Assembly: GCA_964575755.1 (NCBI GenBank)
Contig: CAZNRH010000002.1
Coordinates: 6,107-70,106 of the forward strand
Source: an uncultured Candidatus Saccharibacteria bacterium
Lineage (GTDB): Bacteria; Patescibacteriota; Minisyncoccia; Phycocordibacterales; JABMNX01
Direction of reading: 5' to 3'
DNA length: 64,000 nucleotides
In this document: piece by piece, positions 1-64,000 of the stretch
Numbering within the stretch: position 1 is the first letter of the stretch
Layout of the letters: the number at the start of each line of letters is the position of its first letter
The notes under the pieces: generated by a model
Seen by the model: the letters and a program-made list of their open reading frames with translations, nothing else
Database searches by the model: none
What the model was told of the DNA's origin: nothing
Made by a program: the position numbers and the translations under genes

Positions 1-450
1 CCAGAAGAAGTATTGTGATGAAAAGAGGTTGTCTATCGAATTTCCAAAATCATATATGGTTGCAAACGGGATAGTGTGATAAAGGAAAGCAAAAAACAAG
101 GCTGTTGTTGCTCCAGATAAAAGGCCCACTTCTATATATTTAAAAATCTTCCTGTATGAATATTCTATATAAATAAACCTAAGTATAATTTTGTGGATAA
201 TTATAATTCCAACAAGAAATACAGCTAAATGAGATAGGGTTATTTGAACCTCTGAACTTTTTAACAGTGTTGCATCTTCAAGATATGGAAAACTTAAAAA
301 AGCTAAGATTCCAACATATAAAGATATTAAAAGTGATACGATATAACTTTTTCCATAACGAAGGCTATATAAAGACAAAAGAATAAACACTGCAAATATA
401 ATCAATACATCTGTTGTTATGGCACCGGATAATGTGTCTAAAAAATCCAT
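1..450 (-). CDS. Polytopic membrane protein, 5' part only (runs off window start)
   Basis: Minus-strand ORF from ATG at 448-450 (MDFLDTLSGAITTDVLIIFAVF...), hydrophobic helices, no stop before window edge; absent from ORF track because open-ended. Confidence 0.4.
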   Translation of the reverse strand, partial: MDFLDTLSGAITTDVLIIFAVFILLSLYSLRYGKSYIVSLLISLYVGILAFLSFPYLEDATLLKSSEVQITLSHLAVFLVGIIIIHKIILRFIYIEYSYRKIFKYIEVGLLSGATTALFFAFLYHTIPFATIYDFGNSIDNLFSSQYFFW

Positions 451-478
451 ACAATATTACTGTATAATAATTCCTAGT

Positions 479-1552
479 TTAGATTCCTTCTTCGTGTAGT
501 TCGTCGATGATTTTCTTTGATTTCTTACTTAATTTTTTCGGCATATCTATCGCCACTTTAATCAAAAGGTCTCCGCGCCCACCTCTGGCTGGTACTCCTC
601 TGCCCTTTATTCGTATAATTTCACCGAAAGATACTCCTTGAGGTATCTTTACTTCAATTGTGTCGTCATCAAGTGTATGTAGTGAGTATGTGCTACCAAG
701 TAGGGCGTCAGTTAATTTTACCGAAAGGGTTGTGATTAAGTTACTCCCCTCTTTGTGATATTTGGTGTCAGGATGCACATGTATTTTTATATACAAATCC
801 CCTGCTTCTCCTTCTGCTATCGCTTCTCCTCCTCCAGTTAATCGGATCATTTCTCCGTTATTTATACCTGCTGGCACACGTATCACGACCTCCTCCTCTT
901 TTCGTATGACACGTTCTCCCTTACATATTTTACATTTAACTTTAGGTATCTTCCCTGTTCCATAGCATTTTGAACATGACTTCACTGTCGTAAATGTGCC
1001 AAATACAGATGACCTGTTCTCATGTACTTTTCCATTGCCGTTACACTCTGTACATGTTTCAACTGAAGAGTCTTTTTCTGCACCAGTACCTTTACAGGTC
1101 TCGCATACAGATGTTTTAGTAAGAAGCACTCGCCTCTCTACACCAAACAAAGCTTCTTTGAAAGTGAGTTCTATATCGATAGATATGTCCCGCCCACGCT
1201 TAGCTTGATTTTTTCTTCCTCCAAATATGTCTCCAAATATATCCCCTAAATCTACTCCATCAAAACCTGCTTGACCCTGTCCAAATCCAGAGAAATCAAA
1301 CCCTCCGAACCCTTGCTCTTGTGCTCCTTGGGATGCACCACCAGAAAATACACGCCCATAAGAGTCGTATTCTGCACGTTTTTTATCATCGGAAAGCACG
1401 CTGTATGCCTCACTTATTTCTTTGAATTTAGCTTCATCCCCAGTTTGTTTATCGGGGTGATATTTATGAGCAAGTGCACGAAAAGCCTTTTTTATTTCAT
1501 TCTTATTAGCTCCTTTTGTAATACCAAGTGTCTTGTAGTAGTCGTTTTGCAT
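479..1552 (-). CDS. dnaJ: Molecular chaperone DnaJ
   Basis: N-terminal J domain with HPD motif (YHPDKQ), Gly/Phe-rich linker, four CxxCxGxG zinc-finger repeats. Confidence 0.9.
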   Translation of the reverse strand: MQNDYYKTLGITKGANKNEIKKAFRALAHKYHPDKQTGDEAKFKEISEAYSVLSDDKKRAEYDSYGRVFSGGASQGAQEQGFGGFDFSGFGQGQAGFDGVDLGDIFGDIFGGRKNQAKRGRDISIDIELTFKEALFGVERRVLLTKTSVCETCKGTGAEKDSSVETCTECNGNGKVHENRSSVFGTFTTVKSCSKCYGTGKIPKVKCKICKGERVIRKEEEVVIRVPAGINNGEMIRLTGGGEAIAEGEAGDLYIKIHVHPDTKYHKEGSNLITTLSVKLTDALLGSTYSLHTLDDDTIEVKIPQGVSFGEIIRIKGRGVPARGGRGDLLIKVAIDMPKKLSKKSKKIIDELHEEGI

Positions 1553-1602
1553 ACGTATGAGGTTTATTGTACTTACTTATATGCTAAAAACAAGAAGTGA
1601 AC

Positions 1603-3561
1603 CTATTTCTTTTCTTCTGATGATTCGGTGTTCTCATCTGTACTTTCAGGATCAGTACCTTTGTCTTCTTTAGTTTCTTCTTCAGGTGTATCAGCGGAGT
1701 TCTCATCGGTGGTAGCTTGTTTAACGTCTTTGGACGCGATTCCTTCCGAGGAATCGTCGTTAACTTTTGCTACGTCTTCTCCTACCTTACCAAGCGCTGT
1801 TGATAGTTCTTCAGAGGCTTTCTTAATTGCATATGCATCTTCCTTGTCTTTTACTTCACGAAGTGCTTTTATCTTTTCTTCAACGTCTACTTTTACTGTG
1901 GTGCTCACCTTATCGCCATGTTCTTTTAGTGAGTTTTCTGCTGTGTATATAAGCTGTTCTGACATATTCTTTATTTCAATCAATTCTTGTTTTTTCTTGT
2001 CCTCATCTGCGTGACTTTCAGCGTCTTGCTTCATCTTTTCTACTTCTTCATCACTAAGCCCCGAGCCTGCTTCAATGCGAACAGACTGCTCTTTCCCCGA
2101 AGTTTTTTCTTTAGCGATTACATTTAATATTCCATTTGCATCTATATCAAACGTTACTTCTACTTGTGGTATTCCGCGCGGTGATGGCGGAACTCCCTCT
2201 AGTATAAATCTTCCTAGACTTTTGTTGTCAGTGGCCATAGCTCTTTCTCCTTGGACAATGTGAACTTCTACGGAAGTCTGGTTGTCTGCTGCAGTTGAGA
2301 AAGTTTGTGATTTAGATGTCGGTATAGTGGTATTTCTCTCTATCAGTTTTGTTCCTACTCCACCAAGGGTTTCAATACCTAGCGATAGAGGTATAACATC
2401 AAGAAGTAAGATATCCTTTACGTCTCCCTGCATAATGCCGGCTTGGAGTGCTGCTCCGAGGGCAACTACTTCGTCAGGGTTGATTGATTTGTTTGGTTCT
2501 TTTCCAAAAAGCTCTTTAACCCTTGCTTCTATTGCTGGCATTCGAGTCTGACCTCCAACTAAAATAATTTCATCAATATCTTTAATTTCAAATGGTGACG
2601 CTTCTATAGCTCGTTTTGTAATTTCAATAGAGCGGTCAATGTATTCTCTAGCCAGATCTTCTAGAGTTGCGCGTGTTAATTTAAGTAGTAAATGCTTTGG
2701 ACCTGATTCATCTGAGGTTATAAATGGTATGTTGATTTCTGTCTCAGTAGCTGTTGAAAGCTCTAATTTAGCCTTTTCAGCTGCCTCATCGAGTCTTTGT
2801 AGAGCTAGAGGGTCTTTTGTGATATCAATTCCGCTTTCTTTCTTAAACTCTTCCCCTATCCAAGTTATGATCTTTTGATCTACATCTCGTCCTCCCATAT
2901 GTGAATCTCCATCAGTGGCTTTAACCTCAATAACCTCATCCCCTACTTCAAGTACTGATACATCAAATGTACCTCCACCAAAATCAAATACGACAATTTG
3001 TTCGTCTTTCTTTTTATTAAATCCGTAAGCAAGTGCGGCTGCAGTTGGTTCGTTTATTATCCTCTTAACATCAAGTCCTGCTATCTTACCAGCGTCTTTA
3101 GTAGCTTTCCGTTGAGCATCATCAAAATATGCAGGCACTGTGATAATGGCTTCCTCTATCTTTTCTCCAATCTTTGCTTCTGCATCTTGCTTGAGTTTCT
3201 GAATAATCATTGCTGAAATTTCTTCTGGTCGGTAGTCTTTTTCATTGAGGGAGATTAAAACTCCACCATCTTTTCCTTCTTTTATAGTGTAAGGTAATGT
3301 ACCTTTGTCTTTCTTTACAACTTCGTCTGCAAATCGGTGTCCAACAAATCGTTTAATACCATATATAGTATTTTGAGGGTTTGTAACTGCTTGTCTTCGT
3401 GCAAGTACACCAACAAGACGTTCCCCTGTTTTTGATACAGCAGCCACTGAAGGTGTCGTACGCGCTCCTTCGCTATTTTCAATTATTACAGGCTCACCAT
3501 TTGCTATATATGCCATTGCTGAGTTTGTTGTTCCTAGATCTATTCCTAAAATTTTTCCCAT
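1603..3561 (-). CDS. dnaK: Molecular chaperone DnaK (Hsp70)
   Basis: [10 protein letters not shown] start, DLGGGTFD motif, full-length Hsp70 with acidic C-terminal tail. Confidence 0.95.
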
Positions 3562-3569
3562 GGTATTTT

Positions 3570-4148
3570 TTAAATTTTAAATTTTCCTATAATAACTTTT
3601 GCTGGCCTAAGTACTATATCACCTCGTTCGTATCCTTTCTGTGCAACCGAAAGTATTGAATCTTCATCTTTTTCATCTTTAACATCCTCTGTCTGCACGG
3701 TTTCATGCTTTTGTGGATCAAATGCATCTGATGTATTTATAACAGAAACACCTAATTGTTCAAAGATATTTATAGCTTGGATATAAATCTGTTCTATTCC
3801 AGAGCGCCAATTTGCATCTACCTTTTCCCAAGCCTCTTTGTTGGAGAAAGCCATGTCGAAACTATCCAAGATTGGAAGTAATGATGTAAAGATATTTATT
3901 TCTGCCCTAGAAACAGCTCTTTCTCGCTCTAGTAGTGAATCTTTGTCTTTATTTACCGCATCAGCGCGTGCTCTTTGCCATCCGTTTAGGTGATCTTGTC
4001 GTTCTTTTTCACAGTTCTTAAGTTTCTTTTGGAGTTTTTTTAGTTTTCCTGAGACGCTCACTGAGTCATCTTCAACGGTAATATCACTAAAAACCTCTTC
4101 TTGTATATCTTCACTTGAGCTATTTTTAGTAGATCCTTTTTTTAACAT
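3570..4148 (-). CDS. grpE: Nucleotide exchange factor GrpE
   Basis: GrpE core with C-terminal [10 protein letters not shown]; start moved to internal Met (MLKKGS...) to remove overlap with rpsI; ORF-track start 4271 is possible. Confidence 0.8.
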
Positions 4149-4224
4149 GCTCCAAATGAGAATTAAAGAGTGAGTTATAATAGCACTATAACTTAATCCC
4201 TTATTCTTAATTCTTAATTCATTT

Positions 4225-4635
4225 TTACCGCTTCGACCACTGTGGTGCTTTCCTTGCCTTTTTAAGACCAAACTTTTTACGCTCCTTCATTCTAGGATCT
4301 CGTTTTAAAAATCCAGCCCCTTTTAAACTTTTACGTAAGTCAATATTAAACTCAATAAGAGCACGAGATATTCCATGCCTTAAAGCTTCTGCCTGTGCAT
4401 GGATTCCACCTCCTTTTATTCTAGCTGTTACTTTAAAATTATCTTCATCTGCAGAGTGTTTTAAAGCTTCTTTAGCAACAGCCTGTAATTCATTTGTTGG
4501 GAAATGCTCATCAAGACCTTTTTTGTTGATAAAGATTTCGTCTTTCTTTGTCTTTGAAATACGAACTCTGGCAGTAGCTGTCTTTCGACGTCCAATAGTT
4601 TCTATGTATTTTTCTTTGTGTGTGAAATCAACCAT
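4225..4635 (-). CDS. rpsI: 30S ribosomal protein S9
   Basis: GRRKTATARV...GGGIHAQAEALRHGISRAL...KAPQWSKR conserved S9 signature. Confidence 0.9.
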   Translation of the reverse strand: MVDFTHKEKYIETIGRRKTATARVRISKTKKDEIFINKKGLDEHFPTNELQAVAKEALKHSADEDNFKVTARIKGGGIHAQAEALRHGISRALIEFNIDLRKSLKGAGFLKRDPRMKERKKFGLKKARKAPQWSKR

Positions 4636-4638
4636 AAT

Positions 4639-4980
4639 TTATTCAATAATTAAACGCTTCATCCTTTTAGCTCGTAATTTATTTCCAGGAAGCATACCAT
4701 AAACAGCTTTACGAAGCACTTCGTCGATACCTTTCTTGTCTCGTACATTCTCAAGAGTTTTCTTACGTAGTCCACCAGGGTACCCTGTGTAATGCGTATA
4801 GATTTTTGTAGATGATTTTTTTGAAGATATTGCAAGTTCTTCTCCATTTGCAATCTTAACAATAATATCAGCTACAACATGTTTTTCAAACTCTGGGCTG
4901 TTTTTACCCATAAGAATATGCGCTGCCTCTGATGCAACTCGTCCTAAACTTTTTTCTTTTGCGTCTATTGTGTATTCCAT
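4639..4980 (-). CDS. rplM: 50S ribosomal protein L13
   Basis: L13 family sequence (GRVASEAAHILMGK..., YTGYPGG); immediately upstream of rpsI as in the conserved L13-S9 operon. Confidence 0.9.
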   Translation of the reverse strand: MEYTIDAKEKSLGRVASEAAHILMGKNSPEFEKHVVADIIVKIANGEELAISSKKSSTKIYTHYTGYPGGLRKKTLENVRDKKGIDEVLRKAVYGMLPGNKLRAKRMKRLIIE

Positions 4981-4996
4981 ATTGCAATATTATTTA

Positions 4997-5350
4997 CTAT
5001 ACAAATTCAATTACAGCCCTTTTGCGTGCATCGTGAGATGGTACATGAATTTTTGTGATTCGTGTATATCCACCAGCCCTGTCGGTATATTTTGGGGCTA
5101 TTTCTTCTTTAAGCATTTTAGCTATACGTTCTTCTCCTCCTAGAGTGGATATAACACCTCTATATGACGCAAGAGTGCCTTTATTGCTCTTTGTTATAAG
5201 CTTCTCTATAAAGCTTCTTATTTCCTTAGCTTTAGCTTCTGTTGTTTCTATTTTCCCATGAATAATCAAAGCACGCACAAGAGAGCGTATCAGGGCTACT
5301 CTGACTTTTCGTACTCTTCCGAATTTTCTTCCTCGTGCAAGATGTTTCAT
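4997..5350 (-). CDS. rplQ: 50S ribosomal protein L17
   Basis: MKHLARGRKFGR...GGYTRI L17 signature; follows rpoA. Confidence 0.9.
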   Translation of the reverse strand: MKHLARGRKFGRVRKVRVALIRSLVRALIIHGKIETTEAKAKEIRSFIEKLITKSNKGTLASYRGVISTLGGEERIAKMLKEEIAPKYTDRAGGYTRITKIHVPSHDARKRAVIEFV

Positions 5351-5369
5351 GTTTTTACTATATAAGTGA

Positions 5370-6332
5370 CTATTTTAGAGTTACTCCAAAGTTACTCAAT
5401 GCTCTTTTAATTTCTTGTAAGCCTTTCTGTCCGATTCCTTCGACAGCAAGGATGTCGTCTTCTCTTTTTCGCACAAGCCCACCAACTGTTCTAATATTTG
5501 CCTCTTCTAATGAATTGGTTGTTCGAACTGAGAGTTCAAGATCATCGATGCGAGTCTTTAAGAACTCGGAATCGACTTCTTTCTTATCTTCTTCTTGTTC
5601 TCCTTCTGGTGCAACTTCTTCTGGAAGCTGAATCTCTTCTTCCTTGAATCCTATAACAGCCTTAAGTTGATTTATCATTATTTCTATCGATTTCTCAAGA
5701 GCCTCCTTTGGAGTGATGGTACCATCGGTTTCGATAAAGAGACGTAGTCTGTTGAAATCTGTTCGGTCTCCAACTCTCATATTTTCTACTTCGTAGTTTA
5801 CGCGACGAATTGGTGTGAAAATTGCATCAAGTGTAATAACCCCTATCTCTACACGATCTTTCTGTAACACCTCTTTTGATACATAGCCCAATCCCTGCTC
5901 GACAGTCATGTCAATTTCAAGCTCTGTGTTCTTGTTGGTTATTTCTGCTATTGGTTGATCTGGGTTAAGAACTTGTACTTGTCCTGGGATTTCTATATCA
6001 GCAGCAGTTATTACCTTTTGTCCTTTTATTTTTATCTTCATTTGTTGAGGCTCATCTGAAAGCATCTGAATGCGCACTTTCTTTAGGTTAAGAAGTATCG
6101 CGATAACGTCTTCTTTAACACCGTCAATTGTTGAAAATTCATGTTGTACGTTCTTTATCTTTACTGATGTGATAGCTGCTCCCGGTAAAGAAGAAAGAAT
6201 AATTCGTCGAAGTGAGTTACCTAACGTGTGACCATACCCTGGATATAGTCCATCAACCTCATAAACACCACTAAATTCTTTTTCAGATACTATTCTAGGC
6301 TTGGATGGAAGTGTTACATTATAATCTAACAT
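5370..6332 (-). CDS. rpoA: DNA-directed RNA polymerase subunit alpha
   Basis: N-terminal dimerisation domain (GHTLGNSLRRILLSS) and C-terminal CTD with HhH (VRTTNSLEEANI). Confidence 0.9.
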   Translation of the reverse strand: MLDYNVTLPSKPRIVSEKEFSGVYEVDGLYPGYGHTLGNSLRRIILSSLPGAAITSVKIKNVQHEFSTIDGVKEDVIAILLNLKKVRIQMLSDEPQQMKIKIKGQKVITAADIEIPGQVQVLNPDQPIAEITNKNTELEIDMTVEQGLGYVSKEVLQKDRVEIGVITLDAIFTPIRRVNYEVENMRVGDRTDFNRLRLFIETDGTITPKEALEKSIEIMINQLKAVIGFKEEEIQLPEEVAPEGEQEEDKKEVDSEFLKTRIDDLELSVRTTNSLEEANIRTVGGLVRKREDDILAVEGIGQKGLQEIKRALSNFGVTLK

Positions 6333-6356
6333 AATATATTGTTATAAATTAATAAA

Positions 6357-6965
6357 TTACCTACTGTAAAATTCAAGTACTAAATCTAAGTTAAGTGATG
6401 CATCTGCTGCGGTAAGTTCGGGGGACTCTGTCATTTTTCCTTCAAGTTTTTTTTCATCAAACGTAAGCCATTTCGGTACAGAATTATTTTTCATGCGTTT
6501 TTCTAACTCGATAAATAATCCTTTGTCTTTACTGTTTTGTCTTACTGAAATAATGTCTTTTGGTCCTATTTTATATGAAGGTATGGTCACTCGCCTGCCG
6601 TTTATCATAATATGTCCGTGAGATACCATTTGGCGTGCAAATCTACGAGTTTGAGCTAATCCTAGGCGATAAACAATGTTATCAAGGCGGGTTTCCAGTC
6701 CAATAAATATTTTTTCTTTTGATTCTGATGGAGACTGAGTAGCTTCTTTAACATACTTAGAAAGCTGTTTTTCTGTGATGCCGTACATGTAGCGCAGTTT
6801 CTGTTTTTCAATCAATTGTTTTCCAAAGTCAGAGAGTTGTCTCGGTCGAGAAGTTCGTCTCTTCTTTGATCTTTCTTGAGAAAGTACAAATTTTTGGGTT
6901 TGGCATTTTTCAAATACACTTGCTCCAAGACGTTTTCCTATTTTGTATCGTGGTCCTATTTTCAT
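6357..6965 (-). CDS. rpsD: 30S ribosomal protein S4
   Basis: Conserved S4 N-terminus and S4 RNA-binding domain; alpha-operon position. Confidence 0.9.
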   Translation of the reverse strand: MKIGPRYKIGKRLGASVFEKCQTQKFVLSQERSKKRRTSRPRQLSDFGKQLIEKQKLRYMYGITEKQLSKYVKEATQSPSESKEKIFIGLETRLDNIVYRLGLAQTRRFARQMVSHGHIMINGRRVTIPSYKIGPKDIISVRQNSKDKGLFIELEKRMKNNSVPKWLTFDEKKLEGKMTESPELTAADASLNLDLVLEFYSR

Positions 6966-6979
6966 ATATAATTTACTAT

Positions 6980-7414
6980 TTAAACTCGCCTAGGTTTTTT
7001 AGCTCGTGGGCCATTAAATGGTACAGGAGTCCTGTCTTTAATACTTGCTACACCAATACCTTTTGATGCGAAAGCTCGAAGTGAAGATTCTCGACCAGAA
7101 CCAACCCCACGCATAATAACGTCAACTTCTTTTATGCCCATTATTTGTGCTTTTTCTCCAATAATTTCCCCTATCTTAGCTGCTGCAAATGGAGTACCTT
7201 TTTTAGCCCCCTTGAATCCAAGAGCTCCACTAGAAGACCACATAACTGCATTACCATCTTTATCTGAAAGAAGAAGTTTTGTGTTGTTGTATGTTGCTTG
7301 TATATGTAAAATACCAGTTTCTAATTTCTTTTTTGGTACGCGAGCAAGAGATCGGGACTTTAATCCTGAGCTCATTTCTCCTCCTGCTTTTTTAATAATT
7401 CGTTTCTTTCCCAT
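6980..7414 (-). CDS. rpsK: 30S ribosomal protein S11
   Basis: S11 signature (GILHIQATYNNT, RGVGSGRESSLRA). Confidence 0.9.
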   Translation of the reverse strand: MGKKRIIKKAGGEMSSGLKSRSLARVPKKKLETGILHIQATYNNTKLLLSDKDGNAVMWSSSGALGFKGAKKGTPFAAAKIGEIIGEKAQIMGIKEVDVIMRGVGSGRESSLRAFASKGIGVASIKDRTPVPFNGPRAKKPRRV

Positions 7415-7417
7415 ATA

Positions 7418-7798
7418 TTATTTCTTATCTACCGAACGTCTTCCTGAACTCATGGTTTTTCGCTTGTTACCACGCACTGTCCTCGAGTTAGTTTTTGTTC
7501 TTTGTCCCCGGACAGGAAGATTCCTACTGTGTCTAACCCCTCTGTATGCGAGAATATCCTTAAGTCTTTTAATATTTCCTGAAACAATTCTACGGAGCTC
7601 TCCTTCTATAGTAAATGATTCAATTTTTTTTCTTATTGAATTTTCTTCCTCTGTATTTAAATCTGCTGGTTTTTTACCGGCATCAATCTTAAGCTCACTC
7701 AATATGTCTAGAGCACGAGGGCGACCAACTCCATACACGGCAGTTAGACCTATTTCTAGTCGCTTCTTTTCTGGAATTGTTATACCTGATATTCGCAT
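7418..7798 (-). CDS. rpsM: 30S ribosomal protein S13
   Basis: MRISGITIPEKKRLEIGLTAVYGVG S13 signature. Confidence 0.9.
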   Translation of the reverse strand: MRISGITIPEKKRLEIGLTAVYGVGRPRALDILSELKIDAGKKPADLNTEEENSIRKKIESFTIEGELRRIVSGNIKRLKDILAYRGVRHSRNLPVRGQRTKTNSRTVRGNKRKTMSSGRRSVDKK

Positions 7799-7807
7799 AT
7801 ATTAAAT

Positions 7808-7921
7808 TTATCCCTGTCTTTGTTTATGACGAGGGTTTGAACAAATAACGTATAAACGCCCCCTTCTACGAACGGTTTGGCATTTACTACATAATTTCTT
7901 TACTGATGATTTTACTTTCAT
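7808..7921 (-). CDS. rpmJ: 50S ribosomal protein L36
   Basis: Hand-translated 37-aa minus-strand [40 protein letters not shown] (C-x2-C...C-x4-H zinc ribbon of L36); below ORF-track size cut-off; canonical position between infA and rpsM. Confidence 0.8.
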
Positions 7922-8120
7922 CCCGTTTAGAGATAGGACACTGATATAAACAATCTTTGTCCTAAAATTAAATGTGTTAATAATATTTTATATTGTTACA
8001 TATATCGTCCCAGTGTCCGGCAGTCGTCTCTGGACGACTTATCTCTAACGGGATTCATTGTGACAACAAAAAATTGCGCTTTCCACATGTTAGGTATAGG
8101 CGGAACTAAATCGGATCCAA

Positions 8121-8342
8121 CTACAAGCGCTTTATTATTCTTCCTTTTCCTCCATAAGGTTCAAGCTCAACAGCTACCTTATCGCCAACTAGCACCTTGA
8201 TACGATATCTTCGCATCTTTCCAGATAGATATGTAAGTAGTTGTTCACCACTTTCTTCTAGAGTTACTCGAAATAGTGTATTAGGCAAAGCCTCATCCAC
8301 TACTCCTAAAACTGGCTCTGGTTTGTTCGCTTTTGTTGACAT
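8121..8342 (-). CDS. infA: Translation initiation factor IF-1
   Basis: 73-aa S1-like OB fold; ...FRVTLE...[23 protein letters not shown]. Confidence 0.9.
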
Positions 8343-8409
8343 TGATTGGAGTTAGGACATAGTACCAGAAACAACCCTACAACGTCAAGGTTTTTCTGAG
8401 GATTAGTCA

Positions 8410-9714
8410 CTATTCTTCTATTACCGTAGTAATCTTTATATCCTTAATATCATCAGGGAGTGTCTGCCTCCAGAAAGGACGTAGTATTATTTGAGCATTA
8501 TCGATACTTGGGTATCCTGTGAGTACTGTTTGCAAGGCCTCTTTTGACTTACCAGCTAGATCATTTTTTAGTTGTTCTGACTCAAAACTCCATACGACAT
8601 GGGCATTTCCAGCTAATTTAAATGAAAATTCATCATCAATCCATGGTTGCACGTCATTTTTATTAAGAATAGTAAATGAAATAGAGCTTGAATCTAATAT
8701 CTCTACAACCTCTCCATCAAAACCAGCTATTGTGTTTAGTGCTATAAATTGTGCAAATTTCTCTTGTTTAAAAAGAGTACCATAAAGAATTGCTTTTTCT
8801 TTGATTACAACATCACCACCTTCTTCGCCATTTGGTAGTGATGAAAAAGTAATAAAGATGCCGTCTTTGTATATTTCAAACCCTTCTGGTTTTTGAGAAA
8901 AAACATCTTTAAGTAGTTGTTCTTTAAGATTGGTTTGTATGCTCTCTCTTGCATTAAGCTCGTCTTCACTGTTTACAATTTTCTTTTCACCTATAAATCC
9001 TCCTACCATGCTTGTTTTAGATCGAGCATAGAAGTCGTCAAATCGCGGGTCTCCAGAGAAACCCGGAATAGTGAAGTCCGTAAGCCCTATATTGTAGCTA
9101 GCACCCTCTTCGTCAGCATATACAGTAGCTTCAATACTTCCTGGTACAATCTTCCCGCCTACTGTCTTTCGTCCTGGTACCACAATAGACTTGTTTATAC
9201 GGTATATAAGCCCGTCTGGTGTTTCAAATCTTGTATTCTTAATTAATCGTTGATTAGATTTGTTGTAATTATTATAGATTATGATATCTCCAGAAGCTTT
9301 CTCTTTTACAAATATTTCACCATTTGCATTAACACTTTGAGAACCTTCTTTTTCAATAGTCATAATCTCGAACCCAAGCTCGTCGCCTTTGGGTGTTTTG
9401 TATGCGCTAAACTCTGCATCCACAAGCACAGTCCGCTGTTTAGGAGTTATAACAAGCTTTGCCCCAGAAAAAATAAAAGAAAGCCCAAATACCAGCACAA
9501 GCACTGAGATAAGAATAATTATCCACAACCCAAAACGGTACGAGGTTTTTCTATAACGAGGTGGTTCTGGTGTTGAGTCGGTGTCTAATTCTTCTCTTCG
9601 TCTAGACAACCTCTCTGCTACTCCATGTCGTTTAGTTTTCTCCACGCTAACTTTACGGATTGATCTACGGGATATTTTCTCGTGAGAGATTATGTCATCT
9701 ATATTTCTTTTCAT
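8410..9714 (-). CDS. Bitopic membrane protein (about 70-aa cytoplasmic N-terminus, one TM, large extracytoplasmic domain); possible PilN/PilO-like partner of the upstream actin-like ATPase
   Basis: Single hydrophobic helix FGLWIIILISVLVLVFGLSFIF; no recognisable catalytic motif; co-oriented and adjacent to the PilM/FtsA-like gene. Confidence 0.5.
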   Translation of the reverse strand: MKRNIDDIISHEKISRRSIRKVSVEKTKRHGVAERLSRRREELDTDSTPEPPRYRKTSYRFGLWIIILISVLVLVFGLSFIFSGAKLVITPKQRTVLVDAEFSAYKTPKGDELGFEIMTIEKEGSQSVNANGEIFVKEKASGDIIIYNNYNKSNQRLIKNTRFETPDGLIYRINKSIVVPGRKTVGGKIVPGSIEATVYADEEGASYNIGLTDFTIPGFSGDPRFDDFYARSKTSMVGGFIGEKKIVNSEDELNARESIQTNLKEQLLKDVFSQKPEGFEIYKDGIFITFSSLPNGEEGGDVVIKEKAILYGTLFKQEKFAQFIALNTIAGFDGEVVEILDSSSISFTILNKNDVQPWIDDEFSFKLAGNAHVVWSFESEQLKNDLAGKSKEALQTVLTGYPSIDNAQIILRPFWRQTLPDDIKDIKITTVIEE

Positions 9715-9741
9715 ATTTATTCAATATTATACCAATAAGCT

Positions 9742-10935
9742 CTACTTGTCGCTATAAAGATATTCCCTGTTATAAAACAGTGAATTTACTATAAGAAAAT
9801 TGTCTGGGACAACGTCTTTACCTAAAGTATACGTTCCATCCTTCTGGTTTTCTGTAAGTGAGTCTACATGAAACATTTCTTTTGTGACAGTGAACTGACT
9901 AAAATCAACCCTTTCTATCATTGAGCGAAACCAGTTTTTATAATTATTATCCACTACAAGAAAGACATCTCGTGGTAATGGGTTTATTTCAGATGAAAGT
10001 TCATCACAAGCTCTACCAAACATTTCAGTCCATTTCTTTTCTGCTTCAAAGAATTCTTCTTTTACTTCTAACTCGTTTCCTGAAGACATAATTTTTATAC
10101 GAGTGAGTATGTCTTCAGGAATACTTTTTGTTTTTTTTGCTACGTCACGCACTATTGTATTTTTACCATATGGGAAAGACAGCATATCCTCTAAAATAGA
10201 ATTGCGAACAACAGCAATCTCTGTTATTTCTCCTGTGACATCTATCAACATGAAATTTTTTGTTGTATTGAACAGGTCTCTGGTTACAGAAAATGCAACG
10301 AGCGTGAAGGATCTGAATACAAGCGGTATGTCTGGGTTAAAAGTGCTGTGCATAATTTCGCTCATCTTTGCATGTAGTGCATTTGAGACTGTACTTTCAA
10401 GAAAGGTTATATTTATACGAGTTACCTCTTTACCAAGTGGCGCTTCTGTTGGGTAGCCGTTTAGTAACGAATTAATAACTTTCTTTTCAATAGTCACTGT
10501 AGATTTTCTTGCTATTTTTTTATCACTCGCGTGAATTTTGGCAAGTAAATCGTCCATAATACGGTTCGTCACCTTAAACTTTTCCTTATTTTCAAAAGAC
10601 ACGTTTGTTGTTTGAGTATTGCTCCATAATGATGAAAGTACACAGACTATCTCTTTCACCGCGATAGATTTTCCATCTTTTGTAAGAAGTCCATTTTTCT
10701 GCAAATCACTTGCTACAGAAGTAAGCACTTCTTCTATTTGTGTCAATAGACGCTTTTCATCAGCAACTTCTTGAAACGGTAGTTGTGTTCTTGTTGAATA
10801 AGAGATATGAGGAACCTTTTTATCGAACGATACTACTGCTCCACCAATACTCGCGCTTTCAATATCAAAAATAATAACAGAATTTTTTGATTCCTTGTTT
10901 CTTAAAAAACTATTCAAATTTCCAAAAAGCTTCAT
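9742..10935 (-). CDS. Actin-fold ATPase of the PilM/FtsA family
   Basis: N-terminal phosphate-1-like VIIFDIESASIGGAVV and phosphate-2-like FMLIDVTGEITEIAVV motifs typical of FtsA/PilM/MreB sugar-kinase/Hsp70/actin fold. Confidence 0.5.
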   Translation of the reverse strand: MKLFGNLNSFLRNKESKNSVIIFDIESASIGGAVVSFDKKVPHISYSTRTQLPFQEVADEKRLLTQIEEVLTSVASDLQKNGLLTKDGKSIAVKEIVCVLSSLWSNTQTTNVSFENKEKFKVTNRIMDDLLAKIHASDKKIARKSTVTIEKKVINSLLNGYPTEAPLGKEVTRINITFLESTVSNALHAKMSEIMHSTFNPDIPLVFRSFTLVAFSVTRDLFNTTKNFMLIDVTGEITEIAVVRNSILEDMLSFPYGKNTIVRDVAKKTKSIPEDILTRIKIMSSGNELEVKEEFFEAEKKWTEMFGRACDELSSEINPLPRDVFLVVDNNYKNWFRSMIERVDFSQFTVTKEMFHVDSLTENQKDGTYTLGKDVVPDNFLIVNSLFYNREYLYSDK

Positions 10936-10996
10936 TGGTAAATATTATAACAGTAATTAAAGTTTAATTTTCTTTCCTTTTGTAAAAACAAATTCT

Positions 10997-11023
10997 TTTT
11001 TACTCCAGTATACTGGAGTAAAA
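10997..11023 (-). terminator. Rho-independent terminator after alaS (TTTTTACTCCAG-TATA-CTGGAGTAAAA)
   Basis: Perfect 11-12 bp stem with A/T runs on both sides, 16 nt downstream of the alaS stop. Confidence 0.5.
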
Positions 11024-11038
11024 CCTAACACCTGTAAG

Positions 11039-12895
11039 CTACGTAAGTGTTGCCCGTATCCTCCTTACTCCAGCCGATATAGATTTCTCTTTCATAATTT
11101 TAAAATGACCAAGTTGGTTTGTATTAGTCACATGAGGACCACCACAGAACTCCATATTGAAGTCCCCTATCTTGTAAACTTTCACCACGTCGCCATATTT
11201 CCCCCCGAATACTCCAATAGCTCCAAGCTTTTTTGCCTCCTCAAGAGGAAGTTCTTCGTTGGTCACAGTTAGAGTTGCTTGTATTTGTTCGTTTACAATA
11301 TCCTCTACTTTTTGTTTTTCTTCGTCTGTCATTTTTCTCTCAAATGAAAAGTCGAAACGCATACGCTCTGGAGTAATATTGCTTCCCTTCTGTGTAATAC
11401 CACTACCTAGAACATTTATAAGAGCTTGATTAAGAAGGTGTGTTGCTGTGTGATACTTAATACTCATCTCTCCATGATCCACGAGGCCACCTTTAAACTT
11501 TTGTTCTGAGCCAGAGCGAGAAAGTTCTTGGTGATTTTTCATTTCCTCTTTAAATCCTTTTTCATCTACTTTTATTCCTTTTTCCTCAGCAAGCTCTTCT
11601 GTTAACTCATATGGAAAACCATATGTCGTAAATAAAATAAAAGCATCATGACCAGAAATATCAGTACCACTTAACTTCTTAAACTCTTTCATTCCTTTTT
11701 CAAGAGTCTTTCTAAATTGACCTTCTTCGTTAGCAATAATCTCACATGGTTCATTGATTAGTTTAGGCTCTGTGAAATAATTAGCATAACCGTCTAAATA
11801 TTGACATTCAATATTAGAAGCCAAGCTAGATATTTTATTTATTCCTAAAGAATCCGCATATCTTATGGCACGGCGAAGTAATCTTCGTAACACATATCCT
11901 TGATCTGTGTTTGACGGAGTTACTCCGTCAGCTATCAAGAATGTTGCAGATCTTAAATGGTCTGCCAAAATACGTAAAGCAACCTTTTTATCTTCGTTAG
12001 TGTATGAAACAAAATGCTCATCTTCAATTCTATCAAACAAACACTTAAACACATCAATATTAAACATGTCGGAATCGTCATTAGAGGCTGCTGTTATTCG
12101 CTCTAGTCCGCCGCCAAAATCGACATTCTTTTGTGGGAGTTGCTCAAAGCTCCCGTCTTCTTTCTTTAAGTATTCCATAAAGACATTATTCCCTATTTCC
12201 ATGAATCGTCCACAGTCACAGTTTGGGTGGCAGTGTTCGCCATAGCTTTTATTATGCTCAGTTCCAAAATCGTAAAATATCTCTGAGTCAGGACCACCTG
12301 GTTCTCCTACGGGCATATTATCAGGGACGCCAGAGCGACTCCACCAGTTTTTCTTTGAGTCGTAGTAAAAAATACGCTCACCACCTTTCATGCCTTTTTT
12401 ATATCCATCCTCTTCAGAACCTATTTCTACATCAGTTGTATCAATACCCTTTTCTTTAAAAAGACGCTTCCAGATTTCTACTGATTCAGTATCTTTAGGT
12501 ATACCAAGATCCTTATCCCCTATAAAAGTAGTGACATAAAGCTTGTTTGGATCTAGTTTTATTTCTTTAGTCAGAAATTCAAAAACCCAAGAAAGTTGCT
12601 CTTCTTTAAAATAGTCTCCTAAAGACCAATTACCAAGCATCTCGAAAAAAGTGGTATGACGATTATCCCCGACTTCTTCTATGTCTTCAGCTCGAAAACA
12701 TTTCTGTGAGTCTACAAGACGCGTTCCTGTAGGATGCTTTTCTCCAAGTAAGTATGGAAGTAGCGGTTGCATACCAGAGCCAACAAAAAGTGTGGTAGGG
12801 TCATTCTCTGGGCGCAGAGAAGCAGATGGGATTATTGCATGCCCTCTTTCTTTAAAAAACTTAAAATATTTTTCTCTAACTTCAGAAGTATTCAT
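11039..12895 (-). CDS. alaS: Alanine--tRNA ligase, short form lacking the C-terminal C-Ala domain
   Basis: Class II aaRS catalytic core (FKERGHAIIPSASL, GDYFK), editing-domain HxxxH (HTATHLLNQAL) and CGGPHV motifs; 618 aa vs about 870 aa typical. Confidence 0.9.
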   Translation of the reverse strand: MNTSEVREKYFKFFKERGHAIIPSASLRPENDPTTLFVGSGMQPLLPYLLGEKHPTGTRLVDSQKCFRAEDIEEVGDNRHTTFFEMLGNWSLGDYFKEEQLSWVFEFLTKEIKLDPNKLYVTTFIGDKDLGIPKDTESVEIWKRLFKEKGIDTTDVEIGSEEDGYKKGMKGGERIFYYDSKKNWWSRSGVPDNMPVGEPGGPDSEIFYDFGTEHNKSYGEHCHPNCDCGRFMEIGNNVFMEYLKKEDGSFEQLPQKNVDFGGGLERITAASNDDSDMFNIDVFKCLFDRIEDEHFVSYTNEDKKVALRILADHLRSATFLIADGVTPSNTDQGYVLRRLLRRAIRYADSLGINKISSLASNIECQYLDGYANYFTEPKLINEPCEIIANEEGQFRKTLEKGMKEFKKLSGTDISGHDAFILFTTYGFPYELTEELAEEKGIKVDEKGFKEEMKNHQELSRSGSEQKFKGGLVDHGEMSIKYHTATHLLNQALINVLGSGITQKGSNITPERMRFDFSFERKMTDEEKQKVEDIVNEQIQATLTVTNEELPLEEAKKLGAIGVFGGKYGDVVKVYKIGDFNMEFCGGPHVTNTNQLGHFKIMKEKSISAGVRRIRATLT

Positions 12896-13097
12896 AGAAC
12901 CTTATCTCTAGCAAATATCCAGTAACCATAAAGATAATTCCAAGAATTGCAAGATATTTTTCAAAGCGCATCTCACTTAACACAGCATCGTCTATTTTAT
13001 GCCCCGTAACAATCTTAGAATGAACCTTGATTACAGTGATACCGAGAATAACCTTCCCTATCACCCCAGATGTAATTCCCCAAAAAAGTAAATCCAT
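12882..13097 (-). CDS. Small two-helix membrane protein
   Basis: 71-aa ORF with two hydrophobic segments; 14-nt overlap with the alaS start. Confidence 0.3.
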   Translation of the reverse strand: MDLLFWGITSGVIGKVILGITVIKVHSKIVTGHKIDDAVLSEMRFEKYLAILGIIFMVTGYLLEIRFYEYF

Positions 13098-13141
13098 AAT
13101 ACGTATTAGTATACCCGTGTACAGTCATTTATGCTATTATT

Positions 13142-14410
13142 TTGTTTATGAAATTACACTCAAAAATATTAAAAAATGGACTCACTATTCAGATAATAGA
13201 AATGCCTGGCACTAACGTAGTTACTTCTATGATTCTGGTAGGCGCTGGCTCTAGAAATGAGGATAAAAAAATAAGTGGAATTGCTCATTTTCTGGAACAT
13301 ATGTTTTTCAAAGGAGGTGAGAAGTATAAAACTCCTAAAGAAGTATCTTCTACTATAGATAGTCTAGGAGCTGAGTTTAATGCTTTTACGTCTCAAGAAG
13401 TTGTTGGGTACTACGTCAAATCGGCAAAGCAACATGTTAATACTTCTCTAGATGTACTTAGCGATATGTTAACAAAGGCGCAATTTCCAAAAGAAGAAAT
13501 AGAAAAAGAGCGTGGAGTTATACTTGAAGAAATAGCTATGTATTTAGACTTACCTATGAGGCAAATAGGCTCCGATTTCACTTCGGTATTGTTTGGAGAT
13601 CAATCGCTTGGCTGGGAGATATTAGGTTCTCCTGATGTGATAAAATCGGTCACACAGAAAGATTTCTTTGATTATAAAGATGCACTGTACGTTCCTGAAA
13701 ATATTGTAATTACTTTAGCTGGTTCGGTGACAGAAAAAGACATCGATCGTGTAGAGAAATACTTTACATTTAAAGATGGTAAAAAGACGTATAAACAAAT
13801 ACCTTTTGATTCACAAATACCAGAAAAAAAATTTAATATTAGAGAGAAATCAACTGAACAGTATCATATTAGTCTCGGAGTGCTTGGATTGTCTGAAGAC
13901 GACAAAAGATATCCTATTCAAGAACTACTTTCTACAATTCTAGGAGGAAATATGTCATCTCGTATGTTTCAAAACGTACGCGAAGAGAAAGGTTTATGTT
14001 ACTCAATTCGTACATCTTCAACAGGTTTTTTTGATATAGGAAGATTTACAACAAGAGCAGGAGTAAAGCTAAATAAAGTCTTAGATGCAGTTAATGCAAT
14101 AAGAACAGAATACGATTTAATTGCTAAAGATGGAATAGGTGATGAAGAATTATCAAAAGCAAAATCTTTTCTTGGTGGGAGGATAGACTTAGGCACAGAG
14201 GACACAGAAGAAGTTGCTTTTTATTATGGAGAAAATACTCTTATGCACGGAACTCAAGAATCTCATGAAATAAAAAAACAAAAAATAGATAAAATAACAA
14301 AGGAAGAAGTTAACGCTCTAGCAAAAGAATTATTGCAACCAGAAAGATACCGTTTTGCTGGTATTGGACCAAAGATGGATGAAGAAAAACTCCTTAAACT
14401 AATTTCTTAG
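13142..14410 (+). CDS. M16 family zinc peptidase (insulinase/pitrilysin-like)
   Basis: Inverted zincin motif HFLEHMFFKG plus downstream Glu; two-domain M16 size. Confidence 0.8.
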   Translation: MFMKLHSKILKNGLTIQIIEMPGTNVVTSMILVGAGSRNEDKKISGIAHFLEHMFFKGGEKYKTPKEVSSTIDSLGAEFNAFTSQEVVGYYVKSAKQHVNTSLDVLSDMLTKAQFPKEEIEKERGVILEEIAMYLDLPMRQIGSDFTSVLFGDQSLGWEILGSPDVIKSVTQKDFFDYKDALYVPENIVITLAGSVTEKDIDRVEKYFTFKDGKKTYKQIPFDSQIPEKKFNIREKSTEQYHISLGVLGLSEDDKRYPIQELLSTILGGNMSSRMFQNVREEKGLCYSIRTSSTGFFDIGRFTTRAGVKLNKVLDAVNAIRTEYDLIAKDGIGDEELSKAKSFLGGRIDLGTEDTEEVAFYYGENTLMHGTQESHEIKKQKIDKITKEEVNALAKELLQPERYRFAGIGPKMDEEKLLKLIS

Positions 14411-14416
14411 TAAAAT

Positions 14417-14932
14417 CTATTTAAGAGTTATAAGTATTGCACCGCCTGTCATAAGGAGTGCTCCGAGTATTACCTTAATACCAAATCCTTCACCTAGGAA
14501 AACTGCTGCGAGTAATACTACAAACACAACACTTAACCTATCAATAGCTACCACTTGGGATGCAAAATCTAACTTAAGAGCGTAAAAATAAAATAGCCAA
14601 GATAGCGCTCCAGCTATACCAGCAAGAGCAATCAGAAGCCACTCTTTAGAACCCAAGCTTGTTATAGAGAATCCATCAAACTTATTAAGGAAAAAACTCA
14701 CTATAAGCAAGAAACCAGCCATTATAAGGGCACGTATTGTTGTTGCTAAAGTAGAATCTAGTTCCTCAAGTCCTAGTTTTGCAAAGATAGCTACGAGGGC
14801 TGCCATTATTGCTGAAAGGAATGCATATATTAACCACATAATATTAGTATGTACACCCTCGACGCGTCTCTTCGTTGCTTCGAAAAAAATATCATTCGCC
14901 ATAAGTATAATATGGCTTTTTCTATTTTTCAC
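14417..14932 (-). CDS. EamA/DMT superfamily small membrane transporter (start uncertain)
   Basis: 4-5 TM helices with the Gly/Ala-rich pattern of EamA domains; N-terminal 30 aa may be spurious. Confidence 0.45.
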   Translation of the reverse strand: MKNRKSHIILMANDIFFEATKRRVEGVHTNIMWLIYAFLSAIMAALVAIFAKLGLEELDSTLATTIRALIMAGFLLIVSFFLNKFDGFSITSLGSKEWLLIALAGIAGALSWLFYFYALKLDFASQVVAIDRLSVVFVVLLAAVFLGEGFGIKVILGALLMTGGAILITLK

Positions 14933-14965
14933 TTACGCCTCGAACTGCATTCAAGTGAGTACATT

Positions 14966-15547
14966 CTAAGTATACACTTTCTCTAAAAAAGTTTTGTATG
15001 TAAGGAATACCTCTTGTAGATGTCTAGATAACTCATGATCTTCCCCTAGGCGTTTTACAATAGCTTCTACTACCCCACCATAGAAATGTATTCTGTCTTC
15101 TGACTTAAAATCTTTTTTAAATTCTTCTGTGCTGTTTTTATAACCGTTTATTATCGAGCTGAAATTATGTATCTTATCTGCAGCAGAGACATAAAGAGAT
15201 TCTTCTGGACCAATTTCAAGTCCTTGTATATATTCCCTCTTTCTATCCGCCCAATCTAGTTTCTCACCATCTTTAGTTTTTTGCTCTGTTACTCCTAGGA
15301 CGATCTCTTTTACTCGTGAACCAAAATCTCTTTCAAGCTCATCTTCGGTATAATCAGTATCTTCAAGAGTGTCATGAAGTAATCCTGCTATAAGCACGTC
15401 TTCGTCTTTTGTATATTCAATTAAAATAATAAATACGGAAAATAAATGTGTTACGTACGGCAATCTTTCAAAGCCTTTTCGTGTTTGCTTTTTGTGTAGC
15501 ATAGACGCTTTACGTATAGCTTTTTCTATCTTGGGTGTGTAGATCAT
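14966..15547 (-). CDS. HD-domain (p)ppGpp hydrolase-like small alarmone hydrolase
   Basis: RelA/SpoT-type HD motif LLHDTLEDT and upstream His (THLFSVF); 193 aa, no synthetase domain. Confidence 0.7.
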   Translation of the reverse strand: MIYTPKIEKAIRKASMLHKKQTRKGFERLPYVTHLFSVFIILIEYTKDEDVLIAGLLHDTLEDTDYTEDELERDFGSRVKEIVLGVTEQKTKDGEKLDWADRKREYIQGLEIGPEESLYVSAADKIHNFSSIINGYKNSTEEFKKDFKSEDRIHFYGGVVEAIVKRLGEDHELSRHLQEVFLTYKTFLEKVYT

Positions 15548-15610
15548 ATATTTTTTATAATTACTATTGCATGATAGCAGATTACATTTTCTGTTGCTAC
15601 ACTGTATTTA

Positions 15611-16288
15611 ATGCCAGATTCACACGATATTCATTTGCCAATAGAGTGGAAAAATCTTTTACATGAAGAGTTTAATAAGATATATTTCAAAAGTCTCGCA
15701 CTTAAAGTACGAAGTGAATACACTTCTCAAATAATTTTTCCACCACCAAAACAAATCTTTCGAGCGTTTGAATTATGTTCCCTTGAAGACCTTCGCGTTG
15801 TAATTTTAGGACAAGATCCATACCATACACCTGGAGTTGCTGATGGGCTTGCATTTTCAACGACTTCCCAAAAGAAAATACCACCATCTCTTCAAAATAT
15901 ATTTAAAGAATTAGAGTTAGAATATGGAGAAATTAATATAGACCCAGATCTTACAAGGTGGGCTCAACAAGGGGTCTTACTACTAAACGCTTCTCTTTCA
16001 GTGCGTAGTGGTGAAGCTAACTCACATGCCAGCCATGGTTGGCATACGTTCACTGACGCTGTAATATCAACTATTTCAAAACATAACACACATATAGTAT
16101 TTATGTTGTGGGGGGCTTTCGCTCAAAAAAAATCAGAGCTTATAGATGAAACCAAGCATCTTATTCTTACATCAGTACACCCTTCCCCGCTCTCAGCTCA
16201 TCGAGGGTTCTTTGGTAACAATCACTTTAAAAAAGCTAACGAGTACTTGAATGAAAATAGGCGCAAAGAAATAGACTGGTGCTCCTAA
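15611..16288 (+). CDS. ung: Uracil-DNA glycosylase family 1
   Basis: Water-activating GQDPYH motif, LLLN, HPSPLS loop. Confidence 0.9.
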   Translation: MPDSHDIHLPIEWKNLLHEEFNKIYFKSLALKVRSEYTSQIIFPPPKQIFRAFELCSLEDLRVVILGQDPYHTPGVADGLAFSTTSQKKIPPSLQNIFKELELEYGEINIDPDLTRWAQQGVLLLNASLSVRSGEANSHASHGWHTFTDAVISTISKHNTHIVFMLWGAFAQKKSELIDETKHLILTSVHPSPLSAHRGFFGNNHFKKANEYLNENRRKEIDWCS

Positions 16289-16530
16289 ATAACACCTTCT
16301 TTTTTTAACTTTTTATACTTTAATTGAGTACCTCTGTTGTATTCTCCAAGTGTGCCATCTGACTTTATTACTCTATGACATGGTACAGAGCTATCATGAT
16401 TTCCTTTCATAATACTACCAACTATGCGGTATGCATGTGGCGAACCCGCCTTTTCTGCCACTTCTTTATACGAAAGAGTCTTCCCTCTTGGTATGTTTTT
16501 CACTACTTCTAATACTTTTTCTTTAAACAT
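16285..16530 (-). CDS. ogt: Methylated-DNA--protein-cysteine methyltransferase, C-terminal DNA-binding/active-site domain only
   Basis: PCHRV active-site motif (SSVPCHRVIKSDGTLGEY) in an 81-aa protein. Confidence 0.8.
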   Translation of the reverse strand: MFKEKVLEVVKNIPRGKTLSYKEVAEKAGSPHAYRIVGSIMKGNHDSSVPCHRVIKSDGTLGEYNRGTQLKYKKLKKEGVI

Positions 16531-16536
16531 GAGTGA

Positions 16537-17376
16537 TTAAAATAATGTGTCTGTCTTAACTTCTTCTTTTGATTCTCCTACTTTTTCTTTTTTAAGCTTC
16601 TCAGGTTTCTTAATTTTAGACGCATGTATTGCTTGTAATTTTTTGCCAGAAACTTCTCTGTATGGGCAGTATTCACAGTCGTCTCCTACTTTAGGGATTG
16701 AGCCTGACTTTAAACACCCTTTAATGTTCTGTAAGACTGATTCGATCCAAGTATCTTTCCCTAGATATGGTAGTACTTTTATATCAAATTCTAGTTTATT
16801 ATCAAAAGCGCCAACGTCCGTCTTAGCGTTCACGTAGACAAAATACCCTGTGTCAGAGACCTTGAATCCATTTTGTCGAAAGAGCCACTGATATATTTCC
16901 ATTTGCCGCTTATATCCATCTTGCCAGTCTGCGTCTAAACTCACTTCACCATCTTTACTTGTTGCTTTGTAGTCGACAATAATAAGCTCTCCATTTGTAG
17001 TGACCCATATATCATCTATTGCGCCTGAAACAACAAGTCCTGTTTCTTTATGTAGACAATCGATACCTTCAAAGTTTTCCCGCCATTTGTCAATATCTTT
17101 ATGCTGATATGGCACAGCGTCAACACCAAACTCGGTCATTATTGGATGCGGAGTCTTGTTTGCGCGATGAATATCGAACTCTTTCTTTAAAAGTGTATCG
17201 ACAGCAATGTTGAGGTTGAGTGGGTATCCAGGAGGGCGTTTGGTCCCAAGCTTGTTGTCTAGGTAGAAACATCGAGGACACGACATGAATAATTCTATTT
17301 TAGAGCGAGAAAGGCGCCATTTTTTGCCACCATAATTCCATTCTGCTCTCCTGTTTGGATTGTAGTAACCTGCCAT
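16537..17376 (-). CDS. Cas4/RecB-like PD-(D/E)xK exonuclease with 4-Cys Fe-S cluster (DUF83-like), stand-alone
   Basis: N-terminal CPRC and C-terminal CEYCPY cysteines, motif II Asp (AIDDIW), motif III IVDYK, QxxxY motif (QMEIY). Confidence 0.65.
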   Translation of the reverse strand: MAGYYNPNRRAEWNYGGKKWRLSRSKIELFMSCPRCFYLDNKLGTKRPPGYPLNLNIAVDTLLKKEFDIHRANKTPHPIMTEFGVDAVPYQHKDIDKWRENFEGIDCLHKETGLVVSGAIDDIWVTTNGELIIVDYKATSKDGEVSLDADWQDGYKRQMEIYQWLFRQNGFKVSDTGYFVYVNAKTDVGAFDNKLEFDIKVLPYLGKDTWIESVLQNIKGCLKSGSIPKVGDDCEYCPYREVSGKKLQAIHASKIKKPEKLKKEKVGESKEEVKTDTLF

Positions 17377-17405
17377 ATGGAATATTGTAACATAGCTAAT
17401 AAAAT

Positions 17406-17431
17406 AAATGCCCCAAGCATATGGGGCATTT
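17406..17431 (-). terminator. Hairpin terminator after mgtC (AAATGCCCCA-agcata-TGGGGCATTT)
   Basis: 10-bp perfect stem with flanking A/T runs; stem sequence related to the palindromes at 36982-37032 and 50082-50129. Confidence 0.5.
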
Positions 17432-17466
17432 ATTCTTAGTTAACTGAATTGTCTGGGACTCGATCC

Positions 17467-17976
17467 TTATTTAATGGGCTCTCCAGATTGTTTATCTTTC
17501 ACAACTTTGACACGACTTCTTTTATCAAAAAATGCATCAAGCTTAGTCTCAACAAACCACAGTACAGTAAACACAAGTAGTGTAAGAATTGTTGTAAATA
17601 TTGCTATTGCGTACAGGCTATACCCTACTGCAACTCCTATTCCTGCTGACACCCAGAGTCCTGCAGCAGTTGTTAAACCTTGGAGTGAGTTTTCTTTAAA
17701 GATTATAATACCAGCTCCCAGAAAACCTATACCTGTAATAATCCCCGCAACAACACGCATGGGGTCAAATGAAACCAGTCCAATATATCCAGACGTTACT
17801 TGAATTGAGACTATGGAGAATAAGCATGCACCAAGTGCAACAAGTGCGTATGTGCGTGTTCCTGCTCTTTTGTCAGCGACAACAGAGCGTTCCGTCCCTA
17901 GGATCATACCAAGAAAAACAGCTAAAAGAAGCTGTAAGAATATTACAAATGTTGAATTAAAGAAAATTGGTTCCAT
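17467..17976 (-). CDS. mgtC: MgtC/SapB family membrane protein
   Basis: MgtC N-terminal signature LGTERSVVADKRAGTRTYALVALGA and 4-5 TM helices. Confidence 0.8.
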   Translation of the reverse strand: MEPIFFNSTFVIFLQLLLAVFLGMILGTERSVVADKRAGTRTYALVALGACLFSIVSIQVTSGYIGLVSFDPMRVVAGIITGIGFLGAGIIIFKENSLQGLTTAAGLWVSAGIGVAVGYSLYAIAIFTTILTLLVFTVLWFVETKLDAFFDKRSRVKVVKDKQSGEPIK

Positions 17977-18127
17977 ATAATTTAATATATTTTAATGATT
18001 AGAACTTACACACTTGGATGCGGTTCGAGGCGCAAGGCAAAAATTAAGTGAAGTGTGTCTGTGCCATACAGTGAACGATATTTTTGACGATATAACGAAG
18101 AAATGCGCCAAGTGCGTAAGTTTTAAA

Positions 18128-18679
18128 TTACTCTACTATAAATGTAGTCAGGATGGGCTGGTTGCCATTTTGTAAGAACGGGAAGTCTGTTTCAAGACTA
18201 AACACTTTATCTCCGTTATCCCGATATAATATAGCTCTATAAGTTATACCAACTTCGGTTGTTCTTAACAATTCTACGTTTCCACTATGTTCTCCTTTGT
18301 CGAATCGTGCTGCACCAAGAGCATTACCTATATGACTTGCTGTTCCCTCATGGATTACAAGCCATCCATCTTCTTCAAATACAGCTTTTTCTACTACAAC
18401 AGACATACCTGCGAGTTGGTTGCGGACTATAATTGCGTCATTGCGTAGCTGTGCTTCCACTGTATTAAGTTCTTGAACAGATGTAGTTAAGTCTTTTTTA
18501 TCTATTTCGCTAACAACTACTTCCACTTGTTCTTTATCTGAAAGAGCATCTTGGGTTGCTGTCCACATCCATACAAAAAAAGCTCCAACAACTACCCCAA
18601 TTAAAAACACTCCAAAAAGTTTTATATTAAAATTTCGTGATTCAGTATTCATATGTGTATATTTACTAATATGCTCCAT
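18128..18679 (-). CDS. Hypothetical membrane-anchored protein
   Basis: One N-terminal TM helix then a soluble domain; no recognisable motif. Confidence 0.4.
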   Translation of the reverse strand: MEHISKYTHMNTESRNFNIKLFGVFLIGVVVGAFFVWMWTATQDALSDKEQVEVVVSEIDKKDLTTSVQELNTVEAQLRNDAIIVRNQLAGMSVVVEKAVFEEDGWLVIHEGTASHIGNALGAARFDKGEHSGNVELLRTTEVGITYRAILYRDNGDKVFSLETDFPFLQNGNQPILTTFIVE

Positions 18680-18680
18680 T

Positions 18681-19511
18681 CTACACTCCAGCCCCTGGTT
18701 GACACAAGTCCCCTATTTCATTAAGAATTTCAGGAATTAATCTCGATTCAACCCCATGTGTCTCCAAAAGGCTGTTATTATCTTTTATATCTCGACACAA
18801 TAATACTTTATTTTCGATAAGTCTCTTCCTTTCTTTTGAAGGTATTTTAGTAAGACATGTGATGGGGTGAAGTCCTGTTTCTTCTATAAGTGAAAATAGG
18901 TTTCCTTTTAGGGGGTATTCCCAACTTATCATCTTTAAGCCGGCACATTTACCATATGACACTGCATTTTTTGTAAATTTTGTGTTTGTGATAAGGATAC
19001 CTTCGTCTACTGCACCAGATTTAATAAGGTCATCAAAACGTGCGTATACGTAAAGCGCCACCTTCAAATCTGATTTTATACCTTGACTGTTATGAAATTT
19101 TATTTCTGCGCCATATATCTTTTTATCCTTCTTTGCAAACAAGTCGACTTCGTGCACTGCGCACTTCCCTTTTAACATAACTCCAGTTGAAGATTCAAAC
19201 CCTTTTGCGCGATAAATCTCTGCAATAAAGTCTTCAAGTGGGAATCCGCTTGGTCCAAGATCAAAAACAGCTTTTTTAAGAGAGTATTTTGCCGCAGTCA
19301 CTCCTGTGTCTTTATCACGAAGTAGCTCAAAAGCATTTCTATAGATTTCCTTTGTGGTCATGCCATCAACAAGTCTAGAAGTTATACCTGCTAACACTTC
19401 TTTTATTATGGATTTCGACGCACCAGAACGCTCTAGAGAGCGTTCTAGCTTTGACGCTTCAAACGGCTCCGTACTTCCATCTGCTTTTTTAATTAAAATC
19501 TCTTTAGTCAT
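18681..19511 (-). CDS. ATP-cone domain fused to Mrr-like restriction-endonuclease (PD-(D/E)xK) domain
   Basis: N-terminal NrdR-type ATP-cone (ILIKKADGSTEPFEASKLERSLER); C-terminal HEVDLF...AEIKF D...ExK nuclease core. Confidence 0.6.
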   Translation of the reverse strand: MTKEILIKKADGSTEPFEASKLERSLERSGASKSIIKEVLAGITSRLVDGMTTKEIYRNAFELLRDKDTGVTAAKYSLKKAVFDLGPSGFPLEDFIAEIYRAKGFESSTGVMLKGKCAVHEVDLFAKKDKKIYGAEIKFHNSQGIKSDLKVALYVYARFDDLIKSGAVDEGILITNTKFTKNAVSYGKCAGLKMISWEYPLKGNLFSLIEETGLHPITCLTKIPSKERKRLIENKVLLCRDIKDNNSLLETHGVESRLIPEILNEIGDLCQPGAGV

Positions 19512-19532
19512 AGAAATAGTCTACCAGATTAA

Positions 19533-19988
19533 CTATATCATTTCATTAAATTCACTCAAATGATGCACTGTGTATGTTGGTTTCCCAGTCTCTTCATTTG
19601 GTAATTCATCTTTAAATTTTCCATTTCGAAACCAAATTGTTGTAGTTCCGTTTTGATTACCCCATTTAATTCCTCTTATAACCCTGTCGTCGACTATTAC
19701 CGCTTCTTCGGGTTTGAGTTCTAGAGCCCTCAATGTTTTTGCGTACATACTATCTTTATCTTTTGTATCAAAGAGAATAGACTCGAAGTATTGTTCTAGA
19801 TTATTTTCTTTTATAATACGTAATCGTTCTTGTATTTTTTCTTCGCCAGCAGTTGCTAAAGCAACGATTGCTAAAATATATTTTTGAGATAGATGATCAA
19901 GTACTTCTATGGTGTCACTGAACAATCTCTCAGTCTCTGGATTATAAAGGGTTCTTCCCCAATCAAAAATAATAAGTTTCTTATTCAT
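19533..19988 (-). CDS. HAD-superfamily hydrolase-like protein
   Basis: N-terminal LIIFDWGRTL (HAD motif I-like) and C-terminal VDDR / GTTTIW motifs. Confidence 0.45.
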   Translation of the reverse strand: MNKKLIIFDWGRTLYNPETERLFSDTIEVLDHLSQKYILAIVALATAGEEKIQERLRIIKENNLEQYFESILFDTKDKDSMYAKTLRALELKPEEAVIVDDRVIRGIKWGNQNGTTTIWFRNGKFKDELPNEETGKPTYTVHHLSEFNEMI

Positions 19989-20000
19989 AAAGACTGAAAG

Positions 20001-21062
20001 CTATTTTATAATACCTCCACCTAAACACTCATCTTTATTATATATAACAATAGATTGTCCACGAGCTAGTCCATGTTGTGGCTCTTTAAATACAACTTTC
20101 TCTCCTTCTATTTTACATTGATATAGTTCTCCACGATGTCTAATGCGGGCTGTGTATTCTTTCCCTGCTTCAGGAACTTTTGTTATCCAATTTATCTGCT
20201 CTAATAGGACTTCTCTTTTATTAAAATCTTTATCGTTTGGTTTATGAGAAACGGTGATGATATTTTTTTGTACATCTTTACTTACAATATAGTACGGCTT
20301 TCTGTCAGTGTTTTTCTCAAAAATTATAAAACCATGGCGTTGGCCGAGCGTGTATATTTCAGCACCATTGTGGGAGCCCACTATATCTCCCTTTGTATTA
20401 AATACATAGCCCTCTTTTAAATCTATATAATGACCAAGAAATTCTTCGAGATCCACGTGACCTAGGAAACAAATACCTTGGCTGTCTTTCTTGTCTGCGG
20501 TTGACAGATTATATTTCTTAGCTAGTTTACGTACTTTGTCTTTTTCCAAGCATCCGACAGGAAACAGTACCGAGCCCAGTTCTTTCTGTGTAAGAGTCCA
20601 TAAAAAGTATGTCTGGTCTTTGTTGTGGTCTACGCCCTGCAACATCTTAAATTGCTCACCATCTTTAACAACCTGAGCATAATGACCTGTTGCTATATAG
20701 TCTGCCCCGCTTTCTTTCGCAAACTTCATAAAGCTTCCAAATTTAATATATTTATTACACATCACATCAGGGTTTGGGGTTCGCCCTTTTTTATACTCAG
20801 AAATCATATAGTCTGCGACTTCTTCCTTGTACTCTTTTTCAAGGTCTAGTGTTAGGAACGGTATATCGAGCCGTACACAGACACGCATGGCATCTGTTCT
20901 TTCCTTTTCCCAATCACACTCTAGGAATTCAGGTTGCCACACCTTAATAAAGACTCCAACTACGTTATATCCAGCATCTTTAAGGAGCGCTGCGGAAACA
21001 GACGAGTCTACTCCACCACTAACTCCTACAAAGACTGTTCTATTTTCATTTTTCTTATTCAC
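20001..21062 (-). CDS. mnmA: tRNA-specific 2-thiouridylase
   Basis: PP-loop SGGVDSSV, catalytic Cys pattern and C-terminal barrel; full MnmA length. Confidence 0.9.
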   Translation of the reverse strand: MNKKNENRTVFVGVSGGVDSSVSAALLKDAGYNVVGVFIKVWQPEFLECDWEKERTDAMRVCVRLDIPFLTLDLEKEYKEEVADYMISEYKKGRTPNPDVMCNKYIKFGSFMKFAKESGADYIATGHYAQVVKDGEQFKMLQGVDHNKDQTYFLWTLTQKELGSVLFPVGCLEKDKVRKLAKKYNLSTADKKDSQGICFLGHVDLEEFLGHYIDLKEGYVFNTKGDIVGSHNGAEIYTLGQRHGFIIFEKNTDRKPYYIVSKDVQKNIITVSHKPNDKDFNKREVLLEQINWITKVPEAGKEYTARIRHRGELYQCKIEGEKVVFKEPQHGLARGQSIVIYNKDECLGGGIIK

Positions 21063-21082
21063 GAGATAGTTATATCACAACT

Positions 21083-22114
21083 TTAGTCTATATACTGCGC
21101 TTTCTTTCTGGAGTGCTCTGCGAAGGTTTTACTAAAATGCGTTATCCCGCTCTTATCTGCTAAATAGTAGTAATAGCCGTGTTTATTTGGAGTTACTGCT
21201 GCTAGGATTGAATCTAGTCCAGGGTTTGCAATAGGACCGGGTGGGAGTCCTCTATATTTATACGTGTTATACGGAGAATCTATTTGTAAATCTTCAAGAG
21301 ATAGTTGAGAAGTACCTTTTCCAAGAAGATATGCAAATGATGCATCAACCTGAAGTGCCATATTAACATCTATACGATTCCAAAGAACTCCAGAGATTTC
21401 GCGTTTTGTTTCAAAGTCCATGGCTTCTAACTCAATAATAGATGCCATGGTTATAATGTCTTCTATAGAAACCCCTGAACTTTTCATAAAATCTTCCATT
21501 TCTTTAGACACTTCTTTTAAGCGAGTATTAAAATTATCTTTCATTGTTTTGTACACTTCCTCCTCACTTACATTTGGTAAGAAATAATACGTGTCTGGAA
21601 ACAAGTACCCCTCGTCACTTTTAGATAAAGATATAAACTTCGCCATATCAAATGTTTCTATTGTGTTAGATAGATGTAGCGCAACTTCTTTGTTGTTTAA
21701 CCCCTCAGGAACCAATACCGTTATTGGAGTTAATCCAAAAACTCCACGAGTTATCCTGTAAGCGAGCGTGAATACTCCTTCTTTCTCATCTAAATAGTAT
21801 TCTCCCGCATGTGAGCTTTTCTCCCCTCCTAATAATATTATTCCTGCTCTAAATAGAAATGGAGAGCGTATAGCCCCAGATGATTCAAAATTCACAGTGA
21901 TATCTTTTAGTGTAGAGCCTTCTTCTACTTTAATGATTTGTTTTATTGGAAAATCAGATGGCACTCGAATCAGGGAGATATAAAAAGAGAAAGTTAGAAC
22001 AATAACTGAAAGTGTTATAGCTTTTTTTACGCGTGACCCAAACAATACTCTCAGTATGTGGACTGGTAAGTTTTCTTTTTGTGATATTTCTTGTAAGAGT
22101 TCGTCTGTGTTCAT
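21083..22114 (-). CDS. mltG: Endolytic murein transglycosylase MltG/YceG
   Basis: N-terminal TM helix; YceG signature DSPYNTYKYRGLPPGPIANPG. Confidence 0.85.
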   Translation of the reverse strand: MNTDELLQEISQKENLPVHILRVLFGSRVKKAITLSVIVLTFSFYISLIRVPSDFPIKQIIKVEEGSTLKDITVNFESSGAIRSPFLFRAGIILLGGEKSSHAGEYYLDEKEGVFTLAYRITRGVFGLTPITVLVPEGLNNKEVALHLSNTIETFDMAKFISLSKSDEGYLFPDTYYFLPNVSEEEVYKTMKDNFNTRLKEVSKEMEDFMKSSGVSIEDIITMASIIELEAMDFETKREISGVLWNRIDVNMALQVDASFAYLLGKGTSQLSLEDLQIDSPYNTYKYRGLPPGPIANPGLDSILAAVTPNKHGYYYYLADKSGITHFSKTFAEHSRKKAQYID

Positions 22115-22134
22115 TTCTCTCTATGATGGCTTTT

Positions 22135-23484
22135 TTATCCAATAGGTAGATTAGATGGAGCTTCTCCTTTTGTAGACTGAACACGTGGAAGTGTTGGTGC
22201 TTGTACAACTGACCCGGGGAAATGAAATATGGTAGCTAGCTCCTCTACATTAAGTACAAAAGGAGGGGTTTTGTATGGCTCGTGGAAATAAGAGCGACGC
22301 TTATAAGCATCAATAATTTCTCTTTTATTTCTCTCTTTTTTCCACCCAAAAAGGTCTTGCCATGGGTAGTCATACCCTATAAACCATCTTGTAGGTGCAA
22401 ACCCGTTAAGGCTCCCTGAATTAAGTTGTTTAAATGAAGAGGTTAACCCAGCAATATTTGATGGATTAAATTTGCCTGACTTAGAAATATAGATACCGCG
22501 TATTCCGATGTCAAATCCTAGTTTTGAAATACTTCGCTCAAGAGCTTTTATAGTATCCGTCTCACCAGGTGTAGGATTAGGAAATCCTGACCTTTCTTTG
22601 CCTTGCTCATCAGTATATTTAGGTGTTGCATTATCTCGTATCTCATCTATCTCTTCCTTTGCTTCTTCTTTCCAGCTCGTAGTTTGTGTAAATAAAGACC
22701 CTCCTTTGTACTTTCTATCATCTTTTAACTTATCTTTATTTGTACGTATTAAAATCTGGAACCACAACTGTTCATCAGGACCGATATGTCCAAGGAATTC
22801 AAAGAAACCTGCCATCGGATCTATTTTAAACTCCTCTTTTGGGTCTTTATCAAGCCCATAGTCAATATATGTCTTGATTGGGTAAGCATCTTTCTTTGTT
22901 AATTTAAAATCGCATCCCCATAAATCATATGCGTCAGTGCTGTACCGTAGCTTTTTTGCATAATCATCTACTTCATGGATTTCTACCATAGGATATTGAC
23001 CGTATATTTGAGCCTCTACAACATCTCTAAGGAATTTACTAGTGTATATATAGAAGTGTATTTCTCCGCCGAGAGAAACCATCTCTAGTGAGTACCAAGA
23101 TCTTACCTTGCCTTGAAAACTCCTATTAATAAAAGTGGTTTCTCCCATACCAATATGAATATTACTTAAAACTGTTTCCATAGCTAGTGGGGAGCGTACT
23201 ACCTCACGTGGTAAACGGATTTCAAGTAAAACATACTCTTGTTTGTTTATGGACTTAGCGCGAATATATTTAATCCATATTTTCCAAAATACAACAACTA
23301 ATACAAAAGGTAACCAAACTGGAGAAGATAAGAAAATTGTTTCAAACGTTGGCCCCAGATTTAATTCAAGTATAGAAGAAGTAAACCATAGTAGTCCAAG
23401 AAATACAGCTACTAAAAACCAAGCAGAAGAAAATTCAAAACCTTCGAGTGTTTTACTTACGTCTTTTAATGGGTTTACAGACAT
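22135..23484 (-). CDS. Hypothetical membrane protein (two N-terminal TM helices, large soluble domain)
   Basis: 449-aa ORF with good coding texture; no recognised domain. Confidence 0.5.
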   Translation of the reverse strand: MSVNPLKDVSKTLEGFEFSSAWFLVAVFLGLLWFTSSILELNLGPTFETIFLSSPVWLPFVLVVVFWKIWIKYIRAKSINKQEYVLLEIRLPREVVRSPLAMETVLSNIHIGMGETTFINRSFQGKVRSWYSLEMVSLGGEIHFYIYTSKFLRDVVEAQIYGQYPMVEIHEVDDYAKKLRYSTDAYDLWGCDFKLTKKDAYPIKTYIDYGLDKDPKEEFKIDPMAGFFEFLGHIGPDEQLWFQILIRTNKDKLKDDRKYKGGSLFTQTTSWKEEAKEEIDEIRDNATPKYTDEQGKERSGFPNPTPGETDTIKALERSISKLGFDIGIRGIYISKSGKFNPSNIAGLTSSFKQLNSGSLNGFAPTRWFIGYDYPWQDLFGWKKERNKREIIDAYKRRSYFHEPYKTPPFVLNVEELATIFHFPGSVVQAPTLPRVQSTKGEAPSNLPIG

Positions 23485-23558
23485 TGTGTTAAATTATACA
23501 ACCTGTTTACTCAAGAGCAAAGCGATTGATTTGCACTAAAGCGCCGCGACTTATACTC

Positions 23559-23660
23559 AATCGTTCCACTCTTGAATAAGTCGGTTGTAAACAGCAGTGC
23601 TCTGTGAGTACAACCGATTTCTCTAGAAGTGCAACCAGTTCGTTCAAGAGTGAAACGATT
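23559..23660 (-). repeat. Nested inverted repeats in the 5' leader of the 22135-23484 gene
   Basis: 17-nt arms AATCGTTCCACTCTTGA / TCAAGAGTGAAACGATT (16/17 match) enclosing a perfect TCGGTTGTA...TACAACCGA 9-bp hairpin. Confidence 0.3.
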
Positions 23661-23741
23661 GGATACAAACAGCAGTGCAAAGTCCATGTATAGTGAAAAA
23701 TAGAATAGTTATTATTACAGTGGCTCGGACACTCAAAACAT

Positions 23742-23768
23742 AAACACTCCAGTATAGCTGGAGTGTTT
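23742..23768 (-). terminator. Rho-independent terminator after the sigma-r4/HARE-HTH gene (AAACACTCCAG-TATAG-CTGGAGTGTTT)
   Basis: Perfect 11-bp stem with U-runs on both strands, 25 nt below the stop at 23793. Confidence 0.5.
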
Positions 23769-23792
23769 ATGTTTTTAGAGATGGTTTAATAA

Positions 23793-24866
23793 TTAAACTA
23801 TTGAGTACTTACCTCCTTTATCTTTCTTAAATACTGTAACATCCTGTAGGTTTACTAAAATAGTATTATCCTTTACGTAACGCTCTTTTCGTATTTTATC
23901 AATAAGGTCTTCTTTGGTTAAAGGACCTTCTTTTGAAAGGATGCTACGAAGTACGTCTTTTACTACTCCGCTTGAGTACCCCCATTCCTCAAGGGCATAA
24001 AGACCTCTTCCTACAAGCACAAATCGTTTATCTTTGATAAGTTCATTGTGACAAGTTGCAACATGAGCCTTTTTATTAAATAAGTCAGTAATCATACGTG
24101 CAACTTCTGTAAAATGCATTGGTGAGCCATGACGTTTTATTGCAAGATACGCAAAATCCCTCATTCCTTTTGCTCGTACGTTTGAAGATGTAGTTTGACC
24201 CCATTCACCAAGTGGGTTCTTGGAGATTGTTTTTGAAAGAGATAACCAGCGACGTAATATTTCGTCTTGTAGATATTGTTCATTAAGATGCTTAACTTCG
24301 TCTAGAAATGAATCAATTAGTTTTGATTCTACAACAAGCTCATCATCTGAAAGATTCGAATAAAGATTACGTAAAGCTTTATGAACATCTTCAGCAAGAT
24401 CTTCATCTATATACCATCGTGGTGTAAATTCAGAATCTTCTTTTTTATATACAAAGTGATTACCCAAAACTAGTAAGAAATGGATATGGTTTTGTGTTCC
24501 ACTGTCCTTAGAGATACTCGAGAGTAGTTCTTCTTCTGAAATAACTCCTCCAAGTGAATCGATATATTTTTCTAGTTCGTCGAAAATGCCAGTTGTACTT
24601 TCAAATATGTCTGATTTACGGATACTAGCTAAGGCATGGTTTTCAATCTGGCGGACTCGTTCTCGAGTGATGCCATATCTTTCACCAATAGACTCTAGAG
24701 TCTTTTTCTCAGTATCTTTCCCAAGACCATAACGACTAGTAAGAATCTCTCCAGATCTCTCTGGAAGAGCTCCAAGAAGTGTCTTGGTTATTTGCTTTGG
24801 TTTGAATGTAATTTTCGCCATAAATATATTGATAAGTGTTGAATAGTGTACTCTAATTTCTGTCAT
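23793..24866 (-). CDS. DNA-binding protein with N-terminal sigma-70 region 4 HTH and C-terminal HARE-HTH winged helix
   Basis: LESIGERYGITRERVRQIENHAL (sigma r4 recognition helix); C-terminal HFTEVARMITDL...RFVLVGRGLYALEEWGY (HARE-HTH as in RNAP delta); start may be the internal Met at about 24821. Confidence 0.55.
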   Translation of the reverse strand: MTEIRVHYSTLINIFMAKITFKPKQITKTLLGALPERSGEILTSRYGLGKDTEKKTLESIGERYGITRERVRQIENHALASIRKSDIFESTTGIFDELEKYIDSLGGVISEEELLSSISKDSGTQNHIHFLLVLGNHFVYKKEDSEFTPRWYIDEDLAEDVHKALRNLYSNLSDDELVVESKLIDSFLDEVKHLNEQYLQDEILRRWLSLSKTISKNPLGEWGQTTSSNVRAKGMRDFAYLAIKRHGSPMHFTEVARMITDLFNKKAHVATCHNELIKDKRFVLVGRGLYALEEWGYSSGVVKDVLRSILSKEGPLTKEDLIDKIRKERYVKDNTILVNLQDVTVFKKDKGGKYSIV

Positions 24867-24903
24867 TTGTCTAGTGCTTCGTCAAGTACCACGTCCTATA
24901 CGG

Positions 24904-27786
24904 CTAAATAACTATATTTATAAGCTTATTTTCGACATAGAATGTCTTTTTAGCCTCACCTTCTAGCCATTTAGAAAATTTGCTGTCAGCCCGAACCAGC
25001 TTTATAGCATCATCCTTACTTATCCCAGAATTAGCTTCTATGGTTCCTCGTGTCTTACCGTTTATCTGTACGGCTATAAAGACAGTGCCAGAAACAAGTT
25101 TAGATTCGTCAAATTGTGGCCATTTTTCAAGATGGATAGAGGTCACATCGTTTTTCTTTAGAATTTTCGCCTGCAAGTCAAACCAAAGTTCTTCTGTTAT
25201 ATGTGGAGCAAATGGTGCAACAAGCTTAAATATTGTTTCCAATTGTGGAGTTGTGATTTGACGGCTCTTAGTGTTAGTTACTTTCACTTTATGCGATATA
25301 GTTTTATCTTCTTCATATATATTATTCAAGAGAACCATTAAAGAAGATACTGCTGTATTGAATTTCATTTGATCAATATCATCATTCACTTTTTTAATTG
25401 TATTATGTAATAAATTAGAGAAAGAGTTGTCCCATTCATCTAAATCATAATCTTTTCCATTATCATCTATATAATTCTTTTTCCAATCGTTGTGGTAATA
25501 ATTCCACATCTTTTCTAGAAACCTTCTTGCTCCAGCAATATTATCTGTATTCCATATTATTGTCTGATCAAAAGGACCCATAAACATTTCATATATACGC
25601 AAAGTATCAGCCCCAACTGTTTTTATAACATAATCTGGGTTTATAGCATTACCTTTTGATTTAGACATTTTAGACCCATCTTCAGCTAAAATCATTCCCT
25701 GGGAAGTTCTTTTCATATATGGTTCTGAGGATGGAACAATACCGATGTCATATAAAAATTTATGCCAAAATCGTGAATACAGTAAATGAAGAGTTGTATG
25801 TTCCATACCCCCGTTGTACCAATCTACAGGGGTCCAATATTTTAACTTATCTTTTCCTGCAAATTCATCCTCATTTTTAGGATCAGTATATCGTAAGAAA
25901 TACCACGAAGAACCAGCCCAATTAGGCATCGTGTCTGTTTCTCTTTTTGCGGAACCATTACATTTTGGACAAGTAGTATTTACCCAATCTTCAGCAGAAG
26001 CTAAAGGAGATTCCCCATCATCAGTTGGTTTATAATTCTCAACTTCTGGAAGCTCTAAAGGAAGACTGTCTTCTGGTACTGGAACCCACCCACATTTTCC
26101 ACAATTAATCATCGGTATCGGTTCTCCCCAATATCTTTGACGTGAGAATATCCAATCGCGAAGCTTGTATGTGGTCTTCATCTTTCCGCCGACAAACTTA
26201 GTAATCTTTTCCTTAGCATCTTCACTTGTTAGTCCATCAAATTTTTCGGAATTCTCTAACATTCCTTCATTAGAATGAATAATTATATTTTTATAAAATC
26301 CATTTTCTGCTTTTGCTAGCCAACTCCAAACATTCCTAGCTTTCCACTCTAATCCAACTTTTTTATTATGAAAAAATTCATAGCATTTTTTATCAACTTC
26401 AGCCCAATTGCTTGAGTCAAGCTTATATGTCGAAATACTATTATCAGTATTTTTGAAATTAAATATAATTCCAATAGGTCCAACGTATTCATTCCAAAAT
26501 CCCACAGGCAATTTCTCTTGCACCAATTTTTCAAAAGCAACTATTGTGCTTACAGGGAACTCAACTTTCTTTATTATTTCATCATATTTATCGTTATTGG
26601 TTTTAATCTCTTCAACGATTTTTACCCCAATTGACTCTAAATCAGCTTTTTTAATGTTATGTCCCCAAACAATACTTCGAACTATGTCTTTATTCGCTAT
26701 CACTCGTTGTATTGGCAAATCAAATTTATCTGCGAACTGATAATCACGCTCATCATGCGCCGGCACTGCCATAATTGCTCCTGTTCCATACCCAGAAAGT
26801 ACATAGTCCGCTATAAAAATCGGAATCTCTTCGCTATTTGCAGGATTTATCGCTTTCACACCCTTTAATTCGACCCCCGTCTTTTCTTTTCCTTCTGCAG
26901 TACGTTCAATTTCAGGCTTACTCACAGCTTCCTTAACATATTCCTCCACCTCTTTATAATTCGTAATTCCTAACTTATTATCCTTTAACAGCTCATGTTC
27001 TGGGGCCAAGACTACATAAGTAGCTCCAAATAATGTGTCGGGGCGCGTCGTAAAGACTTTTACTTTTTTATTACCTCCGGCAATTCTAAAATCTATTTCA
27101 GCTCCCTCGCTCCTTCCGATCCAATTCCTTTGTTGAGTTTTTATTCGATCAAGGTAATCCACTTCATCAAGATCATCATAAAGTCTTTGGGCGTAATTGG
27201 TTATCTTCAACATCCACTGTTCTTTTTCTCGCCTTTCAGTTTCTCCTCCACACCGTTCACATAACCCGTCTATTACTTCTTCATTTGCTAATCCAGTTTT
27301 GCAATCAATACACCAATTTATTGGCATCTTTGATTTGTATGCTAACCCCTTTTCAAAAAGTTTAATAAAAATCCACTGCGTCCATTTATAATATTCTGGG
27401 TCAGTTGTATTTATCTCCCTATCCCAGTCAAAGGAAAATCCCATCGATTTGAGTTGTTCTCTAAACTTATCTGTATTCTGTTTTGTAACTTCCTTAGGAT
27501 GTATACCTGTCTTAAGTGCATAATTTTCTGTAGGTAATCCAAAAGCATCCCACCCTATTGGGTAAAGAACATTAAATCCTTCCGCTCTCTTTTTCCGTGC
27601 GACGATATCTAAGGCCGTGTAGCTTCTTGCGTGTCCAACATGTAATCCATCTCCAGAAGGATAAGGAAACTCAACCAATAAATACATTTTTTCTTTTTTT
27701 GAACCGTCTATGGCTTTATTCTGCCCATCTTCAGCCCATTTATCTTGCCATTTTTTTTCAACTTCCTTATGATTATACAAAGACAT
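24904..27786 (-). CDS. leuS: Leucine--tRNA ligase
   Basis: HVGHARSY (HIGH) and KMSKSKGN motifs, CP1 editing domain (TRPDTLFGATYVVLAPEH); 960 aa. Confidence 0.95.
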   Translation of the reverse strand: MSLYNHKEVEKKWQDKWAEDGQNKAIDGSKKEKMYLLVEFPYPSGDGLHVGHARSYTALDIVARKKRAEGFNVLYPIGWDAFGLPTENYALKTGIHPKEVTKQNTDKFREQLKSMGFSFDWDREINTTDPEYYKWTQWIFIKLFEKGLAYKSKMPINWCIDCKTGLANEEVIDGLCERCGGETERREKEQWMLKITNYAQRLYDDLDEVDYLDRIKTQQRNWIGRSEGAEIDFRIAGGNKKVKVFTTRPDTLFGATYVVLAPEHELLKDNKLGITNYKEVEEYVKEAVSKPEIERTAEGKEKTGVELKGVKAINPANSEEIPIFIADYVLSGYGTGAIMAVPAHDERDYQFADKFDLPIQRVIANKDIVRSIVWGHNIKKADLESIGVKIVEEIKTNNDKYDEIIKKVEFPVSTIVAFEKLVQEKLPVGFWNEYVGPIGIIFNFKNTDNSISTYKLDSSNWAEVDKKCYEFFHNKKVGLEWKARNVWSWLAKAENGFYKNIIIHSNEGMLENSEKFDGLTSEDAKEKITKFVGGKMKTTYKLRDWIFSRQRYWGEPIPMINCGKCGWVPVPEDSLPLELPEVENYKPTDDGESPLASAEDWVNTTCPKCNGSAKRETDTMPNWAGSSWYFLRYTDPKNEDEFAGKDKLKYWTPVDWYNGGMEHTTLHLLYSRFWHKFLYDIGIVPSSEPYMKRTSQGMILAEDGSKMSKSKGNAINPDYVIKTVGADTLRIYEMFMGPFDQTIIWNTDNIAGARRFLEKMWNYYHNDWKKNYIDDNGKDYDLDEWDNSFSNLLHNTIKKVNDDIDQMKFNTAVSSLMVLLNNIYEEDKTISHKVKVTNTKSRQITTPQLETIFKLVAPFAPHITEELWFDLQAKILKKNDVTSIHLEKWPQFDESKLVSGTVFIAVQINGKTRGTIEANSGISKDDAIKLVRADSKFSKWLEGEAKKTFYVENKLINIVI

Positions 27787-27800
27787 AGTTTATATCTATT

Positions 27801-28763
27801 TTAGAACCTTTCTTTAAATGGTTGGAATGTATCTGGGTCAATTGTTCGTTCAAAACAGGTCTCGCCAACGCCATGAGACCAATTTTTGTCATCTATAGCA
27901 TACCTGTACTCTAAAGACCTACTCCATACATTTTGTTGCGCGATACCCCCTGTATCTGTAGGTTCATATTCTCTACTTTCTTTGTTAAAGTCTGCACATA
28001 GTTTAAAGGTAAGCTCTCCCATCACCTCATAGCCATATGCTTTTCCAGTTTGAGAGTCTTCTGGAAGAATATATCCAACAAGCGGGTCTTCTAGGTCTAC
28101 TAACTTATTTGGTAGTTGTTCTTTTTGTTGGTAGTGATTTATGATTTGCCATTGAATATTTGAAAGATCTCTTAATTTATCTTGGTCAAACCTAATATCA
28201 CGCATTGATTGGGGTGATCCCATAATAAAGAATCCAAGAACAATAACAGCGACCACTAACACAGAAACACCTGCGCCAATACTTTGGGAAAGTTTCTTAG
28301 ACGTTTCCCATTTACCCTTTAGGTCGTAAAAGTAATATAGAAATACACCACCGATAACGACTAGAATAGATAGAACTTTAAGTATAAAACCAAAAGTAAG
28401 TTCTTCTCCTCCAAGGAATGTGTTTATAAGAACAATGAGGTCGATAATAATAGTTACTCCAGCCACAAAAAGAGTTAGGAAAATAAGCCACTTCCTTACA
28501 CCGATATCTTTTTTCTCTGGGTTCTGTCTTACTTCTTTATTAACAAGTCTTGTTAGATAAATATACAGAGGGAAAATAACAATCAGCGACGCAATTGCGA
28601 ATCGTATCGCTCCAGAGTATGGGTCATAAAAAGCGTTCTTTAATGAGTCTTCAAACAGCACATCTATGTATTGGAAAAGTAGAGTTAGTAAGCTAATGGA
28701 GCTGATATAAAGAGTAATAATTACTCCGATCCAAAGGAAGAAATCTTTAGGTGTTGTTTTCAT
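27801..28763 (-). CDS. Hypothetical polytopic membrane protein with C-terminal extracytoplasmic domain
   Basis: About 5 N-terminal TM helices then a soluble tail; no motif recognised. Confidence 0.5.
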   Translation of the reverse strand: MKTTPKDFFLWIGVIITLYISSISLLTLLFQYIDVLFEDSLKNAFYDPYSGAIRFAIASLIVIFPLYIYLTRLVNKEVRQNPEKKDIGVRKWLIFLTLFVAGVTIIIDLIVLINTFLGGEELTFGFILKVLSILVVIGGVFLYYFYDLKGKWETSKKLSQSIGAGVSVLVVAVIVLGFFIMGSPQSMRDIRFDQDKLRDLSNIQWQIINHYQQKEQLPNKLVDLEDPLVGYILPEDSQTGKAYGYEVMGELTFKLCADFNKESREYEPTDTGGIAQQNVWSRSLEYRYAIDDKNWSHGVGETCFERTIDPDTFQPFKERF

Positions 28764-28806
28764 ATGGCTTATATAATATGGATACGTTACTACTAATTAA
28801 AACAAA

Positions 28807-28832
28807 GTATACCCCGCAAATGAGGGGTATAC
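28807..28832 (-). terminator. Hairpin (GTATACCCC-gcaaatga-GGGGTATAC), second of two tandem terminators
   Basis: Perfect 9-bp stem followed on the minus strand by TTTGTTTTAATT. Confidence 0.4.
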
Positions 28833-28849
28833 AACACATAGAAAAATAG

Positions 28850-28893
28850 AGATAAAAAAGACGACCCGCTTAGCTTTACGCTTACGGGTCGTT
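28850..28893 (-). terminator. Rho-independent terminator (ACGACCCG...CGGGTCGT plus T6)
   Basis: 8-bp GC stem, 16-nt loop containing the frame-B stop codon, followed on the minus strand by TTTTTT. Confidence 0.5.
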
Positions 28894-29341
28894 CATTAGT
28901 TTTATTGTGGTGAGGAAATTGCCCACGCTATTTTGAATTGCTTCCGCAATAAAGCCTCTGTCAACAAGGTCAGATATAGAGAAGCTAAACCTATCATGAA
29001 GATTAGATTTTCCAGACCATCCACCTTCGTCTATTACTGAATTTCCGTCGGTTAAGATATATAGAGATTGGTAAAATAATATAGAATTTATTTATACCAG
29101 CCTTCATAACAGGTTCAGGCTTGCCAGCAATTAGGATGACACGTACTTTATACGGATCATCTTTAAAACATCTGAAACCGAGAAAAGAGAAATTACTCTC
29201 AAGTGCTAAGTCAACAGAAGGCTCTCCTGATGGAAATATGTAAATACACTCATCAGCTACTTTTAACCGTTCTCCAGCGCTTACTGTTTTTAACCCTAAT
29301 CCTAAAAACAGTATTAGAGTAACAGAAAACAAATATTTCAT
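28882..29341 (-). pseudogene. Secreted hypothetical protein interrupted by a frameshift (frame A 29003-29341; frame B continues 29091 to 28882)
   Basis: Frame A has a signal peptide but ends in Arg-rich junk (NRRKFSNRRRWMVWKI); a second frame gives a protein-like tail ...ILTDGNSVIDEGGWSGKSNLHDRFSFSISDLVDRGFIAEAIQNSVGNFLTTIKLMNDP; switch lies in an AT dinucleotide run near 29045-29090. Confidence 0.35.
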
Positions 29342-29407
29342 TGCCCGTATCCCTTCAAACTATATTTATTCTGAAGAAACCGTACCACTTTATTACATAA
29401 AGTCAAT

Positions 29408-30505
29408 CTATATTCTAAACTCGATTATATCGCCGTCTTGCACTACATACTGTTTTCCTTCTGTTCTCACAAAACCTTTTTCACGAGCGGTTGCGTATGA
29501 CTGCGCTTCCATAAGCTTCTCATAAGAAATTATGTCTGCTCGTATAAACTTATCTTTAAAATCAGAGTGTATTGCGCTTCCTGCTTCCGGCGCAGTACTA
29601 TCTCGAGTTACTGTCCATGCCCTAGTCTCATCTTCTCCAGTTGTAAAATATGTAATTAGATTCAGTAGTGTATAGCTTGTGTTAATAAACAAGCTTATAC
29701 CATCTTCAACCACACCAAATTCCCTTAAGAACTCTTCCCTGTCTTCCTCTGACACATCTTTGAGTTCATGTTCTACACCAGCATCTATAATCACGTACTC
29801 TGAATTAGAATCTTTGATAAACTGCATAAGTTTTTCATATCTCTCTCCGTTTTCTTCATCAATGTTAATAGCATTCGCTTTTTTATTAAAAACATACAAT
29901 ATCGGCTTCATTGTCAATAGGTGTAATCCTTTTATCGCTTCAGTCTCATTTTCGTCGAGTACAGCTTCTTGAGCGAGTTTACCTTCCTCTAATTTATGTA
30001 AGACTTTAGTAGCAACGTCGCGTTCTTTTACTGCATCCTTGTCTCCTTTTTTGACCTCACGCTCTATTGATGAAAGACGTTTTATGACAGTCTGCATATC
30101 TGCCATAACAAGCTCTAGATTGATCACGGTAATGTCATCAATTGGGCTAATATCTCCGTGCACATGCATTATGTCAGCATCCTCGAAAAGACGCACAACA
30201 TGAGCAATAGCGTCAACTTCACGTATGTTAGACAAAAACTTATTACCGAGACCTTCTCCTTCTGCCGCTCCTTTCACTAAACCTGCAATATCTACAAACT
30301 CTATTGCTGTTGGTATAGTCTTTTTCGACTTAGATAAACGGCTGAGGCACTCCAGCCGTTTATCTGGCACAGCAACAACACCTACTGACGGGTCAATAGT
30401 ACAAAATGGAAAATTCTCCGCTGGTACTGAGCGTTTTGTTAATGCATTAAATAATGTGGACTTGCCTACGTTAGGTAATCCAACAATTCCTATTGAAAGT
30501 GACAT
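29408..30505 (-). CDS. ychF: Ribosome-binding ATPase YchF (Obg-family GTPase)
   Basis: G1 [19 protein letters not shown]-terminal TGS domain. Confidence 0.9.
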
Positions 30506-30560
30506 AGTTGCTATATGGTATCAAAAAACTTTTAAATAAGCGATTCTTCACTGTAAATAC

Positions 30561-30589
30561 AAAAATCCAAGGTCGACCCTTGGATTTTT
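30561..30589 (-). terminator. Bidirectional hairpin terminator (AAAAATCCAAGG-tcgac-CCTTGGATTTTT)
   Basis: 12-bp perfect stem with A5/T5 arms, 4 nt below the stop of the 30593-31192 gene. Confidence 0.5.
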
Positions 30590-30592
30590 TGT

Positions 30593-31192
30593 TTATTTTG
30601 CTTTCTTGCCAAGCTTACGCATTTTGTTGCGCCACTTGTCTTTACACTCATCCGTTGCTTTCTCGGCTGGGCCAAATACAGTTCGTCTTACTGGTGAGAT
30701 ACCTGAGAATCCTAGGATTCCGCGGATTATTTCATTAGTAAAGTCTCCAAAATGAAAGCGTATCTTAATAGGATGTGTCCCTGTTGTTACGACAACTCGT
30801 GCAGTCTTTCCTTTAAACATTTCTATAAGCTTATTAGTACGTTTCCCGTCTTTATCTTTCTTAAAATTAAACGCAAATCCAGGAAGCCACATTCGGTCAA
30901 ACAACCCCTTTAAAAGAGCCGGCATTGAACACCACCAATTTGGATACAATATAACAATATGGTCAGCCCATTTAAAATTTTCTTGAACTTGGATTAAGTC
31001 TGGCTCTAGTGCTTGAATTTCTTTATATCCTTTGTGTAATATTGGATCAAACTGCATTTCGCCAATATTAATGCGACGTACCTCATGTCCTCCAGCCTCT
31101 GCTCCTTCAACATATGCACCAGCAAGCGAACCAATCATTGAGTCTGAATCCGGGTGTCCTACAAAAACAAAAACCTTTTTCTTTCCCTTCAT
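30593..31192 (-). CDS. Flavodoxin-like-fold NAD(P)H:quinone oxidoreductase family protein
   Basis: KKVFVFVGHP...SMIGSLA nucleotide-binding start and YPNWWCSMPALLKGLFDRM motif of Flavodoxin_2/NQO1-like proteins. Confidence 0.7.
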   Translation of the reverse strand: MKGKKKVFVFVGHPDSDSMIGSLAGAYVEGAEAGGHEVRRINIGEMQFDPILHKGYKEIQALEPDLIQVQENFKWADHIVILYPNWWCSMPALLKGLFDRMWLPGFAFNFKKDKDGKRTNKLIEMFKGKTARVVVTTGTHPIKIRFHFGDFTNEIIRGILGFSGISPVRRTVFGPAEKATDECKDKWRNKMRKLGKKAK

Positions 31193-31210
31193 ATTTATTA
31201 ATATAATATT

Positions 31211-31555
31211 TTAATGAGAGACCATAAATGTCTCGTAATAATAAAAACCTGTTATTACAACTGTACTTAATAAACTAATCCAAAACAACCACATAATATA
31301 GGTCGACAAGGATTTTCTTCTCCCGCTCATAAATGAGAGTAAAGCATACCCCAAGATATAAAAACCCACAAAGGATATTATGCCTTTACCAACCCAATGG
31401 TGATAAAATGTCTCAGCTAGCCAATTTTTAAGTGGTTTGTGTAGTTCACCTGCTACTGTAAGTAATGCGATAGTAGCAACAGAAACCATTGCGCTTAATG
31501 CGAATGCGTATATGTATCGAGATTTTTTATCTATATTTTTGTTTTGATTTGCCAT
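31211..31555 (-). CDS. Hypothetical membrane protein
   Basis: Three hydrophobic helices; no motif. Confidence 0.4.
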   Translation of the reverse strand: MANQNKNIDKKSRYIYAFALSAMVSVATIALLTVAGELHKPLKNWLAETFYHHWVGKGIISFVGFYILGYALLSFMSGRRKSLSTYIMWLFWISLLSTVVITGFYYYETFMVSH

Positions 31556-31569
31556 ATATAACTTATTGT

Positions 31570-32025
31570 TTATCCTGCACTACCACTTATTAATATCCCC
31601 GACACAGTTATAAACAGTGCGAGAAGTGCTGTTAATACTGTTAGATACATCATAGCCCGTTTTGCCTTTCCTTTTGAAACTACATCTTCTCCTCGTAAAA
31701 AGAATACGAGCGCAAGCATGAACGTAAGTACTGGTAATAGTAAAAATAGGTGCTCTTTAACCTCCATAAAAAATGCATGAGCCCACGCACTATCCCCGCC
31801 TTTTATAATAGGCTTTACTTCAGACCCATACCTAAATACGTAGTAATACCCACCAGCGAACCACGACGTTAAGTATGAAATAAACGCAAGGCTTGAGAAA
31901 AAACGCAACATCTTTATAGACGATTCTCTTTTACATAAAGACATCAAGACAGCGTACGTTGCTATAAAACCAACTATGCCTGCTATAACGTGTACTATGA
32001 GTGTGGTAACAAAAATCTGGCTCAT
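31570..32025 (-). CDS. Hypothetical membrane protein (4 TM)
   Basis: Hydrophobic helices; size and layout similar to the neighbouring 32036-32554 gene. Confidence 0.4.
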   Translation of the reverse strand: MSQIFVTTLIVHVIAGIVGFIATYAVLMSLCKRESSIKMLRFFSSLAFISYLTSWFAGGYYYVFRYGSEVKPIIKGGDSAWAHAFFMEVKEHLFLLLPVLTFMLALVFFLRGEDVVSKGKAKRAMMYLTVLTALLALFITVSGILISGSAG

Positions 32026-32035
32026 ATAATAAGTT

Positions 32036-32554
32036 TTATTTTTTTAGACTATTTATTAATTCTTTACCTAGATACAACTTTTTTATCCATTCAAGCACTA
32101 CTACCATAATAGCAACTGCGACAAAGTAGCCCATCATTATCTCAATATATGAATATGTGATACCACGCCATGAGCCTAGTATCATTGCAGTATACCAAGA
32201 CGTAATTGAAAGTGACGCACCCAACCAAAAAGGAATTTTATGTAATTGTAACAGAAGAGCATTAATTACAAGAATAACAATTACTGTCATCTTCGCCCAA
32301 AGTTTAGGGTCAAGTAGACGTTCCTCTTGTCCTGTAAATCTGTACAACAATAAGAAGCCGAACCCTGACAGAACACCCAATACAAGACCTACCCTTAAAA
32401 CAGAATAAGTAGTTTTAAGTAGAGCACCCTCGTCTGGACTGATTTCCCCATCCTTAAGAGCTTTAAGGTAAAAAAACTCCGCAAAAGTAGCTGCGCCGAC
32501 ACCTAAAACAGTTCCGAGTAAATGAATCAAAATTAGAATTGTGTATATGTCCAT
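32036..32554 (-). CDS. Hypothetical membrane protein (4 TM)
   Basis: Hydrophobic helices; possible paralogue of 31570-32025. Confidence 0.4.
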   Translation of the reverse strand: MDIYTILILIHLLGTVLGVGAATFAEFFYLKALKDGEISPDEGALLKTTYSVLRVGLVLGVLSGFGFLLLYRFTGQEERLLDPKLWAKMTVIVILVINALLLQLHKIPFWLGASLSITSWYTAMILGSWRGITYSYIEIMMGYFVAVAIMVVVLEWIKKLYLGKELINSLKK

Positions 32555-32678
32555 CCAGTACGAAATAGGACCCAGACTTAAACAGTCTTGGTCGCTATAT
32601 TATAAGTTCTATTAATTATCAACCTGTTTATCATATATTGTGTTTATGTCCGCGATTTCGTACGGGATCCATATTAAT

Positions 32679-32906
32679 TTATTTCTTCATTAGTTCCTGC
32701 ATCTCGCTCTGATGAGCTTGCATAACTTCCATTGTTGCTGTCATTTGATCCATACCTCCTTTCATCTTTGTTTGAATCTCTACTGCTATCTTTTGGAAAA
32801 ACTCTGGATTTTTCTCAACAGCGGATAAAATCATTTCTTGTTGTTCTTCTGGAACATTCTTCATTTTAGACTTCAAGAGTCTTTTCATTAACATATTTTT
32901 AAACAT
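32679..32906 (-). CDS. Small helical protein of unknown function
   Basis: 75-aa ORF rich in Met/Gln/Glu; coding status uncertain. Confidence 0.3.
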   Translation of the reverse strand: MFKNMLMKRLLKSKMKNVPEEQQEMILSAVEKNPEFFQKIAVEIQTKMKGGMDQMTATMEVMQAHQSEMQELMKK

Positions 32907-32976
32907 AGTGATGATAGTATAACAAAAAAGTTGGCGCGAAATATTTGTCAGTTGTGGGTAATACTACTTTTTTTGT

Positions 32977-33423
32977 TTAAGGTTGGTCATATTCTGCACC
33001 GTTTTTCTTACCTATTTGATGCATAATCATAGCGCGTAATGTTCTACCGCTGTAGTATAAAGCAAATAGAAATACTATCGCGATGACTTGTCTAGTTACA
33101 GATAAAAAGAAATTATCGTGCCCAAACCCAACAACTGCAGCATACTCAAACAGTATCACAGCAACAGCGGATATTACTAAATCAATAGTAACAACCCAAC
33201 GTTGAAACGGATTTACTATAGCACCACCCAGTACCAGTAATACAACAAAAACAGGAAGAAAACCTGTTCCAATTTGGAGTAAATTTTTAAAAAAAGGAAG
33301 AGTGGCTAGTATAATTATTCCACCAATAAGAAAGAGTATTTGTATAGTATCACCATGGTAATGTGGCACGTGCGGGTGACTTGGTGGCTTAACAAATTCA
33401 AGTGGGTCTAGCATTATTATCAC
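32977..33423 (-). CDS. Hypothetical membrane protein
   Basis: Four hydrophobic helices, His-rich N-terminus (PSHPHVPHYHGD). Confidence 0.4.
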   Translation of the reverse strand: MIIMLDPLEFVKPPSHPHVPHYHGDTIQILFLIGGIIILATLPFFKNLLQIGTGFLPVFVVLLVLGGAIVNPFQRWVVTIDLVISAVAVILFEYAAVVGFGHDNFFLSVTRQVIAIVFLFALYYSGRTLRAMIMHQIGKKNGAEYDQP

Positions 33424-33463
33424 TATGTCATAAGTGAGTTGTTTTGGCTAGCTTTTTGTAGTA

Positions 33464-33748
33464 TTAACTATTTAACACCTGTTCTGGGTCAAAATTGTCT
33501 CTATCTTTGAGTTTATTCTTCTTTTCAAAGCTACATTCAACACAACGGTGGAGTATTCTATATTCACCACTATCTTCTTCAAATAAGATAGGGCGCATAA
33601 GGCCTTTACAGTCAGATTTGCGGTCTCCAGGCTCTATATCGACATGTTTACTCCATAAACACTGTGGACAATGGTTAGTATATCCATCTCCCTTGACATG
33701 TTCACCACAATATTCACATTCAAAGTTTTCTTTTGTTCTTTTGAACAT
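33464..33748 (-). CDS. RNHCP-like zinc-ribbon domain protein
   Basis: CEYCGEH...TNHCPQC...CVECS cysteine pairs; TNHCP resembles the RNHCP family motif. Confidence 0.45.
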   Translation of the reverse strand: MFKRTKENFECEYCGEHVKGDGYTNHCPQCLWSKHVDIEPGDRKSDCKGLMRPILFEEDSGEYRILHRCVECSFEKKNKLKDRDNFDPEQVLNS

Positions 33749-33773
33749 TCTTTAACTGTATCATTTTTAACAG

Positions 33774-33850
33774 TGGTGGACCCGACAGGACTTGAACCTG
33801 CCACCTCCTCAGTGCAAGTGAGGCGCTCTAGCCAGATGAGCTACGGGCCC
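33774..33850 (-). tRNA. tRNA-Ala (anticodon UGC), CCA encoded
   Basis: Minus-strand sequence GGGCCCGTAGCTCATCTGGCTAGAGCGCCTCACTTGCACTGAGGAGGTGGCAGGTTCAAGTCCTGTCGGGTCCACCA folds as a cloverleaf with anticodon loop CTTGCAC, G3:U70 pair, GTTCAAGTCC T-arm. Confidence 0.85.
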
Positions 33851-33877
33851 TTTATGTAAGTACCGAAATATTATACC

Positions 33878-34852
33878 TTACTTTCTATTCACAGCAAGGT
33901 TAATAATATGATCTAAAAATTCAGATAAACTGCAACCTGCTTCAGATAGAGCGCGTGGCACTAGAGAATCTTCAGTTAATCCTGGTAATGTATTAGCCTC
34001 TAGGAAATATATACCACGTGGTGTCAGAATAAAATCAGAACGTGAATAGTGTCGCAGTCCCAAAGCATCATGCGCTATGTGTGTGGCATCCCTTATTTGT
34101 TGTCTTTCTTCATCAGTTAAATTACCTGGACACCGTAATTCCACCATACTCTCTCTCTTATACTTGGCGTAGTAATCAAAACAATTTTTACCTTTCGGTA
34201 AAACTACTTCTATTGGTAAAAGAGTGTATTTCTCCTCTCCACGAAAATCATTAACGACCCCACATGTTACTTCTTTGCCTTTTATAAATTCCTCGATAAG
34301 CACCGATGAAGAGCCTTCAAGTGCTGATGTTACACTATCAAATAATTCTTGATAAGAACCCGCGAACACTACACCTAGGGACGAACCTTTATCTAACGGC
34401 TTTATAATCACTGGTTGTGGGAAAGAACGAAATATTTTAGTTATCTTTGCTTCAGTATTTGGTGACTGTTCTATAACCACATGTAGAGGTACGCGAACCC
34501 CTGCTCTAGATACTATTTCTTTAGCTCGAACTTTATTAATAGCTATTTTTGATGCTAGTACTCCCGAGCCAGTATATGGTATTTTAAATTTATCCAATAC
34601 CTTCTGAACTTCACCATCTTCACCATATTTTCCATGGAGAGCGTTAAACACTACGTCAACATTCTTGAGCACTTTACTAGGATGTGTTTCCAGTCCACGT
34701 ATATGCCACACACCCGTTTTAGAAATTAAAATATCATGCTTCGTATATTTATCATCTGATAGGTTCTGTAATACATGCCCCCCTGTTTTAAGAGAAATAT
34801 CATATTCACTAGACGGACCGCCTCGTAGTACACCTATTCGAAGTTTTGACAT
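33878..34852 (-). CDS. ddl: D-alanine--D-alanine ligase
   Basis: MSKLRIGVLRGGPSSEYDISL start, ATP-grasp core, C-terminal EANTLPGLT motif; start moved to internal Met at 34852. Confidence 0.85.
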   Translation of the reverse strand: MSKLRIGVLRGGPSSEYDISLKTGGHVLQNLSDDKYTKHDILISKTGVWHIRGLETHPSKVLKNVDVVFNALHGKYGEDGEVQKVLDKFKIPYTGSGVLASKIAINKVRAKEIVSRAGVRVPLHVVIEQSPNTEAKITKIFRSFPQPVIIKPLDKGSSLGVVFAGSYQELFDSVTSALEGSSSVLIEEFIKGKEVTCGVVNDFRGEEKYTLLPIEVVLPKGKNCFDYYAKYKRESMVELRCPGNLTDEERQQIRDATHIAHDALGLRHYSRSDFILTPRGIYFLEANTLPGLTEDSLVPRALSEAGCSLSEFLDHIINLAVNRK

Positions 34853-34897
34853 ACTTAAAGTATAACAAAAAATCAGGCCAGCGTGAGCGAGCATATC

Positions 34898-34948
34898 AAA
34901 CCACCATTCACTGTTCTAATGTTCTTAAGAACATTAGAACAGTGGTTT
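34898..34948 (-). terminator. Long perfect palindrome between uvrC stop and ddl start (ACTGTTCTAATGTTCTTAAGAACATTAGAACAGT)
   Basis: 34-nt perfect palindrome centred on CTTAAG, with AAACC/GGTTT outer pairing; weak U-run, so terminator or attenuator role is uncertain. Confidence 0.4.
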
Positions 34949-34985
34949 ATAATATAAAATAACAAGTAGAAAAAACAAAAACCTA

Positions 34986-36230
34986 CTATACTATCTTACC
35001 TCGTAATTTCCTGTGATATGAGATTGCAAAGCGGTGTGCTTCACTATTTGCTAAAAGTATTTCTCTTTCACGTTTTTGTGCGAACCTATTCTCCCCTACA
35101 AACCCTTTTGGTCTATGGTTCTCGTCTTTAGTAACTCCAATGACTGGAATCATATATCCAAGCTCTTTAAGAACTTTGTTTGCTGTATTTAACTGCGCCT
35201 TTCCTCCATCAACCACTATAAGTCGTGGGTATTGCCATTCACTGTGAGTGAGTCTACGCAAGAGTATTTCTCGGAGCCCCGCAGTATCATTGTTTGTATC
35301 ATTTTTAATCTTAAACTTTCTATATTCGTTTTTGTTGACCTCTCCGTCCTCGACGACCGTCATAACCCCTGTAACATGCTTCCCTGATGTGTGAGCAACA
35401 TCATATGCTTCAATACGAAACACTCGACCGCTCTGCGGGGTTTTGTATTCTTCTTTAATAAGCGATACGTCACGTATGTGTGTAAGAGCGAATATCTTTC
35501 TCTTTACTTCTTCGGCTTTTTCAAACTTCTCTGCTTTGGCTAACCTTTTCATATCTCTCTCAAGAGATGATAAAAGTGTCTTCTTCTTAGCTTCTAAAAA
35601 TAACTTTAAATGTCGTATTGTTTTTTTATATTCTTTTTCGTCTAGTTTTTCAGCTGGCTTACCTGGAAACACTCCGATAGACTGATTAAATTTAATTTGT
35701 TTCTCTTGAGATTTTGTATTTGTTCCTATCTCTTTAATTGGATACTTAGTATCAAAATACGGAAAGATTTTCCGGATTATCTTCATCGCCTCTTTAAACT
35801 GAGCCCCTTGGGGAAAGGGGCCAAAGAGATATTTGGCTTTCGTTTTTTGTAATTGGCTTTTTAGATCTTTACCACGAACAGTGAGCACTCGAGGGAATCT
35901 CTCATCAGTAATCACCACGTAATTAAAACTTTTGTCGTCTTTCTCACGAGAGTTATAAATTGGTTGATGTTTTTTAATAAGATTCGCCTCAAGGATAAGT
36001 GCTTCAAGAACTGAATCTGTTTCGATTACCTCAATCTTCTTTGCTTCCTCTATCATCTTCTCTATAAGTGGACTTCTCACTTCACGTATGTCAGATACGG
36101 AATAGCTTCGCACTCGAGAGCGTAGCGACGTTGCTTTACCTATATATAAAATCTTTCGCCCTGCACCTCGAAAGAGATATACTCCCGGCGTGTCTGGTAA
36201 CTTCTTTTTTTGTAAGTCTTTTATATCCAT
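34986..36230 (-). CDS. uvrC: Excinuclease ABC subunit C, short form without the C-terminal HhH domain
   Basis: N-terminal GIY-YIG (PGVYLFRGAGRKILYIGKATSLRSR), UvrBC-interaction region, C-terminal RNase-H-like endonuclease (VDGGKAQLN). Confidence 0.85.
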   Translation of the reverse strand: MDIKDLQKKKLPDTPGVYLFRGAGRKILYIGKATSLRSRVRSYSVSDIREVRSPLIEKMIEEAKKIEVIETDSVLEALILEANLIKKHQPIYNSREKDDKSFNYVVITDERFPRVLTVRGKDLKSQLQKTKAKYLFGPFPQGAQFKEAMKIIRKIFPYFDTKYPIKEIGTNTKSQEKQIKFNQSIGVFPGKPAEKLDEKEYKKTIRHLKLFLEAKKKTLLSSLERDMKRLAKAEKFEKAEEVKRKIFALTHIRDVSLIKEEYKTPQSGRVFRIEAYDVAHTSGKHVTGVMTVVEDGEVNKNEYRKFKIKNDTNNDTAGLREILLRRLTHSEWQYPRLIVVDGGKAQLNTANKVLKELGYMIPVIGVTKDENHRPKGFVGENRFAQKREREILLANSEAHRFAISYHRKLRGKIV

Positions 36231-36263
36231 TTCAATTACTGTATCAAAAACATCTATAATCAG

Positions 36264-36296
36264 AAATCGCCGTCAAGATCGAAATGACGGCGATTT
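36264..36296 (-). terminator. Hairpin terminator after the 36306-36911 gene (AAATCGCCGTCA...TGACGGCGATTT)
   Basis: Perfect 12-bp stem, 9-nt loop. Confidence 0.45.
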
Positions 36297-36305
36297 GAGA
36301 ATTTA

Positions 36306-36911
36306 CTATGAAGTGGTTTTTTGCTTCAAGTATATTTCTTCATACCACAAAGCTATAATGCATCCAGGCAGTTCACACCACCACAAAGCTAATTGAGAAA
36401 TCCCTTTGGCGCAATATAGATGCATCTTATTTTGTCCATAAGCCAACCCTATAAGAGGCTCCAATGTGTCCATGTCTATCTTGACGTAGTCAATCTTAAT
36501 TAAATCACACAAGTCCTTAATGATTTCTTCTTGCTCATAATAAACCTCTTCGCCACTACTTAAGGTAATACAGTTCTTGCTTTGGTCTATAACAATACCC
36601 TGACACATATGAGTGCTAACACTACTGTGGATAGACACGTCAACCTTTTCAAGAGGTGTTTTAAGTAGTTTTTTATATACAACCCGTAAATAAAAAGGGA
36701 CTACTCCACCAGCTTTATAGTTACGGATATAAGGACCCACACCCTCTTCGAGACTTCCACTCTTACCTTTCTCTTCAAACCTAGAAATATTTTCTATGTA
36801 CTTACGCCCCGCTTTAAGAAATATAGTCCTAATATCTGAAGTACCGAAACAGGTTCCAAGAAAAACGACTATCTCACTATCGTTGGTTTTATTACTACTT
36901 TGTTGCAACAT
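36306..36911 (-). CDS. Hypothetical 201-aa protein embedded between uvrC and uvrA
   Basis: Good coding texture; several Cys (CQGIV, CDLIK, WWCELPGC); no motif recognised. Confidence 0.45.
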   Translation of the reverse strand: MLQQSSNKTNDSEIVVFLGTCFGTSDIRTIFLKAGRKYIENISRFEEKGKSGSLEEGVGPYIRNYKAGGVVPFYLRVVYKKLLKTPLEKVDVSIHSSVSTHMCQGIVIDQSKNCITLSSGEEVYYEQEEIIKDLCDLIKIDYVKIDMDTLEPLIGLAYGQNKMHLYCAKGISQLALWWCELPGCIIALWYEEIYLKQKTTS

Positions 36912-36981
36912 GTTGCCACCTAACTTTCAAACTTACTATGGAGAACTCTTCTAAAATACAAGTATAGCATAAGATGTGGTA

Positions 36982-37032
36982 AATTAAGCCATAAAGAATG
37001 CCTCAGGTACCTGGGGCATTTAATATGGCTTA
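36982..37032 (-). repeat. Palindromic intergenic repeat / uvrA terminator (AAGCCATA..AATGCCTCAGGTACCTGGGGCATT..TATGGCTT)
   Basis: Near-perfect hairpin centred on GGTACC; same core and flanks as the copy at 50082-50129. Confidence 0.5.
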
Positions 37033-37040
37033 AGACAGGT

Positions 37041-39638
37041 CTATTTTCTGAGTACTTTCTTAAGATACTTTCCTGTAAATGATTCTTTTGATTCAGCTAT
37101 TTCTTCTGGTGTACCTTTAGCGACTATATTACCACCACCAACTCCACCAAAAGGCCCTATATCAATCACATAATCTGCACTCTTAACTATATCCATATTG
37201 TGTTCTATTAATATCACTGTATTACCTCTATCTACAAGTCCTTGTAATATCTCAATAAGTTTCTTTACATCTTCATAGTGAAGCCCTATCGTAGGTTCAT
37301 CAAGGAGATATATAGTTTTTTGCATATGTGGTCTATACATCTCTGCAGAAATTTTTACACGTTGTGCTTCGCCACCAGAAAGTGTTGTCGCAGACTGTCC
37401 TAACTCTAAGTATCCAAGACCAACATCGTTAAGTGTTTTGAGTCTGTCATAAATAGCTGGTATATCATTAAAGAACTCGACTGCTTCTTCTACGGTCATA
37501 CTTAGGATTTCATAAATATTCTTTTTTTTGTACTTCACTTCAAGTGTCTCTTTTGTGAATCGTTTACCGTCACATAAATCACACAATACGTACACTGTGG
37601 GCAAGAAATGCATTTCTACTGCAATTAGGCCGTTCCCTTGGCACGCTTCACACCTACCTCCTTTAACATTAAATGAGAACCTTCCAGCTTTCCATCCACG
37701 AGCTCGTGCTTCTGATGTCGCTGCGAAAAGATCACGTATATGAGTAAAGGCACCTGTGTACGTAGCGGGGTTTGAACGTGGAGTTCTCCCAATTGGTGCT
37801 TGGTTTATTAAGATAGCACGTCCGAGGTATTCAGAGCCATCAAACTTTGCGCAGTTGAAAGTTTTGTTCGAACGATACTTTCTATCAAACCTTGCTTGTA
37901 GGTTCTTATATATAATTTCGTACAATAAACTTGATTTACCTGACCCAGACACACCTGTGATAACTGTCATACGTCCAAGTGGTATATCTACGCTCATATT
38001 TTTAATATTGAATATTTTTCCGCCTCGAATTTTAAGAGCTCCTTTTTGTGAAGTGCGTCGCTTCTTAGGAATCCCTAATACCTTATCACCTCTTAAATAA
38101 TCAAGAGTAATAGACTTTGAAGAATTTTTCTTTGCAGTTAAAAGTTTCTCTAGCCAATCAGAAACAATTATCTCCCCACCGTGTATTCCAGCACCCAGGC
38201 CGATGTCCACGATATAGTCAGCTGAATAAATAGTATCTTCGTCATGCTCAACCACAATGATGGTGTTACCAAGGTCGCGAAGGTCAAGAAGTGTCTTAAT
38301 AAGGCGGTCGTTATCTTTTTGGTGTAGTCCGATAGTTGGCTCATCAAGGACATAGAGAGCCCCAACAAGGCCTGAGCCAAGCTGTGAAGCCAGCCTTATA
38401 CGTTGTGCCTCTCCACCAGAAAGAGTGTTTGCTCGCCTATCTAAAGAGAGGTAGTCAATACCAACATTAATCATAAACTGTAATCGATTTTGTATTTCTT
38501 TTATAACTACATTTGATATCTCTTGTTCTTTTTTAGTTAGTTTAAGAGAGGTTATAAAGTCATGTGCATCTGTTATAGACATTGAAGTAAGGTCAACAAT
38601 ACTTTTCCCTAAATCCTTGCTAGATTTCTTATCAGAACCTCCTAGATACACCCGTAGCGCCTCTGGGCGAAGCCGAGCACCAAGACATGTGTCACATACC
38701 TCGCTACCAAAAAAATGTTTTGTACCAAGTCCATTACATGCTTCACATGCTCCATATGGTGAGTTAAAGGAAAACAGTCGTGGCTCGACTTCAGGAAAAG
38801 AGGTGCCGTCTAGTGGACATATAAACTTAGCTGAGAGTATGCGTTCACTCCCATCTGGACTTTCAATTTTAATAAGTCCATCACTTTCCTCTAGTGCATG
38901 TTCTATTGCTTCTGAAAGTCGCTCGGTTGCACTTATTTTATCTTCTTTAAATTCACTTATATAAATTTCATCAACAAGTACATCTATGTCGTGCTTCTTA
39001 GTCTTCTGAAGCTCTATCTTTTCCCTTAATTGCTTCATTTTTCCATCTATACGTACTCTCTCATAACCTTTACCGAGTAAGTCATAGAGAAGTTGGTAAT
39101 ATTCTCCTTTCCGTCCAACTACGACTGGTGCAAGAATTCGCAACTTAAGATCACTGTATTCTGTTCCTATCACTTTTTTACTTCCTTTTTTAATATCAGT
39201 TTTTTGGATAGAAGTAAGCACAACTTTCATAAGTTCTTCATGCGAAAGTTTTTTTATTTCTTGGTCATGATGTAAACAGTATGGCTTCCCTATTCGAGCA
39301 TATAAAATACGCATATAGTCATATATTTCTGTGATAGTTGCTACTGTCGAGCGAGGGTTATTTGAACGTGATTTTTGATCGATAGATATAGCAGGAGAAA
39401 GGCCAGAGATTTCTTCAACATCTGGTTTTTGCATTTGTCGTAAAAACTGCCGGGCATATGCTGAAAGAGACTCAACATACTTACGTTGACCTTCTGCAAA
39501 AATAGTATCGAATGCGAGTGATGATTTTCCAGAGCCAGATAAACCAGTAAAAACTACCATCTTGTTTCGTGGTATTTCTAAGTCGACATTCTTTAGATTA
39601 TGCGTCTTTGCGCCTTTTATTATGATTTTATCCTCCAT
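37041..39638 (-). CDS. uvrA: Excinuclease ABC subunit A
   Basis: Two ABC modules ([22 protein letters not shown]), zinc-finger Cys clusters, LSGGEAQR signatures. Confidence 0.95.
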
Positions 39639-39771
39639 CTTAGGTCTTGTTATATCAATTCAAACCACCCCTTGTTTTGACATAGGGGTTGTATAGAAAG
39701 AAAGTGTACCATACTTAATTAAAAGAAAAAGGAGTTTAATTAAGCTCTCATACTCTTGTTTACAGTACTAG

Positions 39772-41787
39772 CTAATTTTTACCTTCTAACGCCTGTATTT
39801 CATCACGTATAATAGCTGCCGTCTCGAAGTCGAGAATCTTTACAGCTTCTTCCATTTGACGGCGCTTTTCTTTAATAAGTTTCTTAGGATTCTTCTTATA
39901 TAGTTCCCTATCTACATCAAGCAACGTCACTACTGCTTTCTGATGTTCTGTGCGTAGCTGGTCTGTGATGTCTTTAATATTTTTCTTAATTGTCTTTGGT
40001 GTTATGTTGTACTTTTTATTGTGTGCAATCTGAATCTCACGCCTGCGATTAGTCTCAGAGATTGCTTTTTGCATTGAGCCAGTTATGTTGTCTGCATAAA
40101 GCACAGCGCGGCCCTCTACGTTTCTCGCAGCTCGTCCTATTGTTTGAATAAGTGAAGTCTCTGAACGAAGGAAACCTTCTTTATCTGCATCAAGAATCCC
40201 GACAAGCGTTACTTCAGGTAGGTCAAGCCCTTCTCGTAAAAGATTCACTCCAACAAGCACATCGAACTTACCTTTTCTAAAATCAGTTAAGATAATGATA
40301 CGATCTAGTGTCTTTATATCACTATGTAAATACTCTGCTTTTATATCTTTATCTTTTAGATACTCACTAAAGTCTTCTGCCATTTTCTTTGTAAGTGTTG
40401 TAACTAGTACACGCCCGCCTTTCTTAACTGTCTTGCCTGTTTCTGCTATAAAGTCTGCAACCTGTCCTTTGTATTTTCCGTCATTACTTTCAACAACTGG
40501 CCTTATCTCAATCTGAGGATCAATAAGTCCTGTTGGGCGAATAATTTGCTCTATTGGTTTATCGGTATGTTCAAACTCATACACGCCTGGAGTCGCTGAA
40601 GTGTATATAGACTCTCCTACTCGTTGCTCAAATTCCTTGAAATTAAGTGGGCGGTTATCTAGTGCTGATGGGAGTCGAAATCCATAATCTATTAACGTAC
40701 GTTTACGTGACTGGTCTCCAGCATACATACCACCTATCTGAGGAATAGTAACGTGAGACTCATCTATAATTGTCAAAAAATCAGGTGTTCCATCTTTTTT
40801 ATGTGGAAAATAAGAAAGAAGAGTATATGGTGGTTCTCCAACCTTTCTTCTATCAAAATGTAGTGAATAGTTTTCTATACCGTTGCAATAACCTATCTCA
40901 CGCATAAGAGCCATGTCTTGAGTGGTCCTGCGTCGTAAACGCTCTAACTCTAGTATATTCCCTTCTTTATCAAACTTCTTTAACTGTTCTTTAAGCTCGT
41001 CTTTTATATCTTCTATCGCTTCTTTGCGTTCATGTTCTGGAGTTACATAATGTTTTGCTGGAAACAAGAACATATCAATTTTCTTTTCAATAATTTGTCT
41101 GGAAATATAATCGAGTGTAATTACTTCTGTTACTGTGCCTGAAGAAAGTCCAATACGATAAATAATCCTTTCGCTTGTTGGCATTATTTCAATAAAGTTA
41201 CCTAGTGCACGAAACATACCTGGCTTCAAATCAGCATTTGTTCTTTCAAAATATATATCAATAAGTTTTCGTATAAAACCAGAGCGTGAAAGATTGTCCC
41301 CGACAGCAACTTTGAGATGCACTCCCTCATATCTCTCTGGGCTTCCTAAACCATAAATACATGAAACGGATGCGACTATTATCACATCACTTCGTGTTAA
41401 GAGTGCTTGTGTTGAGGCGTGCCTTAGCCTATCTATTTCTTCATTGATTTGTGCCTCTTTCTCAATATAAGTATCCGAAGTTGGCATGTATGCTTCTGGC
41501 TGGTAGTAGTCATAGTATGAGACAAAATAATGCACAGCATTGTTTGGAAAAAATTCTCTATATTCTTGTGCAAGTTGAGCTGCGAGTGTTTTATTGTGTG
41601 CAATCACAAGTGTTGGTTTCTGAATCTTTTCTATTACATTTGCTACGGTAAACGTTTTTCCTGACCCAGTCACACCTAAAAGAGTCTGGTGTCGCTTACC
41701 TGATTCAACTCCTTTTATAAGAGCTTTTATTGCTTTTGGTTGGTCTCCATCTGGCTTGAATCCAGATGAGATTTTAAATTTATTCAT
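39772..41787 (-). CDS. uvrB: Excinuclease ABC subunit B
   Basis: Helicase motif I GVTGSGKT, beta-hairpin region YYDYYQPEAY, C-terminal UVR domain (AAIIRDEIQAL); start moved to MNKFKISS at 41787. Confidence 0.9.
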   Translation of the reverse strand: MNKFKISSGFKPDGDQPKAIKALIKGVESGKRHQTLLGVTGSGKTFTVANVIEKIQKPTLVIAHNKTLAAQLAQEYREFFPNNAVHYFVSYYDYYQPEAYMPTSDTYIEKEAQINEEIDRLRHASTQALLTRSDVIIVASVSCIYGLGSPERYEGVHLKVAVGDNLSRSGFIRKLIDIYFERTNADLKPGMFRALGNFIEIMPTSERIIYRIGLSSGTVTEVITLDYISRQIIEKKIDMFLFPAKHYVTPEHERKEAIEDIKDELKEQLKKFDKEGNILELERLRRRTTQDMALMREIGYCNGIENYSLHFDRRKVGEPPYTLLSYFPHKKDGTPDFLTIIDESHVTIPQIGGMYAGDQSRKRTLIDYGFRLPSALDNRPLNFKEFEQRVGESIYTSATPGVYEFEHTDKPIEQIIRPTGLIDPQIEIRPVVESNDGKYKGQVADFIAETGKTVKKGGRVLVTTLTKKMAEDFSEYLKDKDIKAEYLHSDIKTLDRIIILTDFRKGKFDVLVGVNLLREGLDLPEVTLVGILDADKEGFLRSETSLIQTIGRAARNVEGRAVLYADNITGSMQKAISETNRRREIQIAHNKKYNITPKTIKKNIKDITDQLRTEHQKAVVTLLDVDRELYKKNPKKLIKEKRRQMEEAVKILDFETAAIIRDEIQALEGKN

Positions 41788-41950
41788 TGTTTGTAAACTA
41801 CATACTATTGCATCAATGGGGCATAGGCAAGAAAAAAAGCCGATTCCCGAAGGAACCGGCAAGTTTAACAGGGAGGCGATGACCTCAAAAAAGTGGAGGA
41901 AAGATCATCTACAGCCAAGAATACCATTTAATTATAAAAAAGCAATCATT

Positions 41951-43168
41951 TTACACTAAGTACTTATCAAGAAACTCGGCCTTAAACTCATAAAATTTAT
42001 CGTCAAGAATTGACTGTCTTAAGTCTTTAACTAAATTTACAATAAAATAAAGATTATGGATCGACGCGAGTGTTGCACCAAGCATTTCTTTAGAGCGAAA
42101 TAAATGTGCTAGATACGCCTTTTTATAATTCTTTGAGGTGTAACTAGGTGTATCATCGTCAATCGTTGAGAAGTCATTCCTATATTTACTATTTAAAATG
42201 TTTATAAGACCACTTTTTGTGTATAGCATCCCATTCCTTGCTATACGCGTTGGAGTAACACAATCAAATGTATCAATCCCCTTCTCTATACCGTCAAAAA
42301 TATTAAGTGGGTCTCCAATACCAAGAAGATGTCTAGGTTTTTCTTTAGGTAAGATACTATTCACTAACTTTAATGTGGCATCTAGATCTTTTTTAGTAAA
42401 CGAACCACCAATGCCGTACCCGTCAAAACTCATTTTCGCTAACGTCTCAGCACTCTCTCTACGCAAGTCTTCATGGCGACCACCTTGTATGACTCCATAC
42501 AACCCTTGCTTCCCGCTTGCTTCTATATTTCCCAAGTGAGCTTTTAAACTTCTGTCTGCCCAACGATGTGTTCTGTCCATAGCTTCTTTTTGATACTCAT
42601 AAGGAGCAGTCGGTGACGTACATTCATCAAATGCAAACATAATATCTGCACCTATATTGTGTTGTATCTCAATAGAACATTCTGCACTAAATCTGTGTGT
42701 ACTTCCATCTAAATGTGACGTAAACGTCACACCCTCTTCGTCAATACGTGCAAGTCGAGCTTACTCTAGACTAAAGTTCTTGTCGTATATTACTGGCGAT
42801 GTACTATCCTGAATATCATGAGCAAATTTACTTACATTACTATCATATGCATCTCCAAGTGAAAATACCTGAAACCCACCAGAGTCAGTTAGTGTTGGAC
42901 CTCCCCAATTCATAAACTTATTCAACCCACCAGACTCTTTAACTATATTTTCACCAGGTTCAAGATACAGATGATATGTATTTGCAAGCACTGCTTGAAC
43001 CCCAACGTAATCTCTCAACTGTTCTGGGGTAACAGACTTCACTGTGGCTTTAGTGCCAACCACAGTAAAAGCTGGAGTTTCTATCTTTCCATGAGGAGTA
43101 TCTATTACGCCAGCACGTCCAAGCTGTCCTTTGATTTGTTTTTCAATTTTAAATGAAATAGTCGACAT
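41951..43168 (-). pseudogene. tgt: Queuine tRNA-ribosyltransferase interrupted by an in-frame TAA (42761-42763)
   Basis: N-terminal piece 42761-43168 (RAGVIDTPHGKIETPAFTVVGT...LTDSGGFQVFSL) and C-terminal piece 41951-42730 (SHLDGS...GADIMFAFDEC...) are in the same frame; the 30 nt between them encode ARLARIDEEG, matching the conserved TGT region around the stop. Confidence 0.7.
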
Positions 43169-43196
43169 ACTAAAAGTATCCTAGAAACGTGTCAGA

Positions 43197-43415
43197 CTAT
43201 CGAACTACACTACATGTAGCATATACAGCAAGCAGTAGAGCTAGTGTAAAAAATACAGCTCCTACGAAACATTTTGAGTGGAATGGACTTTGATGCAGCC
43301 CAGTAGAACATGTATCGCAATTATTCAACACTACTTGAGCAAATTGATACCATGCGTAAGCAGTGCCAAGTGCAAGAACTCCAGTAAGGAAATATAGTAT
43401 TTGTGTTAATTCCAT
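43197..43415 (-). CDS. Small Cys-containing membrane protein
   Basis: 72-aa ORF, two hydrophobic helices, CDTCSTG motif. Confidence 0.3.
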   Translation of the reverse strand: MELTQILYFLTGVLALGTAYAWYQFAQVVLNNCDTCSTGLHQSPFHSKCFVGAVFFTLALLLAVYATCSVVR

Positions 43416-43420
43416 AATTA

Positions 43421-43903
43421 TTAAGGGTTTAAAACTTGTATTAATTCTACTTCGAAGTGCAGTGTGGAGTTAGCTGGAATTACTCCAATAGCACGGTTTC
43501 CATATGCGAGATTAGCTGGGATAGTTAACTTTCGCTTTCCACCAACTTTCATACCAACTATTCCTAAATCCCACCCTTTTATTACTTGACCAATTCCAAG
43601 TGTGAAAGAAAATGGTACACCTCTATCGACAGAGCTATCAAACACAGTACCATCGTCGAGTGTACCTACATAATGAGCTGTTACCCTAAGACCATCAACA
43701 GCCTCTTCTCCTTGACCTAGAATTATATCTTCAATAATAAGTCCTGATCCTAATATTTGCTCTGTATTTCCCTCAATTACAACACTCTCCCTTTGGGTTG
43801 AGTTACTGAATAAAGTATTTAAAATGCCAATTAATAAAATGACCCCAACGACAGTAATAGCTACAGCCACCGCTATGTTTTCATTTCGATTCAATTCTTT
43901 CAT
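43421..43903 (-). CDS. FKBP-type peptidyl-prolyl cis-trans isomerase, membrane-anchored
   Basis: N-terminal TM helix; FKBP domain VTAHYVGTLDDGTVFDSS...GIGQVIKGWDLGIVGMKVGGKRKLTIP...LHFEVELI. Confidence 0.8.
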   Translation of the reverse strand: MKELNRNENIAVAVAITVVGVILLIGILNTLFSNSTQRESVVIEGNTEQILGSGLIIEDIILGQGEEAVDGLRVTAHYVGTLDDGTVFDSSVDRGVPFSFTLGIGQVIKGWDLGIVGMKVGGKRKLTIPANLAYGNRAIGVIPANSTLHFEVELIQVLNP

Positions 43904-44086
43904 AGAAAATAAAATTACCTTAATAAATATATTTACTTAAGCGTAACATCATTTCTTCTTCAAAGAAACTTATGTATGTTGGTTATTGAGCACGAGACAA
44001 AGACTTGACAATGGCTATATTTTCGTGTTAAACTTGTGTTAGAAATATCGAATTACAAATTTGGTATAAAACAGTTTTTTAAAGGA

Positions 44087-44311
44087 GACGACCCTATGCG
44101 AACTTTTAAAAAAGTGGCGCTGGTCGCCACACTTCTTGTTCTCGGTGCATGTACTAGCATTGAGGTAATAGATAAAGACAACGGACACGTGTCTGTTGTA
44201 TACGAGAAACCAAGCCTTATCATAGGTATGATTCCAACGTTTACAAAACGTAGGATCACGTTTGACTTCGTATGCACACCAGTGTGCATACAAGAAAAAG
44301 CGAAGGAGTAG
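44087..44311 (+). CDS. Small lipoprotein
   Basis: RBS AAAGGAG 8 nt upstream; signal peptide with lipobox (LVLGAC); 74 aa. Confidence 0.45.
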   Translation, partial: DDPMRTFKKVALVATLLVLGACTSIEVIDKDNGHVSVVYEKPSLIIGMIPTFTKRRITFDFVCTPVCIQEKAKE

Positions 44312-44316
44312 GAAAA

Positions 44317-44754
44317 ATGAAAATCTTTTTTATCACCCTTCTCTCCCTTTTTCTTTATACCGCTGGTACTCTGAAAGCTGCAGCAGGATCTATAGACGTA
44401 ACCATGTCTCCGACAGGAGATGTTGTGACACTTCCCGACGGAAGTACACTCCAACCTTACGTTATTGATGATACACGATGGTTCGAGTTTTTCAAACTCG
44501 ATTCTATTGTCGGTCAGCAATGTTGGAGCGATGATAACTGTGTCTTACTGTCACCAAACGGTGTCGAAATTAAGATCGACTGGCAACAAGTTGCTGTAGT
44601 TGCAACAATTGTGATTATCCGAGTTGCGCAACCTAAGTGGCTTCCAAAATGGGCGACTGGGCGAAGTGCAAACTCTTCAAATCCCGTTGCTACTGCCGTA
44701 GGTGGTGGTGGTACTTGTCCCCCCGCTTGCGGAGCACCTGGAGCAGGAACCTGA
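44317..44754 (+). CDS. Secreted hypothetical protein with Gly/Pro/Cys-rich C-terminus
   Basis: RBS GAAGGAG; signal peptide MKIFFITLLSLFLYTAGTLKAAAG; C-terminal GGGGTCPPACGAPGAGT in a locally GC-rich segment. Confidence 0.45.
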   Translation: MKIFFITLLSLFLYTAGTLKAAAGSIDVTMSPTGDVVTLPDGSTLQPYVIDDTRWFEFFKLDSIVGQQCWSDDNCVLLSPNGVEIKIDWQQVAVVATIVIIRVAQPKWLPKWATGRSANSSNPVATAVGGGGTCPPACGAPGAGT

Positions 44755-44760
44755 ACTTAT

Positions 44761-44802
44761 ACCCCATGAAATGTAGGAACATTTCATGGGGTAAACTTTT
44801 TT
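44761..44802 (+). terminator. Rho-independent terminator (ACCCCATGAAAT...ATTTCATGGGGT plus T6)
   Basis: 12-bp perfect stem then AAACTTTTTT, right after the stop of the plus-strand secreted-protein gene. Confidence 0.55.
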
Positions 44803-44808
44803 ATATAA

Positions 44809-45657
44809 TTATTGTTTCTTTTTATACTGATCAGATAATACCATCGCTCCATATAACCCACCAAGCGAGCCTAGCTGTGCTAACTTTATTTCGGGCAATT
44901 CTGGGAATATTTTTAATATTCCTTTCAAACATTCTATTGTATGATCAAGTGGAATTCTAGGGTCACCAACCATCATTGAACCCCCAAGCACAACTACGTT
45001 CGGTGACCAGTGAACTATTGTGTTATTTAATCCATATGCAAGATATCTTGCATATGTATCCCAAAATTCTTCGTCTTTAATTTCATATGGTTTCTTTCCT
45101 GTTCGTCTTTCAGTTGCTCTACCTGATATGTAATTTCCAAGAGTTATTCCATCACAATCTGAACAAAGCGCTTTACCAGCATCAATTATCTGCTGTCCTG
45201 GTTCAAAACCAACAACTTTACTATCAATAAACCCGTCAATAAATCGCGCACCCCCAACTCCTGTACTCACCGTAATGTATACCCCAATCCCCTCCTTTGC
45301 TCCTGCGCCATAGTGCATTTCTCCAAGCCCTACTACGGCAGAATCATTCTCTATATGAACAGGTACGTTAAACTCTTTTGTTAATTCATCACATAGAGAG
45401 CGCCCTATCCAATTTTTAAGATTAGGACTTCCAAGAAGGCTACAGACTCCTTTACCAAAAGGTCCAGCGATACCTCCGCATATCATTTCAATATTTTCTC
45501 CTGTAGAAATAACCTTTATCTTTTCTTTAAGTACACTCATTCCTTCATTGAAATCGACAGGCGTATTTACAACAATAGGCTCACCAACAAATTTTACAAG
45601 GTCGTGACTTCCCACAATACGCATCTTTGTTCCTCCTATGTCAAAAAGAATATACAT
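44809..45657 (-). CDS. ROK/BadF-type sugar kinase (glucokinase-like)
   Basis: N-terminal DIGGTKMR phosphate-1 motif, GIGVYITVSTGVGGA phosphate-2; actin-fold sugar kinase size. Confidence 0.6.
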   Translation of the reverse strand: MYILFDIGGTKMRIVGSHDLVKFVGEPIVVNTPVDFNEGMSVLKEKIKVISTGENIEMICGGIAGPFGKGVCSLLGSPNLKNWIGRSLCDELTKEFNVPVHIENDSAVVGLGEMHYGAGAKEGIGVYITVSTGVGGARFIDGFIDSKVVGFEPGQQIIDAGKALCSDCDGITLGNYISGRATERRTGKKPYEIKDEEFWDTYARYLAYGLNNTIVHWSPNVVVLGGSMMVGDPRIPLDHTIECLKGILKIFPELPEIKLAQLGSLGGLYGAMVLSDQYKKKQ

Positions 45658-45660
45658 ACT

Positions 45661-46632
45661 TTACTCAACTATTGGATTAATTGTTTGATTAAAAATCTCA
45701 GATGCGTCTTTAGTGTATTCTACAATATTTTCTTTAAAGTATGCAGGGTGTGCTTCTTGTATCTTACCTATAACAAAGTACCCCACAGATAACATCTCTC
45801 CATACATAGCTCTCTTTTTTAGGGGAATGTTTAAATAGTCTCCTTTATATTCTTTCAGTACATCTTCTTTTTTGGGAGATTGGGTGGTGAATTGAATTAT
45901 TAATTCTTTATCTGACTTAATAATGGTCTTTGCATGCTTGACTTCTTCACTTGTAAACACTCTACCAACTACATTTCCTCCAAACAATTCATCGAATTTT
46001 GTTCTTAACATACTGCGCACTTCATCAAACTCAACAGGAACAACCAAAACAAAAGAAGAATACTTACCAAAGTCATGTGGTATATTTTTTTTTATAGTAT
46101 CAATATGCTCATAAATATCCTCTGCACGCTCTCTTGTGTGAGAAAGAATCATGGAGAGATATGTTGATGTATTGTATGTATATGGTTCACGATTCTTAGG
46201 AAAAACAACTACATTACTATCATCTATATACTTTTTAGCTTCTGCATCTTTATTGTTGGTTAAAAGCCATGTTGACATGTTTAGCTTTCTTTCTGCCATC
46301 TTTTTTGCAATATCTACAGAATGCTTTCCTCCAGAAGCAGATATAATTACTACACAGTCTATATCTGTAAACTTATTAAGATTTTCTTCAAAGTCTCCTG
46401 CTTCAGAATACCGAGCCTGTGTATTTTTAAAGAGTATCTTCCCAACAGCGTAAGAATTTGCACTTCCAACAACGAGAGGTTTCGAGCAGATATTATCCAC
46501 CTTTAATGTATAAGGTTTTTCTTTTGAAAAACGCTCTAGGGCACCCAAAACTACAACATCCAAGTTTGGGAGAGAATGTATATTAAAGGTCTCTAATGTT
46601 TTTAAATTCTCGTACTCCATATATTTACACAA
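45661..46632 (-). CDS. SIS-domain protein, possibly a bifunctional phosphoglucose/phosphomannose isomerase
   Basis: VVIISASGGKHSVDIAKKMAE resembles the SIS phosphosugar-binding loop; about 320 aa like archaeal-type PGI/PMI. Confidence 0.4.
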   Translation of the reverse strand: MCKYMEYENLKTLETFNIHSLPNLDVVVLGALERFSKEKPYTLKVDNICSKPLVVGSANSYAVGKILFKNTQARYSEAGDFEENLNKFTDIDCVVIISASGGKHSVDIAKKMAERKLNMSTWLLTNNKDAEAKKYIDDSNVVVFPKNREPYTYNTSTYLSMILSHTRERAEDIYEHIDTIKKNIPHDFGKYSSFVLVVPVEFDEVRSMLRTKFDELFGGNVVGRVFTSEEVKHAKTIIKSDKELIIQFTTQSPKKEDVLKEYKGDYLNIPLKKRAMYGEMLSVGYFVIGKIQEAHPAYFKENIVEYTKDASEIFNQTINPIVE

Positions 46633-46847
46633 TTAAAAGTATGAAAGTTATAGAAATTGCTATAAGTATAATAATAGTCTGTGTATCTTTTTTCATCCCG
46701 TTAGAGGCAAGTCGCGATCTTTGCGACTTGTAGAATTATGTTTTTATAAATTTTAGTTCGGCTTTTATTCATACCATTGATTATACCTCATGTGACCACG
46801 GCCTCTAAAGGTATTCATATAATAATTATAATACTAATCCAATTCAA

Positions 46848-47852
46848 TTACTCAGTGTCAAAAAGTTTCTCTGCCTCAACCCAGAAAGATTCATCTCCTT
46901 GTTTTTTAAGCCAATACCACCACTCTGCTCCCCATAAGTACTGAGTGCTAAACCTTGTGTCTTTAGCGAATTCTATAATTTCTTTAAATTTTTCAATATC
47001 CATACGCTCTAACTGCGTCTCTATTGGTGTATCTATTATTGGTTGCATAAGCCATGGTTCAGCAGAAAGTTCTATTAAAAATGTTTGTTTATTCCCGTAC
47101 AAAATACGCATTAGATTATTTTTAGCTCGATAAAAAGAAGGTGGGAGTATAGATTTAAACTGACCAACCTCAGGATTCCAAAAATATATGTAGACGCTCG
47201 TGCCAAACACGTCTCCAGATCTATACGCTCCAAACCAAGAACCAAGATTTCCACTATCAGTAATTAATATTGGTCTGGAATGGTCTAATTCTTTTACAAG
47301 TGCTATTTCTTCAGCAAGAAACTCTTTATCAAGTTCCCCACACTCTTCTTTAGCAAAAATCTCTAAAAATGGCTCGTTTTCGACTTGCCAATGCGTAATT
47401 GCCCTGCTGTCTTTATATCGTAAAACTATTTCTGTTATAAGTTCTTTTATTTCTTTTTTTTGTTCTTCCCATGTAAGCTTCTGTGCCCAATCTGGGACAT
47501 GACATTCAGGCCACCGCGGAAGCCTCCTCCCTACTCCAAGTATTACATCTACACCACGACTCTCTGCCTCTTTAAGCTGGAAATCAAGTTCTTTAAAATT
47601 AAATCTATCCTTTGTGGGCTCTACCATTGTCCAATGAGCTGAAAGGCGGAGTCTTTTCACGCCTAAATCGTCAAGGACTGCTATATAGACTTCTCTAGGA
47701 TCTAACTCAAGCTCTTCTGCATATAAAGTATTAAATGAAGTCCCGTATTTAATTTCTTTAGGCTTATCGCTTATAGTCAAAAGCAACATAACCACAAGTA
47801 TTAATATAAGACCTACAAATAAATATGTGATTAGTTTTCGTATTACTTTCAT
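46848..47852 (-). CDS. Membrane-anchored glycoside hydrolase, clan GH-A (GH5/GH42-like)
   Basis: N-terminal TM helix; acid/base motif HWQVENEP; candidate nucleophile in FLIELSAEPW; TIM-barrel size. Confidence 0.55.
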   Translation of the reverse strand: MKVIRKLITYLFVGLILILVVMLLLTISDKPKEIKYGTSFNTLYAEELELDPREVYIAVLDDLGVKRLRLSAHWTMVEPTKDRFNFKELDFQLKEAESRGVDVILGVGRRLPRWPECHVPDWAQKLTWEEQKKEIKELITEIVLRYKDSRAITHWQVENEPFLEIFAKEECGELDKEFLAEEIALVKELDHSRPILITDSGNLGSWFGAYRSGDVFGTSVYIYFWNPEVGQFKSILPPSFYRAKNNLMRILYGNKQTFLIELSAEPWLMQPIIDTPIETQLERMDIEKFKEIIEFAKDTRFSTQYLWGAEWWYWLKKQGDESFWVEAEKLFDTE

Positions 47853-47872
47853 GTTTTTATATAATGGGATGT

Positions 47873-48799
47873 TTATAGGAATAGAAACAAAAATCCTGTC
47901 ACGATGATACTGATGGCTATGGTTTTTTGTATTTTATTTCGTCCAATTAAATTCTCACCACATGTTCTAGGAAGGAATTTCCCAATAGTCAAACTGATAA
48001 CAAGTAAGAAGACGAACTGTAACCCACCAAGCGCTTGTACAAGAGCAACACTACTTAAGTCCACAGCTTTAAGTAGTAAAAAGCCAGCAATACCCGCTAG
48101 AATTTTATTACCCACAATAAGTGTATTGCTTTTGTTTGAAGTTCTTTTGTAACAATCTCTGCAATCATTCCATTTTGGGATAAATAATATAAACGCCACA
48201 ATCACAATCCCTACTCGGGACCAAAAAAAAGCATTGTCAAACGTAGTTATATTAAATAAAAGTTTCATTAAAACAAAATGAAGAGCAAAAAATAGGCCTG
48301 AAGTAACTGTTATAAGCAATACCCCCCTTTTGAATCTATAATGAGAAAGAGCTAAAGCTCCTAGGACTAGCAACAGTATGCCGAAAAAAAAGGCAGGACT
48401 GAGTCTTGTGCCAAGAATATAAAACCCTAATGGCAAAGCAAAAAGTGCTGATGTTGAACCCACAACAGGAATAACATCTGACGCATCTGTACCACGAAGT
48501 GCGGTAAATAAGGACCAAAGTGCAAAGAAAAATGACAAACCAGACGCAATAGATAGAATTATTATTGAAGATGTTGGAAACTCTATATTTTGAATAGAAG
48601 GAATACTCAGTTCAGGTATAGGAATATTAATAAAACTAAATAAAAATACAAAAACGGAAAGTGTAGATAAAATACTTACAAAGAATGCATAGTACAAAGG
48701 GTGCGGCACTTTCCTTGTACTAATTATATATTTATCAATAAGTGCTACTACTGCATTTAAAAACTGCGCAATGACGATGATTACAATTGCAAAAGACAT
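47873..48799 (-). CDS. Polytopic membrane protein (about 10 TM), possibly a DMT/EamA-type transporter
   Basis: Ten hydrophobic helices in two similar halves; sits between two glycoside hydrolase genes. Confidence 0.4.
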   Translation of the reverse strand: MSFAIVIIVIAQFLNAVVALIDKYIISTRKVPHPLYYAFFVSILSTLSVFVFLFSFINIPIPELSIPSIQNIEFPTSSIIILSIASGLSFFFALWSLFTALRGTDASDVIPVVGSTSALFALPLGFYILGTRLSPAFFFGILLLVLGALALSHYRFKRGVLLITVTSGLFFALHFVLMKLLFNITTFDNAFFWSRVGIVIVAFILFIPKWNDCRDCYKRTSNKSNTLIVGNKILAGIAGFLLLKAVDLSSVALVQALGGLQFVFLLVISLTIGKFLPRTCGENLIGRNKIQKTIAISIIVTGFLFLFL

Positions 48800-48802
48800 A
48801 TA

Positions 48803-50062
48803 CTACAATTCTAACATGTTACTTTCACAGATTTTCTTATACACCTGTGCAGAAGACCGTATTGTTCTTTCTTTTGTTTTATAATCAACTTCAACTAAAC
48901 CAAATCTCGGCCAAAACCCCTTATCCCATTCAAAATTATCAAACAGTGACCAATGTAGATATCCACGTACATCAGCTCCATTTGAAATAGCTTCATGTAA
49001 GTACTTGAGTGATTCTAATATGAACCATTCTCGTCTTGAGTCGTCTGCGTCTGCCAGACCATGTTCTGTAACATAGATAGGGAGTTTATACTTCCTTAAC
49101 TCAGACGCCATTTTACCAAGTGATTCTGGATATAACTCCCAGCCTAAATCAGAAACTTTTTCATTTTCATTTTTATGAAATCCGTAATTAATGCGATTGT
49201 GATGATAATGATTAAGAGTTATTACATCCTGAAATCCCTTGATTTGTTTTAAGAACCAATCGTTCCACCACCAATCGGAAACTAACTTTAATAACCTGTT
49301 AACTACCCTGTTTTCGTACGCTTCGAAATATACATTATGTTTCGCTACACATACCTGCGCTTGTGGGGTTTTTTCTTTTATTACTATATATGCAGACTTA
49401 TGTGCTTTGACTAGATTACGTATAACTCGTCTGTATAAAAAGTAACTTTTCTTTTGTGGAGGCCACACGCCTTTTAGATAAGAAAGTGTAGAAAATACTT
49501 CTGGCTCATTTAATGTTATCCAGAATGTTATTTTATCTCCAAGTGTATCTGCTATTTTCTTGGCATATTTTTCAAAATATTTGTAAATATTCTTATTTTC
49601 CCATCCACCCTTTTCCTCAAGCCATACAGGAAGAGGCCAGTGCCATAATGTTACAAAAGGTTCTATACCTCGTTCGCGCAGTGCATGTAATACATCTAGG
49701 TAGTGCCCTATCTCCTTTTCATCAAACTTACCTTCTTCTGGTTCTATACGAGACCATTCAATAGAAAAGCGGTGCGTATTATGGGAAAGTGTCTTTGCTA
49801 TATCAAAATCTTCTTTAAACTTATTATAATGATCCGAGGCGTCGCCAGATATATAATTATCTTTCTCAAACATCTCTGGAAACCTATTCATATCGCGTGA
49901 CTCCCATTTTTTCCATACATCCGTGCCGTCTTTAGCTTCACTCGCTAATCGTTCAGCGTTCTTTTTCTCCCACTCACTCCAACTGTTGTGGTTATTACCC
50001 TCGACTTGATGGGCGGATGTTGATGCCCCCCAGTAAAATCCTTTAGGAAATATTAATTTCAT
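48803..50062 (-). CDS. GH1 family beta-glucosidase
   Basis: FPKGFYWGASTSAHQVEG N-terminal signature, TLNEP acid/base, YVTEHG nucleophile region; start moved to MKLIFPKG (50062) so the ORF does not run through the upstream palindrome. Confidence 0.85.
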   Translation of the reverse strand: MKLIFPKGFYWGASTSAHQVEGNNHNSWSEWEKKNAERLASEAKDGTDVWKKWESRDMNRFPEMFEKDNYISGDASDHYNKFKEDFDIAKTLSHNTHRFSIEWSRIEPEEGKFDEKEIGHYLDVLHALRERGIEPFVTLWHWPLPVWLEEKGGWENKNIYKYFEKYAKKIADTLGDKITFWITLNEPEVFSTLSYLKGVWPPQKKSYFLYRRVIRNLVKAHKSAYIVIKEKTPQAQVCVAKHNVYFEAYENRVVNRLLKLVSDWWWNDWFLKQIKGFQDVITLNHYHHNRINYGFHKNENEKVSDLGWELYPESLGKMASELRKYKLPIYVTEHGLADADDSRREWFILESLKYLHEAISNGADVRGYLHWSLFDNFEWDKGFWPRFGLVEVDYKTKERTIRSSAQVYKKICESNMLEL

Positions 50063-50081
50063 TAGGTTAGTATACCAAAAC

Positions 50082-50129
50082 AAGCCATAAAAAATGCCCC
50101 AGGTACCTGGGGCATTTTTTATGGCTTGT
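50082..50129 (-). repeat. 48-nt perfect palindrome / bidirectional terminator (CAAGCCATAAAAAATGCCCCAGGTACCTGGGGCATTTTTTATGGCTTG)
   Basis: Perfect inverted repeat centred on GGTACC with A6/T6 arms, between dsbB-like stop and bgl start; second copy at 36982-37032. Confidence 0.55.
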
Positions 50130-50669
50130 TTAGGCTCTTTTTGAACTCCCAACTATCATCATAATAATTATGATAAGTGCAAAGATTGAAAATGACATCA
50201 GAGGGAATGTGATATATCCAAACTCAAACAGAATTCGTTTAGCACAATCTGCACCAGCTCCAACCGCAGGGCACCCTATTACTTCTGTACCGCCCATTTG
50301 TAGGTAATGTTGATAGAGCGCAATAATAGACCCTATGGCAGATAGTGATATAAGATAATCTGAAACCATCACACCCTGCTTCTTAATGATTGCTATTCCC
50401 GCTAAAAGAAGCTGTGGGTATAAAACTACACGCTGCAACCAACACAATCCACATGGTACAAAGCCAAATATTTCAGAATACAGAAGACTGAAAGACACGC
50501 CACCTAATGTTAATAGAAATACTATATGAATTCCGTATTTTCCTAAAAAACTTAAAATTGGAGAATCTTTTTTAAAGAAAAATAATATAAGGAGAATTAT
50601 GACTGCTACCTGCATAAACAGAGCCCCGAGTGCTAAAAGAAAATTAAGTTGTGATACTATTTCTAACAT
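50130..50669 (-). CDS. Disulfide-bond formation protein B (BdbC/DsbB family)
   Basis: 4 TM helices; Cys pair in CGLCWLQR (BdbC-type CxxC) and second pair CPAVGAGADC in the periplasmic loop. Confidence 0.7.
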   Translation of the reverse strand: MLEIVSQLNFLLALGALFMQVAVIILLILFFFKKDSPILSFLGKYGIHIVFLLTLGGVSFSLLYSEIFGFVPCGLCWLQRVVLYPQLLLAGIAIIKKQGVMVSDYLISLSAIGSIIALYQHYLQMGGTEVIGCPAVGAGADCAKRILFEFGYITFPLMSFSIFALIIIIMMIVGSSKRA

Positions 50670-50683
50670 ATTTTATTATCTAT

Positions 50684-51058
50684 TTATTGTGTAATTTCAC
50701 ATCCTGTCTTCTCTGACAACGTCTCAAAAGAAAGTACTCCAAGCAATCTACTACCGTCTGCAAACTCCCATGTTGGATATGCCGTTATACCAGCGTCTTT
50801 ACAGACTTGTAGTTGGTTTTGTCCATTTGGTGTTGAACACTCTGTGTAATCTATAAACTTCTTAGACTTTCCAAATAAGTCATTCTGTTTCTGACAATTA
50901 GGGCACCAGAAAGCGCCAAAGTATTTCACATTATTATTTGTTAAGCACTGTGCAAATTCGTCATACTGTCCTGGCGTAACTGCATCATTGTAGTAATACC
51001 ACCCAAATAAAAGTACAACTACTACAAGAACCCCTATTATTATATTTTTTGTTTTCAT
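50684..51058 (-). CDS. Membrane-anchored thioredoxin-fold thiol-disulfide oxidoreductase (BdbD/DsbA-like)
   Basis: N-terminal TM anchor; thioredoxin CxxC motif FWCPNCQ; additional Cys pair. Confidence 0.65.
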   Translation of the reverse strand: MKTKNIIIGVLVVVVLLFGWYYYNDAVTPGQYDEFAQCLTNNNVKYFGAFWCPNCQKQNDLFGKSKKFIDYTECSTPNGQNQLQVCKDAGITAYPTWEFADGSRLLGVLSFETLSEKTGCEITQ

Positions 51059-51077
51059 ATATTATTTAACTAATTTT

Positions 51078-51584
51078 TTAAGGAATAATACAAAATGCAG
51101 GATCGGTACAATCTACTCCAGCAAAAGTACCATCTATGTCTACATCAAGTGCTTCTTGTTCTATTTGTTCAAGAACTGCTTTAAGTAAATATCCTGCACA
51201 CAACCCTGACGAGCACACACCTCCATTATAATTTGTCCCTTGATATGAGTATGAATAAACACCCCTATTGAGAGGATCAATGGGCATAACTCTGATATAA
51301 CCTCCATCTGTAAGAACTGTGAACGTGTCTCCTGGAGGATAAAGTCCGTTAGTGTCGGCACCATAAAGCTCTAACGCATTCTTTATTTGTTGGAGGTCTT
51401 CAAAACGTCTACTGTCACGGCTTTTTTCACGTGCATCACTAAGAATAACCATACTAATACTGGTAAGAAATCCAATAATTGCTATCACAACCAAAAGTTC
51501 TATAAGTGTAAATCCCCGTCCACCTCGCAAGCGAGAGCGTTGCGGATTAGTATTTTTTTTATAATCTTTTTTAAAGAAAAACAT
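51078..51584 (-). CDS. Type IV pilin / pseudopilin with N-terminal methylation motif
   Basis: Class III signal GFTLIELLVVIAIIGFL; C-terminal domain with two Cys pairs (CSSGLC, CTDPAFC). Confidence 0.75.
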   Translation of the reverse strand: MFFFKKDYKKNTNPQRSRLRGGRGFTLIELLVVIAIIGFLTSISMVILSDAREKSRDSRRFEDLQQIKNALELYGADTNGLYPPGDTFTVLTDGGYIRVMPIDPLNRGVYSYSYQGTNYNGGVCSSGLCAGYLLKAVLEQIEQEALDVDIDGTFAGVDCTDPAFCIIP

Positions 51585-51688
51585 ACAAGTTATTGTAGTG
51601 ATTTAAACAATACGGTTCGTACAAATAAAAACTTACTGCACCCTCAAGGAGTACTCAAGATTCCTAGAGTGTTATCACACTAAGGAAT

Positions 51689-51784
51689 CTACTGCATTTC
51701 GTGTGGACGCAGACCTTTTTTAGTCTTGTTTTTCTTAGATTCACTCTTTTTTTCTTTCTTCTGTTTATCTCTTCCTTTTGCCAT
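51689..51784 (-). CDS. Possible Lys-rich 31-aa micro-protein (MAKGRDKQKKEKKSESKKNKTKKGLRPHEMQ)
   Basis: Hand-translated; no clear RBS; coding status doubtful. Confidence 0.2.
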   Translation of the reverse strand: MAKGRDKQKKEKKSESKKNKTKKGLRPHEMQ

Positions 51785-51839
51785 ATACAGATATTATACA
51801 TCATTTAAAATACAAAAACCGCCAATCTGTTGATTGACG

Positions 51840-52160
51840 GAATGGATTGGGGGGGGATGCTCATACTTACAGAAGTTGTGATGTTAAATACAAAACAATC
51901 ATCTCAAGTGCAATGGCTCCACCCCCGATCCCTTTTCAAATGGACTGGATGCATAGCTTGGGCTTGAAGACGGGCAAGGTATCAACCTATCGCATCCTCA
52001 AGAAATCCAAGTGGTCTCTGTCCGAGGTGACACACACCTCTTTTTTGTTTTTCGACTTGTACTGTAAGGTTATTTAATTAACCTCTCTCGGCAGACGTCG
52101 TCCTCACCGACGCGCCAAGAGAAGCCTTCTTGGATTTGCATCCTCAAACACTCCCCTTAG
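51840..52160. ncRNA. GC-rich, possibly structured non-coding region of unknown identity
   Basis: Locally elevated GC in an AT-rich genome; no credible ORF; long-range complementarity (AAATCCAAG 52004-52012 with CTTGGATTT 52124-52132), direct repeat GCATCCTCAA x2, GC hairpin CGTCG-tcctcac-CGACG. Confidence 0.2.
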
Positions 52161-52220
52161 TTCCTCCATAAAGATATCATAACTAAATATAAATGTCAAG
52201 TGTTTGTTGTTCTACTACAA

Positions 52221-52598
52221 CTACTCAAACTCAAACAAGATTTCATTAAAATTCTTTATTTTGTTATTTTTCTCTATCTCGATTCCCTCTTTTTTATAAA
52301 GTTTCATTCGTTCTGTTTTATATTTATCATTAACCCAGATCCGTCCATCTGCATACACTATTCGATGAAATGGAACGTTAGGATTATTTTTTGATGCTTT
52401 TGATAGTATTCCTGTAATACTTTGTGAAGACATTGCTCCGCCTCCCGAAGCACGAGCTATCCTACCATACGTCGTCACATGTCCTTTTGGTATAGAAAGC
52501 GCAACACGTAGTACACGATCACTGAAAGTTATTTCTTTATGTTTTGATTTATGTATACTTTGCATTTTACATAAGCTTAACGCAGAAATATAAAACAA
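52221..52598 (-). CDS. Alkyltransferase-like (ATL) MGMT-fold protein lacking the active-site cysteine
   Basis: MGMT C-domain HTH (TYGRIARASGG) and motif NVPFHRIV where canonical PCHRV has Phe in place of Cys. Confidence 0.6.
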   Translation of the reverse strand: MFYISALSLCKMQSIHKSKHKEITFSDRVLRVALSIPKGHVTTYGRIARASGGGAMSSQSITGILSKASKNNPNVPFHRIVYADGRIWVNDKYKTERMKLYKKEGIEIEKNNKIKNFNEILFEFE

Positions 52599-52788
52599 AA
52601 AACACCGCTTGCGCAGTGCTTCTTGTTTGCCCTAAACATCTATCGATCCTGTTGCATATCGAGTGGTTTCTCTCTTGCGAAATCAACCGTCAATGTTCAA
52701 GTAGTAAAATTATACTAATAACAGAAATATTTGCAAACCACCGTTTGTGTAAATCCTGTGTATATGTTGTGTATAACTCTATTTATTA

Positions 52789-52974
52789 TTATTGATACTT
52801 CGCAGCGTCATCCTTAGACATAAACTTGAACATGTTTCCTCCGCAAGTTGTACACTGTCCTTTAGCAGAAAAACGATTATTTTTTTCTGATATAACAATA
52901 TCTTTCATTACTTGCATTGTTGGCTTCTTGTTTTCATCTCGACACCTCATGCAAAGTCCTTTTAATTCATCCAT
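52789..52974 (-). CDS. Small 4-Cys zinc-ribbon protein
   Basis: CMRC...CTTCGG pairs in 61 aa. Confidence 0.35.
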   Translation of the reverse strand: MDELKGLCMRCRDENKKPTMQVMKDIVISEKNNRFSAKGQCTTCGGNMFKFMSKDDAAKYQ

Positions 52975-53130
52975 ATAATATATGTTAACTTAATATTTAA
53001 TAAACACTGTATTAAACAGAGTATACTAAATAGACAGCTAATGCACGCATTTTACACTGCTTTATGTATTTAAGCCTTTATATAAGCCATATATATACTT
53101 TTAATTTCAACAAAATTGCCTAAATAAATA

Positions 53131-54321
53131 TTATGTAATATTTTTATTTACTTTTATGTTTTTTATTGAGTATTCTTTGTTTAAATAAATCTTATTCATT
53201 ATTTTATTTACAGACCATCCAACAAATGCAAGGATTGCAAAATAATAGACGCCATTTAATGTAAATGACGGTAGCTCGGTTTTTGAAAAAAGCCCAAGTA
53301 ATGTAGCACCAACCCCCATAGAGGTTACTACTGTTAGGTTTTTAATAGAGTTGCTCGTTGCCTTTGCTTGCAAATCTCCAAAAACATTTAAGGCGGAATC
53401 AACATAAGACCGAGTCATACCCCAAATCTCTTTCACATACGACAACGTGTCACTTAATGTATCGTATTTAAACTGCAACACATCAGCAAACTTCTCCATT
53501 TGAGGATTATTCTTAATTATGCTACCTCTTGTATTAATATATGCCCCCATTTGGTTGATACGAGTACCAATCATACTGATTGATTTATTATATCCCTCTA
53601 TCTTCTCTTTAAAACCTCTTATTTCTTTTCCTCTTATAGAACCTCGTTCCTTCACTTCTGCAATATTTTCCCAAATAACACGATGAAGATTCAAATATCT
53701 ATGCATTTGCCCTTTAAACTCTCTAATAAAGATTTGTTCACCTATAAACCGCTCTATTGACTCGAGTGACTCCCCGAGTAAATTGACTATATATAAAGTA
53801 TCTCCCCTATACACTTCAAAAGTATCTTTCTTAATCTCAAAGTGTTTCTTTTGGTTAAAATCATCCAAAAGTGTATTTATATTACCTTCATGTGCATTAT
53901 CAAGCACGATAAAATATGGATATACTGTTTTTATATTTGCGAGCTCTTTAGGAATAGGAGCGCCAAGACTAAATATATACGAAATACCTTCAGAAAGTTC
54001 GTTCTCATAATATGAAGAAAGGAGTTCCATACCATTTTTTATATCCTCAATCTTATTGGTATCGTGACTCAGCACAATAAGACCATCTTCGTATATCTTA
54101 AAAGAGATATTATTTTTTGCTATCACGTGCAGATATTCAAACTCCTCATGAACATCCTTTACACTAATAATATTAAGATTATCTCTTAAGGTTTTTAATT
54201 TGTTTTTATCAAGGTCAAGTGGTGACTCAGCAGTGGTCAAGAAATCATATATCTCAGATAAATGAAGTGTCGTGCGTTGAAACCAGCTTCCAATAAAAAT
54301 TTTCTTTACTTTCATATCCAT
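53131..54321 (-). CDS. Hypothetical protein with large cytoplasmic domain and two C-terminal TM helices (CorA-like topology, no GMN motif)
   Basis: Long helical region then KNLTVVTSMGVGATLLGLF-loop-TLNGVYYFAILAFVGW and a KK-rich tail, resembling CorA/ZntB layout; GLF where CorA has GMN. Confidence 0.4.
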   Translation of the reverse strand: MDMKVKKIFIGSWFQRTTLHLSEIYDFLTTAESPLDLDKNKLKTLRDNLNIISVKDVHEEFEYLHVIAKNNISFKIYEDGLIVLSHDTNKIEDIKNGMELLSSYYENELSEGISYIFSLGAPIPKELANIKTVYPYFIVLDNAHEGNINTLLDDFNQKKHFEIKKDTFEVYRGDTLYIVNLLGESLESIERFIGEQIFIREFKGQMHRYLNLHRVIWENIAEVKERGSIRGKEIRGFKEKIEGYNKSISMIGTRINQMGAYINTRGSIIKNNPQMEKFADVLQFKYDTLSDTLSYVKEIWGMTRSYVDSALNVFGDLQAKATSNSIKNLTVVTSMGVGATLLGLFSKTELPSFTLNGVYYFAILAFVGWSVNKIMNKIYLNKEYSIKNIKVNKNIT

Positions 54322-54408
54322 TATAATAATGTTAATTGTCTAACTACACAAATAAATTACAGTAGTAAGTATGCTCACGAAGTATAATTTTCAATCGTGT
54401 CACTCATA

Positions 54409-54945
54409 TTACTCACACACCAAAGGTTCCTTTATCTTTTTCAAGATTATGTAAGAAGAATAAATAAGTAAACCTACACCAAGAAAGCCAAACTCTTCAC
54501 CTCCAAAAGGTAAATAGACAAGTAAGCCACTTGCTCCAAATAAGGCTAATATTGAAGTGAATACAAATGTACCACATGTAGCACAGCCAATACCAAACAC
54601 TCCACTAACCAAGCCCCCTACACTCAAAGTAGTACCAGATGCTAAACTTTTTGTTTGTCTACTACGTATATAATAAACCAAAAGTGAGATATTTATACCA
54701 AACAGTACAGCTATAATAATCGTATAGCTTGCAGAAATAGCCGTAAAATTTGTTTGTATAGACCCAACAAAACTAAACATGAAACCTATTTTGTCTGTAA
54801 TAGGTACACTGGAATTAAATACTATGTCAATTACCAAACTGACGTTTGATAGCCACACCGCCAATACAAATATCACTACTGCAATAATAACTGCAGTAGC
54901 TATATATTTTATCTGAGAGAAAACCTTTTTAAAAGTATTTAACAC
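54409..54945 (-). CDS. Membrane protein with intramembrane CxxC (CATCGT)
   Basis: About 5 TM helices; Cys pair inside a TM helix; last gene of the CsoR-headed operon. Confidence 0.45.
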   Translation of the reverse strand: MLNTFKKVFSQIKYIATAVIIAVVIFVLAVWLSNVSLVIDIVFNSSVPITDKIGFMFSFVGSIQTNFTAISASYTIIIAVLFGINISLLVYYIRSRQTKSLASGTTLSVGGLVSGVFGIGCATCGTFVFTSILALFGASGLLVYLPFGGEEFGFLGVGLLIYSSYIILKKIKEPLVCE

Positions 54946-54947
54946 AA

Positions 54948-55697
54948 TTATTTTTTCTCTTTTAGAGCTATTTCAATAAGTTGTTTTACTGTTGAGTACG
55001 GCTGAGCACCAGAAAGTGGAAATGTTGTCTTGCTTTTTTCCGCGATAACTATACTCCACGGAGTACCTCTGGCTCCAGTCTCAATTGCATTATCTATATT
55101 GTCTTGTATGTGCTTATCATACTTCCCGCTATTCATACATGCACTAAATTTCTGCTCATCTATAGCAAGCTCTCTGACTATTTGAGGAATAACCACTTCA
55201 ATATTGATTTGATTGTTAGATGGTGTTAACTCAAACAATCTATCAGCGAATTTCCAAAACACATCATTACCACCTATCTCATTAGCGCACTCTGTCGCAA
55301 CTGCCTCAACGCGCGCTTTCACTGGATGTAATTGATCAATTGGAAAATGTCTATATACCCAAGCCACTTGTCCATCTGGACCATACTCATCCATGATTTG
55401 GTTCATTGTAACGTGGAATGACTTACAGAAAGGACACTCAAAATCAGAATATTCAACAATTTTTACGGGAGCATTTGGATTTCCTAATATATGATCTTCG
55501 TTTGTTACAGGGCGGACACTGTCAGTAGGGCTTACCTCTTTCGACACACTGTTTCCATTACTATACACCACTGCAAATGCTATAAGGGCTCCAGCTATTA
55601 CAATCGCAACTGGAACGAAAATATTATTCTTTGTCTCTTGCTCTTGATACTCTTCTTTGTTTTCTATATTTACAGTCTGATCTTCCATGGTACTCAA
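54948..55697 (-). CDS. Membrane-anchored DsbA-family thiol:disulfide oxidoreductase
   Basis: TM anchor then thioredoxin fold with CPFC active site (YSDFECPFCKSFH) and DsbA-type helical insertion. Confidence 0.7.
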   Translation of the reverse strand: MSTMEDQTVNIENKEEYQEQETKNNIFVPVAIVIAGALIAFAVVYSNGNSVSKEVSPTDSVRPVTNEDHILGNPNAPVKIVEYSDFECPFCKSFHVTMNQIMDEYGPDGQVAWVYRHFPIDQLHPVKARVEAVATECANEIGGNDVFWKFADRLFELTPSNNQINIEVVIPQIVRELAIDEQKFSACMNSGKYDKHIQDNIDNAIETGARGTPWSIVIAEKSKTTFPLSGAQPYSTVKQLIEIALKEKK

Positions 55698-55731
55698 TTT
55701 TACTTATTTTTATTATATATAATAGCCCCTA

Positions 55732-57777
55732 TTATACCACCTCTAAATTAACTCGCTTTAAAGATAATGCATTAATAACAACGATAACCGTTGAAAGGCT
55801 CATTAGTAAAGCGCCTATCTCTGGACGTAAGAAAAATCCAAATACCGCAAACACTCCTGCTGCTGCTGGGATGGCGACAATGTTGTAGCCAAGCGCCCAC
55901 ACAAGATTTTGAATCATCTTTGTATATACTGCTTTTGAGAGTACAAGTAATTTAACAATATCCCTAGGGTCGCTCTTCATAAGCACTACGTCGCCAGCCT
56001 CCACAGCAACATCCGTACCAGCCCCTATTGCGATACCTACATTTGCTTGAGTTAATGCTGGCGCATCATTTACACCGTCGCCTACCATAAGAACTACACT
56101 ACCGTCTTCTTGTAATTTTTTTATATGATTGTACTTATCTTCAGGTAGAACATTTGCAAAATATGTGTCTATGTTGAGTTTTTTTGCTACCCCTCCCGCA
56201 ACATCATTGTTATCACCAGTAAGCATCGCGACCTTAACCCCAAGCTTGTGTAGTTTACTGACAGCGCTATATGATTCATCTTTTATTTCATCAGAAAGAG
56301 CAATCACCCCAACTACCTTCTTGTCACTTGTAATAAATACTGACGTCTTGCCCTCTGCAGAAAAATCTGCATACACCTTCTCTGCTTCAGTATCTGATAT
56401 CTTAGCGTCTGTTATAAGTGCATGATTTCCAACTCCATGCTCAACACCATCAACCACGCCACTAACCCCCTTACCTGCTATGTTTTTAAACTGCTTAGGA
56501 TTACTCAAAACAATCCCTTTTTCTTTTACATAATTTACAATAGACTTCCCAATAATATGAGAAGAGTGCTGTTCTAGAGATGCAACTATCTTTAATACTT
56601 GATCATCTGTGTGCTCGTTAAATGACACAATATCAGTCACCCCAAACTCTCCTTTTGTTAAGGTGCCTGTTTTATCAAATACAACATAATTAGTTTTTTT
56701 AATAACTTCAATTTTTGACAAATCTTTAATAAACACACCATTTTTTACCGCCAGTGAAGTTGTGATGGTGGTGACTGTCGGTATAGCCAGACCAAGGGCA
56801 TGAGGGCACGCCACAACAAGCACGGTGATACCAAGGGTAATAGAAAACACAAACGGTTCCCCCATAAACACAGACCACACAAGAATTGTTAAGAGAGCGG
56901 TGATACCAGCAATAAAAGTAAGCATAGCAGCGGCTTTATCTGCAATACGCTGTGAGCGTGGTTTTGTACTTTGTGCGTCAGAAATAAGTTTCTGAATTTG
57001 ACCAATAGTAGAGTCTTCACCAACTCGAGATAACACTATGACAAGTGAACCATCTAAACATATAGAACCAGCCACAACTTCGTCTTTTTCTTTTTTCTCA
57101 ATAGGTTTTGATTCCCCACTTATAAGTGACTCGTCTATGTTCGCAGAACCTTCTTTAATAATTCCATCTGCAGGAATCTTCTCTCCTGGTTTTACCAGTA
57201 CGATATCCCCATCCTTCAGAAGTTCAACACCCACCTCCTCTTCCACCCCATTTACAATCTTATGGGCTTTCTTAGGTAAAAGCTTAGCAACTTCTTGGAG
57301 GGCATTACCAGCAGCAGTACTAGAGCGTGCCTCAAGATAATGCCCAAAAAGAAGTACCCATATAAGTGTAGATATTTCAATATAAAACTCTGCGTCTAGT
57401 GCTGGTATAAACGTAGAAACTACAGAAAAAAGGTACCCTGAACCAACAGCCAGAGAGACCAGGGTCATCATTCCATATTTCCGAGCCTTTATCTCGTGCG
57501 ATGCGTGCTCGAAAAACACTAGAGCAAAACCAAATATAATTGTTGCTATGCCGAGCTGAATCCACTTACCAAGAGGGAGTGTACCTATTCCTATAAACCC
57601 CACTACGGATTCATTTGTAAATATAAGTGGAATTAAAAGAAATGTAACAATCCAAAATCTACGAAGAAAATCCCTAGATGAACCGTGATCCATCCCAGGG
57701 CTACTAGAATGCTCGACGCCACACGCGTCGTGTTGCTTATCACCACAATGTTCCATACTCACATTCTTTTGTGTCAC
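55732..57777 (-). CDS. copB: P1B-type heavy-metal (copper) translocating ATPase, CopB-like
   Basis: TM6 CPH motif (VVACPHALGLAIPT), DKTGTLT, GDGVNDAPAL, TGES actuator; His/Cys-rich N-terminus (MEHCGDKQHDACGVEH) instead of a classic GMTCxxC HMA domain. Confidence 0.9.
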   Translation of the reverse strand: MTQKNVSMEHCGDKQHDACGVEHSSSPGMDHGSSRDFLRRFWIVTFLLIPLIFTNESVVGFIGIGTLPLGKWIQLGIATIIFGFALVFFEHASHEIKARKYGMMTLVSLAVGSGYLFSVVSTFIPALDAEFYIEISTLIWVLLFGHYLEARSSTAAGNALQEVAKLLPKKAHKIVNGVEEEVGVELLKDGDIVLVKPGEKIPADGIIKEGSANIDESLISGESKPIEKKEKDEVVAGSICLDGSLVIVLSRVGEDSTIGQIQKLISDAQSTKPRSQRIADKAAAMLTFIAGITALLTILVWSVFMGEPFVFSITLGITVLVVACPHALGLAIPTVTTITTSLAVKNGVFIKDLSKIEVIKKTNYVVFDKTGTLTKGEFGVTDIVSFNEHTDDQVLKIVASLEQHSSHIIGKSIVNYVKEKGIVLSNPKQFKNIAGKGVSGVVDGVEHGVGNHALITDAKISDTEAEKVYADFSAEGKTSVFITSDKKVVGVIALSDEIKDESYSAVSKLHKLGVKVAMLTGDNNDVAGGVAKKLNIDTYFANVLPEDKYNHIKKLQEDGSVVLMVGDGVNDAPALTQANVGIAIGAGTDVAVEAGDVVLMKSDPRDIVKLLVLSKAVYTKMIQNLVWALGYNIVAIPAAAGVFAVFGFFLRPEIGALLMSLSTVIVVINALSLKRVNLEVV

Positions 57778-57795
57778 TTTGTTTCTATTATTTAA

Positions 57796-58062
57796 TTAAT
57801 TTTTATCTTTTTCCAACTCTTCAAATTTTTCTGTAAATTGTTCTTTTGTTGCACCTCCAAAAACAAAAAATTTATCGTTGACCAAAATACCAGGACTTGA
57901 AAGGATCCCATACTTTTTAACCATTTCCTGTCCCTCAGGGGTCACCATATCAACTTCTTCGATTGTTATATCAGGATAATCTGATTTCATTTCTTCAAGT
58001 GTTGCTTTTACCGCTTTACAATGTGCACATCCATCTGGACGAATAAGTGTTACTTTTAACAT
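57796..58062 (-). CDS. Glutaredoxin/thioredoxin-like small protein (CAHC)
   Basis: 88 aa, CxxC motif PDGCAHCKAV near N-terminus, thioredoxin-fold length. Confidence 0.6.
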   Translation of the reverse strand: MLKVTLIRPDGCAHCKAVKATLEEMKSDYPDITIEEVDMVTPEGQEMVKKYGILSSPGILVNDKFFVFGGATKEQFTEKFEELEKDKN

Positions 58063-58088
58063 AATTTTTATAATTTATTAATTTACTA

Positions 58089-58322
58089 TTAATTTTTCCG
58101 ACCTTTTTTAATAATTTTTGCTACAACTACTGTCGCGACAATAATTAAAACTGCAACAAGTGGTCCAACCCAATCCGCCTCAGAAATCACGGTGATGTTT
58201 TCCTCTCCTTCATGAGCAAACACAGTTGCGGACGACAGTAGAAAGTATGCGATTGTGAGAATGGTTAATTTCACCCCGTTAGAAGTCTGTCTTACATAAC
58301 TACTATGTTTAATTTTATACAT
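58089..58322 (-). CDS. Small secreted/membrane protein with HEGEEN motif and C-terminal TM anchor
   Basis: Signal peptide, acidic His/Glu patch, C-terminal helix plus KKGRKN stop-transfer. Confidence 0.35.
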   Translation of the reverse strand: MYKIKHSSYVRQTSNGVKLTILTIAYFLLSSATVFAHEGEENITVISEADWVGPLVAVLIIVATVVVAKIIKKGRKN

Positions 58323-58376
58323 ATTTTATATTTATTATGTCCCATTAACCCGATTTAGAGAAACTTCTAACGGGGT

Positions 58377-59342
58377 TCATATATTTTTAATATTTCTTTT
58401 TGAATGAATAGCGTCCCAAAGAACAATTACTCCGATAATACCCCCAAATACAAGCCATGGGACAATACCACCTTCACCAGATGGGATACTGAGCGAGGCT
58501 TCAATAGCACCCGACTCAGCAATTCTAGGAAATGCAATTTCTAACCATCTATTCCACGCTTGATGGATGATAGAATCTTCAAACCATGCCATACCAAATA
58601 TGCCGTAGTTTAATATGAATGCACCAAGACCAACCAACATCCATGAAACCCACCGTTTCACTTTTTCTTGATAGTCACTAACCTTGCTCATAGCGTTAAT
58701 TCCTAAGACTGCCAAGACCACCAAGAAAAGTAGTGGTACGACTCTACCAAGTCCATGTATAGCGCCAAGCGAAGCTCCTACTGTTGGTATTCCAACAGTC
58801 GCAACATAACCAAATAAAATATAAAACGCAGGATTAGGGCATCCTACACCAGCATTGCCTAAGAAAAAACCTAAAAAGAAACTCCTCAAATAGTCATTTT
58901 TGCCTTGGAGAGATTTAGGCATGATTGTCTGCTTAAAAGGTAATCTAAACTTCACAAGACCAAGTTCCGAAATACCAAAGAAAAGTGCCGCGACCCCTCC
59001 AATCAAAAGCATAGCACTTATAATCTTGTACAATGCAACAAATCCACCAAGCCATCCAAGGACAACTCCGTATATAGTGAATGTAACAATGAGTCCAAGC
59101 CCAAAGAGAAGTGCCATCATGAACCCCTTACCTTTTTCTCGCGAAAGAGCTAACGGAACAATAATAAAGACAAGCGGAAATGTACATGGTAGTACTATCA
59201 TAGAAAGCCCCGCAAGAAATGCGAGAGAATATCCAGGTATGAACTCAGACGAGGTCATAAAACTGAAGACCCCAATGAGAATAATCGACAAAAGTACAAA
59301 TGCCGAGAATACAAGCCAAATTTTAAAAACTTTTGAAGTCAT
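58377..59342 (-). CDS. DsbD/CcdA-family membrane thiol-disulfide electron transporter-like protein
   Basis: Polytopic; two intramembrane Cys in CcdA-like contexts (MIVLPCTFPL and GVGCPNPAF). Confidence 0.5.
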   Translation of the reverse strand: MTSKVFKIWLVFSAFVLLSIILIGVFSFMTSSEFIPGYSLAFLAGLSMIVLPCTFPLVFIIVPLALSREKGKGFMMALLFGLGLIVTFTIYGVVLGWLGGFVALYKIISAMLLIGGVAALFFGISELGLVKFRLPFKQTIMPKSLQGKNDYLRSFFLGFFLGNAGVGCPNPAFYILFGYVATVGIPTVGASLGAIHGLGRVVPLLFLVVLAVLGINAMSKVSDYQEKVKRWVSWMLVGLGAFILNYGIFGMAWFEDSIIHQAWNRWLEIAFPRIAESGAIEASLSIPSGEGGIVPWLVFGGIIGVIVLWDAIHSKRNIKNI

Positions 59343-59382
59343 ATATTAATTATATTTTAGATTATATAAAACCATAACCCAC

Positions 59383-59859
59383 TTATTCAACATCATTTTT
59401 AACAACATTGCCTGAAAACGTCACTTTAATCTCTGGTGTAACTGTAGAATTGGTTTTAAGCATTAATTCTCGCTTTATTTTACCTATACCATTTGGTCCA
59501 TGTGCAAGAGGGTCAAAAGTAGCAGTAAGAGTCTTTTCTTCTCCAGCTGGAATAATCACAGTTTTACCAGAACTTTCATGCATACCAAATTCTAAATCAC
59601 CTATTTTTCCTGCTGTGCACATACAGCTTGTTACAGCCGATAAAATACTAACATCTTCATCTCCTTCATTTTTAAGTGTATACGTAGTACTTACTTTTCC
59701 ACTAAATATGTCTATGTCACCGAAGTCATGTGATGGTTCAACAACTGTTATAACCGATGCAACTTCAGTAAGTTGAGAAGTTTCATCTTTTGTTAATCCA
59801 TATGAAGCAACTATGAGTATCCCTACAAGTATTAATGCTCCTATTATATATTTATTCAT
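59383..59859 (-). CDS. Secreted DUF1573-domain protein
   Basis: Signal peptide; HDFGDI...YTLKNEGDEDVSI...SCMCT pattern typical of DUF1573 Ig-like domains. Confidence 0.55.
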   Translation of the reverse strand: MNKYIIGALILVGILIVASYGLTKDETSQLTEVASVITVVEPSHDFGDIDIFSGKVSTTYTLKNEGDEDVSILSAVTSCMCTAGKIGDLEFGMHESSGKTVIIPAGEEKTLTATFDPLAHGPNGIGKIKRELMLKTNSTVTPEIKVTFSGNVVKNDVE

Positions 59860-59884
59860 TGTTTCTTAATATTAAATTAATAAA

Positions 59885-60739
59885 CTATTCCCCTTCTTTA
59901 ATGTCGACTTGTATTGCCACTTCAGCTTCAGGTGTTAATTTATCGTTAGTTGGGATAAAAATCGTGCGCTTAAATACACCAAGTGGTTCTTCATGAAAAT
60001 CTGGGTTGAAAAACACAGTGAGGATTGTCTCTCCTCCTTTAGGAATGGTTCGTGAAGCAACATTTGCAGATGTACAACTACAACTTGTTGTAATATCTCC
60101 TATTACAAGTTCCTCTGTTCCCTCATTCTTTACTGTAAAAGTTGTCTCTACTACACCACCATATTGTGTGATAACACCGAAATCATGCATAATACGGTCA
60201 AGAGTTATCCTTGGACCATCTGAAGATGCGTCTACATCATTCCCGCTCGCTGTGTTCGCACCAGTAAGCGCTCCTGTTTCAGTAAATGGGTAATTATCTT
60301 CTTCCCAATGAATCATTCCTCCTGAAACACTCTTTATATTTGTGTAACCAAGTGAATTCATAATGTCATATGCGGTCTTACTCCGCGCACCGCTTCTGCA
60401 ATATATAATGATCTCTTTGTCTTTTGAGGACTCTCCCAATCCAATACTAGCTAGCGACTGCTGTGATAATTCTTGAACTGGAAGAAGTAGAGCACCTTTT
60501 AGATGGATTTCCTCATATTCTCCTAAAGTTCGTACGTCTAGTAAAATAATATCTTTATTATTTTTAATTTTGTTGGCTACATCTTCTGGATAAATTTCGT
60601 GACTTTCTACCATCTCGTTTTCATGATGTCCTACATCTGTCATCATACTGTTGTTATTCATACTAGTTGTAAAAAAGTAACCGATTCCTATAACAACAAC
60701 TAATGTAAAAGATATAGTAGCAATGTTGTTTATATTCAT
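59885..60739 (-). CDS. Membrane-anchored rhodanese (sulfurtransferase) domain fused to a DUF1573 domain
   Basis: Rhodanese active-site loop YCRSGARS; C-terminal HDFGVI...FTVKNEGTEELVI...SCSCT DUF1573. Confidence 0.7.
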   Translation of the reverse strand: MNINNIATISFTLVVVIGIGYFFTTSMNNNSMMTDVGHHENEMVESHEIYPEDVANKIKNNKDIILLDVRTLGEYEEIHLKGALLLPVQELSQQSLASIGLGESSKDKEIIIYCRSGARSKTAYDIMNSLGYTNIKSVSGGMIHWEEDNYPFTETGALTGANTASGNDVDASSDGPRITLDRIMHDFGVITQYGGVVETTFTVKNEGTEELVIGDITTSCSCTSANVASRTIPKGGETILTVFFNPDFHEEPLGVFKRTIFIPTNDKLTPEAEVAIQVDIKEGE

Positions 60740-60742
60740 ATG

Positions 60743-61012
60743 TTATTTTTTCTTTGATAATTTATATACTGATAAAATTTCATCTATTGCGCGTTTATGT
60801 TTACCACTCTTCATTTGTTGAACCACATGTGTAGATAAGTGGTTTTCAAGCATCATATCTTCAATAGAAGAAAGAGCCTGCCGTACAGCAGATGTCTGAG
60901 TAATAACATCAACGCAATACTCCCCTTCTTCGATCATTTTATAGAGCCCCTTGACCTGACCTTCGATTATTTTAAGTCTTCGTAGCAATTTCTTCTTTAC
61001 TTCTTTTTTCAT
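60743..61012 (-). CDS. csoR: CsoR/RcnR-family metal-sensing transcriptional repressor
   Basis: LRRLKIIEGQVKGLYKMIEEGEYCVDVITQ; ligand positions read x-C-H-H (Cys in YCVDV, His in ENHL and STHV), intermediate between CsoR (x-C-H-C) and RcnR (H-C-H-H). Confidence 0.8.
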   Translation of the reverse strand: MKKEVKKKLLRRLKIIEGQVKGLYKMIEEGEYCVDVITQTSAVRQALSSIEDMMLENHLSTHVVQQMKSGKHKRAIDEILSVYKLSKKK

Positions 61013-61019
61013 GTCAGTG

Positions 61020-61044
61020 TATAATACCCCATGGGGGTATTATA
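61020..61044. promoter_or_regulatory. Candidate CsoR operator: perfect palindrome TATAATACCCC-ATG-GGGGTATTATA in the divergent promoter region
   Basis: 11-nt perfect inverted arms around ATG; ATACCCC...GGGGTAT matches the G/C-tract pseudo-palindromes bound by CsoR-family repressors; overlaps a -10-like TATAAT. Confidence 0.6.
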
Positions 61045-61135
61045 GGTCAAGTGTTTTTTATAGCATCTGTGATACACCACCATTAAGACAGAGTGTGAAC
61101 CGTATATTATTAACGTATTAACTTCATAAATTACT

Positions 61136-61597
61136 ATGAAAAAGATTCTATTACCGCTACTATTTGTGGCTATTGCTATGCCGTTATTATCAAGCGCTCA
61201 TTCAGGAGACACTTCGTCATTCTCTAACACAGACTTCGGACAAGGTTTCATGATGATGCAAGAAGCTGAAGATCGTGCACTTGGCAATGATTTACATGAG
61301 GAAATGGAAGGTCTTATGTTAAAGACAATATCAGACGACATGTCTCAAGCAGACATGGATAGACTTCTTGTTCTTATGGACGAGCATCCAGGAGCTGGTT
61401 CAATGATGATGGGTCGCATGATGGGAGGATATTACAATACTGGATCTGGTTGCTTTTTTAGTGCTGGTTCTATGTATGGGTTCCACAGAGGATCAGGACT
61501 TTGGGGAAGCCTGTTTATGATTATCTTCTGGGGGTTGGCTATAACAGGACTTGTAACTGCTCTTAAGTACGTAAGAAACAATAGAAAATCAAAATAA
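61136..61597 (+). CDS. Secreted Met-rich (putative copper-binding) protein with C-terminal TM anchor
   Basis: Signal peptide; Met clusters (GFMMMQEA, GSMMMGRMMGG) like Met-rich Cu(I) sites; divergent from csoR. Confidence 0.55.
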   Translation: MKKILLPLLFVAIAMPLLSSAHSGDTSSFSNTDFGQGFMMMQEAEDRALGNDLHEEMEGLMLKTISDDMSQADMDRLLVLMDEHPGAGSMMMGRMMGGYYNTGSGCFFSAGSMYGFHRGSGLWGSLFMIIFWGLAITGLVTALKYVRNNRKSK

Positions 61598-61736
61598 TTT
61601 TTTTAAATTAAAATATCTAAACAGACAACAAAAAACAAACGGCAAGAGTACTCTTGCTGTTTGTTTTTTTATACCTTACGTATCTTTTGTATTTTGTCAC
61701 ATAAACCAGTCATATAAATATATTTGTAATATTTTT

Positions 61737-61979
61737 TTAGTCTATTAAAACTAACTTTTTATCTCTGGTCATTCTCTTTATTTCTGCTTCCCTTCTCCTT
61801 GCTTCCGCCACATCTTTTACATTCTCCTTGTATACCAAAACAACAGGGCGACGTGCTTTTGTATATTTAGCACCATTTTTAAGTTCATTGTGTTCTCGAA
61901 GTCTCTTTTCTAAATCAATAGTTGAGCCAGTATACAAAGTACCGTCACCGCATTTAAGAATATAAACAACATATTTCAT
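61737..61979 (-). CDS. GIY-YIG nuclease family small protein (UPF0213/YhbQ-like)
   Basis: YVVYILKCGDGTLYTGSTIDLEKRLREHN GIY-YIG core in 80 aa. Confidence 0.7.
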   Translation of the reverse strand: MKYVVYILKCGDGTLYTGSTIDLEKRLREHNELKNGAKYTKARRPVVLVYKENVKDVAEARRREAEIKRMTRDKKLVLID

Positions 61980-62066
61980 ATGTTAAATTGTAGCAAAATA
62001 ACCTATACAAAATCCAAGGTCTTTCCTTGGATAAATTAGAGTGCTGCGGCATGGCTATAAATGGTT

Positions 62067-62100
62067 AAAGCCCCCGTTTGCTTCCGCAAATGGGGGCTTT
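62067..62100 (-). terminator. Hairpin terminator downstream of pyrC (AAAGCCCCC-GTTTGC..GCAAAT-GGGGGCTTT)
   Basis: 9 plus 5 bp stem, about 90 nt below the pyrC stop. Confidence 0.45.
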
Positions 62101-62189
62101 CTTTGTGGTGTTTAGAGCCGTTTATGAGCCCTTGTACACGAAAAAGAAAGATGGCGCCGATCAAAGCTCGGCGCCATAATTTTCGACAG

Positions 62190-63278
62190 TTAGCCAACCA
62201 TCTTCCATTCAAGTTCTTCACCAAGGAAAAATGGTTGAATTTGGTCAGAGGGCAAGACCCCCCTTTCTTCAGTTGCCCAAACAGGGACAGACTCTTTCAC
62301 AACCCAAGGTTCACGACGTAAGGTAACCATTTCTTCTGAAAGTTTAATACCATAAAACTTAGACCCATTAAGCGACATGAATGCCTCAAAATGTTCAAGT
62401 GCTCCTGCTTTATCAAAAACAGTTGCGTAAAGTTCAAGAGCTGCATGGGCTGAATATATACCGCCCGGACAACACTCGACTTCTTTCTTACCTTTTAGGT
62501 GTGGAGCCGAGTCTGTACCACAAAAAATGTTCGGGTTTCCTGATGCGATAGCATCAATTAAAGCAGTTCTATTGTCCCTTCGTTTTACAACTGGAAGACA
62601 AAACAGATGTGGTCTCAGACCACCCCTAAACAAATCATCTCGTGTAATCAAGAGGTGGTGAGCTGTAACAGTCGCAGCCAGATTCCCACTCGTGTCATTC
62701 ATCACATAATCAACCGCTTCTTTGGTTGTAATATGCTCGAACACGATGCGCAAGTCAGGGTATGAATCGCGAAGCGGTATAAGAACCTTCTTGATAAAAA
62801 CATCCTCGCGGTCAAACGGATCAACTTCGACGCCGTCGTCATGCACAACTTCTCCATGCATCAACAATGGAATTTTGAATTTTTCCATAGCTTTTAAGAC
62901 GTCGTGGATATTATTAATGTCAGTAACGCCAAGCTTTGAGTTTGTCGTCGCATTTGCAGGGTAAAGCTTTGCCGCAACCCAACTTTCATTATGAAATCCC
63001 CACATGAGCTCACTATGGTTTGTGTCGTCCGTAAGGTACGTCGTCATAAGTGGCTTAAAAGTGCTTTTGTCTGGAAGAGCAGACATGATTTCTGCTTTAT
63101 ATTCATCTGCTTGTGGTGTGGTTGTAATTGGCGGATTAAGATTCGGCATAATTATTGCCGAATCAAACTGTCGTGCAGAGTGTCCTATTACTGCTTTAAG
63201 AACATTTCCATCACGTACATGGAGATGTGCATCAAACGGCTTAACAATTGATAGTTCATTAGTTATTGTTTCAGTCAT
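62190..63278 (-). CDS. pyrC: Dihydroorotase, class II (E. coli PyrC type)
   Basis: Near-collinear with E. coli PyrC: DAHLHVRDG, AKLYPANATTNS, HGEV, VFEHITT, GTDSAPH. Confidence 0.9.
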   Translation of the reverse strand: MTETITNELSIVKPFDAHLHVRDGNVLKAVIGHSARQFDSAIIMPNLNPPITTTPQADEYKAEIMSALPDKSTFKPLMTTYLTDDTNHSELMWGFHNESWVAAKLYPANATTNSKLGVTDINNIHDVLKAMEKFKIPLLMHGEVVHDDGVEVDPFDREDVFIKKVLIPLRDSYPDLRIVFEHITTKEAVDYVMNDTSGNLAATVTAHHLLITRDDLFRGGLRPHLFCLPVVKRRDNRTALIDAIASGNPNIFCGTDSAPHLKGKKEVECCPGGIYSAHAALELYATVFDKAGALEHFEAFMSLNGSKFYGIKLSEEMVTLRREPWVVKESVPVWATEERGVLPSDQIQPFFLGEELEWKMVG

Positions 63279-63464
63279 TCTATTGCTTCCTTTTCTATAT
63301 CGACTACTTTAGTGAAGTGTTCAGATAATCTAAAGCGAGTGTATCAAGATTCCATTTTGATAGCAAACCCTAATAAAAACAGACCTATTGCATTATCTTT
63401 GGTTGTGATACACTCCACACAGAATATAAGATTGGTATCAATTATTGTTTTAACTAAACAAGAG

Positions 63465-64000
63465 GAGATTAAGAATGTCGATAGACACAAATATGTCTAA
63501 GATTGGGCTTGCTGCAGGAATGATTAAAAACTTCCCTCAGATGGATCATGGTCAAGAATTGTTTGGTCTGACGAGTCACATCACTTTTGGCTCTTTCACT
63601 TTGAAGCCTCGGACAGGAAACCCTGAACCGACGTACTGGTTTAACCCAAAGACCAATACATCGATCAACGCTGTTGGGCTTACTAATCAAGGGCTAGCGA
63701 CCTTTCTGCGCGAAGACCTACCGACTATTACTCGCCTACTAGACATGACCAGCAACAGCACAGCGCGTATTCGTGTTAGCCTTGTGGAACTTCAAAAAGG
63801 TGATCTTGTAAAAATGTGTGACATGCTCAATAACTCTGAGCTTTCACACCACATCAGTGAAGTGGAAGTAAATGCAGCATGTCCAAATCACCGAAGTATG
63901 AATGGACTCCATCCAGTACTCGCGCATGATTCAAATGCTCTATATATGTTGATGAAGGAAACCGAGACTCTTGGTATTCCAAAAGCAATCAAGATTGCTC
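63465..64000 (+). CDS. pyrD: Dihydroorotate dehydrogenase, N-terminal part (truncated by window end)
   Basis: RBS AGAGGAG; FGSFTLKPRTGNPEPTYWFNPKTNTSINAVGLTNQG and EVNAACPN motifs of class 1 DHODH. Confidence 0.8.

What the first reader, a model, noticed from the sequence alone, without database searches (positions are those of the whole stretch)
60743..61044. Perfect palindromic operator and non-canonical x-C-H-H fingerprint in the CsoR-family repressor
The csoR / Met-rich-protein intergenic region holds the perfect palindrome TATAATACCCCATGGGGGTATTATA. Its ATACCCC..GGGGTAT core is the G/C-tract pseudo-palindrome bound by CsoR/RcnR repressors. Aligned to the CsoR ligand positions, the repressor has Cys in YCVDV and His in ENHL, but His (STHV) where CsoR has its second Cys, and no His at position 3. 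That gives x-C-H-H, between copper CsoR (x-C-H-C) and Ni/Co RcnR (H-C-H-H), so the metal or ligand specificity is not predictable from sequence.
Basis: partly seen in the sequence, partly recalled or inferred. Interest (0 to 1): 0.6.

Follow-up and report, generated by a model that had tools for sequence, protein, structure and literature searches.

The report
Copper-type CsoR repressor with its operator
This is an ordinary, self-regulating copper-sensor switch (a CsoR repressor sitting on a textbook CsoR DNA site) in an uncultured Patescibacteria genome; its Cys-His-His metal site is a variant already described in Thermus, so it is a new member of a known kind and not a new sensor type.

Summary
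An 89-aa PF02583 repressor is encoded at 60743-61012 (-). Eight bases upstream lies an inverted repeat at 61020-61044, with 11-nt perfect arms and a 3-nt spacer. Its core ATACCCC-N3-GGGGTAT equals the published CsoR box and is unique in the window. Gap-free alignments to solved CsoRs give X=Cys33, Y=His58, Z=His62 and no W, so the fingerprint is x-C-H-H.

The x-C-H-H fingerprint is already published (Thermus thermophilus CsoR, SSN cluster 17) and is treated as a Cu(I) sensor class. Specificity is reasonably predictable here:
- The second-shell Tyr32 and Glu78 are invariant.
- Only three conserved ligands exist.
- The operon carries a CopB-type (CPH) copper ATPase.
- A 76%-identical relative has csoR > ATPase > multicopper oxidase.
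- Two 78-79% identical homologues carry Cys at Z.

The operator sits between a TTGAC -35 and a TATTAT -10, with the ATG 11 nt downstream, in about 20 Patescibacteria loci. This implies autoregulation of a leaderless operon.

Verdict: a new member of a known kind, of modest interest. The residual novelty is a large, uncharacterised, single-Cys CPR clade. It appears to lie apart from the Thermus cluster and couples copper efflux with extracytoplasmic thiol-redox genes.

The parts
60743..61012 (-). csoR-family repressor gene, 89 aa. Ligand positions are Cys33, His58 and His62 (x-C-H-H), with second-shell Tyr32 and Glu78. It has a single Cys.
   Evidence: PF02583 at 92.3 bits. Gap-free alignments to 4m1p, 2hh7, 4adz and 3aai. 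AF2 model with pLDDT 93.4 and three helices at 3-28, 33-68 and 72-88. Best fold match is Cu(I)-CsoR 4m1p, TM 0.84.
61020..61044 (.). CsoR operator: an 11-bp perfect inverted repeat with a 3-nt spacer. The core is 61024-61040, ATACCCCATGGGGGTAT.
   Evidence: The same core sits upstream of csoR in about 20 non-redundant related loci. It equals the published CsoR box.
61045..61050 (-). -35 hexamer TTGACC of the csoR promoter.
   Evidence: Promoter scan gives TTGACC-18-TATTAT, 10 of 12 matches. TTGAC lies 4-5 nt upstream of the operator core in nearly all related loci.
61021..61026 (-). -10 hexamer TATTAT of the csoR promoter, overlapping the promoter-proximal operator arm. The ATG lies 8 nt beyond it, so a leaderless or near-leaderless mRNA is inferred.
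   Evidence: The spacing from operator to ATG is fixed at 11 nt in 10 non-redundant loci, the window included. No SD-like sequence is present in ACACTGAC.
60996..61025 (+). Candidate divergent promoter TTTACT-18-TATAAT. It would read through the operator towards the Met-rich gene. This is speculative.
   Evidence: 10 of 12 matches. TATAAT on this strand is kept in L003 and L004, which also carry the Met-rich gene.
61136..61597 (+). Divergent gene for a Met-rich protein of 153 aa. It has a signal peptide, GFMMM and SMMMGRMMG motifs and a C-terminal TM helix. A role as an extracytoplasmic copper-binding protein is inferred only.
   Evidence: No Pfam or NCBIfam hit. Only 5 database relatives. Found divergent from csoR in L003 and L004/L022 as well.
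59885..60739 (-). Membrane-anchored rhodanese plus DUF1573 (CxC) protein. It is the first gene after csoR, with a 3-nt gap.
   Evidence: Pfam PF00581 and PF07610. Synteny in L001-L004.
59383..59859 (-). DUF1573 (CxC) protein.
   Evidence: Synteny in L001-L004 and L017.
58377..59342 (-). DsbD/CcdA-type transmembrane thiol-disulfide electron transporter.
   Evidence: PF02683. Present in L002 and L017.
57796..58062 (-). Small thioredoxin/glutaredoxin-like protein. It is preceded by a 77-aa membrane protein at 58089-58322.
   Evidence: Synteny in L002.
55732..57777 (-). CopB-type (P1B-3) copper-exporting P-type ATPase. It has a His/Cys-rich N-terminus, CPH, GYN(X)4P and MSLST.
   Evidence: TIGR01511 ATPase-IB1_Cu at 562.9 bits against a cut-off of 397. 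Motifs. Signature definition from PMC5552934.
54948..55697 (-). DsbA-like thioredoxin-fold protein. It is followed by a 178-aa membrane protein at 54409-54945.
   Evidence: PF13462 and PF01323. Synteny in L002 and L003.

Best explanation
This is a copper-responsive CsoR repressor that autoregulates its own operon.

Proposed mechanism:
- Without copper, the apo tetramer binds the ATACCCC-N3-GGGGTAT operator. By analogy with S. lividans CsoR, two tetramers probably bind per site.
- The operator fills the spacer and overlaps the -10 of a TTGACC-18-TATTAT promoter, so binding occludes RNA polymerase.
- When cytoplasmic Cu(I) rises, it is bound in a three-coordinate site. The site bridges two subunits and is made of Cys33 from one subunit and His58' and His62' from the other.
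- The Tyr32/Glu78 second-shell network transmits this, the protein leaves the DNA, and a leaderless transcript is made.
- The transcript covers csoR, an extracytoplasmic thiol-redox module (rhodanese-DUF1573, DUF1573, DsbD_TM, Trx and, after the ATPase, DsbA-like) and a CopB-type copper-efflux ATPase.
- The divergent Met-rich exported protein may be co-repressed through the same site.

Shown here: family, fold, ligand positions, operator identity, operator/promoter conservation, and the copper-type ATPase in the operon.

Inferred: Cu(I) as the inducer, stoichiometry, the allosteric route, co-transcription, leaderless initiation, and control of the divergent gene.
For: - Family and fold: PF02583 at 92 bits. 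The AF2 model is a three-helix protein with pLDDT 93. Its best structural match is Cu(I)-bound Geobacillus CsoR 4m1p, TM 0.84 and rmsd 1.8 A.
- Ligands: Cys33, His58 and His62 align without gaps to the Cu(I) ligands of solved CsoRs and to the C-H-H of T. thermophilus CsoR.
- Conservation: Tyr32, Cys33, His58 and Glu78 are present in 120 of 120 close homologues, and His62 in 118 of 120. The other two homologues have Cys at that position at 78-79% identity.
- Contrast with other sensors: RcnR, FrmR and CstR lack the Tyr, and RcnR and FrmR also lack the Glu.
- Literature: x-C-H-H is the T. thermophilus CsoR class, assigned to Cu(I) sensing.
- Operator: it equals the C. glutamicum CsoR box and obeys TAC-N9-GTA. 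It is unique in the window, with 8e-5 copies expected.
- Promoter architecture: the TTGAC-N4/5-operator-(-10) arrangement recurs in about 20 non-redundant loci, whether Z is His or Cys.
- Context: the operon's ATPase passes the copper-ATPase model TIGR01511 (563 bits against 397) and has all P1B-3 motifs.
- Relatives: C-H-H csoR genes sit next to CPH, CPD or CPC copper-type ATPases. In L016 the order is csoR > ATPase > multicopper oxidase.
- Operon structure: gene gaps are 2-54 nt and no terminator-like site falls in an intergenic gap.
- Precedent: Cu-induced Dsb-like modules are known from ScsABCD.
Against: - No experiment exists on any member of this clade.
- T. thermophilus CsoR, the only characterised C-H-H protein, responds in vitro to several metals, and its Cu(I) specificity 'has not been unequivocally evaluated'.
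- The protein is not close to the Thermus protein. It scores 44 bits to 3aai against 60 bits to Geobacillus CsoR, and a crude NJ tree places it apart. Transfer of function therefore rests on motif and context.
- No CopZ/HMA chaperone gene is in the window. The published Cu(I) clusters usually have CopA plus CopZ as neighbours.
- The second Arg of the S. lividans RLXR DNA-binding motif (R57) is Ile15 here.
- A promoter-like site at 59390-59361 inside the cluster could drive the downstream genes independently.
Confidence: 0.8

Rival explanations
1. It is a broad-specificity metal sensor. The His at Z relaxes selectivity, so the repressor is released by Cu(I) and Cu(II) and also by Zn, Cd, Ag or Ni, as reported in vitro for T. 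thermophilus CsoR. The operon would then be a general soft-metal and envelope-stress response.
For: T. thermophilus C-H-H CsoR coordinates Cu+, Cu2+, Zn2+ and Cd2+, and the low selectivity was attributed to His70 and His5. [quoted passage not shown] Imidazole is a harder ligand than thiolate (general coordination chemistry).
Against: The N-terminal His implicated in Thermus (His5) has no counterpart here, since the protein has no His before residue 58. Only three conserved ligands exist, which suits trigonal Cu(I) better than tetrahedral or octahedral ions. All neighbouring ATPases are copper subtypes, and one locus has a multicopper oxidase. In-cell selectivity is set by relative buffered metal levels, which in vitro promiscuity does not predict.
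Confidence: 0.12
2. It is a Ni(II)/Co(II) sensor of the RcnR type, because the X-Y-Z residues C-H-H are those of RcnR.
For: X-Y-Z is C-H-H as in E. coli RcnR.
Against: W (His3) is absent. The NCBIfam RcnR equivalog scores 46 bits against a cut-off of 138. Position 32 is Tyr, not Glu, and position 78 is Glu, not Val. The operator is the interrupted-tract CsoR type and not the RcnR AGTA/G-tract site. No rcnA-like gene is nearby; the neighbour is a copper ATPase. The close homologues P0101 and P0114 have Cys at Z, giving canonical x-C-H-C.
Confidence: 0.03
3. It is a non-metal sensor (persulfide, oxidant or aldehyde) controlling a sulfur/thiol-redox operon. This is suggested by the rhodanese, DsbD, Trx and DsbA genes that lie between csoR and the ATPase.
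For: A rhodanese gene directly follows csoR, and four further thiol-redox genes are in the cluster. CstR-type CsoR relatives control sulfurtransferase operons.
Against: CstR chemistry needs two Cys (x-C-x-C) to form cross-links between subunits. This protein has one Cys, as do 114 of 120 close homologues. FrmR needs Pro2, and the FrmR model scores 43 bits against a cut-off of 133. The Cu-ligand His58 is invariant, whereas CstR has Asn there. In relatives the redox genes are dispensable, but a copper-type ATPase is present in most loci with enough downstream sequence; none was found within 6 kb in L004.
Confidence: 0.04

Closest known systems
Thermus thermophilus HB8 CsoR (PDB 3AAI; SSN cluster 17 of Fakhoury et al. 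2021)
   Same: It has the same X-Y-Z fingerprint Cys-His-His and the same second-shell Tyr and Glu. It has the same fold and is treated as a copper sensor next to a copper ATPase.
   Different: Similarity is only 44 bits, and in a crude NJ tree it falls outside the window's clade. The Thermus protein has N-terminal His residues (His5) that some authors count as W, and the window protein has none. Cluster 17 neighbours are typically P1B-1 CopA plus CopZ. Here the neighbour is a P1B-3 CopB-type pump, there is no CopZ, and a thiol-redox module is added.
Cluster-1 Cu(I) CsoRs: Geobacillus thermodenitrificans (4M1P), B. subtilis and S. lividans CsoR
   Same: These are the best sequence and structure matches: 60 bits, TM 0.84 and rmsd 1.8 A to Cu(I)-bound 4m1p. 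They share the X Cys, Y His, Tyr/Glu second shell, the Arg12 and Gln39 equivalents, and operator type.
   Different: Z is His62 instead of Cys. The equivalent of S. lividans Arg57 (RLXR motif) is Ile15. The protein is minimal at 89 aa, with no N-terminal extension.
C. glutamicum and Streptomyces CsoR operators (ATACCCCnnnGGGGTAT; ATATACCCCTNAGGGGTATAT; TAC-N9-GTA)
   Same: The window core ATACCCC-ATG-GGGGTAT is an exact instance of the C. glutamicum box. It has TAC and GTA separated by 9 bp.
   Different: The arms here extend to a perfect 11 bp, and one arm overlaps the -10 hexamer of the csoR promoter (plus a speculative TATAAT on the opposite strand). The operator lies between the -35 and -10 of a probably leaderless promoter.
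E. coli RcnR (H-C-H-H Ni/Co sensor)
   Same: It belongs to the same Pfam family and has the same residues at X, Y and Z.
   Different: The window protein lacks W His3. It differs in second-shell residues, operator type and neighbouring genes, and it falls below the RcnR model cut-off.
Salmonella/Caulobacter ScsABCD (suppressor of copper sensitivity)
   Same: It is a copper-induced set of DsbD-like, DsbA/C-like and membrane Trx-like envelope proteins. This resembles the DsbD_TM, Trx and DsbA-like genes of this operon.
   Different: It is regulated by CpxR/A, not CsoR. It has no rhodanese or DUF1573 proteins and is not fused into one operon with the efflux ATPase. Homology to the Scs proteins was not tested here.

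Membership tests
CsoR/RcnR superfamily (PF02583) | Match to the family profile above the curated cut-off | tested here: met
   92.3 bits against a cut-off of 22.8.
CsoR/RcnR superfamily (PF02583) | All-helical three-helix protomer, with X at the N-terminus of helix 2 and Y/Z one turn apart on helix 2 | tested here: met
   AF2 model with pLDDT 93.4 and helices at 3-28, 33-68 and 72-88. Top PDB fold hits are all CsoR-family proteins.
CsoR/RcnR superfamily (PF02583) | Homotetramer (dimer of dimers) with inducer sites that bridge two subunits | not testable with these tools
   Only a monomer could be modelled.
Cu(I)-sensing CsoR, canonical x-C-H-C | X = Cys and Y = His | tested here: met
   Cys33 and His58, each invariant in 120 of 120 homologues.
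Cu(I)-sensing CsoR, canonical x-C-H-C | Z = Cys | tested here: not met
   Z is His62. It is His in 118 of 120 close homologues and Cys in two.
Cu(I)-sensing CsoR, canonical x-C-H-C | Second-shell Tyr (before X) and Glu (helix 3) that couple Cu(I) binding to DNA release | tested here: met
   Tyr32 and Glu78 align with Mt Tyr35 and Glu81 and are present in 120 of 120 homologues.
Cu(I)-sensing CsoR, canonical x-C-H-C | Type-2 G/C-tract pseudopalindromic operator with a TAC-N9-GTA dyad near its own or a copper-efflux promoter | tested here: met
   Operator at 61024-61040, conserved across about 20 loci.
Cu(I)-sensing CsoR, canonical x-C-H-C | Adjacent copper-exporting P1B ATPase | tested here: met
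   The ATPase at 55732-57777 passes TIGR01511. Related loci also carry one.
Cu(I)-sensing CsoR, canonical x-C-H-C | Adjacent CopZ (HMA) chaperone, which is usual but not universal | tested here: not met
   No credible M-x-C-x-x-C ORF in the window.
Cu(I)-sensing CsoR, canonical x-C-H-C | Cu(I)-dependent release from DNA and attomolar-or-tighter Cu(I) affinity | not testable with these tools
   This needs biochemistry.
x-C-H-H CsoR (T. thermophilus type, SSN cluster 17) | X-Y-Z = Cys-His-His with no conserved W | tested here: met
   Definition from PMC8643695.
x-C-H-H CsoR (T. thermophilus type, SSN cluster 17) | Sequence clustering with T. thermophilus CsoR | tested here: inconclusive
   It scores 44 bits to 3aai against 60 bits to Geobacillus CsoR. 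The NJ tree without support values puts the Thermus protein outside the query's clade. The published SSN could not be rerun.
RcnR (H-C-H-H Ni/Co sensor) | W = His3 near the N-terminus, in addition to C-H-H | tested here: not met
   The N-terminus is MKKEVKKK, and there is no His before residue 58. The RcnR equivalog scores 46 bits against a cut-off of 138.
CstR (x-C-x-C persulfide sensor) | Two conserved Cys (X and Z), with Y not His | tested here: not met
   The protein has a single Cys, and Y is His.
FrmR (P-C-H-x formaldehyde sensor) | Pro2 at W | tested here: not met
   Residue 2 is Lys. The FrmR equivalog scores 43 bits against a cut-off of 133.
P1B-3 (CopB-type) ATPase, for the regulated pump | CPH in TM6, GYN(X)4P in TM7, MSXST in TM8 and a His-rich N-terminus | tested here: met
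   VVACPHALG at 321, GYNIVAIP at 630 and MSLST at 659. The N-terminus has 4 His and 2 Cys in the first 31 residues. Signature from PMC5552934.

The most novel reading that the evidence does not exclude
The window's repressor may represent a large Patescibacteria-wide lineage of single-Cys, W-less x-C-H-H CsoRs that acquired His at Z independently of the Thermus cluster. In this lineage Z still toggles between His and Cys among near-identical proteins.

Under this reading, the Cys-to-His swap would not be neutral. It would make the sensor immune to the disulfide or persulfide cross-linking that can affect dithiol CsoRs, or it would retune metal selectivity. This would suit organisms whose copper operon is fused to an extracytoplasmic rhodanese/DUF1573(CxC)/DsbD/Trx/DsbA thiol-repair module and is transcribed from an operator-embedded leaderless promoter.
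Probability: 0.2. Interest if true: 0.5.

Novelty: new member of a known kind. Interest (0 to 1): 0.27.

Why it matters
The finding gives a clean, testable regulator and operator pair for copper homeostasis in Patescibacteria (CPR), a group with almost no experimentally characterised transcription factors.

The clade offers a natural experiment on the Z ligand, because His and Cys variants exist at 78-79% identity on the same operator. This could help settle whether the x-C-H-H site changes metal selectivity or redox robustness, a point that reviews still list as unresolved for Thermus CsoR.

It also corrects database gene models. The 96-aa versions of the repressor start at the ATG inside the operator.

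It does not reveal a new sensor class.

Tried and rejected
- Further operator copies in the window: none. The only hit with up to 3 mismatches (37969) is at chance level, so no second regulated promoter is visible within 64 kb.
- Structured RNA in the 5' region of the Met-rich gene or around csoR: Rfam in E-value mode gave only sub-threshold chance hits.
- Annotation of the Met-rich protein, the 77-aa membrane protein and the 178-aa membrane protein: no Pfam or NCBIfam family. Only 5 relatives of the Met-rich protein are in 5.8 billion sequences.
- CopZ/HMA search by motif: negative.
- The Sakamoto 2010 primary paper on T. thermophilus CsoR and the supplements of Fakhoury 2021 are not held. 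Statements about them are second-hand.
- A literature search for CsoR in Patescibacteria found nothing specific.
- The idea that the palindrome is distinctive simply because it is perfect was rejected. The window has about 8 other perfect palindromes with arms of 11 nt or more, and they are terminator-like.
- An N-terminal extension that might supply a W ligand was rejected. An in-frame TAA lies 30 nt upstream of the ATG, and the 96-aa database variants begin at the ATG in the operator centre.
Full report
**1. What is in the sequence**

The ORF at 60743-61012 on the minus strand encodes an 89-aa protein. Its sequence is MKKEVKKKLLRRLKIIEGQVKGLYKMIEEGEYCVDVITQTSAVRQALSSIEDMMLENHLSTHVVQQMKSGKHKRAIDEILSVYKLSKKK.

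It matches Pfam PF02583 (metal-sensitive transcriptional repressor) at 92.3 bits, against a cut-off of 22.8.

Eight bases upstream of its ATG lies an inverted repeat at 61020-61044. The arms are TATAATACCCC and GGGGTATTATA, 11 nt each and 100% complementary, with a 3-nt spacer. "Perfect palindrome" is therefore slightly loose, because the 3-nt centre ATG is not self-complementary.

The core ATACCCCNNNGGGGTAT occurs once in the window. About 8e-5 copies are expected from base composition. The only other match allowing up to 3 mismatches (37969) is at chance level.

Perfect palindromes with arms of 11 nt or more are frequent in this window: about 9 distinct ones, against 0.15 expected. The others lie 10-50 nt after stop codons of minus-strand genes and look like terminator hairpins. 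The csoR palindrome is distinguished by its sequence and its promoter position.

**2. The W-X-Y-Z fingerprint**

phmmer against PDB sequences gives gap-free alignments over residues 6-65. The matched proteins are:
- Geobacillus CsoR (4m1p, 60 bits)
- M. tuberculosis CsoR (2hh7)
- S. lividans CsoR (4adz)
- T. thermophilus CsoR (3aai, 44 bits)
- Salmonella FrmR E64H (5lcy)

Cys33 aligns with the X Cys, His58 with the Y His, and His62 with the Z Cys of the canonical proteins. His62 also aligns with the Z His of the Thermus protein (LRAHLKDHV against LENHLSTHV).

The protein has no His before residue 58, so no W ligand exists.

The second-shell pair that couples Cu(I) binding to DNA release in M. 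tuberculosis CsoR (Tyr35/Glu81) is present as Tyr32/Glu78.

An AlphaFold2 model (pLDDT 93.4) has helices at 3-28, 33-68 and 72-88. Its best PDB fold match is Cu(I)-bound Geobacillus CsoR, with TM 0.84 and rmsd 1.8 A.

**3. Is x-C-H-H uncharted? No.**

- Fakhoury et al. 2021 (PMC8643695) define SSN cluster 17, represented by T. thermophilus CsoR, as a cluster of Cu sensors with an x-C-H-H motif.
- The 2024 Chemical Reviews survey (PMC11672702) repeats this. It notes that Cu(I) specificity has not been unequivocally evaluated and that the Cys-to-His change may increase promiscuity.
- Another paper (PMC5057107) reports that the Thermus protein binds Cu+, Cu2+, Zn2+ and Cd2+, and counts its His5 as W.

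**4. How common is it among relatives?**

The organism is a Patescibacteria (Kaiserbacteria-like) MAG.

| Set | C-H-H | C-H-C | Source |
|---|---|---|---|
| 120 closest database proteins (70-100% identity) | 118 | 2 (P0101, P0114; HLSTCV, 78-79% identical) | |
| Best 150 representatives of 50%-identity clusters | 43 | 89 | |

Of the 120 closest proteins, 114 contain a single Cys.

A distance tree, which is crude and has no support values, gives the following picture:
- The query sits in a C-H-H clade.
- That clade is sister to a C-H-C clade of other Patescibacteria.
- A second C-H-H clade lies beyond these.
- T. thermophilus CsoR falls elsewhere.

The Z position therefore seems to have switched more than once, and His and Cys appear functionally interchangeable. 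This argues for the same job, copper sensing.

**5. The operator and promoter**

The core equals the C. glutamicum CsoR box 5'-ATACCCCnnnGGGGTAT-3'. It fits the Streptomyces consensus ATATACCCCTNAGGGGTATAT and the 5'-TAC-N9-GTA-3' dyad. That dyad is essential for S. lividans CsoR binding at two tetramers per site.

The promoter scan finds TTGACC (61050-61045), an 18-nt spacer and TATTAT (61026-61021) on the csoR strand. The operator thus fills the spacer and overlaps the -10.

In about 20 non-redundant related loci from genomes and metagenomes, the same architecture recurs whether Z is His or Cys. It reads TTGAC(N), then 4-5 nt, then ATACCCC-N3-GGGGTAT, then the rest of the -10 (tat, cat or aat).

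In 10 non-redundant loci, the window included, the ATG begins exactly 11 nt after the operator core, which is 8 nt after the -10, and there is no Shine-Dalgarno sequence. I infer a leaderless or near-leaderless mRNA.

Database proteins of 96 aa that begin MGVLYT[NH]M start at the ATG in the centre of the operator. They are mis-called starts.

On the opposite strand, the same arm reads TATAAT (61020-61025) with TTTACT 18 nt upstream. This TATAAT is retained in L003 and L004, which also carry the divergent Met-rich gene. Co-repression of that gene through the same site is possible but unproven.

**6. What the repressor controls**

Downstream on the minus strand, with gaps of 2-54 nt and no terminator-like hairpin in any intergenic gap, lie the following genes:
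- a membrane-anchored rhodanese-DUF1573 protein
- a DUF1573 protein (both DUF1573 proteins have a CxC motif)
- a DsbD/CcdA-type membrane protein
- a 77-aa membrane protein
- a small thioredoxin-like protein
- a 681-aa P-type ATPase
- a DsbA-like protein
- a 178-aa membrane protein

The ATPase passes the copper-ATPase model TIGR01511, at 563 bits against a cut-off of 397. It has every P1B-3 (CopB) signature listed in PMC5552934: CPH, GYN(X)4P, MSLST and a His/Cys-rich N-terminus.

Synteny in relatives:

| Locus | Gene order after csoR |
|---|---|
| L001-L003 | same order as the window, with or without the DsbD-Trx block, ending in an ATPase |
| L004 | rhodanese-DUF1573 > DUF1573; no ATPase found within 6 kb |
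| L017 | DUF1573 > DsbD_TM > ATPase |
| L016 | ATPase > multicopper oxidase |

More distant C-H-H loci carry CPD- or CPC-type copper ATPases.

Side observations add to the metal context:
- In L006, a second operator precedes a membrane protein with a CC...CC tail.
- In L009 and L010, a 25-aa Cys-rich, metallothionein-like ORF sits between operator and csoR.

Copper-induced Dsb-like envelope modules have a precedent in ScsABCD.

No CopZ-like gene is present. A promoter-like site at 59390-59361 could give the distal genes some independent expression.

**7. Mechanism**

The best-supported model (confidence about 0.8) runs as follows:
- Apo-CsoR binds the operator and blocks the TTGACC/TATTAT promoter.
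- Cu(I) binds in a three-coordinate site made of Cys33 from one subunit and His58' and His62' from the other.
- The Tyr32/Glu78 network lowers DNA affinity.
- The operon is derepressed and produces more repressor, the CopB pump and envelope thiol-redox proteins.

The steps shown here are family, fold, ligand positions, operator identity and conservation, and the copper-type pump. The steps inferred are the inducer, stoichiometry, allostery, co-transcription and leaderless initiation.

Three conserved ligands and no N-terminal His argue against an RcnR-like six-coordinate Ni/Co site. A single Cys argues against CstR-type cross-linking chemistry. Lys2 argues against FrmR chemistry.

The main live rival (about 0.12) is a promiscuous metal response, as reported in vitro for the Thermus protein.

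**8. Comparison and novelty**

The protein works like a CsoR and is a member of the CsoR superfamily.
- It fails one defining feature of canonical x-C-H-C CsoRs (Z = Cys).
- It meets the motif definition of the x-C-H-H class.
- Clustering with the Thermus cluster is inconclusive to negative.

It differs from described Cu(I) clusters in three ways: it regulates a P1B-3 pump without CopZ, its operon includes rhodanese, DUF1573 and Dsb-type genes, and its promoter is embedded in the operator and apparently leaderless.

None of this is a new principle, so I rate it a new member of a known kind, with interest about 0.27.

The residual novel reading has a probability of about 0.2. It is that this is an independently evolved, CPR-wide, single-Cys C-H-H lineage in which the His substitution has an adaptive meaning, either redox insulation or retuned selectivity.

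Noticed in passing
window 10998-11023, 17405-17432, 23742-23768, 30562-30588, 34913-34940, 44763-44790, 45033-45056, 50091-50118: Eight further perfect palindromes with arms of 11 nt or more, against 0.15 expected. Most lie 10-50 nt after stop codons of minus-strand genes and have A-run/T-run flanks, so they look like bidirectional terminator hairpins. Two pairs share cores: AATGCCCCA...TGGGGCATT at 17405 and 50091, and ACTCCAGTATA...CTGGAGT at 10998 and 23742. The shared cores could point to a repeated element or to another regulator's site.
   Followed up: partly
L009 4524-4601 (also L010), between the operator at 4449 and csoR at 4637: A 25-aa Cys-rich ORF, MTKTKDCECTTCTCKTCECKKTCCK, lies between the CsoR operator and a C-H-C csoR in Parcubacteria MAGs. 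It looks like a tiny metallothionein under CsoR control, reminiscent (from memory) of MymT in the M. tuberculosis RicR regulon.
   Followed up: partly
L006 3044-3060 and 3115-3414: A second operator copy (ATACCCCCTATGGGTAT) lies 70 nt upstream of a 99-aa membrane protein with a C-terminal CC...CC tail. Some relatives therefore have regulons with two operators.
   Followed up: partly
L002 5980-6270 and L004 5980-6273, plus database proteins of 96 aa (e.g. P0006, P0008, P0020): Gene models beginning MGVLYT[NH]M start at the ATG in the centre of the operator itself. The true start is 7 codons downstream. This is a systematic mis-annotation caused by the CCC-TATG-GGG operator centre.
   Followed up: yes
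window 59885-60739, 59383-59859 and 58377-59342: A membrane-anchored rhodanese (active-site loop CRSGAR) is fused to a DUF1573 Ig-like domain with a CxC motif. It is followed by a second DUF1573-CxC protein and a DsbD_TM protein. The DsbD_TM protein weakly resembles the rhodanese/DsbD fusion selenoprotein TsoB (44 bits, far below the cut-off). A conserved csoR-linked module of unknown role, possibly envelope thiol repair or Cu(II) reduction.
   Followed up: partly
window 61136-61597: A Met-rich exported, membrane-anchored protein (GFMMMQ..LHEEMEGLM..PGAGSMMMGRMMGG) has no family assignment and only 5 relatives in 5.8 billion proteins. Some relatives carry a SHOCT domain. It is always divergent from csoR where found.
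   Followed up: partly
L016 7279-7881 and L017 7230-7872: In loci that lack the Met-rich gene, the divergent partners of csoR are a small (63-85 aa, weak SHOCT) protein and a DUF302 protein.
   Followed up: no
window 50130-51058 and 54948-55697: The window carries several further disulfide-bond genes: a DsbB-like protein at 50130-50669, a Cys-rich 124-aa exported protein at 50684-51058, and a DsbA-like protein in the csoR operon. Next to them is a type IV pilin-like gene at 51078-51584.
   Followed up: no
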